From Octopus bimaculoides (Eukaryota), in contig NC_068981.1 of assembly GCF_001194135.2 (NCBI RefSeq), positions 56,761,855 to 56,824,461 of the forward strand: a stretch of DNA of 62,607 nucleotides, written 5' to 3'. A program made the translations under genes and the position numbers. The notes under the pieces are model-generated. The model saw only the letters and a program-made list of their open reading frames with translations. It was not told the DNA's origin and did no database searches. Below are positions 1-62,607 of the stretch, piece after piece (position 1 is the first letter of the stretch; every line of letters starts with the position of its first letter).

Positions 1-150
1 TCCTTGTTTTCTCCTTATTCTTTCTGTTGAAGAGCATAGCTCGAAACGTGAAAGACTTTCTCTATTCCCGAGCGTTAAACTAATACATCCTTTTGTTGTT
101 TACATTACCTGTCCTCGTCTGTTATTGTTTTTTTTCGTAAATTCTCCCAT
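1..150 (+). mobile_element. Penelope-like pseudo-LTR fragment, cut by the window edge
   Basis: Contains a minimal hammerhead-like motif at 19-55. Its downstream part (ccgagcg..aaactaatacat/acc..cctgtcctcgtc) recurs in decayed form near 20472-20530. Confidence 0.6.
19..55 (+). ncRNA. Minimal type I hammerhead-ribozyme-like motif (variant core CUGUUGA)
   Basis: tcttt CTGTTGA A gagc-ata-gctc GAAA CG T G aaaga. Stem I tcttt/aaaga, stem II gagc/gctc, palindromic ACGT stem III. Deviates from the canonical core at A6 (U) and at the cleavage base (G). Confidence 0.55.
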
Positions 151-177
151 ATATCTATATATATATATATACATGAC

Positions 178-335
178 GTGTTTCTTTCAATTTCCGTCTA
201 CCAAATCCACTCAGAAGGCTTTGGTTCACCCGAGGTTTTAGTAGAAGACACTTGCCCAATGTGCCAAACAGTGGGACTGAATGCTTCCCAACATGTAGTT
301 GGGAAACATCTTGGGAAGCAAGAATTTTAGCTGCC
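178..335 (-). mobile_element. SINE family B (tRNA-headed), left-arm fragment
   Basis: Reverse complement matches the left arm of the intact copy at 40313 (gtcccactg..ggcac.ttgggcaagtgtcttctacta..gagtggatttggtagacggaaa). Confidence 0.85.
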
Positions 336-554
336 GAAGTACGCACGCGCGCTCGTGCTATCGTACTTAAGCCAAAAATCAACACCATATATTGAAGAAG
401 TGCGCTTTGTTTTCAGCTGTCACTCATAAAAATGTTAAAGATTTCTATTGAAATTCGATCTCTTAACTGCGTTAACTTGTATGTCTCGGGAATGCATTGC
501 ACGTCTTGTGTTCAGGCCACTGATATACATGTGCACCTGTGTGCGCATGTTCAC

Positions 555-558
<4 letters not shown>

Positions 559-621
<63 letters not shown>

Positions 622-637
622 CAGACAGACAGACAGA
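559..637. repeat. (AG)n followed by (AGAC)n microsatellite
   Basis: Read directly. Confidence 0.95.
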
Positions 638-1126
638 TAGTTCAATCGTTCTCATAGCATTTCCTGCCGTTGGGGCACAGGAATTTAATCTCCATTTGTC
701 ATTTGTAGTTAATGTACGCTATAAATTTTGAAATCTAACATAATAATCACAGAATTATAAACTCAGGAATTAAATTGGAAAATATTCTTGTTTGCGTGAT
801 AAAGATGAACTGATGAAGTGAACAAAATGTGGCGTAATTGTTTTCTTCGAATTAGTTGTATTTATATTTTAGTAAATTCTTAATCTGTTTTGATTTTTGC
901 TGCATTAAATTGTATTCTCAACAATGGGAAATGATATTTATTATTGCATAAATTCAAACATATTCAAGTGCATTTATAAATAGCATGAATGTGTTCTTTA
1001 ATTCTCACGAACAAGTACACACAATATAAAAAGTGGCATCTTCCATTTACTGATGCTGTCATGTATCGCAACGCTTGTGAGGTTTGTTATCAAACAAGAA
1101 ACAAAAAATGACAAATACGTTACTTT

Positions 1127-1282
1127 TCAACTAGAATAATTTAGGGGAGTAGTACTAATGCTGATGAAGCCATTTATTTCCGACTCCACAAGAAATCTTT
1201 GAACAACCAAAGCGCTTTCTAAATATTTTTCTGTATTAGCTACTTCAACACCTCTTACAAAACCTTCTCCATTCACTTTAAC
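1127..1282 (-). CDS. Candidate terminal coding exon, unidentified gene
   Basis: ttgttag|GTT AAA GTG... 51 codons then TGA (VKVNGEGFVRGVEVANTEKYLESALVVQRFLVESEINGFISISTTPLNYSS). No family recognised. Confidence 0.3.
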   Translation of the reverse strand, partial: VKVNGEGFVRGVEVANTEKYLESALVVQRFLVESEINGFISISTTPLNYSS

Positions 1283-1496
1283 CTAACAAGTCAGTTCCCT
1301 TTCACTAACTTCTGATTATGCACTCCGGAGATATATCCTATCCAAGTTAAATATTTTCAGCTTTTTTCTTTCTTGGGGGATACATTCTAAGCAGTGGAAA
1401 CTTGCCCCAGGATCTTGGTAAGAGATTTAGTGCACGCATTTAGGATAACCAAAAGAAGTGAGAAAATAGCATAAATACACGTGCTTTCTCAAACCA

Positions 1497-1760
1497 AACG
1501 TATACAGGGACCTGGCCGACCGCTATATGTTTGTGCCGGTCGCCGTCGAGACGTCAGGTGTTCTAGAACCCAGTACAACCGATTTCCTCTGCAAAATAGG
1601 ACAACGATGGCCTGTCGGAGAAACGAGCCCCGCAGGGTAGAGTGGCTGCTGCAGCGAGTATTGTTGGTCATTCTCCGCGGCAGCGCCATTGCGGTTATTA
1701 CCATGGGGCACGTCTAAGCTCCCCAATTCTTTGGGGGAAATGTGGTCCATCGCTCCCCCT
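1497..1760 (+). mobile_element. CRE-clade non-LTR retrotransposon 3' fragment (restriction-like endonuclease C-terminus, one frameshift)
   Basis: Reads YRDLADRYMFVPVAVETSGVLEPSTTDFLCKIGQR / EPRRVEWLLQRVLLVILRGSAIAV, matching the CRE-type pattern Y.FVPVAVET.G..G....FL..LG.R....LQR.S...QRGNA. Confidence 0.75.
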
Positions 1761-2720
1761 CATTCCATCTTCCGTTGCTCTACTCCACCTATCTTTTTTG
1801 CTTTTTTCCTGTATTAGTACATATTGAAACTTTAATATAACTTGATTCGTCTCTATTAGTCGAGAGACACTTATTTTCTTGTTGTTTGTATTTGTAATTG
1901 TTTGACATTTTCTCCGTTTTCTTTGTTTTGTTCTGTTTTATTTTTCGTCTTTTTGTTTTTTGTCTTTTTTGTTGTACACATTCGCTTGCTTTCTCCCCAA
2001 ATATTTAATAGTCTTAGCTTAGATTTTGGGGGCCAACCAAATTTGAACAGTTTCAAGTGTAACTGGCCGAAACTGTAAGGATAACCTGGAAACTTGACTC
2101 AAGAGAGAAGGCCACGAATAACCAGTCCTTGTTTTTTCCTGTCCGTCTTTGTATCGTCTACTTGTCCGGATATTTTATTGTCGTCTGTTGCGTTCTTGTT
2201 CCATTTTCTAGATTTATGTACACATATAGCGGCGTACGTATACTTTTGCTCATCTTGTAAGTATGTATCTAAATTCTGTACGACTCTTTTACTCTTTCTG
2301 TTGATCTTTCTCATAATTTCTTCTTTCTTTCCTCTTTTCTTTTTCTCGCTCCCGCTCTCTCACATTTCTTGGCCTTCTCTTTCCTTAATCTACCTACTTT
2401 TCCTCGTTTATCTCTCTTGTACCTTCTCTATGTCCCTTTGATTTTCTCTCTTTCTCGTTCTCCCCCTAATTATTCAAACTCTCTGCCCCTACCTCTCTCT
2501 TTTCCTTCCTCGTGACCGGTGTTCGGCCAAGCATGATCTTTCTTTCTTGGCTCGACTACCGGCCGCGAAGCATCTCTTATATTCCTTATAACCTGCAAAG
2601 AAATTGTAGAAAAACATGTTTGTCCGTCACAACACATGTGTAGAAAGACAGAAGAAAAAGCTGTTGTTGAGAGAGAAATACAGTGAGAGAGAGGGTGAGA
2701 GAGAGAGAGAGAGAGAGAGA

Positions 2721-3193
2721 NNNNNNNNNNNNNNNNNNNNNNNNNNNNNNNNNNNNNNNNNNNNNNNNNNNNNNNNNNNNNNNNNNNNNNNNNNNNNNNN
2801 NNNNNNNNNNNNNNNNNNNNNNNNNNNNNNNNNNNNNNNNNNNNNNNNNNNNNNNNNNNNNNNNNNNNNNNNNNNNNNNNNNNNNNNNNNNNNNNNNNNN
2901 NNNNNNNNNNNNNNNNNNNNNNNNNNNNNNNNNNNNNNNNNNNNNNNNNNNNNNNNNNNNNNNNNNNNNNNNNNNNNNNNNNNNNNNNNNNNNNNNNNNN
3001 NNNNNNNNNNNNNNNNNNNNNNNNNNNNNNNNNNNNNNNNNNNNNNNNNNNNNNNNNNNNNNNNNNNNNNNNNNNNNNNNNNNNNNNNNNNNNNNNNNNN
3101 NNNNNNNNNNNNNNNNNNNNNNNNNNNNNNNNNNNNNNNNNNNNNNNNNNNNNNNNNNNNNNNNNNNNNNNNNNNNNNNNNNNNNNNNNNNNN
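2721..3193. other. Assembly gap between (GA)n and (GT)n
   Basis: N run. Other gaps: 8272-8497, 15693-16453, 18232-18486, 25162-25938, 26817-27055, 42086-42095, 46000-46869, 47304-48038, 54569-54578, 60310-60426. Confidence 0.95.
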
Positions 3194-3232
<39 letters not shown>

Positions 3233-3522
3233 CCTGTATGTCTCTCAACATATAGACAACGCAGCACAGACTTTAGAAAAAATTTCGCTTTAACGGCAGG
3301 TCGTCATCGTCGTCGTTGTCATTGTTGCTGTTGTTGCTGCTGCTGCTGCTGCTATTGTAAATGTTATTGCTCAAGAGTATTCAAACTGTTATTAATCTTC
3401 ACTGAGAAAGTCAATCTAAACATTATTTGAACAATTTATGAAGGCACGTGCATGATTAATATATACATTTACTGGTATCATAGCGACGGACCATGACCTA
3501 GTATTAATTATTATCAATTAAT

Positions 3523-3728
3523 TCTTTCTACTACAGGCACAGGACCTAAACTTTTGGGGGCAGTGCTTGTCAATTGCATCGACCTTAATGCCCAGATGGT
3601 ATTTATTTTATTGAACACAAAAGAATGGAAAACAAGAAATTCCTGCTTCGGTGGAATTTGAACTCAGAACATAAAACCGGAAAAATGCCGCTAAGTATTT
3701 TGACCGATGTGCTAACGATTCTGCCAGT
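3523..3728 (-). mobile_element. SINE family A (tRNA-headed), decayed
   Basis: Reverse complement matches the copy at 19715 (ctggcagaatcgttagc..gagttcaaattcc..gtcgat..gtgcctgtagtagaaag). Confidence 0.8.
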
Positions 3729-3779
3729 ACAAAACATAAACGTGACCGACACAGTGGAACCCTGAAATAAATATTTTAC

Positions 3780-3912
3780 ATCATTTATAAACACTTCTAC
3801 AGTAACATAGAGGAAATATTTAACGTTTTGAGTAATACTCTTCATTGGTAAGATTTTATGAATGTAGACTGCTACTCCAAAAATTAGTCTGCTGTTCATC
3901 TTCACAGTAAAC
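3780..3912 (-). CDS. Candidate internal exon, unidentified gene
   Basis: tttgtag|G TTT ACT GTG...AAT GAT|gtaaaa. Open frame, phase 2 to 0, compatible with the candidates at 4647-4763 and 1127-1282. Confidence 0.25.
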
Positions 3913-4329
3913 CTACAAACTCTAATTTTGAACTGTTTATACTCATTATTTAATGACACAAACAATCATTGTTTTTCTCAGAATCTATTGTTTGCCTTAC
4001 AGTAAGCAGTTTGTACCCTTGATCTTAAATCTTATTTAGTAACAACGTTGGCAATCATTACTCTGTGATCGATAAACAACCCCCAATTGACTTTGCTGCT
4101 TCTTCATAAACTTTTGGTATGTAGTGAAGTTCAGAAAAATATTATCAAATAATATAAGTTATTTAGTGCAGGATGTTTAATGCGTCTAATCATTTTTGAT
4201 TTGATTAATATGCGTTCAAAAAAAAAAAAAAGAAAGAAGGAAGAAAGATACGAGGAAATAAAAATAGTTCTTGGAGACTCTATCGGGATCTACGAGGGTA
4301 TATAACTTTATGAAATGACCAGTAATGAT

Positions 4330-4590
4330 TATATTTAAATGAGTGGGCATATTTTTTCTCGACATAGGAATTGATCAGCAGTTCTTTCGAATACATATAA
4401 GAAGTATGTTATTTCATATTTTAAGCCATGGTTGACTTAATATATCAGCTTTTCTGTATCTATAGTAACAGCTTAGGGGCGGAATTCATCATTCGAATGG
4501 CCTTCGATAAGATATGGCATGTAAATTCCTTTGTGAGATGCTTTCTTATGGAATCCATTCAATTGATTCTTATTAGCTGGCTGGTTTTCT
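4330..4590 (+). mobile_element. Decayed L2/CR1-type RT fragment
   Basis: IRMAFDKIWH..L.MES resembles the RT motif (LD)ISKAFDRVWH..LL.KL.SYGI. Confidence 0.5.
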
Positions 4591-4646
4591 ATCTATTTCA
4601 TTCTATTAGTTGAATTCCATCTAAAAACAAAAATGAAGGTACATAC

Positions 4647-4763
4647 AGGATTTCTGCAATTTTTATTTTTTCTAGTAATACACTTTTATCAAAATGAAGT
4701 AATCCAAATTTTAGTTGAAGTTGGGATACTACAGATATGCTATCAACAATACTGGGATAAATT
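4647..4763 (-). CDS. Candidate internal exon, unidentified gene
   Basis: ctattgtag|...|gtatgt. Only one open frame (IYPSIVDSISVVSQLQLKFGLLHFDKSVLLEKIKIAEI). A decayed hAT transposase is an alternative reading. Confidence 0.3.
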
Positions 4764-6266
4764 CTACAATAGACTGTATTTTTCCTCTTAGAAGAGTTTT
4801 CCTTGTCCTTCATATTGTGTCTACTTCCCCATACTAAGCCCTATGACTAATCTTTCTTTCTAGAGTGTCAGGTATCTGAAGTTCCTTTTTAGCCTTTTAG
4901 ACAATTCAATCTTTTCCTGCAGTTATCGGCTAACAAATCAACCTCAGAAGCTGTCTCGAATGGTTTGAGAAGGTAATTTTTTCGGGCTAAATCATTAAAA
5001 AGGAAGAAATACACTGCTACCAACTTCCTCGTGTTGAATTTAGTATTAAATGTTCATTCACTTTTAGTTCTTCCCCTAATTCTTCAAACACTTTTCAAGG
5101 TCTTGGGGACATCATAAGTAACCAATTTAAAACCACTGCCAAAATGAAGCCGTGTGGGTTCCTGTTATTTCATTTCTTTTTCGCTTATTTTATGAAACTT
5201 TTAATTATTTGCTTCTGTAGATTTTTGAATTTACTTTCTAAATTCCAGTACAGTAAATAGAGAGCCTTCGCCTCACATGATAAAGTAATGCGTGATACTA
5301 ATCAACTAACGTTCTGAATAGCATGCAAATACGTTCTTCACAGGATGAACTTTATTGCAAGACGCCCAGCAGCCAGACCTTCAAACTTAGTTGACCAATG
5401 AAAACCAAAATGTGAAAGAGCAAGAAGCTTTATAAAAATATGAACATGCAATTAGTGTGTGTACAGTCTTTTGCAAGATCGGTGACTTTGATAAACTTAT
5501 TGACAAGATATATTTACATTAATGACAATATTGACTCGATTGGTGCACGTACTCCAAGCTAAGAAATTCGTGTTACTACAAGTATTGATGACTGGTTCAG
5601 TTTACGCAATGCATTAAATTTATGAAAACTTTCTCCAATACAGGCGATAATACTTACTTTATTCTACAGAACTCATTTATCTTAATGAAGATCGAATGTT
5701 TTGTGGTGGTTCTATGTTCAGTATTTCCATCTATCTTGAGATACAAACATTGCTGCCAACTTTCCCTTAAATTAAAATCTAGCGTCTTATATAAAGGACA
5801 GTTGACAATATTTTCCTTGATATCCAAACAGAGGGAATGGTCATGGCTGGGACTCCTTTTGTCATAATTTTTCATGACCAAGATTGACTTGATATTAATC
5901 ACCAACACGTAGAAAAGGGCACTTAAATCTGAAGTTTGCTTTATTCTTCGTTAATAACAAACAACAGAATAAAAAAGTAAACCACGTTTCTTGAAAGAAT
6001 TTCTTTTCTTATTAGATGAAGAAGCAACTTCTGGGCAACAACGTGAAACCAAGGCATCCATCATGATATCTTAATATTTTGAATGTATGAATTTGTAAGT
6101 GGCATGACAGTATGCTGTATTCAGAATTGACTACTTTGGTTATTTCTCTGATCTACAAGTACAAATATACTCATTTTTCAAGCTCTTGACTCACTTGAAA
6201 TTCTTTTTGAATACCCTGAGAAAATGGAACTTAAATCCACAAATTTGGTGTTTGCTAACGAAAATA

Positions 6267-7200
6267 GGATCTTTCTGATTTGGCGGACACCATTTGTTTT
6301 CTAGCGAAACACTTTCAAACTTGGATACTAGTAGGATATGTCATATAAAACATCTTTTTCTCTTAGCCTTGTTAAGAAAAGTTTCTATATTTCAAGTTAT
6401 TTCATGTTAAAAGTTGTCGTATTTCGGTAATTTCAACCAATCACTGACGTCTATTGAGGTGAAAACAATTACTGTTGTGGTTTGTCAACAACACGTTCTA
6501 GTGATGTAATGGGATTTTTTCCCTTGAATAAAATTACTGCCGTTGTTTGTCAACAACAACTATCGGCGTTACTGTTATTTATGACATCGTTCGTGCGTTT
6601 GTACTGGTTTTAGCTTTAGGGTTTTAGCGTTAGGGTTAGAGTTTTAGGGTTAGGGATAGGGTTTTAGAGGTAGGGTTAGTGTTTTAGGGTCAGGGTTAGG
6701 GTTTAAGGGTTAGGGATAGGGTTTTAGAGTTAGGGTTAGGGTTAAGGTTTTAGATAATCTCATTTCAAACCACTCACCCAATGAGTATTTTTGCCAAATT
6801 TGGTGAAAATCTGTTCAACAATTTTTTAGTAATTTTCTATGTACTGTGTACTGAGTAGCACATTTTCTAAATGATGGTAGAGTTTGATTTGAGGAAGATT
6901 TGGTTGTTATTTCTAGGAAATGAAGCAACTGGATTACCAGGGACTTACGATATATACACCGCCACAAATTATTGTTGACAAAGAACAGCAGTAACTGCAT
7001 TTAGCTGAATAGACGTCAGTGATTGGCTGAAATTACCGAAATACGACAATTTTTAACATGAAATAACTTCGAAAATAAAAATTTTTCTCTGTTCTATAAG
7101 ACAAAAATATACAAGTATACGAAGTTTTAAAGTGTTTCGGTAGAAAACACACCAAATAAAAACTAAATAAAAAATGGTGTCCGGCAAATCAGAAGGATCC
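6267..7200. mobile_element. Non-autonomous DNA transposon with about 230-bp TIRs, 8-bp TSD and a degenerate (TTAGGG)n core
   Basis: Ends ggatctttctgatttggcggacaccattt / aaatggtgtccggcaaatcagaaggatcc. TSD cgaaaata at 6259-6266 and 7201-7208. The internal IR continues (gttatttcatgttaaaa..ccaatcactgacgtctatt versus its reverse complement). Confidence 0.9.
6606..6752 (+). repeat. Degenerate telomere-like (TTAGGG/TTTTAGGG) tract
   Basis: ttagggttagagttttagggttagggataggg... inside the element above. Confidence 0.9.
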
Positions 7201-8139
7201 CGAAAATATTTTGTCGAGTAAGTTCGAATTTAATGAACTTTAATGTTTCCAACTAAGCAATAATATCACTTTATATTAACTAAATGTTTTTTTCTTAAAA
7301 GTAAAGCTGTCAAAAATGAATGCCTGAGAGCACTTTTCATTGTCAGAGATTAATCGATCTTTCTTTAGGTATGTGAGTGATATACAAAGAGACATCGTGT
7401 TTACTAGTAACATTTCATTCCCTCTCTTCTTCTCCCTCTCCCGTCCCCCCTCTCTCTCCGACGATGATGACGACGACGACGACGACGACGAAGGGCTCTG
7501 CCCACAAACTCTTCTTCACAGCATTACATTTATTCCTCCGTTTCGATTACTTCGATTACTATTTGCTGACATTTACCATTACTAGTTTCCTATATAGTAT
7601 TCTACTATTTCATTGAGTGGTATATAGTTTTTGATTTATTCCCACTATCTCTCCTCCTGTCACCATTTTGTAAAAGCACGATGAAAGCAATGCCACGAAA
7701 ACACATTCAAAAGCTGTCTACATGCTGTGTTGTCATAGCAATTTCCATAATCTAAGTTGTCGGTCCCGTGGGTCTACAGTGAATACGGTTACGTATATTC
7801 CATGGCAAATCCCTTAAGCTAGATCACACAGCGATTCCTATTAGTCCGTTTGGTACATCTTCATCTTTTTTTTTTTTTCACTCAGAACACTTCGGAGATT
7901 AATTCACCGCGTTATGAAACCTGTCCTGACCAACAAAACACACACGTCGCTTAATATTCTTCTTCGTGGAGAGGAAAGGGTGGTCATTGTATACATCCCT
8001 ACGATGTATAAATGTCTCCAGTATACTACCATCTCAATATTGTTTACATTCGTTATTTTCAAATTCTTATCTCAAAGCAGTTCTAATAGAAATATTGGTT
8101 GGGCATTAATGTGTCTCTGTCTAGAGATGTGTTCTGCGC

Positions 8140-8497
8140 ATGCGGTGTTTAATGCTTATTTAAAGAATACAAATGCATGTGTGCATGTGTATGTGTGTAT
8201 ACATATATGTGCGGATTTTCATGTATATATACTAATCTGTCTACATATATATATATATATATATATATATANNNNNNNNNNNNNNNNNNNNNNNNNNNNN
8301 NNNNNNNNNNNNNNNNNNNNNNNNNNNNNNNNNNNNNNNNNNNNNNNNNNNNNNNNNNNNNNNNNNNNNNNNNNNNNNNNNNNNNNNNNNNNNNNNNNNN
8401 NNNNNNNNNNNNNNNNNNNNNNNNNNNNNNNNNNNNNNNNNNNNNNNNNNNNNNNNNNNNNNNNNNNNNNNNNNNNNNNNNNNNNNNNNNNNNNNNN

Positions 8498-8542
<45 letters not shown>

Positions 8543-8807
8543 GCATATACATATATACATGCATGCGTACATATATGAATGTATTTGCGTATGTGTTGTT
8601 GCCCATATGTTCGTCTATAAGAATGGGTGTATATTCACAGAATTATCGAACTTGGAAGCATGCAGGTACAAAATATTTACAAGCATGAATACTTACGAAT
8701 TTATAGCGATCAAGATTCCTATACAAGCGCTCATATAACTCATGTATGCGTACGCACCGATAAATATGTGTATGTGCAAACATCCACTCAATATATATAC
8801 ATATACA

Positions 8808-8856
<49 letters not shown>

Positions 8857-8898
8857 GTGTCTATGTATGTATATACATACATATACACACACACACAT

Positions 8899-8956
<58 letters not shown>

Positions 8957-9070
8957 GCATGCACATTCATACTTGCATACTTACATACATAGACACACAC
9001 AAACACACACACACACGCACACACACGTACACACACATACATACACACACACACACATATATATAAGCAG
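8140..9070. repeat. Compound (TA)n/(CA)n microsatellite block with gap
   Basis: Read directly. Confidence 0.9.
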
Positions 9071-9367
9071 GCATTCGCAAAGGTACGCTGCCGCACACAG
9101 TCACATAGAAACAGTGATAAACACAAATGTGTTAGCATCAAATACAAACAGACGATTCTTTTTCTATATGCTACTAATACGAGTATTGTTCCAAGGGGAT
9201 TATGTCAGATAACGTGGGATTACGTTACCTATCCATCTTAAAAGATTAAGGGGCTCTATGGATAGCTTCAATGAACGTGACAACCATTTACCTATGAGAA
9301 TCATTGGCACCGCTAGAACGGTTTCTTTTTGCTATTCTGCTTCTCCTTAAACATCTAATAGTCTAAA

Positions 9368-9735
9368 TTCTTCTTCTTCTTCTTCTTCTTCTTCTTCTTC
9401 TTCTTCTTCTTCTTCTTCTTCTTCTTCTTCTTCTTCTTCTTCTTTTTCTTCTTCTTCTTCTTCTTCTTCTGCTACTACTGCTGTTGCTGCTGCTGCTCCA
9501 GCTGCTGCCACTGTTGGTACCACTGCTGCTCTGTTGCTGATGATAATGATGATGAAGAGGAGGAGGCTGATGAAGATTATGAGGAGGAGGAGGGGAGGGG
9601 AGGTAGAGGTAGAGGAGGAGGTAGAGGAGGGGAAGAGACTAATGACAACAATTACGATGGAGGTGACGGTGATGATGGTACTGAAGATGGCGGTGGTTCT
9701 GGTAACGATGACAACAAAAGTTAATGAAGACGACT
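9368..9735. repeat. Compound trinucleotide array (TTC)n-(CTG)n-(GAT)n-(GAG)n
   Basis: Read directly. It produces the poly-E and poly-M ORFs in the track. Confidence 0.9.
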
Positions 9736-9925
9736 TGAATGTTGACGAAAACAGAGGGAACAATTTTGAACATGAATTTTGTTGAATTAGCTTTTTCACT
9801 TGATTTAAACTAAAATTGGCATGCTGATTTCAAAACTACAGATAGTTTTCTTTCGTGAAGTTTGTTTTTCTCTCTCTACTGCTTACTCTTTGAATAAGCA
9901 TAATTTTATTGTTTGTCCGGAAGTA

Positions 9926-11220
9926 TTAGATTGTTCCGAAAATAATGGCCGCTCTAAGTGTTGTGTTTTGAAACGCAATTTTATTATAGTATTTTAATTA
10001 TATTTTAGGTGAATTTCGACATACTTAATAATTGATGTATGCTTTTTAATAATTTTCTACTTATTTCAGACAGAAAACATTCTTGAAGCATAGGCGCCCT
10101 TAATTATGAACATAACAAAAAAGGACCTTCGCTTACTTTTCTTGCATGAGTTCAAGCTTGGGCACAATGCCTCCCAAACTGCTGCCAATATCAACAGACC
10201 ATGGAGAGATGGGTCCACAAGTGATCACACAGTACGAAGGTGGTTTCAGAAATTCCATAGTGTTGATTAGAGCCTTGAAGATGAAGAAGGTAGAGGACGG
10301 TCCTGCAGTCTTGACAAAGGACAACTGAAAGCAATTGTTGAACAAAACCCACGTCAAAGTGTAAGAGAAATGTCTCAGGCATTTGGTGTCGGTATTGCAA
10401 CGATCTCACGCAATCTGAAGATGATTGATAAGGTGAAAAAGCTCGATAAATGGGTACCGCATGAGCTCAAAGAAAATCAAAATGTTCGGCATTATGATGT
10501 GTGCTCGATTCTCTTTCTGCGAAACAACAATGATCCTTTTCTTGACCGAATAGTCACTTGCGACAAGAAGTGGATCCTTTATGATACTCGTAAACGATCA
10601 GGTCAATGGCTTGATCATGATGCTTCCCCAAAACATTTCCCAAAATCAAAGTTGCATCAGCAAAAGATTATGGCGATTGTCTGGTGGTCTGCAATCGATG
10701 TTGTCCACTACAGCTTTCTGGAAGCCAATCAAAACATTACAGCAGAGGTTTACTGAAATCAACTCGCTGAAATGCATGCATTCTCACTTTCAAAAAAATG
10801 AGACCTGCCTTGGTGAATCGGTGTGGCCTAATTCTGCTCCACGATAATGCAAAGCCACATGTTGCAAGAATGACACCGCAGAAACTCATGGACTTAGGAT
10901 ACGAGACTTTACCACATCCACCATATTCTTCTGATCATTCACCCATTGACTACCATTTTTTAAGCATTTAAATACGTTTTTAAGTGATAAAACTTTCAGG
11001 TCCAAACCAGAGATGGAATCAGCTTTCAAAGATTTCTTAGCATCAAAGCCAGTAAGTTTTTATCAACTAGACATAAATAATCTCATTAATCAATGGCAGA
11101 GATGCATAGATGTTTACAGCTCATACTTTGACTAATCAAAACATTTCTATTGCTAATTTTTTCAGAATAAAATTATGTTTCTGAAATTATGTTTCGGCCA
11201 TTATTTTCGGAACAACCTAA
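9926..11220 (+). mobile_element. Full-length mariner (DD34D; Hsmar1/cecropia-like), TA TSD
   Basis: 26-bp TIRs ttagattgttccgaaaataatggccg / cggccattattttcggaacaacctaa (1 mismatch), TA at 9924-9925 and 11221-11222, length 1295 bp. Confidence 0.95.
10106..11135 (+). pseudogene. Mariner transposase pseudogene
   Basis: MNITKKDLRLLFLHEFKLGHNAS..WVPHEL..RIVTCDKKW..LLHDNAKPH..PHPPYSSDHSPIDYHFF..SYFD*. Has in-frame stops (e.g. 10754-10756) and frameshifts. Confidence 0.92.
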
Positions 11221-11261
11221 TAATAAGGGTGGTTACATGATTTTTATTATTCTGTTGACAG

Positions 11262-11757
11262 CACTGAGGAACATTTTCGAAAAAAAATTAGTTGTCTTAC
11301 TTTTACCTGGTTTGATGGTGCTTGGTTCAGAAATGTCCACAGCAATTTTTCATCGCAGGTATTTTGTAAAACGGGAATTCCTATTTTACCAAAAAATGTT
11401 AATTTTGCCATTAAATGCAATACTGAAAAAAAAACAAAAAAAAAACTAACTCAAGCCAAATAGTACTTGTAATTGTTTAACAAATAAATTACACAAAATG
11501 TTTGATTACACATCTTAATATAGATATTTCTGTCAAATTGGGATTTCAGCTATTCAAGAAGTGGACTTTCTATTTGCTGCTTTGCGTGAATAACTTACAT
11601 CACGACAGTCTTTTTGCAGATCCCGGCAGTAGTCAGCCATCATGACTGTGTTTCACTTGCCTTGATTCCTAGTCTCCACAATCTCGATGTCTTGGTGGAA
11701 CCTTTCTTCTTGCACATCACTTATTGCACTATGGTTTTCAAGGAAGTATTCCAGATG
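11262..11757 (-). mobile_element. 3' end of a Chapaev3-like DNA transposon (transposase C-terminus plus terminus)
   Basis: Minus strand reads SHLEYFLENHSAISDVQEERFHQDIEIVETRNQGK*NTVMMADYCRDLQKD, matching SHLDFFPENLGAVSDE.GERFHQDI..ME.RYQGKW...MLADYCW.L.RD. Terminus begins cactg at 11262. The superfamily name is from memory. Confidence 0.65.
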
Positions 11758-12703
11758 ACTATATATATATATATTTGGTTATATACATATTTGTGTATGT
11801 ATCTAAATGTGTCCCCTTTTGCGTCTGAATGTCCCTGTATGTCTTTTTATTTGAATAGTGTCTATTTACTTGCAATTTTGCTTTCCAGAATCAGATTAAA
11901 GGATTCTGTTGTTATTTTTAAGATTAAAAAATTCACCTGCTGCTAGTGAATATATTCCTGCTTTTATCTACAGAGGTGACTCCAAATTCGTTTTTTTTTA
12001 ACCCCTTAAACTTTTCTCTCATTTATTATGATATATCCGTAATTGCATAATCTTTTGTGTTGCCACGCCAGGAGGTAATGTCTTGTATTGCTGATATCAT
12101 TCAGATTATATAGATATGTTTGTTCTTCCCGTAGTTACTCAATTCTTTTTTTCTGTATTGCTGAATTAAGATATTTTAATGAATCAATTAAGTAATGCTA
12201 ACCACTGTCTGCAGTAGAACAGCTGCTAGGCTGTTGGCTTGCCGAAACTCAACAAGTTTCGATTCTAATTTGAAATAGTTTCACTTTATTTATTCCCGTG
12301 GGAGACCAGAGAGGTAATTTATTTGTAAGTCATTTACCTTGCTTACTTTTAAGTCAAATCATTGAGCTTTTGCACAAGCTTACTGTCGAAGTTTATCAAA
12401 GTTCTAAACCCATTAAGCCAGTGAGGGTTCTTTTCCCAATTTGATAAGACATTGATCTATTATAATTTTGTTTACACTGAGAATTCTTTGACAGGGCTTA
12501 AACACGAGACTACAGATTCATTGCTGCTAGACAAACTGTCAAAAATATAGTCACTTCAGTATTCACGCTAGAGCTTTATCATAGTTTATCTATCGAGTAT
12601 TTCATTGATACCAGAGCAATGGAAATCTAGGTTTAAAGCAGTGGAGAAAATTATTTATACAAGTAATTAAATATGTGTAGGTATGTACATTGTAACTTTT
12701 ATT

Positions 12704-13842
12704 GAACATTAAACTGCTCACTGAAAAACATCTGCAACACGAGTCTGATCTCTATCACAACTTCATAGACTTCAAAAAAGGCATTTGACCGTGTTTGGAA
12801 CGATGGGTTGTGGCAGGTGGCGAAGAATTACGACTTCGATAACAATACACTTCGAAGTAAGTCAAGCAGTGCAGTCCTCCTGAATAACATCGGAGAATTT
12901 TTCATGAAAACAGCAGGTATTCGATAAGGATGTTTTCTCTCTCCTGTGCTTTTCAACATCCTCCTGCAGAACACCATACAAGAGATACTTAAAAACCTCT
13001 ACCTTTCTGTTTCCATTAGAGGACGGCCTATTTTTGTTGATGATATTAACCTGTTAGGAAGCAGTGAAGAAGAACTACAGGAGCTCACTTCCAGACTGGA
13101 AAAAATATCAGGCGTGTACGGGATGGAGATCAGCCCAGAAAAGAGCAAGATAATGGTTAATAGTAACAACCAAAACACAGCAACCAACATCATGCCAAAT
13201 GGAGAGACATGATGAAGTGGTTACCTCCGAGTACCTAGGAGTCACTTTGATCAAGAATAGCAGATCTCAAAGGGAGATAATGACAAAACTCAGCTTAGCC
13301 TCTGCTCCCATGACAAAGCTGAACAACATATGCAGAAGCAATTTCATTAGTTTTCCCACAAGATTCAGAGTGTAAAAGACTCTAGTCACTTCGATACTTC
13401 TGTATGGGTGTAAGAACTGGATTCTTAGAACCTACAATGGAGCGAAGAATCCAGGCATTTGGGTACAAGTGCTCCAGAAGATTATTACACATCTACACAG
13501 AGCACAAAACGAACAGCTTTGTTAGGCAGTAAATCAGCAAATACGCTGGCAGTCAGGAAACACTACTTGCGCATGCATAAAGACGGAAACTTGTCTGGTA
13601 CGGACATGTATCCCGCCAAAACCCGCCAAAACCATTCTTCAGGGCATAGCTGAGGGAAGGCGAAAGAGAGGAAGACAGAGAAAATCCTGGATTGACAACA
13701 TCAAGGACCGGACTAGTCACAGCACAGTGAACATGCTACGCATGGCAAAGAACATAGACCGGTTATGATGGCTGACTATAAAAGCGTCTAGCATGGCACC
13801 CCAATGACTGGCTGCATAAGTTAAGGGATCTCGATGATTATG
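12704..13842 (+). mobile_element. RTE-clade LINE, 5'-truncated, decayed RT and 3' end
   Basis: DLYHNFIDFKKAFDRVW..GCFLSPVLFNILL..DDINLLGSSEEELQEL..YLG..LLYGCKNW..GRRKRGRQRKSWIDNIKD, ending in a gatgattatg tail. Confidence 0.92.
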
Positions 13843-15650
13843 TACGTTGTAATAAGAGTTTATTCAAACAGTATGGTGTTGAAGAACCAATTGACTTCGA
13901 TCTCATAGCTTCGAAGCTATGGAGAGATAGTACAGTACACATATGTAGAATTAGTCCGAGAGATCTTAATAGAGCAATTAAACAAACGCACAACGTTCTA
14001 GCAATACACGAGGAACTTATTGCTAGTATGTTTTTTGCTAATATATTCCACATTTTTGCATGTTCAAAAAATTATTTCGGCGAATACAACTGCCCGAAGA
14101 GAGTAACAAACTAGTCACATTCAACAGTGTGAAGTCGGCTCCAGAGTCGTTCAAAACCACTATGAAACATTTGTTTGAATGATTGAAATACCTGTTTATC
14201 GTTATGAATGACATACTAGGAATTTTTGTATCAAAGATAGAAATTACAAACTTTTGTATGGTATGTCATCCCTAACAGGAACAGATTATAAGCCCCTGAT
14301 AAACATTTTGCACAAACTGCTTTACGTAGCCCTTGCAGAAATTATTTCAAGTGTGGAATTATAATGCACTGTAAAATATATAATAGGCGGAGAGGTGGAG
14401 ATTGCAGATGTGCTTAATTGTGCAACGTACGACTGATCTCTGATACATGGGACATACAATCCCATTGCCAACACTTCAGATGATTGCTGTGCATATTGCT
14501 AAAGTGAAAGCTATGGCTGTTAAACATAGTTAACTGGCTACGTTAGAATAAGTTCAAGAGTTACGCTATTACCAGATGCAAATTAAAAGTTTCTGGAACT
14601 ACAAGGATAACGTAACATAATTACATGGGCTGGTATCTAAAAGCCAGAAAGTTTTGTTCCACGGCTAATGAGATGATTAATACTTAATGATATACACTAG
14701 TCACATTTAGGTCACTCACTTTGTCTAAAGAGAGCACAGGATTGCATTATTGACGTATGATGTGAGCAGATACATCATTGTAGAGTATGAGGATGTAATA
14801 CTTGTACCCGGCATCAATGAAACCAGATAAAGATTGTCTTTGAATCAGTTATATTGCCGGAGTTATCATTGTCAACAAGACATTTTGTTTCAGAAAAAGA
14901 ACTTTTAGTCTCGCATTCTTGTGGTCTACTACAGTAGATTAATTAAATGACATATACAACCAGACACACACACAAAAAAGAAAGGATACAAACAATCTAA
15001 ACACAGTATAATTTCAATTTTTGAGGCATGGAGTCTCGTGGAATTTCTCACAGTTAATTGGCAGCAATTTGACAGCAATAATTCAAAAAATTCTCGAAAA
15101 CTTGTCAATTTGAGCAGAAAACTTCAAGATATGTATAAATATATTAACAGCATGTATAAGAAAAATCACTGCAATTAAGATCAAATGATACATGATTTTT
15201 TTTTTTTATACAAGGAAGTACAGCTATGTCAGAGCATATATCTTCTGCTGTTTGGTTATTTGCTTGAAGAATCAGAATCTTACAGATTACTGCTAATCTC
15301 CTGTCAAAACCTGGTACATAATAAGGTTGGGAACTTTGCAGAGAGTAATAATGGCTGAAATGCATAATGTGTATGTACATATGTGATGGTATGTGAGCAC
15401 AAGCGATAGGTGACCAAATTTGTCCCCAGTAAAGAGATAAGAAATAGTGCGAATGAATATTAATGATCATGGCTGTTTGTCTTTAAGAGCGACCGAAAGA
15501 GTTCGTAGATGAAGTTATATCGTAATTATTGGTGAAACAAAAAACACATCTGCAATTGAATAGCTGCAGGCCATCCTATATTACAACGAACATCAATGTT
15601 AGATGCTTATCTAAATGTCGTATTGTTGACATCTCTCTCTCTCTCTCTCT

Positions 15651-15692
<42 letters not shown>

Positions 15693-16453
15693 NNNNNNNN
15701 NNNNNNNNNNNNNNNNNNNNNNNNNNNNNNNNNNNNNNNNNNNNNNNNNNNNNNNNNNNNNNNNNNNNNNNNNNNNNNNNNNNNNNNNNNNNNNNNNNNN
15801 NNNNNNNNNNNNNNNNNNNNNNNNNNNNNNNNNNNNNNNNNNNNNNNNNNNNNNNNNNNNNNNNNNNNNNNNNNNNNNNNNNNNNNNNNNNNNNNNNNNN
15901 NNNNNNNNNNNNNNNNNNNNNNNNNNNNNNNNNNNNNNNNNNNNNNNNNNNNNNNNNNNNNNNNNNNNNNNNNNNNNNNNNNNNNNNNNNNNNNNNNNNN
16001 NNNNNNNNNNNNNNNNNNNNNNNNNNNNNNNNNNNNNNNNNNNNNNNNNNNNNNNNNNNNNNNNNNNNNNNNNNNNNNNNNNNNNNNNNNNNNNNNNNNN
16101 NNNNNNNNNNNNNNNNNNNNNNNNNNNNNNNNNNNNNNNNNNNNNNNNNNNNNNNNNNNNNNNNNNNNNNNNNNNNNNNNNNNNNNNNNNNNNNNNNNNN
16201 NNNNNNNNNNNNNNNNNNNNNNNNNNNNNNNNNNNNNNNNNNNNNNNNNNNNNNNNNNNNNNNNNNNNNNNNNNNNNNNNNNNNNNNNNNNNNNNNNNNN
16301 NNNNNNNNNNNNNNNNNNNNNNNNNNNNNNNNNNNNNNNNNNNNNNNNNNNNNNNNNNNNNNNNNNNNNNNNNNNNNNNNNNNNNNNNNNNNNNNNNNNN
16401 NNNNNNNNNNNNNNNNNNNNNNNNNNNNNNNNNNNNNNNNNNNNNNNNNNNNN

Positions 16454-16485
<32 letters not shown>

Positions 16486-17519
16486 GTGTGTGAGTGGGTG
16501 TTTGCACTCTTCTTTCAGTTGATTTTATATTCGATGGAGAATCATGTCGTTATTTCATTAATCTTCTACTTCCATAAGTATTTTAGATAATTTATAAATG
16601 CCTTTATCTCCTGTATTTATTCTGTAATTGACAATTATTCAGGCTTCACTAAGTTTCTCATATACCAAAGATCTAAGTTTATGCCATTCAACCACAGAAA
16701 AAACTCAATAATAACCATCATAGAATAATAACTTCAACATGAAAACGATCCGTTATACATAATTAAGAGATTAAGCAGAATTTTTCGTAAAATCAGCGGG
16801 ATACAATATTCTCTTTAAGGCTGATTTATTATTTTGTCTTTATAGCAAATTATGAATGTACTATACCTTTCATTTTTGTTTAATCTATTAAGTTTTAAAG
16901 TAGTATAAATATATTTAGCACAACGTTGTAGCCTTCACAATCTAGTCGAATTGTTAGAGCTCTAACATATATTTTAATGTACAGTTTAACTCCGAAAGTA
17001 GGCACCATATTTAAACTATTTTGACTTGTCAAACTAGGTAATATTCTGTTACAACACAATATGGTGCACTTTCAATGATAACAGCAAGAAACAAATAATT
17101 AAAACAAATAACATTCAAATATCTTTTACGGTTATTATTTATTAAATTAGTTTATTTGCAAGCCATATTTTGTAAATATTGTGGATGCGGCTATTAATTA
17201 AATTTAAAATATTAATTAAATTTGCATTTTAGATTGAGATATTTTGTAAAGTCAGCTTTCATATAAGAGGTTGATATAACAATTTTCTATTGTTCATTAA
17301 TATGGGAATCATGTAAATTATACTTACAAACTCTATGCATATTCATCTTAGAGAAAATAATTAATAAATAATAAAGGAACTGTATCTGCATGATCTCTGC
17401 TAATTTCAGTTATGCTGCATTCATCTTCAGTAAACGTCATGAAATCTAATAAATCATATACTTCTATTTTTTTAAGAATTTATTTTATCTACTTTAACAC
17501 ATTGTTCCAGTTGTTGTTG

Positions 17520-17735
17520 TTGTAATATGACCTTAGGTCAGTTCTGATTGAGTATAACTTTAACCTATGACATACTAGCCGTAACCTTTCCGTCTCTTTT
17601 CGAACAATTTAGTAATACATTTTGTAATGTATACTTTATCCTTATTGAGTTGGTAGGTTGAGATTGAAGGATATTTGGCTTCTATTTCAAGCAGTTCACA
17701 TAGTAGTTCCCTCGTTGGTCCATCATTGTTTAAGT
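17520..17735 (+). mobile_element. Probable decayed short interspersed repeat (third family)
   Basis: ttaggtcagttctgattgag..acctatgac..gatatttggcttctatttcaagcag..gttccctcgttgg resembles a common octopus repeat as I recall it. Only one copy is visible here. Confidence 0.4.
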
Positions 17736-17941
17736 AAATGGATTTAGTGCAGGTCCTCTCAATAATAAACAATTCCTTAAGAGCATTGATACACTATAGT
17801 CAAGGATAGGCCTACTATCATCTATTAACTCGTGTATTATTAATATTAGCCGGCGGTAAAACATATAGCTGAATTGCTAGAAGCCTAACTTATATTTTAA
17901 TATACAGTAATTCTCCACCGGCAGATGTCGAAATGAAAGTA

Positions 17942-19317
17942 TTGAGTTGTTCGGGAAGTCCGTGCCGATTTTTAAAGGAAAGAAAAAGGTCAATGAATAC
18001 TTGCCATTACATTTTTAATCAACCAAATATGAACCATTTTGTTGCACAATGCATCTCCATCTTTCCTTTAATTTGAAAATACCCTCTTCCCAGAATTGAG
18101 GTGGTTTCATGGCAAAGAATTCATCAAGGTATCTTTTTACGTCATCTAAGGAATTGAAATTTTTACCATTAAGACTATGCTGCAGAGACCTGAATAAGTG
18201 GAAATCCGAAGGAGCAATATCTGGTGAATATNNNNNNNNNNNNNNNNNNNNNNNNNNNNNNNNNNNNNNNNNNNNNNNNNNNNNNNNNNNNNNNNNNNNN
18301 NNNNNNNNNNNNNNNNNNNNNNNNNNNNNNNNNNNNNNNNNNNNNNNNNNNNNNNNNNNNNNNNNNNNNNNNNNNNNNNNNNNNNNNNNNNNNNNNNNNN
18401 NNNNNNNNNNNNNNNNNNNNNNNNNNNNNNNNNNNNNNNNNNNNNNNNNNNNNNNNNNNNNNNNNNNNNNNNNNNNNNNNNNNNNNAGTATTCCTCAGAC
18501 TTAATTGTCTGGTTACTTGGGAGAAGCTCATAGTACAGAATTCCTTTCCAATCCCACCAGACACAAAGCAAGACTTTTTTAGGATGAAGACCCGCTTTTG
18601 GAGTGGCTAAGGGTGACTCATGTCGCTTACTCCAGGATCGCTTTCTCTGAACATTTCGGTAGATAATCCATTTCTCATCACCTGTCACAATTTGCTTTAA
18701 AATAGGTGCGTTTTCATTCCGTTTATAAAGCGAATCACAGATGGAAATGCGATCCAAAAGTTCTTCTCACTCAACTCATGTGGTACCCAAACATCGTAGC
18801 GATTTGTGTGCCCAAGCTTTACCCAGGTGCTCATGAACGACGGATTTTAATGGGTGGAGGCTTTCTGCCAATTGTCAGGTTGTGCAATGTGAGTTATTCT
18901 CAATTAATGACTTGATTTGGCCATCATCTGTAGTGGATGGTCTGCCTGATCGCTCTTTATCAATAAGGCAACAATCTCCAGCTCGGAACCTTGCGAACCA
19001 CTTCCGTACAGTTCTTTCGGATAAAGAAACATCACTGTAAACTGCACATATTTCTTTGGTTGCTTGTGAGGCATTTTTCCCTTTACGGAAAAAGAAAAGC
19101 ATCAAGTGCCGAAAATGAACTTTCTTATCTTCCATTTTAAAGGGTTACAGAATTAACACAGGTTATAGGAACATAAACCTTCTTCCACGAAAAGATAGCT
19201 TAAACTGTGCTCTAAATGGAGGTGAAGTCAAATCCTATTCTATGGACTCAACCACGTTCTAAAATAAGTCGAAAGGTAAGCTACTATAAATCGGCATGAA
19301 CTTTCCGGACAACCCAA
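17942..19317 (-). mobile_element. Full-length mariner (mellifera-like), TA TSD, internal gap
   Basis: 30-bp TIRs ttgagttgttcgggaagtccgtgccgattt versus the reverse complement of aaatcggcatgaactttccggacaacccaa (5 mismatches). TA at 17940-17941 and 19318-19319. Confidence 0.93.
18015..19135 (-). pseudogene. Mariner transposase pseudogene
   Basis: MEDKKVHFRHLMLFFFRKGKNASQA..RSGRP..WVPHEL..QIVTGDEKW..KKVLLCVWWDWKGILYYELL..NGSYLVD*. Has a stop at 18875-18877 and a frameshift. Confidence 0.92.
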
Positions 19318-19714
19318 TATTTTGACTCAACAAAATACGTAACATTCTCCTACAATGCAATATGGGACATTTGCAAAGATAGTAACAAGAGAAGAATAAT
19401 TATAATAAATAACATTGAAATACCTTTTACAAATAATAACGCCCTGGTCGAAAAATTAAGAGTGAACAAAACACGCTATTATTAGATAACTATCCCTTGC
19501 AGTGGAAATCTTCGTTCTATGACTTGTTTAGGGGTCATACCACATTTATTTGTATACAATGGAAACTATCTTTGAGAAATTATTGGTTCATTTTTACTCA
19601 CTAACCAGCTATTTACGGCTAAAGTAGCTGCGAGTATATCAGGCGTACAAAGTTTTGCTGAAATGCTCAGGATTTTAAGCAAGTGGAATTCGTAGTATTA
19701 CTCAGGTTCACTCC

Positions 19715-19927
19715 AAGGCGGCGAGCTGGCAGAAAAGGTAGCACACCGGACGAAATGCTTAGCGGTATTTCGTCTGTCTTTACGTTCTTAGTTCAAATTC
19801 CGCCGAGGTCAACTGTGCTTTTCATCCTCTCGGGGTCGATAAATTAAGTACCAATTACGTAATGGGGTCGATCTAATCGACTGGCTTCGTCCCCAAAATT
19901 TCGGGCCTTGTACCTAGATTACAAAAG
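19715..19927 (+). mobile_element. SINE family A, well preserved, 18-bp TSD
   Basis: ggcggcgagctggcagaa (A box)..agttcaaattcc (B box)..tcatcctctcggggtcgataaattaagtacc. TSD attactcaggttcactcc at 19697-19714 and 19928-19945. Confidence 0.92.
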
Positions 19928-20575
19928 ATTACTCAGGTTCACTCCTTATCTTATTTCACTTTTACAGCTACACCCTACTTCGAAGCAACACTATTATAAT
20001 AGCCGGATCTATAAGGGAACAAAAGAGCAATTGATCCAGGCCTCCCAATATGTCGGGGGCTCGCTGCTTCCCAGAAAGCTTGCATGAAGAAGGCCTTCCG
20101 CAATCTACTTAAAAAATCTACTTAATAGAATCCTTTAAAACGATACCACATTTCTCCACCAGATAAGACACTCAACCCTACGATAACTACTGGCCAGTTC
20201 TCTAGAAGAAGTTTTAAATCTCTTGGGGATAAAATAAGCGGATGGATTTAGAAAAGAATAGTAACAAAAACAAATTTATCACTACCATCTACGAAGAAAT
20301 TGATGGATATAACTCTATTCAGAATTCTTAACACACCCCATAACCCCACCGACCCTCCTATATATACATATATATAAATATATGCCTGTGTATGCGCGCG
20401 TGCGCATGTGTTGAACCTTTAATCCATATACATTTTTTCCTCTCTCCTTTTTCTTTTCGTCTTAATCCATTTCCCCGAGCGCGCTAAACTAATACACCTG
20501 CTTGTTCCTTCATCTGTCATCGCCTTTTGTTTATATATATATATATATACATATACGTATATATATATATACATA

Positions 20576-21395
20576 CACGAGGTCTGCTCAATAAGTATTC
20601 AGACTGTTGCCAGAGTGAAGATGGTGAAGACGCTTGGCAAAGATTGACCTTGACTTCTGCTGACCATGTGCACTACATTTTAACATTATAGCTCTCTTCC
20701 GCCGTGTACAGCAGTGCTTGGAGGGAAGGTGTCTAGCTGCTCATGGTGATACCTGCTCAGAGGCTGACGCAAAACTGCAGAAAGGGTATGGAGGGTAGTG
20801 TATGAGCCGCACACAAGTGTACGAATGGTTCAGACGTTTCCAAGATGACCGAAAGAATGTCGATATTGATGAACGTTCTGGGAGACCGCAGCCAGCAGAA
20901 CTGAGAAAGACATCGCAGATGTGCGTGCATCTGTGAGAGGAAATCGTCGAATCACCATCCGTGAGTTATCAGAGGATGTGTAGATTAGTTACGGTTCAGT
21001 CCACTCCATTATCACTGAAAATTGCTTGAGTCGCGAATCTGCCAAGTTTGTGCCAAAACTACTTTCAGCTGACCAAAAGAACACTGGGACTTCAGTAGCA
21101 CATGATCTCCTTGATTGTGTAGAGAACGATGAAAAATTTTTGAAAATTTTGCGTAGGCCTCTGAGCAAGTATCGCCAAGCTTTTGGTAAAATTTGAAGCA
21201 GATTGTCAGCACAACTTTCTGTGTCATGGTCAATGCGACGATCACACGCTACACACCTTCCTCCAAAGTACTGGTGTAAACAGAGTGTGCATGCACAACA
21301 GAGTTTAAGGTCAATCTGTCCCTAGCGGCATTAATCTGGATGCTTTAGCTTCGTTGATATGGCAACAGTCCGGATACTTATTGATCAAACTCGCG
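20576..21395. mobile_element. Irritans-like mariner derivative with two 5' ends (foldback)
   Basis: TIRs cacgaggtctgctcaataagtattcagactgttgcc versus cgcgagtttgatcaataagtatccggactgttgcc (RC). Plus strand encodes YEWFRRF..ERSGRP..RITIRELS..AKFVPKLLS..DLLDCVENDEKFLK. From about 21146 the sequence is an inverted copy of the 5' end. Confidence 0.88.
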
Positions 21396-21409
21396 CATCC
21401 ATTTCCAAG

Positions 21410-21454
<45 letters not shown>

Positions 21455-22808
21455 CATACATACATATACATAAATAAACGTATCTATGAGTATGTGTATG
21501 TCGGTAGGTGGTGAATAATAAATGCAATGAACTATAAAACAGAGAAAACATGAAAAATTACACAGAAGGGACACATACACAAACACACATATATACATGC
21601 ATGCACTAGCATACATACATACATACATACATACATGCATAATAAATCTTCGAGGCCCCGCAAATGGTCATGGGCACAGCTACCCCGCTGGTAAATGATT
21701 ATATTATTTCGGAAGTTTCAGTTATTGAACATGAGATTCTAACCATCATCATTTCAATATTTACTCTCACTCACTCCGGCCTGGAAAATTGAAGGCAACT
21801 TTTACACAGTTTTTGCATTACTTTAACTTGTCGTAGCAACCTACATAAGAAAATTGATACGATTACTAAATGGAAGTTAGGAAAAATATACCTGGTCATG
21901 ATATTGTATAAAGAGGTGATTAATAAATGTATCAAAACTGATCTGATGGAATCTTCGTTCGTTCGATAAATTTGGTGTCTTGGCATTAAGTAGACATTAT
22001 CATTTCGTTTATTTGCATGAATCTACAATGTTCTCTTTGCAAGAAGTGTAGTATAATTTTTCATATCTCATGTTCTATATTCTTCTTTTTTGTATTTCTA
22101 TTTGAATTATAAATTTGCTTATTTAATAGTGCCACTAGTTAAAAATCGATTTTGGTAAGTAATTTCAATGTTTAGGTTATCTGACAGAACGACCTCAGCA
22201 GAAAATTGAATTGATGTCTAGGGAATAAAATAAGTTTTATTTTATACCATTAACAGTTAAGGCTAAGGTGCATCCTTAGATGTTAAGCTTATCAACCAAT
22301 TGTTTCCATTTTGTCTAGCCAAGAAGTAACATTCACCTTCAAAATTGGAAAACATATGCATAATTTCTCGCTTTTCTCCAACAACAAAATGGCTGAACCA
22401 ACTCGAAATTGTGTTAAAATAATTCTTCGTAAACGTTGCTTTCCATTATACAGATGGCTTAATGTTTCTGAATTTTATTTGTAAATTATCTTATATATTC
22501 TTTCTTTTACTCTTCTATTTTCTCTTATTTCCGGTAATTTTTTTACAGTAGTTTTCAATTCACTTAGTTTAATGCTAACTTTAAAAAAACATTGTTTTTA
22601 TCTAAACGTAGTCTATAAAAGAGTATTAAAATAAACAAAGCTTGAAATATACTGACAATTAAAATAACCAGCGGAAATCTTAGAATTCCTTGAATTTATA
22701 CGCATGTGTGAATGCATTGAATCTATCATACATATATTTACTTTTGTCATTCTTTCATCGTGAGTTGTTCCTTGTAATAACACTTAACTGTTAATATTTT
22801 TGTATATT

Positions 22809-22997
22809 AAGACGGCGAGCTGGTAGAAACGTTAGCACGCCGGGCGACATACTCAGCGGTATTTCGTCTGTCTGAGTTCAAATTCCGCCGAGGTCGTCTT
22901 TGTCTTTCATCCTTTTGGGATTGATAAATTAAGTACCTAAACGACTGGCCCCTCCCCCAAAAATTCCGGGCCTTGTACCTGGAGTAGACAAGAATAT
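22809..22997 (+). mobile_element. SINE family A
   Basis: Matches the 19715 copy. Confidence 0.88.
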
Positions 22998-23005
22998 TTT
23001 TATGT

Positions 23006-23222
23006 AAAGCGGTGAGCTGGTAGACTCTTCACCGCGCTAGACGAAGTGCTTAGCGGCGTATCTTCCGACTATACGTTCCGAATTCAAATACTGCGGGGTC
23101 GACTCTGCCTTTCATCTTTTTGGAGTCGATAAAATAAGTACCAGTTGAACACTGGGGTCGATATAATCGATTTACTCCCTCGTTTGAAATTGTTGTCCTT
23201 GTGCCAATATTAGAAACTAATA
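23006..23222 (+). mobile_element. SINE family A, tandem with the previous copy
   Basis: Matches the 19715 copy, more diverged. Confidence 0.85.
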
Positions 23223-24531
23223 TTTTTTATGTATTTATAATTAAAATGATTCAATGACGAATTAAAATTCGTTGCTGTAGACATATATGATCGGTCTAAT
23301 TTTGAAATGTTCTATTCCATGTATTATAAAGATTCGGATCTTGTGAAAACTTGTTTTTTTTTTAACTTATTTTTCTTCGGATTCTTCTCGAGTAAGCGTT
23401 GTGCATCAAGAACACTAGGATTATCTTGTGAACATCGCAACAGTTAGGAACCAGGATAACGCTTAAATATCGATTAGATATGAATAAATATTTGATAAAA
23501 GATGTCCCCTATCAAATTTGGATCAAAATTAGATTCGAAAATTATGTCTGCCAGTTTCTCAAATCTGCAGTTGCATATCAAAATTCGATGTAATCTTTAC
23601 ACTGCAAGTGTAATCTATGATAATATAGCCGATATGCCTATATATCACACACTTTTGATCACCACCTAACCACCAAATGCAGAATCTACTAAACCATTAC
23701 TGTTACTGCGCCACTCAAATTATCAAGCCACTGCATAATTACGACTACCTACTACACATCCATATTCTACGCAACGCTTCTCCTTTCTCTAAAATCCAAG
23801 AACACTTCCTGTTACCTAATTAGTTGGGGGTTTTGCCTATTTAACACAAACTCTCCAAGGCCTTAAATGTTGTTCATCATTGAAACATAGTGACAGTTAG
23901 GCAGGTGACAGAAATCAAAATTCTAGGTATGTTACTTGGACATCCCTCGCACAACCAATGTTTAAGGGCTCAAAATCATTTAAATTGCCTGTAACCAACG
24001 TATGTATGCTGCAATGAAACCTACCTTGAACACTGCCTACAATGCCTGGTAAAATCACATACTTCTAACAATTGAGACGCTTTTACTCCTTACTGCAACT
24101 TATGCAATTCTACCATATACCTCTGTATATCTTATAGTCTACAATTTTTCTCGCCTGCCCTATTGTCGCTTATTTTTCTTCTCCCTCCCCAAAAGAATTG
24201 CCACCAAGTTGCATACTTCTCTTATTGGTCACTCCTTAATTATAACGGTTATATAAGGAATACATCCACCGACGTGTTGCTACCTGACTGCATTCAACTC
24301 CACAATGCCTAAAATGTGCAAAACTCCATGAAAACGCTTTTTCACCATTCCATCAGTCTCACTGTCACGTATGAAAAACCAAGCCAAGTCAAGTAGGAGG
24401 GCCTCGACACAGTCGTCCAGCCTGTTCGAAATAGGAACCAAATCTTCCTCATAACATGTCCTAAGTTCACATTGTGTAATTTAGTTCTAGACAATTATCT
24501 TAAAACCAAACAAAATAAATATCACTGAAAG

Positions 24532-24921
24532 ATGCTGTGCCCTAAGTCTGCTCCATTAGAATTGTCTAGGATAAACATTAACACGTTGTACACACTCGGC
24601 AAAACTACAGCAACACTTTCACGTACCACTCCACGTAACTCATCACGATATATATATATTAAAAGCCAAGTTCGAAAATACCACCTCAACAATAATCTAC
24701 CATTAACTTTGGGGGAAAACGCTACTTTGAGTTTCAAACTGAAATACAGCAAGAAATATGATCCCAACTCCAATTGTCATATCCTTCTCACATCAAGCAT
24801 TTCAAAAGTGAACACTCACCTTCAAAGACTAGCGTTCTCGTCCATTCTGGACGACACCAGTGTGGCCTCTACAGATCACCTACGTCACTCATCAGTTTTC
24901 AACCACCCTGAACAAATTTGA
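24532..24921 (+). mobile_element. Possible very decayed LINE RT C-terminal region (Ingi/I-like)
   Basis: 129-codon open frame. KTTATL..and HLQRLA..DT..HL loosely resemble Ingi-type RT ends. Similarity is weak. Confidence 0.25.
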
Positions 24922-25111
24922 CGAAAACAATATATTCAGTGAAGAATTTGACCGTATATGATAGCAAACTTCTTTTATGGGCTTCATCCAATTTTCACTT
25001 TTTATCTAAAAGCTTCTTGTGAAGCCAATCCATCTTAATGGGTGCACACAGGGATCCTTTTGACTAATACTCCACTAATTTTAGTGATCTACGAATGCTT
25101 AGTTATGATGG

Positions 25112-25161
<50 letters not shown>

Positions 25162-26186
25162 NNNNNNNNNNNNNNNNNNNNNNNNNNNNNNNNNNNNNNN
25201 NNNNNNNNNNNNNNNNNNNNNNNNNNNNNNNNNNNNNNNNNNNNNNNNNNNNNNNNNNNNNNNNNNNNNNNNNNNNNNNNNNNNNNNNNNNNNNNNNNNN
25301 NNNNNNNNNNNNNNNNNNNNNNNNNNNNNNNNNNNNNNNNNNNNNNNNNNNNNNNNNNNNNNNNNNNNNNNNNNNNNNNNNNNNNNNNNNNNNNNNNNNN
25401 NNNNNNNNNNNNNNNNNNNNNNNNNNNNNNNNNNNNNNNNNNNNNNNNNNNNNNNNNNNNNNNNNNNNNNNNNNNNNNNNNNNNNNNNNNNNNNNNNNNN
25501 NNNNNNNNNNNNNNNNNNNNNNNNNNNNNNNNNNNNNNNNNNNNNNNNNNNNNNNNNNNNNNNNNNNNNNNNNNNNNNNNNNNNNNNNNNNNNNNNNNNN
25601 NNNNNNNNNNNNNNNNNNNNNNNNNNNNNNNNNNNNNNNNNNNNNNNNNNNNNNNNNNNNNNNNNNNNNNNNNNNNNNNNNNNNNNNNNNNNNNNNNNNN
25701 NNNNNNNNNNNNNNNNNNNNNNNNNNNNNNNNNNNNNNNNNNNNNNNNNNNNNNNNNNNNNNNNNNNNNNNNNNNNNNNNNNNNNNNNNNNNNNNNNNNN
25801 NNNNNNNNNNNNNNNNNNNNNNNNNNNNNNNNNNNNNNNNNNNNNNNNNNNNNNNNNNNNNNNNNNNNNNNNNNNNNNNNNNNNNNNNNNNNNNNNNNNN
25901 NNNNNNNNNNNNNNNNNNNNNNNNNNNNNNNNNNNNNNTTGGTATGCTGCTATATTTCATGTTGAGAACTTTTTAGGTCTTAATAGACACAAAATGTGAT
26001 CTATTTCTAGCGCATTAATTGTCCACGTTAGTGGTCGACGTTATTTTTAAAATGTACCTTAATCCCCTGAGATTGCAGATAATATTTCTGAATCTCTTTG
26101 ATTCTTTAAATGTGCTGGCCCCCTGATAATTAATTGATATTAATTAATATATTAATATATGACTAATTACCAGATCTTATAATTAT

Positions 26187-26254
<68 letters not shown>
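26187..26254. repeat. (GATA)n microsatellite
   Basis: Read directly. Confidence 0.95.
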
Positions 26255-26255
<1 letters not shown>

Positions 26256-27137
26256 AAATATTAATGTAATATCTGAGGCTGAGAACCCACGCCTAGAAAT
26301 ATGCAGATTTATATAAACATATGTATTCGCATTCGTGCTTTAAGCAGACATATATCTACGCAAACACATACATACACACTGACAAAGATATGTTAATACG
26401 CATTTATAGACATAGATATGAATACAAAAATATATAAATTAGATAACTGGACATATCAGTGACTATGAGAACCCAGATAAAATATGCACGTCTGAAGACA
26501 AATAGACTATTAGATGTATGTAAAGTTGAGTCCGAAATAAATGTATTTAATTAATACCTCGAGAAATGGTTATTTTCTACATCTGGTGTGATGGCTTTAT
26601 GTAGATAAGGAGGTAATTTAGCTGGAAGTTAAGACAAACCAGACAGCCTATGCCATGGGACAGATTGCTGTGATGGTGTGGTGGTAGAATAATAAAACTG
26701 TCAACAGCTCAACCCCCGCATCCACATAAGCAGACAATAGATATGCGTATACACTCAGGCATGTGTATATACATACATACATACATACATATACACACAC
26801 ACACACACACACACANNNNNNNNNNNNNNNNNNNNNNNNNNNNNNNNNNNNNNNNNNNNNNNNNNNNNNNNNNNNNNNNNNNNNNNNNNNNNNNNNNNNN
26901 NNNNNNNNNNNNNNNNNNNNNNNNNNNNNNNNNNNNNNNNNNNNNNNNNNNNNNNNNNNNNNNNNNNNNNNNNNNNNNNNNNNNNNNNNNNNNNNNNNNN
27001 NNNNNNNNNNNNNNNNNNNNNNNNNNNNNNNNNNNNNNNNNNNNNNNNNNNNNNNTATATATATATATACATACATATATGTGTATATGTGTGTGTGTGC
27101 ACAAACTCACATGTATAACTACACACACTCACACATG

Positions 27138-27190
<53 letters not shown>

Positions 27191-27411
27191 CCACATACAC
27201 ATATACAGATACACGTTGACATCGGTATATATACACACTCCTTATACACTCACACTCATATATAAAGATACATAAATACGCACATACTTAGACATACATG
27301 TATATGCGTATAGGAACACGTGTACGTAGATGAATTTATAGAGAGACACACACACACACACATTTCTTCATTCCCTCTTTCTTCTTTCTTCCTTCTTCCT
27401 CTCTTCCTTTT

Positions 27412-28826
27412 TTCAATTCTGCCTTAGCAACTGTGTCACTCCAGACGACTGGAAAATTGCCAGTGTCGTTCCCCTGTTCAAAAAAGGTGATCGCACATCA
27501 CCTGTCAACTACCGTCCAGTCAGTCTTACTAGCTGCATCGCCAAACTGATGGAATCGTGTCAGAGAAATAGTTTGGAACTTTTGGAGCTCTCACAGCCTT
27601 ATTCGACCCTCACAATTTGGTTTTATCCTTAACTCCAGCTGCTGTAGTCAACTCATCGAGTTTGTTGAGGACATCACCCGAGTTACTACTCATGGCGGCT
27701 CATGGGTGATGCTGTCTACCTTGATTTTTCCACACAAACGACTTATAGTAAAACTCTCTGCAATGGGTTTGAAGGATGATCTCTATAACTGGCTGAAGTG
27801 CTTCATTCTCGGTCGAAAAAAGGTAGTTACGGTTCTAGGACATCATTCTTCACTCTTTAGATAACTTCTGGTGTACCACAAGGATCCGTTCTTGGACCCC
27901 TACTGTTTGCTGCATATATTAATGATATACATCCCAACTTGAGGAATGTTACGGAGCTGAAATATGCAGATGATATCAAGCTGTACCTCGAAATAAAAAG
28001 AACAGATGCTATGCGCTCTCCTGCAATCAGACCTGGATACAATGCAGCAATGGATCTCTGATTGGCAGCTCAAGCTAGCTATGGACATGTGTGTCACCAG
28101 GATTTTGGAAGGAAAAATCCAGCCTTTACATAATCGCGCAGCAACACCAATCTCAAGAAGTCTTCTAGCGGACGTGATCTGGGCAATATTGTAAATCTGC
28201 GCTGGACAAACCACATCTCTAAGACCTTTGTCAGCCGCTCTCCAGCTATCTATTTAAAATTGTATACGACAATGGTACATCTACAATTGGAATTTGCATC
28301 ACTAGTCTGGAACCCCTATCTTGCTCAGCATATAAATCTCCTGGAAACTGTTCAGAAACGTGCAACCAAACGAATACCCGCCGTCAGACATCTGCTATAC
28401 TTTGAACGTCTTGCTATCCTAGGCATGGATACACTGAAGCTCAGACGTCTGGCAACTGACTTGGTAGACACCTACAAGATTATCCACCATCTTTCCAGCA
28501 ACAACCTTGGGCACCTTTTTGAATTGCATATGACAAACACTCACGGACATACTTATGAAATAAAAAAGCAACACAGCACCCATGACTTTCGGAAACATTT
28601 TTTCACGCTGAGATTTGCTGAAGCATGGATTAAACTATCCGTATCAGTTTTTAGCTGTCGAGACATCCTTCAAAAAGCTTCCATACTTCCTGAAATCTGC
28701 CAACAGTACACCTGAAGGCTTTTCTTTTCTTTTCTTTTTTTTATTTGTAGTACACCTGAGTACTGTATACAACAATTTCCTTAATTATGTATATCTAAAA
28801 ATTTTATTATTATATACCTGAAATAA
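27412..28826 (+). mobile_element. CR1-clade LINE, 5'-truncated RT pseudogene with 3' UTR
   Basis: PDDWKIASVVPLFKKGDRTSPVNYRPVSLTSCIAKLMES..DAVYLDFS..SGVPQGSVLGPLLF..YADDIKLY..LEFASLVWNPY..LETVQKRATK. Confidence 0.93.
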
Positions 28827-29242
28827 ATGTCTTTGTCAAGTCTTACCAAACGGCTTGCCTTTTCATTTCCATTTTAATCTACACCTAACTCAAGGAGGAG
28901 CCACTCGTAGCCACTTTTGAAAAGGATTCTCAGTATCACATGTTCAACTGCAGTTCAAACCGAAGTTTTAGTGGCATCTCAAATTGAGTACTCAGGGTGC
29001 ATACTTATTAGTTTAGGTCACCCGACGAAAGCTCCTATACTTTATATAAAATGTCTATACATTTAAAAGCTTTCCGAAATAAACATGCGCTTCATTTTAA
29101 TAGCTTCGATGGAGCTATAGGATGTAGCACAGACATTCAGCTCTTAGTGCACTACTTCTTACATCAGAAACAGCTGTAAGATGCTGAAGCTGATGACGTA
29201 ATTCCTCTTTCTTTGTCATTCATTAATTAATGTTACTCTCTA

Positions 29243-29420
29243 TAAAGACGGTGAACTGGCAGAATCAGGAGCACGCCGGACAAAATGCTTCGCGGCATTT
29301 CGTCCTTTGCGTTTTGAGATCAAATTCTGTCGATGTCCATTTTTGTCTTTTATCCTTTTCGGGTCACTGTAATCGGCTTACCGTCTCCTCCTGAAATTGC
29401 TGACAATTTGAAACCAATAT
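29243..29420 (+). mobile_element. SINE family A, decayed
   Basis: gacggtgaactggcagaatc..gagatcaaattc..ttatccttttcgggtc. Confidence 0.8.
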
Positions 29421-29500
29421 TATACCCTGTAGTCATACGTTTATGTGGCGGAGTGTCTTTGTGCATGTATAATGCGTACGTACGTAAGTATATATGTATA

Positions 29501-29750
29501 TAGGCGTGGTTGTGTGGTAAGAAGCTTGTTTCCCAACCACATGGTTCCGGGTCCACTTCTACTGCGTGGCACTTTGTGTAAGTGTCTTCTACTATAGCCT
29601 TGAGAATGGATTTGGTAGACGGAAACTGAAAAAAGCCCGTCGCATGCATGCATGCATGCATGCATGTACGTACGTATGTATGTATGTATGTATGTATGTA
29701 TGCATGTATGTATGTTCGTATGTATGTATGTATGTATAGATAGATAGATG

Positions 29751-29806
<56 letters not shown>

Positions 29807-30035
29807 TGTGTGTGTGTGTCTGTTGTATCTGTCTCCCCACCCCGCCATCGCTGGTCAACAGATCCTGATGTGTCTATGTCGCCGTAAGAGTAGCGGTTCG
29901 ACAACAGAGACTGACACTATAAGTACTAGGCTTACAAAGAAAACGTCCTGGGATCGATTTCTTCGCCTAAAACCCTTTAAAGAGGTGCTCCAGCATGACC
30001 GCAGCCAAATGACTGAAAAAGAATAAAAGAATAAA
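29501..30035 (+). mobile_element. SINE family B with expanded internal microsatellite
   Basis: Left arm ends aagcccgtcg, then (CATG)(CGTA)(TATG)(TAGA)(TG) tracts, then the right arm to gactgaaaaagaataaaag. Confidence 0.9.
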
Positions 30036-30049
30036 TGCATGCATGTATG

Positions 30050-30080
<31 letters not shown>

Positions 30081-30369
30081 CGAAGTCTTGTATCTGTATA
30101 TATTCAGAAATGTATATTAGGTAATTGAAGAAAGTAAACTTGAGAAAACTAACTGGAAAATATATATAATAAGGGAACAATGAGATTACCATGGAACATA
30201 CGTTGCTACAAGAGATAAAGTGGAAGTGGGATAAAGTAGGATCTCTACCACTTACACAAAATGTCTCTCAATCAGGATAGTTGCACTGAGTACTAAAAAC
30301 ATATGAGGTTGTTCATTATAAACGGATTGACTGAGATATTAGGAAGGAAAAAGAATATAGATTTTTTTC

Positions 30370-30600
30370 TATAATGGTTTATACATACATACATACATAC
30401 ATATATACATAGATATGTATATGCATACATGTATATACACACATACACACACACATACATACATACATACATACATACATACATACATACATACATACAT
30501 ACATACACACGTACGTACGATGTATGTGTGTTTGCATGTATATGTGTGTATGTATGGACATTTGTATACATGTATGTATGTAGGTGTATTTCTCTCCCTC
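30370..30600. repeat. (CATA)n/(TA)n compound microsatellite
   Basis: Read directly. Confidence 0.9.
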
Positions 30601-31549
30601 TATATAGATATGTGAGAAAGACAAAACAAAACGATAAACAAACAAGCACTAACAAAGATAACAAACTAAAATGAAAAATAAAAATAGAAGAAAAATCAAT
30701 GAATAAGAAGGAAAGAAATGAGGAAAGAAGAAGAAAGAGAAAGGAAAAGTAAACCTAAACAGAGAAAGTGAACGATTATGATGGGGGTGGTGGGGGTGGT
30801 GGTGGGGGAAATAAAGCACAACCAAAGCCAACACCATCAGAACTAAACGCCCCTTCCTCACCAATGCAGAAAAGTAAAAAAACAAACATAGAACCTAAAA
30901 CGTAGAATTAAATATATAACAAAAGACCAGATCATGCATAAAATCTAACGAAGAGAAAATTAAAACTAAGATACTTTGTTAAACATGAATTCCCTTTGGA
31001 CTTCGTTCCAACACTTTTGGGATCTATTTTTGTGCTTTATATTACAGTTTTTATAGCTTTATAGTTATATCTCCTGTCTAAAATATTATTTCTGCCAGGG
31101 AGTGTTTGTGTGTCTATGCATTTATATATATATGTTTGTGCGCGCACGTCTGTGTGTGTGTGTGTGTGTGTGTGTGTATACTTACATATATCTTTGTGTA
31201 CGTATGCGTATGTATATAAGCATATAATACACACACACGCACATACACGCGCACAATCAGAGGCAGTTCCATGCAGTGCTTGAGAGAAAGCGTGTGTTGC
31301 CAGTATTTGTTGTTGTTTAGCCCAAGGTCGTCGCTGACCACGCAGACCCATGATCCAAAAGTATTCTTCTACTCATGAGGAGCACGTCTTTTCTCAGACT
31401 GCATTTGGTCTAGTTTTATGACGCCAGTGTCATTCATGGAAGTTATGGCTGCCATTTCTAGCGATTCAAGCAACCACGATAGTCATAATGGTATTGATAC
31501 TCTTCTTCTTCTTCTTCTTCTTCTTCTTCTTCTTCTTCTTCTTCTTCTT

Positions 31550-31720
31550 CAAAATGCTTAGCAACATTTTGTCCGTTTTTTCGTTCTGGGTGCCACTGAG
31601 GTTGACTTGCTCTTCTATCCTTTCGGGCTCGATGAAATAAGCACTAGATAAGTACGGGGTCAATGTAATTAACAATGCTCCTCCCCTGAATTTTCAGGTC
31701 TTGTGCCTATAGTAGAAAGG
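31550..31720 (+). mobile_element. SINE family A (5'-truncated), followed by (GTT)n(GCT)n
   Basis: aaatgcttagc..gaggttgacttg..tatcctttcgggctcgat..cttgtgcctatagtagaaagg. Confidence 0.82.
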
Positions 31721-31733
31721 ATTATTATTATCG

Positions 31734-31792
<59 letters not shown>

Positions 31793-31847
31793 GCTGTTGT
31801 TGTTGTTGCTGCTGATGCTGCTGCTGCTGCTGCTGCGGTTGCTGTTA

Positions 31848-32056
31848 TGAAGGCTGGCAGAATCATTAGCACACCGGACAAAATGCTTAACGACATTTCG
31901 TCCGTATTTACGTTCTGAGTTGAAGTTTCGCTGCGCCCGACTTTGCTGTTCATCCTTTCAGTGTCGATTAAATAAGTACCAGTTACGCACTAGGTTCGAT
32001 GTAATCGACTTAATCCCTTCCCCAAAATTTTAGGCCCTGTGCTTCCAGTAAAAACA
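31848..32056 (+). mobile_element. SINE family A followed by an (ATT)(AGT)(AGC) tail to about 32195
   Basis: Matches the 19715 copy. Confidence 0.88.
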
Positions 32057-32104
32057 ATTATTATTATTATTATTATTAGTAGTAGTAGTAGTAGTAGTAG
32101 TAGT

Positions 32105-32195
<91 letters not shown>

Positions 32196-32249
32196 CGCTA
32201 GTGGATGCTAATTTCGTTAGCAGGTATTGTACCTTGAAATTTGGAGGCA

Positions 32250-32845
32250 AATTTCCTGGAATCTTAAAATCTTCCTTGAGATTCTTGTAGGATGATACTT
32301 TTCTGCAGGTCGACAATGCAGAGTTTCAGTTCCAATTTCTTTCAGTTTTTTTAGATAGCATTTTGGCTGTTGTACCAGGTGCACCTATTGCTACAGGAAT
32401 AACTGTTGTCTTGGTCTTCCACAGTCTCCTCAAACATATGGCTAAATTCTGCTATTCTCACTTTTTTCCATTTCTTTCGTGTCGACTCTACCGTAAAGAA
32501 TTGCAAAATCCATGATCCTGCACTGTTTATTTTGACTCTATAATCATGTCTGGTCATTTTGCCTCAATAGTATAGCCAGTCTTTATGGGGAAGTCTCACA
32601 AGATTTTGTAATACTCATTTTCTATCACAACCTCTAGTTCTTGCTTATACCATTTTCTTGTTTTGAAGTCACACATTCGACTAACAATCCAATTGCACTC
32701 TTTTGCCTACACAGTCATATCTACGCTTATACGCTTTTTGTGCTAATATACTGCACTCACTCAAAACGTGATTGATACTCACGTCTCATTTCCAACAAAT
32801 TCTACATTTGCTATCTGACTGAGTTTTGTCGATCTTTTCCTTGGA
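32250..32845 (-). mobile_element. R4/Dong-clade retrotransposon C-terminal fragment (CCHC finger plus restriction-like endonuclease)
   Basis: DSKCRICWK*..INHVLSECSILAQKAYKRRYD..WYKQ..VIENEYYKIL*DF..PDMII..IMDFAI..RLWKTKTTVIPVAIGAPGT..LQKSII. Confidence 0.88.
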
Positions 32846-33149
32846 TTTGTTCTAAGGACTTAGTCCTGAGTGGCTATAATTAACGTTCCTATTTTTCGTT
32901 TCAAGTTCCCGTCCGTCAACCAAAAACCAGCGGGCTTCATTTCCGAAATTTTCGATTTGCTGCATGAATTAGACATGCAGTTTCATTTCTTTCCATCAAG
33001 TCATCCTGTTGTTCTTTTTCTCTTTGAATTCTTCTACAGTTTCAGTCACTTTTGGGGGTATCTCTCGTTGCCGAAAGTATTCTTTCTTTACTCTGCACAA
33101 CATAATTTTTCATACCCAGTCTCGCAGTACCGGCTGTGTCTTCTGCAAT

Positions 33150-33691
33150 CAGTGTGAGAGAGCAGTGCATGCCATCAAAATAACTCTAGGATGAAAGATA
33201 CGAAGCCAAATATACCCATCATGAATACCTGTCTGATAAGGGTACACCAGGCACATGCATCACAACCATTTGTGCGTGGCATGGTGATCTCATATGAAGA
33301 TAAACAGCGATGACCTTGCTAGTGGGGCCCAGTTAGACTTTTTTTCAGGTTGAGTAACTTATCCCGCTCAAAAGGTTCTTGAATAAGGTTTGTTTAAGGA
33401 TAATGAACAAAACACCCATGTTCTCAGAGTTGAATTATTCAAATGTCAAAGCATTGGCGTGATGTTCACTCAATACTTCTGCTCGTGATCAGAAATGCAC
33501 ATATCGTCAACCACTAAAGGACATGTTCAACTGGTTAAGGTCAAGCAACTGACAAGCAAATTTGTAGTATTGAGCAGGATATTTGCTGTAACCCATCTTT
33601 TGTACTGAGACAAAGCAAAATACACGATAACACTTCCAATCAGTTAAGATCAGAAGCCATGAGAGCCAGTACCTGGTACTGCGTCACAGCA

Positions 33692-33693
<2 letters not shown>
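33150..33693 (-). mobile_element. Unclassified about 540-bp interspersed repeat abutting (ATT)n
   Basis: Recognised from memory as a common octopus repeat (gcttctgatcttaactgattggaagtgttatc..cccttatcagac). Only one copy in the window. Confidence 0.45.
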
Positions 33694-33775
<82 letters not shown>

Positions 33776-33867
33776 CATTATTATTATTGCTGTTGTTGCT
33801 GTCGTAGTCGTTGCTGTTGTTGTTGCTGTTGTTGCTGATGTGGTCAACATTTTGTTGCTGTTGTTGT

Positions 33868-34080
33868 TAAAGGGGTAGATGGCAGAATCGTTTTAGCACG
33901 CCGAACAATATGCTTAATGGCATCTCGTCCGTAGTTACGTTCTGAGTTCAAATTCCGCCGCGGTCGACTTTGCTTCTCATCCTATCAGGGTCGATAAAAT
34001 AAGCGCCCGTTAAACACTGGGGTCGATGTAATAGGCTCACCCTCCTCTAAAATTTCAAGCCCTGTGCCTATAATAAAAAT
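33868..34080 (+). mobile_element. SINE family A
   Basis: Matches the 19715 copy. Confidence 0.88.
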
Positions 34081-34129
34081 GAATTCTTTTTTTTTTTTGT
34101 GTTATCGGATGAGTGTTGTTGATGCTATT

Positions 34130-34625
34130 GGTGGTAGTGTTGGGTCTTTTATCTTTTATGTTGGCGCTGCTGCCTCTGCTGCTGCTGAACTGCTACTGTT
34201 CTTGCTGCTGCTGCTGCTGCTGCTGCAGGTGATGCTGCTAGGGATGTTGCTGTTGCTGGCGATAGTAGTGGTGGGAGTGACAGAGTTGTTGTTGCTGTTA
34301 ACGAATTCAATGTTGCTGTTAGTGTTGGATTGGTTGCCATGGCGTAGAGTGTCGAAATGTGTTGTTGACTAACGATAGTTGTGGTGGTGATTGATGTGAG
34401 GTTGAGAGGTTGTCGTAATTGGTGTTGTTGTTAGTGGTGTCGACTATGGGAGGTACAGTGAGGCAGTGGCAGTGCCAATTTCACTTTTTGTAGAATAATA
34501 ATGGTTCTCTGGAGCTTAAGCTCAGTAATGGTGGTGTAAGTAGCACTAGTAGTGGTGGTGGTTGTAGTTGTTGTTGTTGTTGCTGATGCTGCTGCTGATA
34601 GTGGCAGCGGTGGTTTTGGTGTTGA
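34130..34625. repeat. Degenerate trinucleotide mosaic (GCT/GTT/GGT)
   Basis: Read directly. Confidence 0.8.
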
Positions 34626-35374
34626 CATTAATAGTTAGTGGAGGTCAGCATGCACCAGGTAACCTCTAATCTAATAGCCTTATGATCATGTGACATCTCA
34701 ATCGAGACCATCCAATATTTTTCGCGGTAATTGAGATAACATTATTCATTATCCTTAAATATACCACCTACACCCCGCATAACTGTTCATTCCATTTGCT
34801 CAAGTAGAAATCAATCAGTATTGGTCGTCAAATTTATTGTTTACATTTGACATCGACGAGTTTCTCAAATTTATTATTTACATGTATACTAGTTGAGACA
34901 GGGCTCAAATCCTTACAACTACTTTCCTTTTCTCCCATTGCTAGCTCTGTGCATGATATATAAACGTCACAGCACACTCTCTTGCTGAAATTAATGAACC
35001 TATGATATCTCATTTGTTGATGATGAAAGTTTCTTTCACCGGCCTTATGTACCGTACCAATACATGTTACGAATAAATATATCTTCATCCGATTGGAACA
35101 CTGAATGAAGTCAGTAAAATTATCATGAATGTTCGATTTTCTGAATAGAACCTTCAATTCCCAGATGCGGATACGGTTTGGGGAAATAAATTACATACAG
35201 TATTTAATTTCGTCTCTACATAGTTACTGTCCGGTTCCTGTCTTGAGTTAATGAAATAATACCAGCAGTATAATAGTGTTGAATGTTGACCTAATTAACA
35301 AAAGAAACCAAGTTATTTTGTACGATATAAACAATAAATTTATGAGTCAATAAGCAAAACTTCTATGCGGTTAC

Positions 35375-35494
35375 TCATAAAAAAGCGCTCCAGATGAATG
35401 AATATCTTTAGACCATGCTATGGTAGCCTCCGTTGAACTATTAAGAAAACTTTCATGCAGTCTCTGGACCTGCTGAAAGTAATAACCAAATCTT
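35375..35494 (-). CDS. Candidate internal exon, unidentified gene
   Basis: ttttgtttttag|A AGA TTT GGT...TAT GA|gtaacc. The only frame open throughout: RFGYYFQQVQRLHESFLNSSTEATIAWSKDIHSSGALFY. Confidence 0.3.
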
Positions 35495-36024
35495 CTAAAA
35501 ACAAAACTCTACAGTCTCAGAGAAGAAGAAATAATGGATAATGTAACTCAAGGTACACTAATCTTGAATGAGTGTATGTTCACGCCTAGAAAACTTTCTG
35601 TTCAATCAGGGCTGATCAGAGCTAAACAATAATAGCAATAAGTAAACCCATTACGAATAAATAATTTTATGAGTCATTTTTTCACTTTCACGTTTCGGAG
35701 GTCGATAAATCATCAAAGATCAAATTTCTATTTAACACTATCAATGTTTGCTTAGTGTATTAAATAGAAATATATTTCATTGACCGAAACTTTCGATAAA
35801 TAAAGAGAGAAAGAAGAGAATGAGACATGAAATTTCGTTTTGCATACATTTTTGTTATTTTCAAAATATACTTTTTAAACACTCTCCAAATAAAAAAGAT
35901 AATAGAATTTAATTGTAAATCTAAACATATGGATACATATATTGTGTTTATGGTGAGAAGTAGCAATACATAATTTTTAAACTTAGATTTGAATTAAATC
36001 TACGTGTCATAAACAATATATATA

Positions 36025-36268
36025 TTTCTATATTTAAGAGATGAGGAATTATGTACATTATTTACATTATTTACATTTGACGGATATTTGTCTTCATCTT
36101 TGTTGTTAACACAACGTTCCAGTTGATATACCCTCCAGCCTTCATCAGGTGTCTTGGCGAAATTTCGAACCTGGGTTCTCGTTCCTAAGGTATTTTTCGA
36201 GGTTATCGTTATTATCACCATCATCATCATCATCATCATTATTGCTATTGTTGTTGTTGCTGTTGTTG

Positions 36269-36319
<51 letters not shown>

Positions 36320-36384
36320 TCACTGCTTGGAATCGAACTCGGAATCTTGGGGTTAATAGCCCGCGCTTTTAACTACTACGCCAT
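36025..36384 (-). mobile_element. tRNA-headed element: tRNA-like head, (AAT)n, hammerhead-containing 3' module
   Basis: Minus strand head atggcgtagtagttaaaagcgcgggctattaaccccaagattccgagttcgattccaagcagtgacct (A and B boxes), then the AAT tract, then gaaaaataccttagg..hammerhead..ttaaatatagaa. Confidence 0.75.
36109..36152 (-). ncRNA. Minimal hammerhead ribozyme remnant
   Basis: acac CTGATGA A ggctg-gagggtatat-caact GGAA CG T T gtgt. Core and stem II carry mutations. Confidence 0.65.
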
Positions 36385-36411
36385 CCGAGTTCGATTCCAA
36401 GCAGTGACCTA

Positions 36412-36720
<309 letters not shown>

Positions 36721-36790
36721 ACAATAATAATAATAATAATAACATCGAAAAATACCTTAGGAATGAGAACCCAGGTTCGATTTCCCCAAG

Positions 36791-36834
36791 ACACCTGATG
36801 AAAGCTGGAGGGTATATCAGCCAAAACGTTGTGT
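36791..36834 (+). ncRNA. Minimal hammerhead ribozyme remnant
   Basis: acac CTGATGA A agctg-gagggtatat-cagcc AAAA CG T T gtgt. G12 is mutated to A. Confidence 0.65.
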
Positions 36835-38382
36835 TAACAACAAACAAGTTGAGGACAAATATCCGTCAAATGTAAATAATGTAAATAATGAATATATATA
36901 TTTACTGACAGAAAATACTAAACTTTATCCACCACGTCAATAATGCTATTTAGAAATTAGTTGCCAAAATAAACAAATGAACGTTTAATATGATACATCT
37001 AAACATGCCAAGATAACAAGTCTACATTTTCAAATATTCTTTTGAATAAATTAATACTGCTTCTCATGAATTTAAAAGTATTTGCATTTTCTTAATATTG
37101 AATATTCCCCAATTATCTGAATCTTCAATTGAACATTATTCCTTATAATTCATAGCTATTGAGTAGCATATGCAGGCCATACGAATACCCTTCTTTCTTA
37201 TTAAACATTTAGACAAAAAATAGCATTAATATTTAACAAATTATGTATAATTAAAACAACGGAGTATGCTAATTATTTATTCCAAAATTAAGTACCCATT
37301 AAACTCGAGCCAAATCAATTGTTAATGTTGCCTCTTGTCGAAATACCTGGATCAATGCATGGTACAAGACCAAGATAAGTAAACAAAATGTGGACTGCTT
37401 ATGCCTTGACTTCGTACATCACACAGAATCCAGAATATACAATATTTACAGCGATGCTTTATCTGGGTTTGTGCATACATAATGAGCACTATTGTATTTA
37501 GCTTTCTTACTTGAGCCATATCAAAGTCTATTAACATTATACCACATATATGCGGTCACATATTCTAGAGCAAATGTCGTATAGGCAGTTTTAAGATACT
37601 CTAAAGCAATATTTCAAGAGTAGCAACATACAATAAGCAACCATATTAGCTAAGTACTTGGTATTGAATATTAAAATTAAATTAGCTGCCATACATTTTC
37701 CTTTGAGACGAGATTAAAAACCGAGAAAATATTTTTAAACAGTAATAATTAATTGACATTTTATTCCATTACAAAAGCTGAAGGTTTAGAGGTTAAGTTT
37801 GTCATTAAAAATTTGTAAAATGCTTCTTTATGACTATGTTTTAAACATATATTCCCTGGTCATTTTAAGGTTATAAGGTCACCATTTGTTTGAGCAGAGT
37901 GATATTAGAAGCTATTTATTTCTTTGCTTTAATTCCTTTTTGTTTTTAAAATAAAAATGACCTTTCGATTTCAAAATGTAAAATAGCAGTTGAGAGCGAA
38001 GGCTTTGTGAAAAACAGCATCAGCTTGAATAAGCAGAATAAAGTTAAGACTAACAGCTCACGCTATTGATTAGTCTCAATAACATAATTCAATTATTAAA
38101 CTATAGGCTGACAAATTGAATTGCCTGTCAAATTAATTAGTAAATGAAAATTGTAAATCACAAGTATGTTGGTAATCTGGAATGGATGCTAAAATTAGCA
38201 ACTCAAGAATTCTTAAAGATAGAGAATTAAATATAAGATAGAATATTTCTGTCGCTTGATCATTTTGCAAAACTCGCAAACGTTACGGTCATTTTGTATA
38301 GAGAGTGACTCATAAACCCTAACGGGAAGTAACGTCCGTTTTAATTTGTTGTACTATATCGTGCTTTTAGAAAAAGAGGAAA

Positions 38383-38560
38383 GAGGTGAGCTAGTAGAAT
38401 CGCTAGAACGTTGGGCGAAGTACCATACGCTAATTGTTCTAGTTCTTTACGTTCTTAGTTCAAATCCGGCCGAGTTCAACTTCCCTTTCATTCTTCCGGA
38501 GACAAGTATTGGGTCAACAGTATCGACTTCCTCTCTCCTCCAGATTGCCTAAATTAGAAA
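38383..38560 (+). mobile_element. SINE family A, decayed
   Basis: gaggtgagctagtagaatcgctag..ttacgttcttagttcaaatccggccgag. Confidence 0.75.
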
Positions 38561-38698
38561 ATGTTATGAAGATGTAAGAAACATTTTGTTGATCCTAATA
38601 ATCAAAAGCATTGTAATGACCATCCAATTGCAGAAAAAATTCACTTGCTTGCAAGCATTTATTTGACCGGAAACCTAGTCCATATGCTATAGTATAAC

Positions 38699-38821
38699 CT
38701 GGAGACGGTGTAAAGACAACACCCCAAAGTAAAACGTTCCAATAATTAATAATGCTATTATCGCTACGATTAGTAGCAATACCTGTTGCTTTTGTCGTAT
38801 ACTTGACTTGTGGCGTCTTTG
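38699..38821 (-). CDS. Candidate exon encoding a basic stretch plus one transmembrane helix
   Basis: ttgtatag|QRRHKSSIRQKQQVLLLIVAIIALLIIGTFYFGVLSLHRLQ|gttata, 123 bp, phase 0 to 0. The donor is weak. Confidence 0.3.
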
Positions 38822-39247
38822 CTATACAATCGGAAACAACTTTGTTTCTCTTTCCGGCTGCAGTTCTCTGACAAGCTAAATTTATATTCTCTGCACCAAA
38901 AGAAAGCTCGCTTCTTCGTTTACTCACTAGCGATTAGACTATATGTGAATCGCGTGCTTTGAGTTTTAGGAAGTATTTTTTCTACTCAAGATCACAGGTC
39001 TCACAATGGTTATCTCAATTTTCCATTGTTATAATTTCTTACATTGACACAAAATCACACATGTACAAGAGGAATACAGTCGATTGAATATGCATGGTGG
39101 TAAATATTTTATTTATTACAAACTTGTGAAAGACCAGTACTGACTGAATGCAACCTTCAGCTGAAGGAATGGAACTATTTTGACAAAGTAAAATCTTGCC
39201 ATTTTACTGCCCTAGTTTTCCAAGAGTAACGTGTTTTATTATAGGCA

Positions 39248-39445
39248 CAAGGCGGCGAGCTGGCAGAGTCCTTAGCGCTTTGGGCAAAATGCTAAGCGGC
39301 ATTTCTTTCGCGAACTCAGCTGTGCCTCATCACCCTTTCAGAGTCAATAAAATAAAGTACCAGTCAAGTACTAGGATTGATATAATCGACTTATCACCTC
39401 CCCTCAAAATTGCTGGTTTCTGACAAAACTAGAAAGGAAGAATTA
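39248..39445 (+). mobile_element. SINE family A with internal deletion
   Basis: ggcggcgagctggcagagtcc..aataaaataagtaccagtc..cctcccctcaaaattgctgg. Confidence 0.85.
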
Positions 39446-39989
39446 TAGACGCATAGCAGTTAATTTGCAAAGGAAGAAATAATCTATTGAATCGATTACG
39501 TCCTTAAGTCTTTTGTTTCGTACAAAAAATAAGAGGATTGCTGATACCGTATGAGATTTTAAGTCAGCACATAGAGGAATGCAAATTGATATTGTTAGGC
39601 CTTTAGTCCAGAAGCTCTACCACTCTTGTCATTTCCCTTACATTCAGCACATCCTAAATAAAATTCTCTTGATTAAGTATAATTTTTAATGTAACTACTA
39701 AAATATACGAAATGAAATTCATGTGCTTCTAATACATTTTTCAACTACAAAAGAAAGGTAAAATGAGCTCAAACGAGAATTAAAATCACATTTTTTTAGT
39801 TTTGAGTACTTTAGCCTACTAACCGTTGTCCATCGTTTATAAAGATTTTTCATGTGTGCACAAGACTATGTATTTGTAGAGGAAAGATTTGTAGGTTGTC
39901 GATTGAACCCGCAAAGTATTTTATTTATTTTATCGATCCAAAGTTAGTTCGAGATTGAATCGAGTGGTGAGAAGCAACTAAAGAACTGT

Positions 39990-40195
39990 TTATAATCGAG
40001 GTGCAGAACCTGAAATTTCAGGGTATGATATTGGTCGGTTTTAATCAACCCAGTATTTGAGTGGTATTTCAGTTTATTCTCTCGCGGAGAATAAAAGGTA
40101 AAGTTGACCTTGGCTAATTTTGAACTCTAAACATAAAAAGCCGGAAGAAATACTTCTAAAGTATTTCTTCTGACGCTCAAATGATTTTATCAATG
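39990..40195 (-). mobile_element. SINE family A, old
   Basis: Reverse complement shows gagttcaaaattagccaaggtcaactttacctttt..ataaactgaaatacca. Confidence 0.65.
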
Positions 40196-40312
40196 CAAAG
40201 TATTTAGTCCGAGACTGTTTTTGTAGTTAACGACTTAACAAAGGCCAGAAAATGTAGCATTGCAAATAAACAACTATAAAGTAATGTAAATGTGCATACA
40301 CATACATATATA

Positions 40313-40491
40313 TAGGCGCAGGAGTGGCTGTGTGGTAAGTAGCTTTCTTACCAACCACATGGTTCCGGGTTCAGTCCCACTGCGTGGCACCTTGGGCAGG
40401 TGTCTTCTACTATAGCCACGGGCCGACCGAGGCCTTGTGAGTGGATTTGGTAGACGGAAACTGAAAGAAGCCCGTCGTATATATGTATATG

Positions 40492-40534
<43 letters not shown>

Positions 40535-40738
40535 ATGTCTGTGTTTATCCCCCCAACATCGCTTGACAACCGATGCTGGTGTGTTTACGTCCCCGTAACT
40601 TAGCGGTTCAGCAAAAGAGACCGATAGAATAAGTACTAGGCTTACAAAGAATAAGTCCTGGGGTCGATTTGTTCGACTAAAGGCGGTGCTCCAGCATGGC
40701 CGCAGTCAAATGACTGAAACAAGTAAAAGAGAGAAAAG
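40313..40738 (+). mobile_element. SINE family B, intact reference copy
   Basis: taggcgcaggagtggctgtgtggtaag (A box)..ggttcagtccc (B box)..internal (TA)(TG) tract..gactgaaacaagtaaaagag. Confidence 0.93.
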
Positions 40739-40770
40739 AGTATATACATATCTAAATACATTCACATATT

Positions 40771-40810
<40 letters not shown>

Positions 40811-40821
40811 CACACAAGCAC

Positions 40822-40960
40822 ACTCACGTGGTAAGAAGTTTGCTTCCCAACCACATGGTTCTGCGTTCAGTCCCACTACACGGCAAGTGTCTCCTACTTT
40901 AGCCTCAGGCCGACCAAAGCTTTGTGTGTGGATTTGGTAGACGGAAACCGAAAGAAGTCT
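40822..40960 (+). mobile_element. SINE family B left-arm fragment
   Basis: gtggtaagaagtttgcttcccaaccacatggttc..gatttggtagacggaaac. Confidence 0.85.
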
Positions 40961-41348
40961 AGGTGTGTGTGTGTGTGTGTTAACTTGTTTCAGTCACTGG
41001 ACTACGGCCATGCTTGGGATTTAACCTCCTTCTCAAAAGAAAGCGTCCATTTAAGCTGGATGAAATGCAAATGTTCTCTTCCTCTGTGGAGCATCGACCC
41101 ACGTCAGACTAGTCACTCTCACCCATCCTTCAGAAAATTTACCCAAATCCAAACATATCCATTGAGAATTGGGGATATTCTAGCTCACTCGCTTGCGTAA
41201 ATCCGGGTTTGCTGGTTTAGAGTGTTAAGAGTCCACGTGTTGTTATTCTGAAGGCGATGCTTATATCAGCAGTAGTCGTCGTGGTGGTTATATTAGTGAT
41301 GGTGTTGGTTCTGCTTGCGATAACAGAACAAAATTTGTTATTATTATT

Positions 41349-41387
<39 letters not shown>

Positions 41388-41599
41388 GTCATCATCATAA
41401 TCATCATCATTTTTATTATGTCAAAGAAGCAGTTTGGGAAAGATGCGAAAGTTTTGAAGACAAACTATCAATCTTCAAACTTGATATATTTCTTGTGTTT
41501 CTGCATTATGACTAGCAAACTCACAAGTGGTAACATCATCTAAGGCCATCTACTTATGTTATGGCTTCCATTTCGCCATCACTCTCATCACTACCATCC

Positions 41600-41630
<31 letters not shown>

Positions 41631-42009
41631 GTCGTCGTCGTTAACACCACCGCTACCACCATCATCATGGTCGACGTCAAAACAGAATAAAGAAAAATGT
41701 CGTTGAACTTTTTTTCTTTTTTACATATCTTTTTTTTTTAATATTTTTATATGGTTGCATTTTGTCTTGTCTCTTTGCTTTTTTTTTATTATTATTATGG
41801 ATTAGCTGCTCAGCGTAGCAATCCCATCTTATTTTAAGATCAAATACCTATGTAGCGCAAGAGACTCTAAGACCTAAAAAGTAAAAGAAAGAAAAATATA
41901 CTCCCATAAAGTCCAAAAAATAAAACATATCTCCCCTTTCAATGTGAACATCCAACTCATTTCTTTCTCTCTTTTTCTTACATCTATATGCTATATATTG
42001 TTATTCTCC

Positions 42010-42095
42010 TCCCCCTCCACCTCCACCTCCTCCTCCTTCTTCTTCTTCTTCTTCTTCTTCTTCTTCTTCTTCTTCTTCTTCTTCTNNNNNNNNNN

Positions 42096-42144
<49 letters not shown>

Positions 42145-42310
42145 TTTATTTTTATTATTTCTGACTACTGAAATTATCGTTGTTGTTGTTTCTGCTACTT
42201 TTGCAACAACAACTATTATTATTGTTATTATCATCATCAACAAACATCGACATCACCATCACCATCATCATCATCATCATCATCATCATCATTATCATCA
42301 TCAATATCAT
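42010..42310. repeat. Compound (CCT)(TTC)(ATT)(ATC) array with 10-N gap
   Basis: Read directly. Confidence 0.9.
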
Positions 42311-43993
42311 TATTTTGTGGCTTTAAGCAATCTCGGTTGTAGCTCGACCAACATTTCACATTTGCCTCGAATGGCTGCTGAATCTCTTTGGAAACGTAAG
42401 AAAGATTGCTTAAAGCTATTTCAGAATGCAATGCTATTCTCGTGTGAACCATGTACATAGACTGGCTTTGTGAAACTCAATTAGATTAGTTTTTACTGGC
42501 AAAAAAATATGTAAAATGAAAAAAAAAGGCACATCCACATACAACTGACATTTAAAGCAGAAAAGAGTTATGTGACCGCTAGTGCACATATGTGTTACGG
42601 ACGGTAGATTGAGGGTTAGATAGGAAAGCAGAAGAATACTCAGATACTTAGATAGCTAGATTGATAGAGAGCGAACGAGCGAGCGAGAGAGAAGTAAAAA
42701 CAATTTTCACACTTACATATGAAAATGTTTTCACTTTTGCTATATTTATACTGAAAAAGGACGAAGAAAGTATCATTTTAGATTGTTTTTCTAGTCTGTG
42801 TTTACCATCGAAAAATCTAATTTTAGGGTAACTAATAAAATTGTTTAGAAGTACAAACAAAATCAAACCCAGATAAGGAAAAGATATGATGGCAGCTCAC
42901 TCTTTTGAACATTCCAGATTACAACTTCAGATAACACATTCAAAGAAAAATTTGAACATTATTAGCCCTGTGTTATCTATTTTGTTAATTTCAATTATTT
43001 ATATTACGAGTAACGTATTAAGACGGAGACTGATAAATTTTGCATTCAATTCAAATCCTGTCTTAGCTGTTTATTATTATTTTTTTTTGTGTGTGTGTGC
43101 TTTTGCCTACTTGCCAGAGAACTCCATTGAATAATTGCCCTCGATAGTTTCTTGGATGACCAGTAATAAAATAAAATATCTCAGATATAATTTACATTGC
43201 GATTGAGATCAACACACTGGAGAAAGGATTGGCTACTAACTACTTTTGTAATAAATTTGCCACGATAAAGTACTCTTTTAATAAAATTATTTCAGCAAAT
43301 TCTACTCTTCTAAAATTATTACAGTGAACTCTGAGTTGATTCTAGACGTATGATTTCTATCATACTTACTCATATATTTGCAAGCGTGTTCGCGTGTATT
43401 TACATTCATATGAAATATACGTCTTTAGACAATTTTAACGCACTTCAACATAATTTTTACATTTAAGGCTCGATTTTAGACAGGATTCAATCTGACTTCT
43501 ACTAGTGAAGTATGAATAGCGATATAGTAACATGGAACCTACACATTTTGTTTCTAAACAAATATTGTCATACCCAGGTAACTACCAACTCACTTTGCCT
43601 CAGAATAGATACCAAAGCAGAAAGTGAATGTAATACACATTAATCGTGAAAGGCAGAAATTGCCAAGTTGAAAAATTACGAAATGATACATTTTAAGAAC
43701 TTTATTATTAAGAGATTGTATAATTGGAAGGAAATTTGTTGAAACAAGAATTAACAAAAAGTACTTAGATCTTATTTAAAGCCAGTGTGTTATCCTATTT
43801 ATGCTTTAAATACATCATATGGATTGGAGAAGATATTTACATAATACAGAGGAAGTATAATGAAAGATATTTGAAAAAGAAGGTCCTAAGTTATGTATAT
43901 AACAACGTTTAATATTTTTGATAATACGTCTATTAAAGATGATGATACTATAGCGTCAAGAAATTCACAAACCATATCTCATTTTCTCTGCAG

Positions 43994-44043
43994 AGTGATC
44001 AAAGTTTAAACACATCAGTATATAAACTGGAAGTAGATGCAAA
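43994..44043 (+). CDS. Candidate exon 1 of a three-exon chain
   Basis: ttttctctgcag|SDQSLNTSVYKLEVDA+AA|gtattt. Confidence 0.33.
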
Positions 44044-44178
44044 GTATTTTTAGGATAAATATAAAATATTCTAAAATTTTAGTAAACTAAAACTTGTTAC
44101 TACTGCATTTTGAAATTTTGAATTTTTTTTTTTTCTTTGAATTATTCTTCCATGTAAATAAACAATTTATCATTGCAG

Positions 44179-44247
44179 GGCTGAGCACGAAGCAGAAACA
44201 CCTTATAATCAGTTCAAAACCTTCAGTCAACGGGCAGCTATCATACT
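44179..44247 (+). CDS. Candidate exon 2 of the chain
   Basis: tttatcattgcag|G+AEHEAETPYNQFKTFSQRAAII+CT|gtaaaa. Phase matches exon 1. Confidence 0.35.
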
Positions 44248-44907
44248 GTAAAAACAGTCTAAGTTTTAATAGTCCCTACGGTAGATATTGATTGATGAAA
44301 TGCAATATAATAAACAGAAAATCTATTGATGCAGTCGGTTGCTTTATTTACACGCATTTTCTTTTTGTATAAAACTATCGCCAACATCCTTCCACCCAGA
44401 ACAACCTTCACCACCTGAGCAGTAAAATTATTTTATCTTTTCATCAAAATCACTGTGTAACATTTCAGAAAAAAATGTTTATACAGGTTTTTAAGGATTG
44501 ATCCCTGGTTGAGATATTTATTTTCAATTTTCTTTTTTTTTTTTTTCCAAATCAGGATTAGTTTTGATGTTGTGTTGAAATAAAGACAAAAACAGTTGTT
44601 TTACCTAACTTTTGTATATCTAAATAGTTTTCCATGTATCTGACCTACAACTTGAAATTTGTAATCTCAATAGCTATAAGACTGAAGTGTTTTTGTTGTA
44701 AATAGAAATGAAATAAAAATGTCTGTCTGTCTTCTATTACTTATCTTGGAGCAGGAGTTAAGCCGTTGTGAAATAATTTCATTTCACTTACACTACTAAT
44801 GATTTTGGGAAAATGCATCACCGTCGCAATTTCTCATTCTCCCTCCCTAGTGATATAGAACTTTCACGTCTATTAAAAAGAAACTAATAATTCTTTTGTT
44901 TTTGCAG

Positions 44908-44926
44908 CTTTCACTGGATAAGCTGA
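44908..44926 (+). CDS. Candidate terminal exon of the chain
   Basis: ctaat..ttcttttgtttttgcag|C TTT CAC TGG ATA AGC TGA. Strong acceptor with a branch-like ctaat. Confidence 0.3.
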
Positions 44927-45919
44927 TGATCTACTAAAGGGGGAAAATTGGAAAGCCGGTTTCGATTTGAAATTTCAAATCGAAATTTCACTTTACTGGC
45001 CATACTACATTACTTTTGTTGTTTCATGCATTTATTTCAACAACGGGAGAATGGTTTTGAGTGTATCATTATGTTGTATAGGTGGTTTTAAGAGATTGTT
45101 AAATGTATGAAGATTTTGAATATGTTGCGAGTTCTAGTTGAAAGATGATGTTTAAAAATTGCAGGGAAAATTCTCGATAGGATGTTTCCCAGATGTTACA
45201 TGGATATGTAATCTCACAAAGTCTATTGATAAAATAAGCATACGAGATCTGAAATATCTCGGCCTTGTAACGAAAACCATGATGGGGGAACCGTCTGTAT
45301 TATGATGTACGTGATTTTATAAAAGTATATAATTATCCCCCATTATACACACCCAAACAAATACAATCTATGACTGATACTTTTATATAAACATTCACTC
45401 CCACGATCCAGTTGACGTATGTTAGTATTGCAGATGAAAAATTATGTTGTCTCCAGAAAATAAAAAGAGAAGACTTCTAGAGTAGTTTCCTTAAATTTCA
45501 GGATGAAATCTAGGGTGACTTTTAAAAGATCAGATAATTCTTAAGGCTGGAAGAATGAAGACTATTGTCTGGAAACACAGTAATGATTTGAACGCAAAGT
45601 CCATAATCTGATAAGATCAAGAAAAAGAGAAAAACTTTAGTGTTAAAATCTGCACAACACAAACACATTTACAAACGAATTGCGTGCAGAAACACACATT
45701 TCAACTACTCATAAAAAAATGATCCCAAATGAATAAAAGTTAGGGTTATAATTCCCCAAACAAAAACTAATGATGGATTTTAGTTGAATCGAGTTTTAAA
45801 TAAATAACTAGAGACTTTACCTAAAATAACTGTAGTGTTTCTCCTCTCCCAAAACTTTACAGCTGATAATCCACTAAAAGAAAGTTCTTACAAAAATCAT
45901 CGATTTACATTTATATCTG

Positions 45920-45964
45920 TATGTGTGTTATGTATTATATATCTATACATGGAATGTGTGTGTA

Positions 45965-45999
<35 letters not shown>

Positions 46000-48038
46000 N
46001 NNNNNNNNNNNNNNNNNNNNNNNNNNNNNNNNNNNNNNNNNNNNNNNNNNNNNNNNNNNNNNNNNNNNNNNNNNNNNNNNNNNNNNNNNNNNNNNNNNNN
46101 NNNNNNNNNNNNNNNNNNNNNNNNNNNNNNNNNNNNNNNNNNNNNNNNNNNNNNNNNNNNNNNNNNNNNNNNNNNNNNNNNNNNNNNNNNNNNNNNNNNN
46201 NNNNNNNNNNNNNNNNNNNNNNNNNNNNNNNNNNNNNNNNNNNNNNNNNNNNNNNNNNNNNNNNNNNNNNNNNNNNNNNNNNNNNNNNNNNNNNNNNNNN
46301 NNNNNNNNNNNNNNNNNNNNNNNNNNNNNNNNNNNNNNNNNNNNNNNNNNNNNNNNNNNNNNNNNNNNNNNNNNNNNNNNNNNNNNNNNNNNNNNNNNNN
46401 NNNNNNNNNNNNNNNNNNNNNNNNNNNNNNNNNNNNNNNNNNNNNNNNNNNNNNNNNNNNNNNNNNNNNNNNNNNNNNNNNNNNNNNNNNNNNNNNNNNN
46501 NNNNNNNNNNNNNNNNNNNNNNNNNNNNNNNNNNNNNNNNNNNNNNNNNNNNNNNNNNNNNNNNNNNNNNNNNNNNNNNNNNNNNNNNNNNNNNNNNNNN
46601 NNNNNNNNNNNNNNNNNNNNNNNNNNNNNNNNNNNNNNNNNNNNNNNNNNNNNNNNNNNNNNNNNNNNNNNNNNNNNNNNNNNNNNNNNNNNNNNNNNNN
46701 NNNNNNNNNNNNNNNNNNNNNNNNNNNNNNNNNNNNNNNNNNNNNNNNNNNNNNNNNNNNNNNNNNNNNNNNNNNNNNNNNNNNNNNNNNNNNNNNNNNN
46801 NNNNNNNNNNNNNNNNNNNNNNNNNNNNNNNNNNNNNNNNNNNNNNNNNNNNNNNNNNNNNNNNNNNNNACACACACACACACACACACACACGCTCACA
46901 CTCACACACACAAATATAAACACTCATGACATACATGCTTCTGTGTGGTTGTGTAAGTTACGTAGGAGAATGTATATATTCATGCATACATATATAAATA
47001 TATGTGTGTGTGTATATGTATGTATATATATATATATATATGTATACATATGAATATATATATGTATATGAAAATGTACATACACACACACATATATATA
47101 CATGTATACATAAGTATATGTTTATACACTTTATATATAAGCAAATATAAGTACTTATATTTACATATAAACATATATTGTTATATTTGTACATATACAC
47201 ACACAGGCACATATTAATGTATATATGTGAGTATGTATGTATATAATGTATGTCGCTAATCTTTTCATATATACCTGGATATATATATATATATATATAT
47301 ATANNNNNNNNNNNNNNNNNNNNNNNNNNNNNNNNNNNNNNNNNNNNNNNNNNNNNNNNNNNNNNNNNNNNNNNNNNNNNNNNNNNNNNNNNNNNNNNNN
47401 NNNNNNNNNNNNNNNNNNNNNNNNNNNNNNNNNNNNNNNNNNNNNNNNNNNNNNNNNNNNNNNNNNNNNNNNNNNNNNNNNNNNNNNNNNNNNNNNNNNN
47501 NNNNNNNNNNNNNNNNNNNNNNNNNNNNNNNNNNNNNNNNNNNNNNNNNNNNNNNNNNNNNNNNNNNNNNNNNNNNNNNNNNNNNNNNNNNNNNNNNNNN
47601 NNNNNNNNNNNNNNNNNNNNNNNNNNNNNNNNNNNNNNNNNNNNNNNNNNNNNNNNNNNNNNNNNNNNNNNNNNNNNNNNNNNNNNNNNNNNNNNNNNNN
47701 NNNNNNNNNNNNNNNNNNNNNNNNNNNNNNNNNNNNNNNNNNNNNNNNNNNNNNNNNNNNNNNNNNNNNNNNNNNNNNNNNNNNNNNNNNNNNNNNNNNN
47801 NNNNNNNNNNNNNNNNNNNNNNNNNNNNNNNNNNNNNNNNNNNNNNNNNNNNNNNNNNNNNNNNNNNNNNNNNNNNNNNNNNNNNNNNNNNNNNNNNNNN
47901 NNNNNNNNNNNNNNNNNNNNNNNNNNNNNNNNNNNNNNNNNNNNNNNNNNNNNNNNNNNNNNNNNNNNNNNNNNNNNNNNNNNNNNNNNNNNNNNNNNNN
48001 NNNNNNNNNNNNNNNNNNNNNNNNNNNNNNNNNNNNNN

Positions 48039-48078
<40 letters not shown>

Positions 48079-48726
48079 TGCATAGATAGATAGATAGATA
48101 GATACACGCGCGCACGCACACACGCATACACACACACATTGTATATATATTTGTGTACATATACACCCACAAACCCTCTCTCTCTCTTTCTCTCTCTAAC
48201 ACACACACACACACACACATACACACAATTAAATACTAATGTGACGGCTATAATTCGAGGTGGAAATGAGCAAGAGATGTAATTAATGGGAGAGAAGAGG
48301 AAAGAAGACTTTAGAAAGAGAAAGAGGAACAGAGAGAGGAAGAACTGGATGGATATCTTAGGAGTGAGTTGAAGAAAATTGATGGAGTAGCAATGAGACA
48401 TATATAGAGAGAGAGAGAGAGTGAGATGTTGCAAGCAATGCTGCCGAGGAAGAAACGTATACCACAACCATTTCTGTTTTACTTTAAGGTTTCTTCTACC
48501 TACTGTTATTTCCCGACTGGAAGAGAAACTTTAGGGAGACAGGATGACAGCATGCATTGTTGTATGTGTGTATGTATTTGTGAATATGTACGCGTATATG
48601 CCTATGCGTGTGTGTATACACGCACACACATACATGCACATATGTATGTGTGCGTGTGTGTATTATGTACATATATATATATATATATATATTATATTAC
48701 ATATATATTATATACATTTATACGCA

Positions 48727-48770
<44 letters not shown>

Positions 48771-49030
48771 ATATATATATAATATACGTGGACGCTCTCA
48801 TACACACATATATATGTATCTATGAGTGTGTCTGTATGTATACACACACACACACATACATATATATATGTATGTATCTAAATACATATTTGTATATATG
48901 TATGTTTGTACATATATATGTATACATATACATATATACACATATAAGTATCTATATATGTACGCTTATGTGTGCGTGTGTGTGTGTGAATTTGTATAAA
49001 TAAAGATATATGTATGTGTTCGTGTGTCTG
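45920..49030. repeat. Large (TA)/(CA)/(TG) microsatellite field with two gaps
   Basis: Read directly. Confidence 0.92.
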
Positions 49031-50036
49031 TGTGTGTACATGCGAGTTTATGTATTATCTTTGCGTGTGTTTATTTGATGCATGTGTATTTTTTTTTCCA
49101 ACAGTCCCACGGAATTGCATCACGAACTGACAAGCTGATATTTCCATGCAAGATAAGAACTTCCAAAGAAGGTATAACCTCATGAAATATTGATGCTATA
49201 TGGTTTCAACCACGAGGCAGCACCAGCAGAAGCAGCATTAGAAACATCACCAACAACAGCAGCAATCATGCTGGTGTTTTTTACAAAGATTGATTCGGTG
49301 AGTTTTCTTCGGAATCGGAACTGTTCTCCCAAGTGTTTAGATTCGGTTGGATTTATGAAATCTGTTCGTTTGTTTGTTTATGACTTTGGTTTAATGTACA
49401 GAAAAACCATCTGAGACCCTAAAAACCGGTATATATGCTGGAGAGATAAAAACCAAAAGAATTATATGTGCGAGTATACACGCACACTCCACAAACCTAT
49501 ACGATAGGCAAAACGAAATATTATTTAATTTATGCATTTACTTGCTGTCAATCAGACTTCTTTCTTATACAGACTTAGCTGATTTTTTCTTGTACTTAGT
49601 CAGTGTGTGTGCGCGCGCGACCGTGTGTGTGAGTATGTCAAGTCCCCAGTGAAATTTGAACTGATGCAAGTATTTTACTGTATTTCTCTTTAGACTAGAA
49701 AATACGTTGCATTTTTTTTTCTATGTTAGTTTTTACAAACTTTTCATCATTTTTATCAAATTTTCAAGAAGTGAAGAAAACTTTAATGACAGAAATATTT
49801 CAGTTAAATATAAATTACTTTTCTCTTTGATTTAACAAGCATGGACATTTTGATATTGTTACTCTCATTTTCATTTAAACACAGGTCAGTCCTACTCTGG
49901 CACGTAAGTAGTCAGTTGAGTGCCTATAGTCAATCTTGAAATCAGTTGCTCCATATTTGTATTTTATAAGATAGTCAATGTCCATGACCTTTTCCTGGAT
50001 CTCCTAGGCATCAATATTTAACATGTACATCTGTAG

Positions 50037-50163
50037 ATTGGTGGCTGCTGCAAAAAGATATACATATAAATACGGCGGCGAAGATAAATCCTGTTCAAAG
50101 TGATGAGACTGGAGTTGAGGATAACCGAAAGATGGATAGGACATTTATTTCCGAGCGAGGAAG
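50037..50163 (+). CDS. Candidate internal exon
   Basis: ctgtag|AT+WWLLQKDIHINTAAKINPVQSDETGVEDNRKMDRTFISERG+AG|gtatgt. Strong donor, weak acceptor. Confidence 0.25.
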
Positions 50164-51898
50164 GTATGTAACTTGTTAGCTCAGAAAAGTAGAGGCCATC
50201 ATAGTAAGAATAGAAAACAGAGAAGTAGTACATATTTTGTACAGCCTGTTGGTGATTTAATGCATTGAATAATCACCTTTGGATCAGTCTATGTTGTTAT
50301 TGCAATGGTTAGCAGTTTTAGTAACTTTGACGCTTTTAGTTGGATGTTATTCACAGTTGAAGCGGGTAAGGTACAAGAAGGTTTACTTCATATGCGTTAT
50401 GAGTGAGATTTTGTGCTGTTAAAAGACACAAGGTTATTATATCCCCATTGAAAGATTTTTCAAACTCTTTGTTGCTGAAGGTAAAGCAAGTATGGCGTGA
50501 GGCACATTAGTTCGGTGTGAATAATGTCTGGGCGCAGAGGGTAAACGATTAAAGAATATATCATCTGTATGGCAGTGTTGGTTGCCAGAAGTACAACTAA
50601 CTTTGTGTTTAATGTGCAGAAGGAAGTGTACGAGAAACATTGCTGAGCCATGAGGTACATCATACGCCGAGTTAATTGAATGTCAGTGGTGATGAGCACG
50701 TCGGTACACACTGAAACGGTACGGTCTGACAGAAGAGCTTCAGTGCCTAGTTCAGGACCATGTTGCGCAATTTTTTATTGTACGTTGCTTCTTTTCAGTC
50801 GTCTGGTCTCTTACTGTTATGCGTCCAGTGACGTACGAAAAGTTTCATATTTAAACTGCAACAATCGAGTCCTTTGGTATAGATTAGTATAGTATAAATT
50901 TGTATAGTATAGTACAATTTGTGTTAAACTTGTAGTTGGCGATGTTATCAAAATCAAAGTTTTCTTTTGTTGCTATAATGTTAGATAATCGATGTTATAT
51001 ACAGTTTATAAAGTCTGATTTTTAGTAGTGGGATGGAGATAGTATTTCGAGATGTTCAAATACATTGGTGATACAATTTGGAAGAAATAACTCCACCTGA
51101 CAATTCAATTATTGTCGTGGTGTCTTTGTGTGCCGGAAGTTTAAATGTATTACATGACATTGGTCACAGAATGAGAATAGCTACAGAGAGGGGTGTTTTC
51201 CGAGTTGTAGCTCATCATGCCCGAAACAAGCAGTCATGCCAGATAATGCATCTGTAAGAATTAATGTTTTACATAACTTATTGCAGCAGTCATTCTTTAT
51301 TCAATAGAACCAAACTAGTTGAATAAAAAGTGTTTTGTGTTTGTAAGAACAAATGCATTTATACTGTTGTATTTCTTATTTCTAACCATATTTCACCTCA
51401 TCTGACATTGAAAGCAGAACAGTTATGAAAACTCAGAAATCTAAACACCAAAGAATGCCACTCAAACTATATTTCTATGCATTTATCATTTTATACCGCT
51501 GTCATTATTCACACAGAACCAATAGACCTCAGAAATTTTGAATTCCTTGTGGGTCCTCGTAGTTTTAGTCATTCCATTTAAATAAATCTCGATTGCAAGT
51601 TGCGACCATTCCATCTAGATTACAACATCTATCGCTTTGAATGACACAATTTTCCTCTTCCTCTCTTCGATGAATGATACGATGGGTAACGACGATCAGT
51701 TCTGTTGATCCATTTATATTAAAGGGGTTCCCATTGTCTATAATTTCTATAGAAATCAGTGAACTGTACTCTTTTACCGCCCTAGATTAGTGTTTAAATA
51801 TATGTGTGTATGTATAAGCGTGCGTATGTGTGTATACGTATGTATATGTGTGTATTTATATGTATGTGTGTGTTTTTGTGAGTGTGTGTGCGCGCGTC

Positions 51899-52925
51899 CC
51901 TTTATATGCCCTCATCCCTCGCAATGAAGGCCTCCTCGCATTGAAAATCTTCCTCGATCTTCGTAGTAATAATCAATCTGGCACCTCTACCCTCCTCTGT
52001 TTGGCTGAACTTGTCCTCTCCTTAAGTTGCTTCTCGTTCGCTAGACAATTTTACCATCAGGTGTCGGGAGTGAGTATGGGAGCGGAAATGAGCCCAACTA
52101 TGCGAACCTGTTCTTCGGCTATGTTGCAGTCCAAATATTCTTTCAGTTCACCGCTCCTACTCTCGAACAATACGGTCGTTACACTGGCGACTGTATCGGT
52201 GCGATCTCACTCCCCCGCCAGCATTTCGACTCCTTCCTCTCATTCATCAAGTCCTTCCATCTCTCCCTCAAATTCTCTAGCTCCGTTTTCAACAACCCTG
52301 ACAACTTTCTCGACATTTCTGTTACCATCCAACACTCCTTTCTTACCACCGCTATCCACTATAAATCCACTGACGCACACTCTTACCTCAACTTCTCTTC
52401 TCACCCTACCCATACCAAATTGTCCATCCCTTACTCTCAGTTCTGCTGTCCCTGCCGCCTCTGTAGTGACAACCAAGAACTTCGAGATATTCCCTACTAA
52501 TGGCTTGCCACTTCAGCCAACTGACATACCCCACCACTATTATCCAAATTACCCTCGCCCGTGCCCAATCTGCTGACCATGCATCTACTCTCACCCACCC
52601 TGTATCTGGCCCACCCTTATCCCTCCATTTCCTCCTCATCTAACACCTCTTCACCCTACCACACCAACACATCATTTTGCATGCTTTCCGCCGGCACCAG
52701 TCTGACCCGTTAACCTCCTACATCTTCCTCAACTCACCCCCTCCCTTCCTATAAAATCCCGCCCATAACCTACTTAATCTTCTGGTCCATAGCTTCTTCC
52801 CAACTCCTGGAGGCCAACTTCCTTTGCTTTCGCTCACGCTGCAACACATGCCGCTACCTCCCCAACACCACTATCCTCAGTCACACCCACCACCGCTCCA
52901 AGTACATAACTGATGCATTCACCTG

Positions 52926-52926
<1 letters not shown>
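51899..52926 (+). mobile_element. Penelope-like element: RT, thumb and start of the endonuclease linker, decayed
   Basis: SLYALIPRNEGLLAL..LAELVL..FSF..FYHQVSGVSMG..NYANLF..NFLDI..HYKSTDAHSYL..SIPYSQF..CNTCRYL..FTC, truncated at (CT)n. Confidence 0.9.
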
Positions 52927-52957
<31 letters not shown>

Positions 52958-52976
52958 CCCTGTACATTAGCCAATA

Positions 52977-53033
<57 letters not shown>

Positions 53034-53269
53034 CAGCAGCAGCAGCAGCAGCAGCAGCAATTATGTAGTAGCAAATGTAGGAGGAGTTGCGATAAACAGA
53101 AGTTTATATTATTAGTTTTTATGTACCTTTTACCATTACTGTTGCTTTGGAACTCTGCATTGTATGTTCCAAGCGCATTTGGAACGCATCATCAAGGAAA
53201 ACTTTACTGCATTAAGTTACAGAAAGCTAATGTTAATAGTTGGGTAGATACCTTTTCATAACAATAGAA

Positions 53270-53600
53270 CAACTAGCGATATCATTGACAAACCCATCAC
53301 CAGTAGAAAAGAGATTTCTAACTGAAGAATTGAGCATTTGACAGATATAAATTGTATCAATTTAAATATACATCCCAGGAAAACCGACAATAACCATACA
53401 CGCATTGACAATTTCACAGTAAACCAAAAATAAAAAAAATTCTAGAAGTAGAAAACTTAATGTAACATGGTTTAATCATCTTTACGAACATTCTTTGACA
53501 TCCTAAAGAAAAGCTTTCATCCTCAACAAATATCACAAGATATTCAATATAACTTCTACTAAACTATCGTACTCGGCTACACCAAATTTAGCTAACGACT
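53270..53600 (+). mobile_element. Second Penelope-like fragment (post-RT linker)
   Basis: RSRKLNVTWFN..FFDILKKSF..KYHKIFN..KLSYSATPN matches RNIIWFNPP..KLHKIFN...K.SYSCMPN. Confidence 0.7.
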
Positions 53601-53774
53601 TAGTAGCTGAAAACTACCTCGTTTATCTCCGTTTATCGCCGTTTCTTCGGCGTGTAACGTGAAGTTCTGGATGACTAGTCAAATCAACCAATAACACAAG
53701 TATATTCTGCAATAAATAATCCACTATATTTTGCTTTCTTCCTACTAAACATATTACTGAATATCTATATAAAT

Positions 53775-53807
53775 TATGTGTTAGGTTGTGTGAGTATGTG
53801 TGAGTAT

Positions 53808-53891
<84 letters not shown>

Positions 53892-53955
53892 GTATGTGTG
53901 TGTGTGTGTGTCAACATGTGACTGTGTGTGAATGTATGTGTGTGCGCGCGCGCAG
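53775..53955. repeat. (TG)n microsatellite
   Basis: Read directly. Confidence 0.95.
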
Positions 53956-53974
53956 GCGACATGTATACGTCACA

Positions 53975-54430
53975 GGATTTCGAAAATTAGTGTTACTTAT
54001 CGGAAACTCGAGAAGTATGTCAGTCCGGATTGGAATATTACAAGAAACACATTTCCCTGTGTATGAGGCTTTTGTCCTTATGGCTCTACTATATAGGTGC
54101 GAAACGTGGACAACCTACGGGAATCGAATCAAACAGTTGGAGATGCTTCATCAGTATTTGTATGTAACGCATCCTAGGAAGTGGCTTTCAAGACGAAACT
54201 GCTGCCACATCGTTCGAAGGACATTTTTGGCAAGTGTGGATTAATTTGCAACTCCAGTGGAGGCCTGATCAGGATGGTACAATACATGAGGCCGCAACTC
54301 AACCGGTGATGCAAGGAAACAGGCAGTTAGAGTGTTACATTTGCGAGTTTGCAGAACAGAATCTGAGCTAAAGACCCACCTACATGCACATGGTCACGCA
54401 AGGTTCAATGAAGGGATGATACTCATCTGC
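53975..54430 (+). mobile_element. RTE (BovB-like) 3' fragment
   Basis: VYEAFVLMALLYRCETWTTYGNRIKQLEMLHQ and a terminal C..C...L.THLH.H finger. Confidence 0.75.
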
Positions 54431-54864
54431 CAAGAATTAACAATCAGTATTGTTGAACAAATGCTAATAATATTTTATTAATACAGTGACAAACACACAC
54501 ATCCACACACACACACAGATATATATATTTATCTATCTATCTATCTATCTATCTATATATATATATATNNNNNNNNNNATATATATATATATATATATAT
54601 ACGTATACACATACCTTTATCATTCTTTTACAAGAAGAATAGTGACAGTGACTTCGAAGTTCCGCCCTGCTAGCCTTCATCGGTCGAAACTTCTTCGCGG
54701 TTGCAGTCACCACTTCTAAAAGTACAATTATATATTATGTTTATGTAGAAGTTTTGCAAGATTCTTGATGTGAAATCGTTTGTTGAAACAGGTATTGATA
54801 TACTTGAGGGTGGATGTATTTTGTCAATTAAACACATGCACTTTATATTTGGTCTTCACTTCAG

Positions 54865-54901
<37 letters not shown>

Positions 54902-55231
54902 GTTGTTGTTGTTGTTGTTGTTGTTTCTTTGTCAAAGCTGTTTTGTCGCACATCCTGTAACCTCTTCAGCAACTCTTTATCCAACGTGTCTCCTCTTGAT
55001 CTGCTTATTCCATTTTGTCTTTCTGTGATACATATCCTTATTTGCGCATGCATTTGCGCTCGTATCTGTGTGTGTATGTGTGCGTGTGCGTGTTTGTGTA
55101 TGTGTGTGTGCGCGCACGCATGTACGTGTGTCTGTGTTTAGTAGGTGTGCTTTGTGTGTGTGTATATAGGCTCGCTTGCTGCGCTGTTTGTACCCGTGTC
55201 TTTTATTTATTTATTTATTTTATTATTTGTC

Positions 55232-55533
55232 TATTACCCTGCGCGCGTAAGCGAATGCAGGGTAATGTAATCACTCGTCTTTGTCAGTTTGCAAAATTAC
55301 TGGAAAACGGTTGAACGGATTTTCACCTCATTTGCCAGAAATACTCATTGGGTAAGTGGATCGAAATGATAAACTTTTGGTTTGATTATCTTTAAATTTT
55401 TTTTAAAAATAGAATTTACAAATTTCCCGATAAGCAAGTGGTCATATTATTTTGTTCACTTTCTTTTTCATATGAATCGACCCAAGTTTGCGTGTGTATA
55501 GATCATGCGCGTAGACAGGTGTGGGTACATACA

Positions 55534-55564
<31 letters not shown>

Positions 55565-55798
55565 GTGACTCTGTGTGTGTGCGCGCGCGTTAGCACGTGT
55601 CTATGGGAGAGCGCGCGCGTATGTGTGTGTGTACACTAAAGGATTCGAAGGTTTCGTTTATTTACGAGTTGATTTCTTAATAAACACGTATAATGGTGAT
55701 ACTTAAAAAAAAAATTCAGTTCAATTAAAAAGCATGGGTAAGTAATTTGCGAAAAAATGCATCGGCGCGCAGGGTATGCATCGCCCCTCCGATGCTTT
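55232..55798 (+). mobile_element. Non-autonomous Helentron (DINE-1/HINE-type)
   Basis: 5' subTIR taccctgcgcg (55235-55245), nearby partial IR gcagggta, internal (CATA)n, 3' subTIR cgcgcagggta (55766-55776) inside the hairpin gcatcgg..ccgatgc, T-rich flanks. Confidence 0.8.
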
Positions 55799-55999
55799 TA
55801 TTTTTCATTTATTTATGTTTCTCATTTTGCCTTTAGTGTGTGTGTGTCTTGAGTGTGCATATATGAGTTTATGCATTATACTGTTTGTATTTATGTCTTT
55901 TTTCATCTTCTTCTGTCTTTAGCCATCAAGTTGCGTAGTGGGGTGTTATTATTTCATTCATGTTTTCTGTTGAGGCTCAGTCTGTCTATTATGTTGTGG

Positions 56000-56225
56000 G
56001 TTGCCTCCGTAATTTGACTAAGTGTCGTGACTGTTCTACGTGTTGATAATATCTAAATATTTTTGTTATTAAGCAGGCCTCCTTGTTCTAATTGAGCTTT
56101 TCTCCTCCTTGAGTTCCTGCCAGTTTTCATCTACCCGTTCACCTATGCTAGGTTCTGTCTCTCCAATGAATGTCGTTGTCCTGTTTCTGCACCGTTCCTC
56201 AGTGTGCCTTATACTATAGACCACT
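56000..56225 (-). mobile_element. Penelope-like GIY-YIG endonuclease fragment
   Basis: VVYSIRHTEERCRNRTTTFIGETEPSIGERVDE..QHVEQSRH. Confidence 0.6.
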
Positions 56226-56254
56226 TAGTAGTTTATAGTATAAAATGCATTTCT

Positions 56255-56650
56255 TAAAATGCGGACATAAAAAACAAATTCCGTTCCTGGAATTTATATA
56301 GTCATTGACGGCTCTCAAGTTCTTTAACAGAAATAGTCTTTCAAAAGAAATATTGAACATCTTTTTGACTCGTTAATGCAGTTTGGTTTTGGAAAGGGTT
56401 TTCCATTTGATGTTCTAGTTGATCCTTTCATTAAAGTTGGAAGGTTAGTTGAATGTCTCTTATAGCAGTACCTAAAAGTCGAAGGATGGCTGTTATTTCT
56501 AGCTGTAAATTTTCCTCCCACTTCTCCGATATAACGCTTGGTTTCTGTTCGACCATTGTCATAGTTCTCTGTTACCTGTGCTTCATAAACAACAGAGGAT
56601 ATATCGCATTTCTGCTCTAGAGGACATTTGATTTGTCTCTACATATGCAT
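56255..56650 (-). mobile_element. Penelope-like GIY-YIG endonuclease fragment, different lineage
   Basis: KCPLEQKCDISSVVYEAQVTE..KRYIGEVGGKFTARNNSH.STF..ST.L..IKWK.L..SKRC. Confidence 0.85.
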
Positions 56651-58779
56651 CCAGGGCAGGCTTGAATTTATAAAGGTCTGTAAGAATAGCTGCTGAACAG
56701 AAACCTACATAATACCATTTCCCTCTTGCATATTTTCCATTTTTTTAAATATTTATTTAACCTTATTTGTTCGTTGGTTCTAAAGGTATTCAATGCACAT
56801 CGTTTAACGTTCCGATTTTCAGACTTTCCACGCTTGTTGATAGTTATCAATCCTCCAAACCAACAAAATATGTACTAGTAGTGTACTGGCATTGATTTCA
56901 GCGATTATACTTCAAAATATGTCATCTTCCATTCGAAAAAATCAATGTATTTATTTAATAACTGGTGTTTCAATTTCAACTTTTCAACTAAAGTTTCTCA
57001 TTAATTGCGTTCAATTAAATACAAATTACCGAATAAATTGTCCTGTAGTTACAATGTATTAAATACTTCCTATTAATCTACTTTCACTGGGAATAGTTTC
57101 TTTAAGAGCGTCTGAAACAAAAACGTATAATTAACTATTAAGTAACCTGCCATGCATGAGTTAGACTAATTGGTTGAGAAATTTGAACTATTATGATTTT
57201 TGTAAAACAATAAACCTTTTCGCTTTTAATGTTCTTTCAATGGCTTAGTTACTAAGCTAATTTGACCAACTGCTGTTTTTAGCTATTATTACAATTGCAA
57301 AACAGCTTCAAACCTATTTCTTGTGTTCGTTATTTGTTTAATGATATAATAATCATTTAACAGAAACAAAGTCGTCTGCCATGGCGAAAAAACAATATTT
57401 TTGAAATGAAGCTCGATAACTTCATTCACTTCACCTAGAGACAGAACATATGACGAATATAATTGCTGCAATCTCGGTCTTCTCATAAATGTCACTTAAA
57501 CGATTTTCTGATGATTTGAACTGTAAACAAAATATTAGATGTATGTGAATATTATGCCTAAAATAGAGTGGTTCTCACAACTATTTTCACTTATTGAAGG
57601 ATACAAACAATTGAATGTATATAATTCCTTATATGCACACACATTTCGAACTTCCATTTTTCACTTGTACCTATATGGATACTAAATGTATCATGTTTAA
57701 CCGAAGCTTAAGAAGAATAAAATTGTTATAAAACTGTCTAGCATGAGTACCATTTGCTATTACCGATGAAAATAACAAACAGTAAAAGACGCGGAGAAAC
57801 TCAAAAATAGAAAATATGGATAGAATTGAATTACCTCAGCCACAAGCACTGAAAGTGCGAATAGAAAGTACTTTTGAATTTATGATATTAAGTAATAAAA
57901 ATATAATCTAAAGAATTAATCTAGAGGGTTGCCTTGGAGTAGAAACTCGCAGAGTCTACAAGAAAATTTATTCAATAAGATTAACCATTAGATTCAACCT
58001 TCATATTAAATTAACGAAATTAATGTTCAGAAATAGCAACAAAACTTGAATAAAGAACTTTACCTGAATGGGGGAAAATTATGGATATTTTCAGAAGCAT
58101 AAATTAATAAAAGGAGATTCAAATATACTGTAGTTCTTATCTCTTACAGAAAATTACAAGAATTAATATTAGCAGTTATCCAAAATAGATCGATTTTAAA
58201 TTAATGTTTTATCATTTCATTGTGCAATTTCCGTTAATGTATTTTAATGTCTTACCTATGTAATTTGGGTGCAAAACTTAATTTGTGCCCTTATTAGTGT
58301 TCAATCTGTTGTAAACATTTGAGCCATTTTTCTGGGGGTTTTTGTTAGTGTATAACTTCTTCCCTTCCTTTCTGGATGAAAGAAAAAGTAAAGCACACAG
58401 ATAATGAGCGCTGACCTTTCCACTTGCAATAATCCATAAAATATATTACAATTTTATAACACACAATTAGTAAATAATAATCAACTGATGCATTTTCAAA
58501 TGTTTCAAAATACACTACTATTAATTACTTTCTGTGGAAACTTTATACTTTACAATCACCATGGATTTGCTTTATTTACATATGTTACTATAAAGAAGAG
58601 ACTAACCGATATTTCTTTACCAAAACCTGCACATTTTCCATTCAACTCACGTTCGGCATGAATAAGCAAAACCATAAATGAGGAAACAATGTAGCTAATA
58701 TTTCCTCGTTTCGAACGTTGATAACTTAGGCGCAGATGCGACAGTAGGCGCATCGTGACTATAGATGCAGACGAGAATG

Positions 58780-59115
58780 CATAGTAAGAAGATTGCTTCG
58801 CAATCACATGACTCACGGTTCAGTTCTATTGCGTGGTACCTTCGGCAAGTGTCTTCTAATACAGCTTCGGGCCGACCAAAACTTTGTCACTGGATATAGT
58901 GGACAAAAACTGAAAGTGCGTCACATATGTATGTGTGCGCACGCATGCATGCTTGTGTGTGTGCGTGTTTCCCACCACTTGACAGCCGGTGCTAGTGTGT
59001 TTCAGTCCCCGTAATGTAAAAATTAGTACTGGGATCGATTCGCTCGCCTAAAATTCTTCAAGGCATTACCCCTGCATGGTCGAAGTCCACTGACTGAAAC
59101 AAGTAAAAGAAAAAT
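58780..59115 (+). mobile_element. SINE family B, decayed
   Basis: cacatgactcacggttcagttc..ggcaagtgtcttcta..gactgaaacaagtaaaag. Confidence 0.85.
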
Positions 59116-59520
59116 GATAAAAGAAAATCTTAAATAATTTCTTATAGGATTTCAGTTTATGAAACTCTGATCCCTATGCAAGCAACGGTTGAATATTTCT
59201 GAAAATATGGATACTATACGGAATAATGGGAGAGAACAAAAGAAAATTCTTGTAGCCTATTTGTACTATGAATCGCTCTACAATATAATTCAGAGCTGCC
59301 TAAATTCCTATGATGTTAGTTTGTGAGCTGAAGGATCGACCGTGCCACACTTTTAGTTACCATATTTTTTTAATACAACATAAACTTAGACCAGCTCCCA
59401 AAAAGTTTTCATAATATTAGATATAACATACTCACATACAAGACCTTTCTGCACCCATATATACACACACACGTTAGTCTACATGGAGCGAAATACATTG
59501 AGTGTTTCGAAAATTATATA

Positions 59521-59549
59521 TAGGCGCAGGAGTAGCTGTGTGGTAAGTA
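59521..59549 (+). mobile_element. SINE family B 5' stub (interrupted)
   Basis: taggcgcaggagtagctgtgtggtaagta equals the first 29 nt of the intact copy at 40313 (1 mismatch). Confidence 0.9.
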
Positions 59550-61729
59550 CCTCTCTTCCATCACTATTGTGTGGACGTGATTTTTTTCGCTGCTGCAGTC
59601 ACGTCGCTGTATACCAACATCGTGAATTATTGAAACACAACTACAAGGTAAGGCATTTGTTTTTTGGGATTCAGTGGGGGTTTGTTGCTCGTGTTTATGT
59701 ATTTTTGTCGAACAATAAATCTCCACTGAGTTCCACGCATTTGTCTGCCTGTAGTTGTGCTTAAAGTCTCACTCAGCAGTGAGAAGTGTGTTTTGGAGAC
59801 GAATGACCTCCTCCAAAAATTGTGAACTTTGTTTTTGTGTTCCTGTTGCTGTGTTCCTGCTACTATTTTGTTGGCCTGGAGTAATGGTGGCCAGAAGATT
59901 GTATGCAATATTTTAATTGTGGAATTTTTTAACCAATTTTTGTTCAATTTATTGGTGAAATTTGTGAAGCTTTATTCTGGTTGCTGTGTTCCTGTTGCTA
60001 TACCAGTTGACCGGAAGATTGAAGTTGCTGTGTTTCGGACTGTTTTCTTTCCTTCTTCCTTCATTGCCTTTTTTTCTATTTGGACTTTTTTGTGCTAACT
60101 CTTCTTCCAAAACATGGCAGAAAAAGCGAACACTGTGTTGGAGTGGGAGATTGTCCCACCCAAAGAGTGGATGAAAGACTTGGAAAAAAGAACGGTGATG
60201 TTGAGGACCTATTCTAGGTCGCTCGGCACCATTGTGCAATTCAATAAAGACACTATTGAAAAACAGTTGGCAGACTACCTGCCAACTGTGAAGTTTTTTC
60301 TCGGGGTCCNNNNNNNNNNNNNNNNNNNNNNNNNNNNNNNNNNNNNNNNNNNNNNNNNNNNNNNNNNNNNNNNNNNNNNNNNNNNNNNNNNNNNNNNNNN
60401 NNNNNNNNNNNNNNNNNNNNNNNNNNGGAGGAAAATAATAAGAGCCTGGGTGTGCGGGCTGCCCCCGAGCATGGAGGCAGGATGGATTGTGAATACCATC
60501 CGGCGAGGCTTGGGGGATAGCGACCCCAGGCTGCTTAATGTGACTGTGGCTCCCGCGGTTAACTGGGAAGGGTCAAATGCAACTTTGACCCTGTGGACCC
60601 CAGTGGCCGCGGAGAAAATGACTTTCCCAGACTTTCTGACAATGGCAGGTTCCAGGTATCCGGTGATCCTTGAGGGTCGCCCCCCCCCCCAAGTGTCACT
60701 CGTGCCTGGAGTCAGGCCATATCAGGAAGAACTGCCCCCAGAGCCGTGGTAAGGCTCTGGAGCAGGAAAAGAGTAAGCTGCCCTCCGCTCTCCCATTGCA
60801 GGGAGGGATGGAGGAAGTCGAGGAGGATAGTGCCTCCACGAAAAGGAAGAGAAAGGTGAGCAGCAACAGTTGCTCACCAAAGAAAGTACAGGAGGCACAG
60901 TCAGCGGAGGAGGATGGCGACCCTCCGTGTCCGCCGACGCTACCTCCTGAAGAATTGAAAAGAAAAGGAGAAAAAAGAGGAGGAGAAGAATGTCGGAGGA
61001 TGTTCCTGGGCCGCCGACAGAAGCACCGGTGGAATGTGTGCCACCGGTGGATGAAGCTCCGTTAGTGGTAAGTGTGCCACTGGCAGAGCAGTCTGAGGTC
61101 CCTTCACGTGAGGAGGAGGGGGAGCTTCTCCTCCTCTTCCACGAGGGGGGGGCCATAGACCGATTTTTGGACGGTTTGTGCGGCCGGGACTGTATGTATT
61201 CGGCTTGCACAGACAGCCCAATGTGGCCTCCGCAGGTGACTGCGGAGGTCATAACAACAAAAATCTTGTCAAACGTTGTGGCGACCTTTGACCAAGTAGA
61301 ATACGTCTCTCTCTCCATATGTCATCTCCTGTCAATGCAGTGTTTTCTGCAGGCGGCAGGACAATTAGTCTGGACGAAGCTAATAATACCTGTGTATTCG
61401 AGGATTTTGAGACACGTTTACTGGGCTAACCATTGGGGGATTTCCTGCAGACAGCAGGGAACTTGCTTGGGGGCCCGGACGAGGAAGATTAACAAGAAAA
61501 AACGTTGTAATTGTTAAATTTGAAAATGTTGAAATGTTATATAATATTATATATTGTAAATTGTATTTTGTAAATTGAACAATGTTTTCGAGGGGTTATC
61601 GGTCGGCGGTCGTCGGTGCCCCTCCCATTTTTTCCATCATTTTAATTTTCATTCATTCATTGATGTAATTGTCCAGCCCGCAGCTACTCCTCTTTGTAAG
61701 ACCGGTTAGATGGTCAATCAGATGAAATA
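59550..61729 (+). mobile_element. ORF1-only non-LTR retroelement (Tx1/L1-like, HAL1-type organisation)
   Basis: About 560-bp 5' UTR with a hairpin and gttgctgtgttcc repeats, a single gag-like ORF, a 240-bp 3' UTR, and a 5-bp TSD aagta (59545-59549, 61730-61734). Confidence 0.75.
60114..61492 (+). pseudogene. ORF1p-like protein: RRM-like segment, CX2CX4HX4C knuckle, basic NLS-like run, acidic C-terminus; three apparent frameshifts and one stop
   Basis: RAWVCGLPPSMEAGWIVNTIRRGLG; YPVILEGRPP/KCHSCLESGHIRKNCP across the C11 run at 60680-60690; KKRRKKRRRR; ends GGPDEED* at 61490-61492 after a shift in the ctctct tract. Confidence 0.75.
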
Positions 61730-61748
61730 AAGTAGCTCGCTTACCAAG

Positions 61749-62213
61749 TTTGTCTTGGCAGTCTACTTCCGGTTACCAATGAAGATAGACGTGTAGCTCA
61801 TAGCTCCGTCTAAGGAACAGAGGACACCGTCAGGGTGAGCGAATTTGCTTTTTTTTTGTGAGCTGGGTATTGATGGATATATCGATGAATAGGAGGTAAA
61901 AAAAAGCCTCGTTACGAGGGTTTGAAACTGCATCTTATAGCATCATTTGTACTGGTTTAAAATCTTAATTGTGCTTCTTTTCGTTTTTTTATGTTAAGTA
62001 AGTGGTTTTAGTGCCTCCTTTTTGTAAGATGTTTGAAACCTCATATTGATGTTTTAAAAAGGAAAATATGATTTCGAGAAAAACCCAATCGGCGGGCGTT
62101 GGGATTCCTCTCTCATTTATTCATCTTATGTCATTTCATTTTCATTCATTAATGTGTTGTCCAGCCCGCAACTACTCTATGTACTGCCTTTATGGCAAAT
62201 AAAATGAGATAAT
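61749..62213 (+). mobile_element. 465-bp non-coding relative of the preceding element, 17-bp TSD
   Basis: Flanked by gtagctcgcttaccaag (61732-61748) and gtagcttacttaccaag (62214-62230). The 3' 140 bp align with 61585-61730. Confidence 0.8.
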
Positions 62214-62585
62214 GTAGCTTACTTACCAAGCGCATGGTTCTGGGTTCAGTCTTACTGAATGGCATCTTGGACAAGTGTTTTCTGCTATAGCTACGGGCCG
62301 AACAAAGCCTTGTGAGTGGATTTGGTAGATGGAAATTGAAAGAAACCCGACGTATATATATATGAATATGCATATGTTTGTGTCTGTTTATCCTCCATCA
62401 TCACTTGACACCCGATGTTGGTGTGTTTACGTCCTCGTAACTTAGCGGTTCGGCAAAAGAGACCGATAGAATAAGTACTAGGCTTAGAACGAATAAATTC
62501 TGGTATCGATTCGCTCAACTAAAGGCGGTGCTCCAGCATGGCCGCAATCAAATGACTGAAACCAGTAACAATAAAAGAATATAAC
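62214..62585 (+). mobile_element. SINE family B, remainder of the interrupted copy
   Basis: Resumes exactly where the stub at 59549 stops (gtagctt.cttaccaa..catggttc.gggttcagtc) and runs to gactgaaaccagtaa. Confidence 0.92.
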
Positions 62586-62607
62586 TTTCCATTCTTCACT
62601 ATATATA

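What the first reader, a model, noticed from the sequence alone, without database searches (positions are those of the whole stretch)
61590..62110. Shared 3' stem-loop with conserved loop and replaced stem
Seen: long element gaggggttatcgg[tcggcggtcg]tcggtgcccctc (61590-61624) and short element gagaaaaacccaa[tcggcgggcg]ttgggattcctc (62076-62110). The 10-nt loop differs at one base while the inner stems differ almost entirely yet still pair. Downstream both share cattcatt..atgt..ttgtccagcccgca.ctactc..atga.ataa. Known: stringent LINE RTs recognise a 3' stem-loop. Inference: this is the cis signal for the missing autonomous partner.
Basis: partly seen in the sequence, partly recalled or inferred. 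Interest (0 to 1): 0.75.

Follow-up and report, generated by a model that had tools for sequence, protein, structure and literature searches.

The report
Hairpin shared by two retroelement tails
Two neighbouring retroelement copies without a reverse transcriptase, in an octopus-type genome, end in the same ~190-base tail; it holds a small RNA hairpin whose loop is kept while its stem letters differ yet still pair, which fits a recognition tag for a helper LINE enzyme but cannot be proven from two copies.

Summary
The 35-nt segments 61590-61624 and 62076-62110 align without gaps and fold into the same hairpin. The 10-nt loop block is 9/10 identical. The stem arms are only 5/19 identical, yet 12 of 14 in-register pairs survive, four through changes on both sides.

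With two copies this is suggestive, not proof (p about 0.01-0.09 depending on the null). No further copy could be found in the 145 kb of octopus DNA I could reach.

The context is new. Both elements sit at one position in the tRNA-like head of a single copy of an abundant SINE, and an 18-nt SINE piece is present three times. That is the signature of two successive target-primed insertions at one site.

The long element encodes a LINE-type ORF1 protein (two RRM domains plus a CCHC knuckle) and no reverse transcriptase. Its two Octopus sinensis relatives also start at the same SINE head position.

The hairpin lies about 100 nt inside the 3' end, in a ~190-nt shared tail. The best reading is a cis-acting 3' tail of helper-dependent, probably site-specific, non-LTR elements. 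No partner LINE was identified. This is a new member of a known kind, of moderate interest.

The parts
59521..59560 (+). 5' part of the interrupted SINE copy. This is the tRNA-like head, positions 1-41 of the SINE, numbered from window 40313. Its last 16 nt (59545-59560, AAGTACCTCTCTTCCA) are the first copy (T1) of the triplicated target piece.
   Evidence: Local alignment to the full SINE copy 40313-40740.
59561..61729 (+). Long element, about 2.17 kb including an N gap at 60310-60426. It consists of a 5' leader, ORF1, ORF B and the 3' module. It has no RT or endonuclease.
   Evidence: Bounded by T1 and T2. Homologous to two O. sinensis loci from the SINE-head junction to window ~61255.
60114..60990 (+). 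ORF1-like gene: two RRM-like domains plus one CCHC knuckle (the LINE 'type I ORF1' architecture). It is broken here by the N gap and by a frameshift at the C-run 60681-60690.
   Evidence: 51% identical to Octopus sinensis LOC115225585. Weak zf-CCHC matches. AlphaFold2 model with pLDDT 81.8. Foldseek matches to tandem-RRM proteins such as SFPQ/NONO and hnRNP A1 UP1. Architecture definition from PMC4120745.
60990..61517 (+). ORF B, 175 aa, with no recognisable domain. Only its first half is conserved in the O. sinensis copies.
61540..61729 (+). Shared 3' module, long copy.
   Evidence: Alignment A1, blastn, covariance model R1 hit at 61578-61692 with 135 bits.
61590..61624 (+). Hairpin, long copy (-17.8 kcal/mol). 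Three G-U pairs make it a + strand (sense RNA) structure.
61730..61748 (+). T2, the second copy of the SINE target piece (AAGTAGCTCGCTTACCAAG, SINE positions 25-43). It stands alone between the two elements.
   Evidence: 17/18 identity to the SINE. All other such matches lie inside SINE copies. No other SINE-like sequence in 61748-62075.
61749..62211 (+). Short element, about 463 nt. Its 5' ~277 nt are unique in all DNA held. Its 3' part is the shared module.
62026..62211 (+). Shared 3' module, short copy.
   Evidence: R1 hit at 62064-62180 with 139 bits.
62076..62110 (+). Hairpin, short copy (-8.4 kcal/mol).
62212..62590 (+). T3 (62212-62230) running straight into the rest of the same SINE (positions 25 to the end).
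   Evidence: About 81% identity over 388 nt to the SINE copy at 40313.

Best explanation
The region is one copy of an abundant tRNA-derived octopus SINE, hit twice at the same nucleotide position of its head by two different helper-dependent non-LTR retroelements.

The layout is: SINE[1-41] | long element | SINE[25-43] | short element | SINE[25-end].

The two elements share only their last ~190 nt. That tail is the cis-acting part a trans-acting LINE machinery needs to start target-primed reverse transcription. The hairpin, which starts 72 nt after the ORF B stop codon and ends about 100 nt before the 3' end, is the best candidate for the protein-recognition tag within the tail: the stem is read as a shape and the G-rich loop as a sequence.

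Shown: the sequences, the common fold, the compensated stem differences, the triplicated target piece, the absence of RT, and the ORF1-type protein.

For: 1. The hairpins are in register and have the same topology: 12/14 pairs kept, 4 by double changes.
2. The arms are 26% identical against 70% for the rest of the module, and the loop block is 90% identical. The masters therefore differed in stem letters but not in pairing or loop.
3. G-U pairs in the long copy favour the sense RNA strand: -17.8 kcal/mol against -10.0 on the opposite strand.
4. Homology between the two elements is confined to the 3' ~190 nt. The 5' parts are unrelated. This is the pattern of retroposons that share a LINE-type tail.
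5. Both 3' ends abut the same SINE nucleotide, and an 18-nt SINE piece occurs three times. This is a TPRT-type target duplication made twice at one site.
6. Two O. sinensis relatives of the long element at unrelated loci begin at the same SINE head position.
7. The long element encodes a type I LINE ORF1-like protein (RRM-RRM-CCHC) and no ORF2.
8. There is precedent for bipartite stem/loop recognition by stringent LINE ORF2 (PMC4176376, PMC1636434).
9. There is precedent for a LINE and its non-autonomous partner both homing to another transposon (PMC4494074).
Against: - There are only two copies. Every covariation statistic is weak (p 0.008-0.09).
- The short hairpin is no more stable than shuffled sequence.
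- No partner LINE and no third copy were found in 145 kb of octopus DNA.
- The two O. sinensis long-family copies lack the module, and their homology to the window copy ends at window ~61255. The module may therefore not be an original part of the long family.
- The hairpin is internal to the tail, not terminal.
- There is no terminal short repeat of the kind seen in L2-type tails.
- Outside the arms the ~70-80% identity is about what neutral decay of two copies from similar masters would give, so the conservation of the rest of the module is not itself evidence of selection.
Confidence: 0.45

Rival explanations
1. The hairpin is a packaging or chaperone site for the element's own ORF1 protein rather than for a reverse transcriptase. 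CCHC knuckles and RRMs bind exposed G-rich loops. The short element would parasitise that protein as well as a helper RT.
For: The long element encodes RRM-RRM-CCHC. The loop is G-rich (GCGGU/GCGGG) and is the most conserved part. ORF1 CCHC/RRM domains are thought to bind and chaperone the transcript (PMC4120745).
Against: There is no binding data. The O. sinensis copies that encode the same protein family lack the hairpin.
Confidence: 0.15
2. The hairpin has no function. It is an inverted repeat whose two versions differ by chance, or by a one-step mutational process (intrastrand template switching or a small replacement copied from one arm to the other) that restores pairing without selection.
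For: Two sequences only. Conservative permutations give p up to 0.09. The shuffle control gives 36/500. The short hairpin's stability equals that of shuffles. The feature was picked post hoc from 62 kb. The inner stem of the short copy is a perfect palindrome, as template switching would make.
Against: Loop block 9/10 identical while the arms are 5/19. Both helices are compensated in register. A single helix with at least 4 double changes arises in 0.75% of column shuffles. The hairpin is located in the only part the two elements share.
Confidence: 0.22
3. The module is not a 3' tail. 'Element + rest of SINE' is one composite unit, a SINE carrying an insert, copied through the SINE's own 3' tail by the SINE's partner LINE. 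The hairpin is then just internal cargo. The shared SINE-head junction in O. sinensis reflects descent from one such composite, not site-specific integration.
For: All three long-family copies carry the same SINE head at their 5' end. The short element runs straight into a complete SINE remainder.
Against: The isolated 18-nt SINE piece between the two elements needs two insertions at one site. No SINE remainder follows the O. sinensis copies. It does not explain why two unrelated inserts share only the ~190 nt next to the junction.
Confidence: 0.12
4. The conserved block encodes a small peptide. An ATG at the same aligned position opens a 28-aa ORF (61582-61668) and a 44-aa ORF (62068-62202) in the same frame across the hairpin.
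For: Same start position and frame. The 3-nt indel is in frame.
Against: All stem differences change the amino acid. The stop position differs. Peptide identity is below nucleotide identity (my reading).
Confidence: 0.02

Closest known systems
Stringent-type LINE/SINE shared 3' tails of the L2 clade (eel UnaL2/UnaSINE1, zebrafish ZfL2-1/-2)
   Same: A tail shared by otherwise unrelated retroposons. It contains a hairpin with a bulge or internal irregularity. The stem is read generally and the loop specifically (PMC4176376, PMC1636434).
   Different: Here no LINE carries the tail. The hairpin is ~100 nt from the 3' end rather than in the last ~60 nt. There is no terminal short tandem repeat. 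There is no sequence similarity and no Rfam match.
Target-specific LINEs and their non-autonomous partners that home to another transposon (Tx1-Mar and SINEU in Mariner-N4_AMi; Tx1L in Tx1D)
   Same: Repeated insertion at one position of a dispersed repeat. A non-autonomous element shows the same target as its presumed helper (PMC4494074).
   Different: The target here is the tRNA-like head of a SINE. The helper is unknown. Specificity rests on two 3' junctions at one locus plus three 5' junctions.
HAL1 ('half-L1'), ORF1-only LINE derivatives of mammals (mentioned in PMC5753468; details from my own knowledge)
   Same: Encodes an ORF1 protein but no ORF2, so it must borrow the RT/endonuclease.
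   Different: The ORF1 here is type I (RRM-RRM-CCHC), not the coiled-coil/RRM/CTD type. There is no poly(A) tail. Descent from a full LINE is not shown.
3' UTR recognition in site-specific LINEs (R2, SART1)
   Same: A structured 3' UTR of a few hundred nt, with internal stem-loops needed for recognition rather than a terminal hairpin (PMC10499050 for R2; SART1 from my own knowledge).
   Different: No homology. The clade is unknown. The ~18-bp target duplication differs from typical R2 junctions.
tRNA-derived SINEs of octopus (OR/OK families, Ohshima and Okada 1994; from my own knowledge)
   Same: The interrupted host repeat is a tRNA-headed SINE of ~430 nt with a central microsatellite. It is present at least 6 times in the window.
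   Different: It is the target, not the feature. Its 3' tail is unrelated to the module.

Membership tests
Stringent LINE/SINE 3'-tail stem-loop (L2-type) | Tail shared between an autonomous LINE and a non-autonomous element | tested here: not met
   The tail is shared by two RT-less elements. No LINE with this tail was found in the window, L001, L002 or L004.
Stringent LINE/SINE 3'-tail stem-loop (L2-type) | Hairpin conserved in shape with a conserved loop | tested here: met
   12/14 pairs kept, 4 compensated, loop block 9/10 identical. Only n = 2.
Stringent LINE/SINE 3'-tail stem-loop (L2-type) | Hairpin within the last ~60 nt, followed by short terminal repeats | tested here: not met
   The hairpin ends 105 nt (long) and 101 nt (short) before the 3' junction. 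The ends are ...ATGA(A/G)ATAA with no tandem repeat.
Stringent LINE/SINE 3'-tail stem-loop (L2-type) | Bound by the cognate ORF2 and required for retrotransposition | not testable with these tools
   Needs binding and retrotransposition assays.
Site-specific non-LTR retroelements | Independent copies at the same nucleotide of a repeated target | tested here: inconclusive
   Two 3' junctions at SINE position 25 at one locus. Three 5' junctions at SINE position ~37-41 at three loci. The O. sinensis copies could also be descendants of one composite.
Site-specific non-LTR retroelements | Target-site duplication flanking the insert | tested here: met
   T1 59545-59560, T2 61730-61748, T3 62212-62230.
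Site-specific non-LTR retroelements | Encodes RT and endonuclease | tested here: not met
   Only ORF1 and ORF B are present, and Pfam finds no RT or endonuclease. The elements would therefore be non-autonomous.
LINE type I ORF1 protein | At least one RRM immediately upstream of a CCHC knuckle (PMC4120745) | tested here: met
   AlphaFold2 model with two RRM-like domains. CCHC at KCHSCLESGHIRKNC with a weak Pfam match. 47 distant relatives share the same layout.
LINE type I ORF1 protein | Located upstream of an ORF2 in a LINE | tested here: not met
   No ORF2 in the window copy or at L001, L002 or L004.
Any Rfam family | Match to a curated covariance model | tested here: not met
   No match over the hairpins or module at E <= 10 in 58500-62607.

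The most novel reading that the evidence does not exclude
These are members of an undescribed lineage of non-LTR retroelements that home to one position in the tRNA-like head of the most abundant octopus SINE. The lineage would include an ORF1-only 'half-LINE' and a ~460-nt tail-sharing parasite. The UCGGCGGNCG hairpin would be its lineage-specific recognition tag. A SINE would then serve as a safe-harbour target for another retroelement family.
Probability: 0.3. Interest if true: 0.55.

Novelty: new member of a known kind. Interest (0 to 1): 0.35.

Why it matters
If real, the hairpin is a handle for finding the LINE that drives this family in cephalopod genomes, where few full-length LINEs have been assembled (PMC9115989). 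It would also give a clean test case for how a retroelement tail is recognised: loop as sequence, stem as shape. The insertion anatomy suggests a SINE head used as a homing site, which would add a new target class to the known site-specific retroelements. On present evidence it remains an ordinary-looking example of tail sharing among retroposons, supported by two copies.

Tried and rejected
- **More copies in the window.** blastn with word size 7, motif searches and covariance model R1 over the window plus three octopus loci, 145 kb in all, found only the two known copies.
- **More copies elsewhere.**
  - A search with a 74-aa ORF spanning the module/SINE junction found nothing, so the protein collection holds no six-frame octopus ORFs.
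  - Two further protein searches found only Octopus sinensis LOC115225585.
  - The metagenome scan for TTGTCCAGCCCGCANCTACTC gave one contig (L003) whose flanks are unrelated. This is a chance match.
- **Module related to the SINE's own 3' tail.** No: local alignment is no better than shuffles.
- **SINE body continuing after T2, or a hidden SINE head before the short module.** Not significant beyond the 18-nt piece. My visual matches there were chance.
- **Tandem duplication of [ORF end + module].** Rejected, because the ~280 nt upstream of the two modules are unrelated.
- **tRNA genes or known RNA families at the site.** None.
- **Distant ORF1 relatives as a route to a partner LINE.** P0008 is a stand-alone O. 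vulgaris gene with no ORF2, no SINE head and no module. P0003 is not on record.
Full report
**1. What is there**

The window is cephalopod-type genomic DNA: about 35% G+C, many N gaps and microsatellites. It carries several copies of a ~430-nt tRNA-headed SINE, whose full copy lies at 40313-40740. The only close protein relative of anything in the region is an Octopus sinensis protein.

The loop motif TCGGCGGNCG and the downstream block TTGTCCAGCCCGCA each occur exactly only at these two places in the window.

The two copies align over about 190-205 nt, 61540-61748 against 62026-62230. blastn gives 72.7% identity over the best 150 nt.

**2. The hairpin**

Folded separately, both segments adopt the same shape:
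- an outer GAG/CTC helix;
- an inner 5-bp helix, AUCGG/UCGGU against CCCAA/UUGGG;
- a bulged U and two closing C-G/G-C pairs;
- a 5-nt loop, GCGGU against GCGGG.

RNAalifold on the 225-column alignment recovers this hairpin with 12 shared pairs. Four are changed on both sides and two on one side. Counting all 14 in-register pairs, 92.9% of cells pair, against 39-50% when the 3' partner is slid by 1-3 columns.

The variable parts of the arms are 5/19 identical. The 10-nt loop block is 9/10 identical and the rest of the module is 106/151 (Fisher p = 4.5e-4). The arms are therefore more different than neutral decay of the neighbouring sequence would make them, yet they still pair.

Three G-U pairs in the long copy make the fold better on the + strand, -17.8 against -10.0 kcal/mol. 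This is the sense strand of the element's ORFs.

**3. How much more than chance**

Two sequences set a low ceiling on significance.
- Column shuffles of the 118-column core alignment reach the observed alifold energy in 3% of cases. They reach four double changes somewhere in the structure in 16%.
- A single helix with at least 4 double changes arises in 0.75% of shuffles, and with at least 12 pairs as well in 0.05%.
- The more conservative test permutes columns only within one arm, which keeps the clustering and composition of the variable columns. It gives 0.8-3% for energy and 2-9% for at least 4 double changes.
- The shuffle control of the count of structure pairs gives 36/500, close to its floor for two sequences.
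- The short hairpin alone is no more stable than shuffled sequence.

I read this as suggestive, not established, especially since the feature was picked by eye from 62 kb.

**4. The surroundings change the picture**

In what follows, SINE positions are numbered from window 40313.
- The long element is preceded by positions 1-41 of the SINE, at 59521-59560.
- It is followed by an isolated 18-19-nt piece of the same SINE, positions 25-43, at 61730-61748.
- The short element follows directly. It is in turn followed by positions 25 to the end of the SINE (62212 to about 62590), at about 81% identity over 388 nt.

The layout is therefore: SINE[1-41] | long | SINE[25-43] | short | SINE[25-end]. The piece AAGTAGCT..CTTACCA(AG) is present three times.

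Every other match to that 18-mer in the DNA held lies inside an ordinary SINE copy. No further SINE-like sequence lies between the two modules.

The simplest history is two successive insertions into the same site of one SINE copy, each duplicating about 18 bp of target. Both inserted units end in the shared module (...ATGA[A/G]ATAA), and they share nothing else. A tandem duplication is excluded because the ~280 nt upstream of the two modules are unrelated.

A precise common 3' junction, an ~18-bp duplication, no terminal inverted or long terminal repeats and no poly(A) tail together fit target-primed reverse transcription by a LINE-type machinery with a strong site preference. This is inference from established LINE biology.

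**5. What the long element is**

It carries an ORF whose product is 51% identical to Octopus sinensis LOC115225585. In the window the ORF is broken by the N gap 60310-60426 and by a frameshift in a C10 run at 60681-60690. Both could be assembly problems.

An AlphaFold2 model of the O. sinensis protein, built on 42 sequences, is confident (mean pLDDT 81.8; above 85 for residues ~10-200). It shows two RRM-like domains. Its best PDB matches are tandem-RRM proteins: SFPQ/NONO/PSPC1 and hnRNP A1 UP1. A CCHC knuckle follows, with only weak Pfam matches.

RRM(s) immediately upstream of a CCHC knuckle is the 'type I' LINE ORF1 architecture, known from the I, Jockey, R1, Tad1, plant L1 and L2 clades (PMC4120745).

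A full HMMER scan of 1.84 billion representatives found 47 distant relatives of 85-801 aa, none with an RT. One of them is a stand-alone O. vulgaris gene with no ORF2 behind it.

A second ORF, ORF B (60990-61517), has no recognisable domain. There is no RT or endonuclease. The long element is thus an ORF1-only unit of LINE ancestry.

**6. Relatives in Octopus sinensis**

Two loci carry long-family copies: L001 and L002.
- Both start with the same SINE head, positions 1-37/40, followed by homologous leader sequence.
- Their flanks are unrelated to the window.
- Neither has the module, the loop motif, or a downstream SINE piece.
- L001 breaks off in a microsatellite early in ORF B. Homology between L002 and the window ends at window ~61255.

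The shared head junction fits site-specific insertion. It also fits descent from one 'SINE-with-insert' composite. The module cannot be shown to be an original part of the long family.

**7. Mechanism**

The best-supported reading is that the ~190-nt module is the cis-acting 3' tail that lets RT-less elements use a helper LINE. The hairpin would be the recognised tag within it.

This matches the experimentally defined logic of stringent LINEs. The ORF2 region between the endonuclease and RT binds the tail stem-loop, with the stem read in general and the loop specifically (PMC4176376). Irregularities in the stem matter as well (PMC1636434).

It differs in that the hairpin is 101-105 nt from the 3' end, and the end carries no short tandem repeats. 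That is more like the longer structured 3' UTRs of site-specific elements. A LINE and its non-autonomous partner both homing to another transposon has precedent in Tx1-Mar and SINEU (PMC4494074).

An equally mechanistic alternative is that the G-rich loop is read by the RRM-RRM-CCHC ORF1 protein. The null alternative is a palindrome altered by chance or by template switching.

**8. What could not be done**

None of the DNA collections at hand holds cephalopod genomes.
- A junction-spanning ORF found nothing.
- Two more protein searches found only the same O. sinensis protein.
- The one metagenome hit to the 21-nt block is a chance match with unrelated flanks.

The same holds for the search for a partner LINE.

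**9. Verdict**

- Novelty: a new member of a known kind. The possible homing to a SINE head is the more original aspect.
- Interest: 0.35.

Noticed in passing
window 61582-61668 and 62068-62202: An ATG at the same aligned position opens a small ORF (28 and 44 aa) in the same frame across both hairpins (MFSRGYRSAVVGAPP... / MISRKTQSAGVGIPL...). The stem differences are all amino-acid changing, so coding constraint looks unlikely.
   Followed up: partly
window 60310-60426 and 60681-60690: ORF1 of the long element is interrupted only by an assembly gap and by a frameshift inside a run of ten C. The gene may be intact in the real genome.
   Followed up: no
L002 10001-36638 (Octopus sinensis CM016865.1): The annotated 376-aa protein P0015 joins the first ~45 residues of a long-family ORF1 (a pseudogene with stop codons at L002 16438-17040) to an rve integrase fragment. 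It looks like a chimeric gene model built from two transposon remnants.
   Followed up: partly
window 59521-59560; L001 9451-9487; L002 15702-15741: All three long-family copies carry the SINE head, which contains GGTAAGT, a strong 5' splice-site-like motif. A second AAGGTAAG lies ~100 nt further on. The O. sinensis gene model spans more than 17 kb, so the head may serve as exon or promoter sequence.
   Followed up: no
window 61087-61163; inverted repeat arms 60975-60988 / 61125-61138: There is a weak mir-627-like Rfam match (26.8 bits, gathering score 86, E = 0.007). A perfect 14-nt purine/pyrimidine inverted repeat lies inside and around the start of ORF B. Probably chance in low-complexity GA-rich sequence.
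   Followed up: no
L003 4503-4523 (metagenome contig Ga0123355_10085741): The 21-nt block TTGTCCAGCCCGCAGCTACTC occurs once in a eukaryote-like metagenome contig. The flanks show no similarity to the module, so this is about what chance predicts for the size of the collection.
   Followed up: yes
window 18146-18757 (-), 28260-28715 (+), 53810-54244 (+): Fragments of other mobile elements: a mariner-type transposase interrupted by an N gap, and two LINE reverse-transcriptase C-terminal fragments. None has the module downstream.
   Followed up: partly
window 40313-40740, 29502-30030, 40828-40957, 58784-59110, 149-281 (-): These are further copies of the same tRNA-headed SINE. Each full copy has a central TA/TG microsatellite and sits in TA-rich target sequence. 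Many of the assembly gaps fall in such microsatellites.
   Followed up: partly
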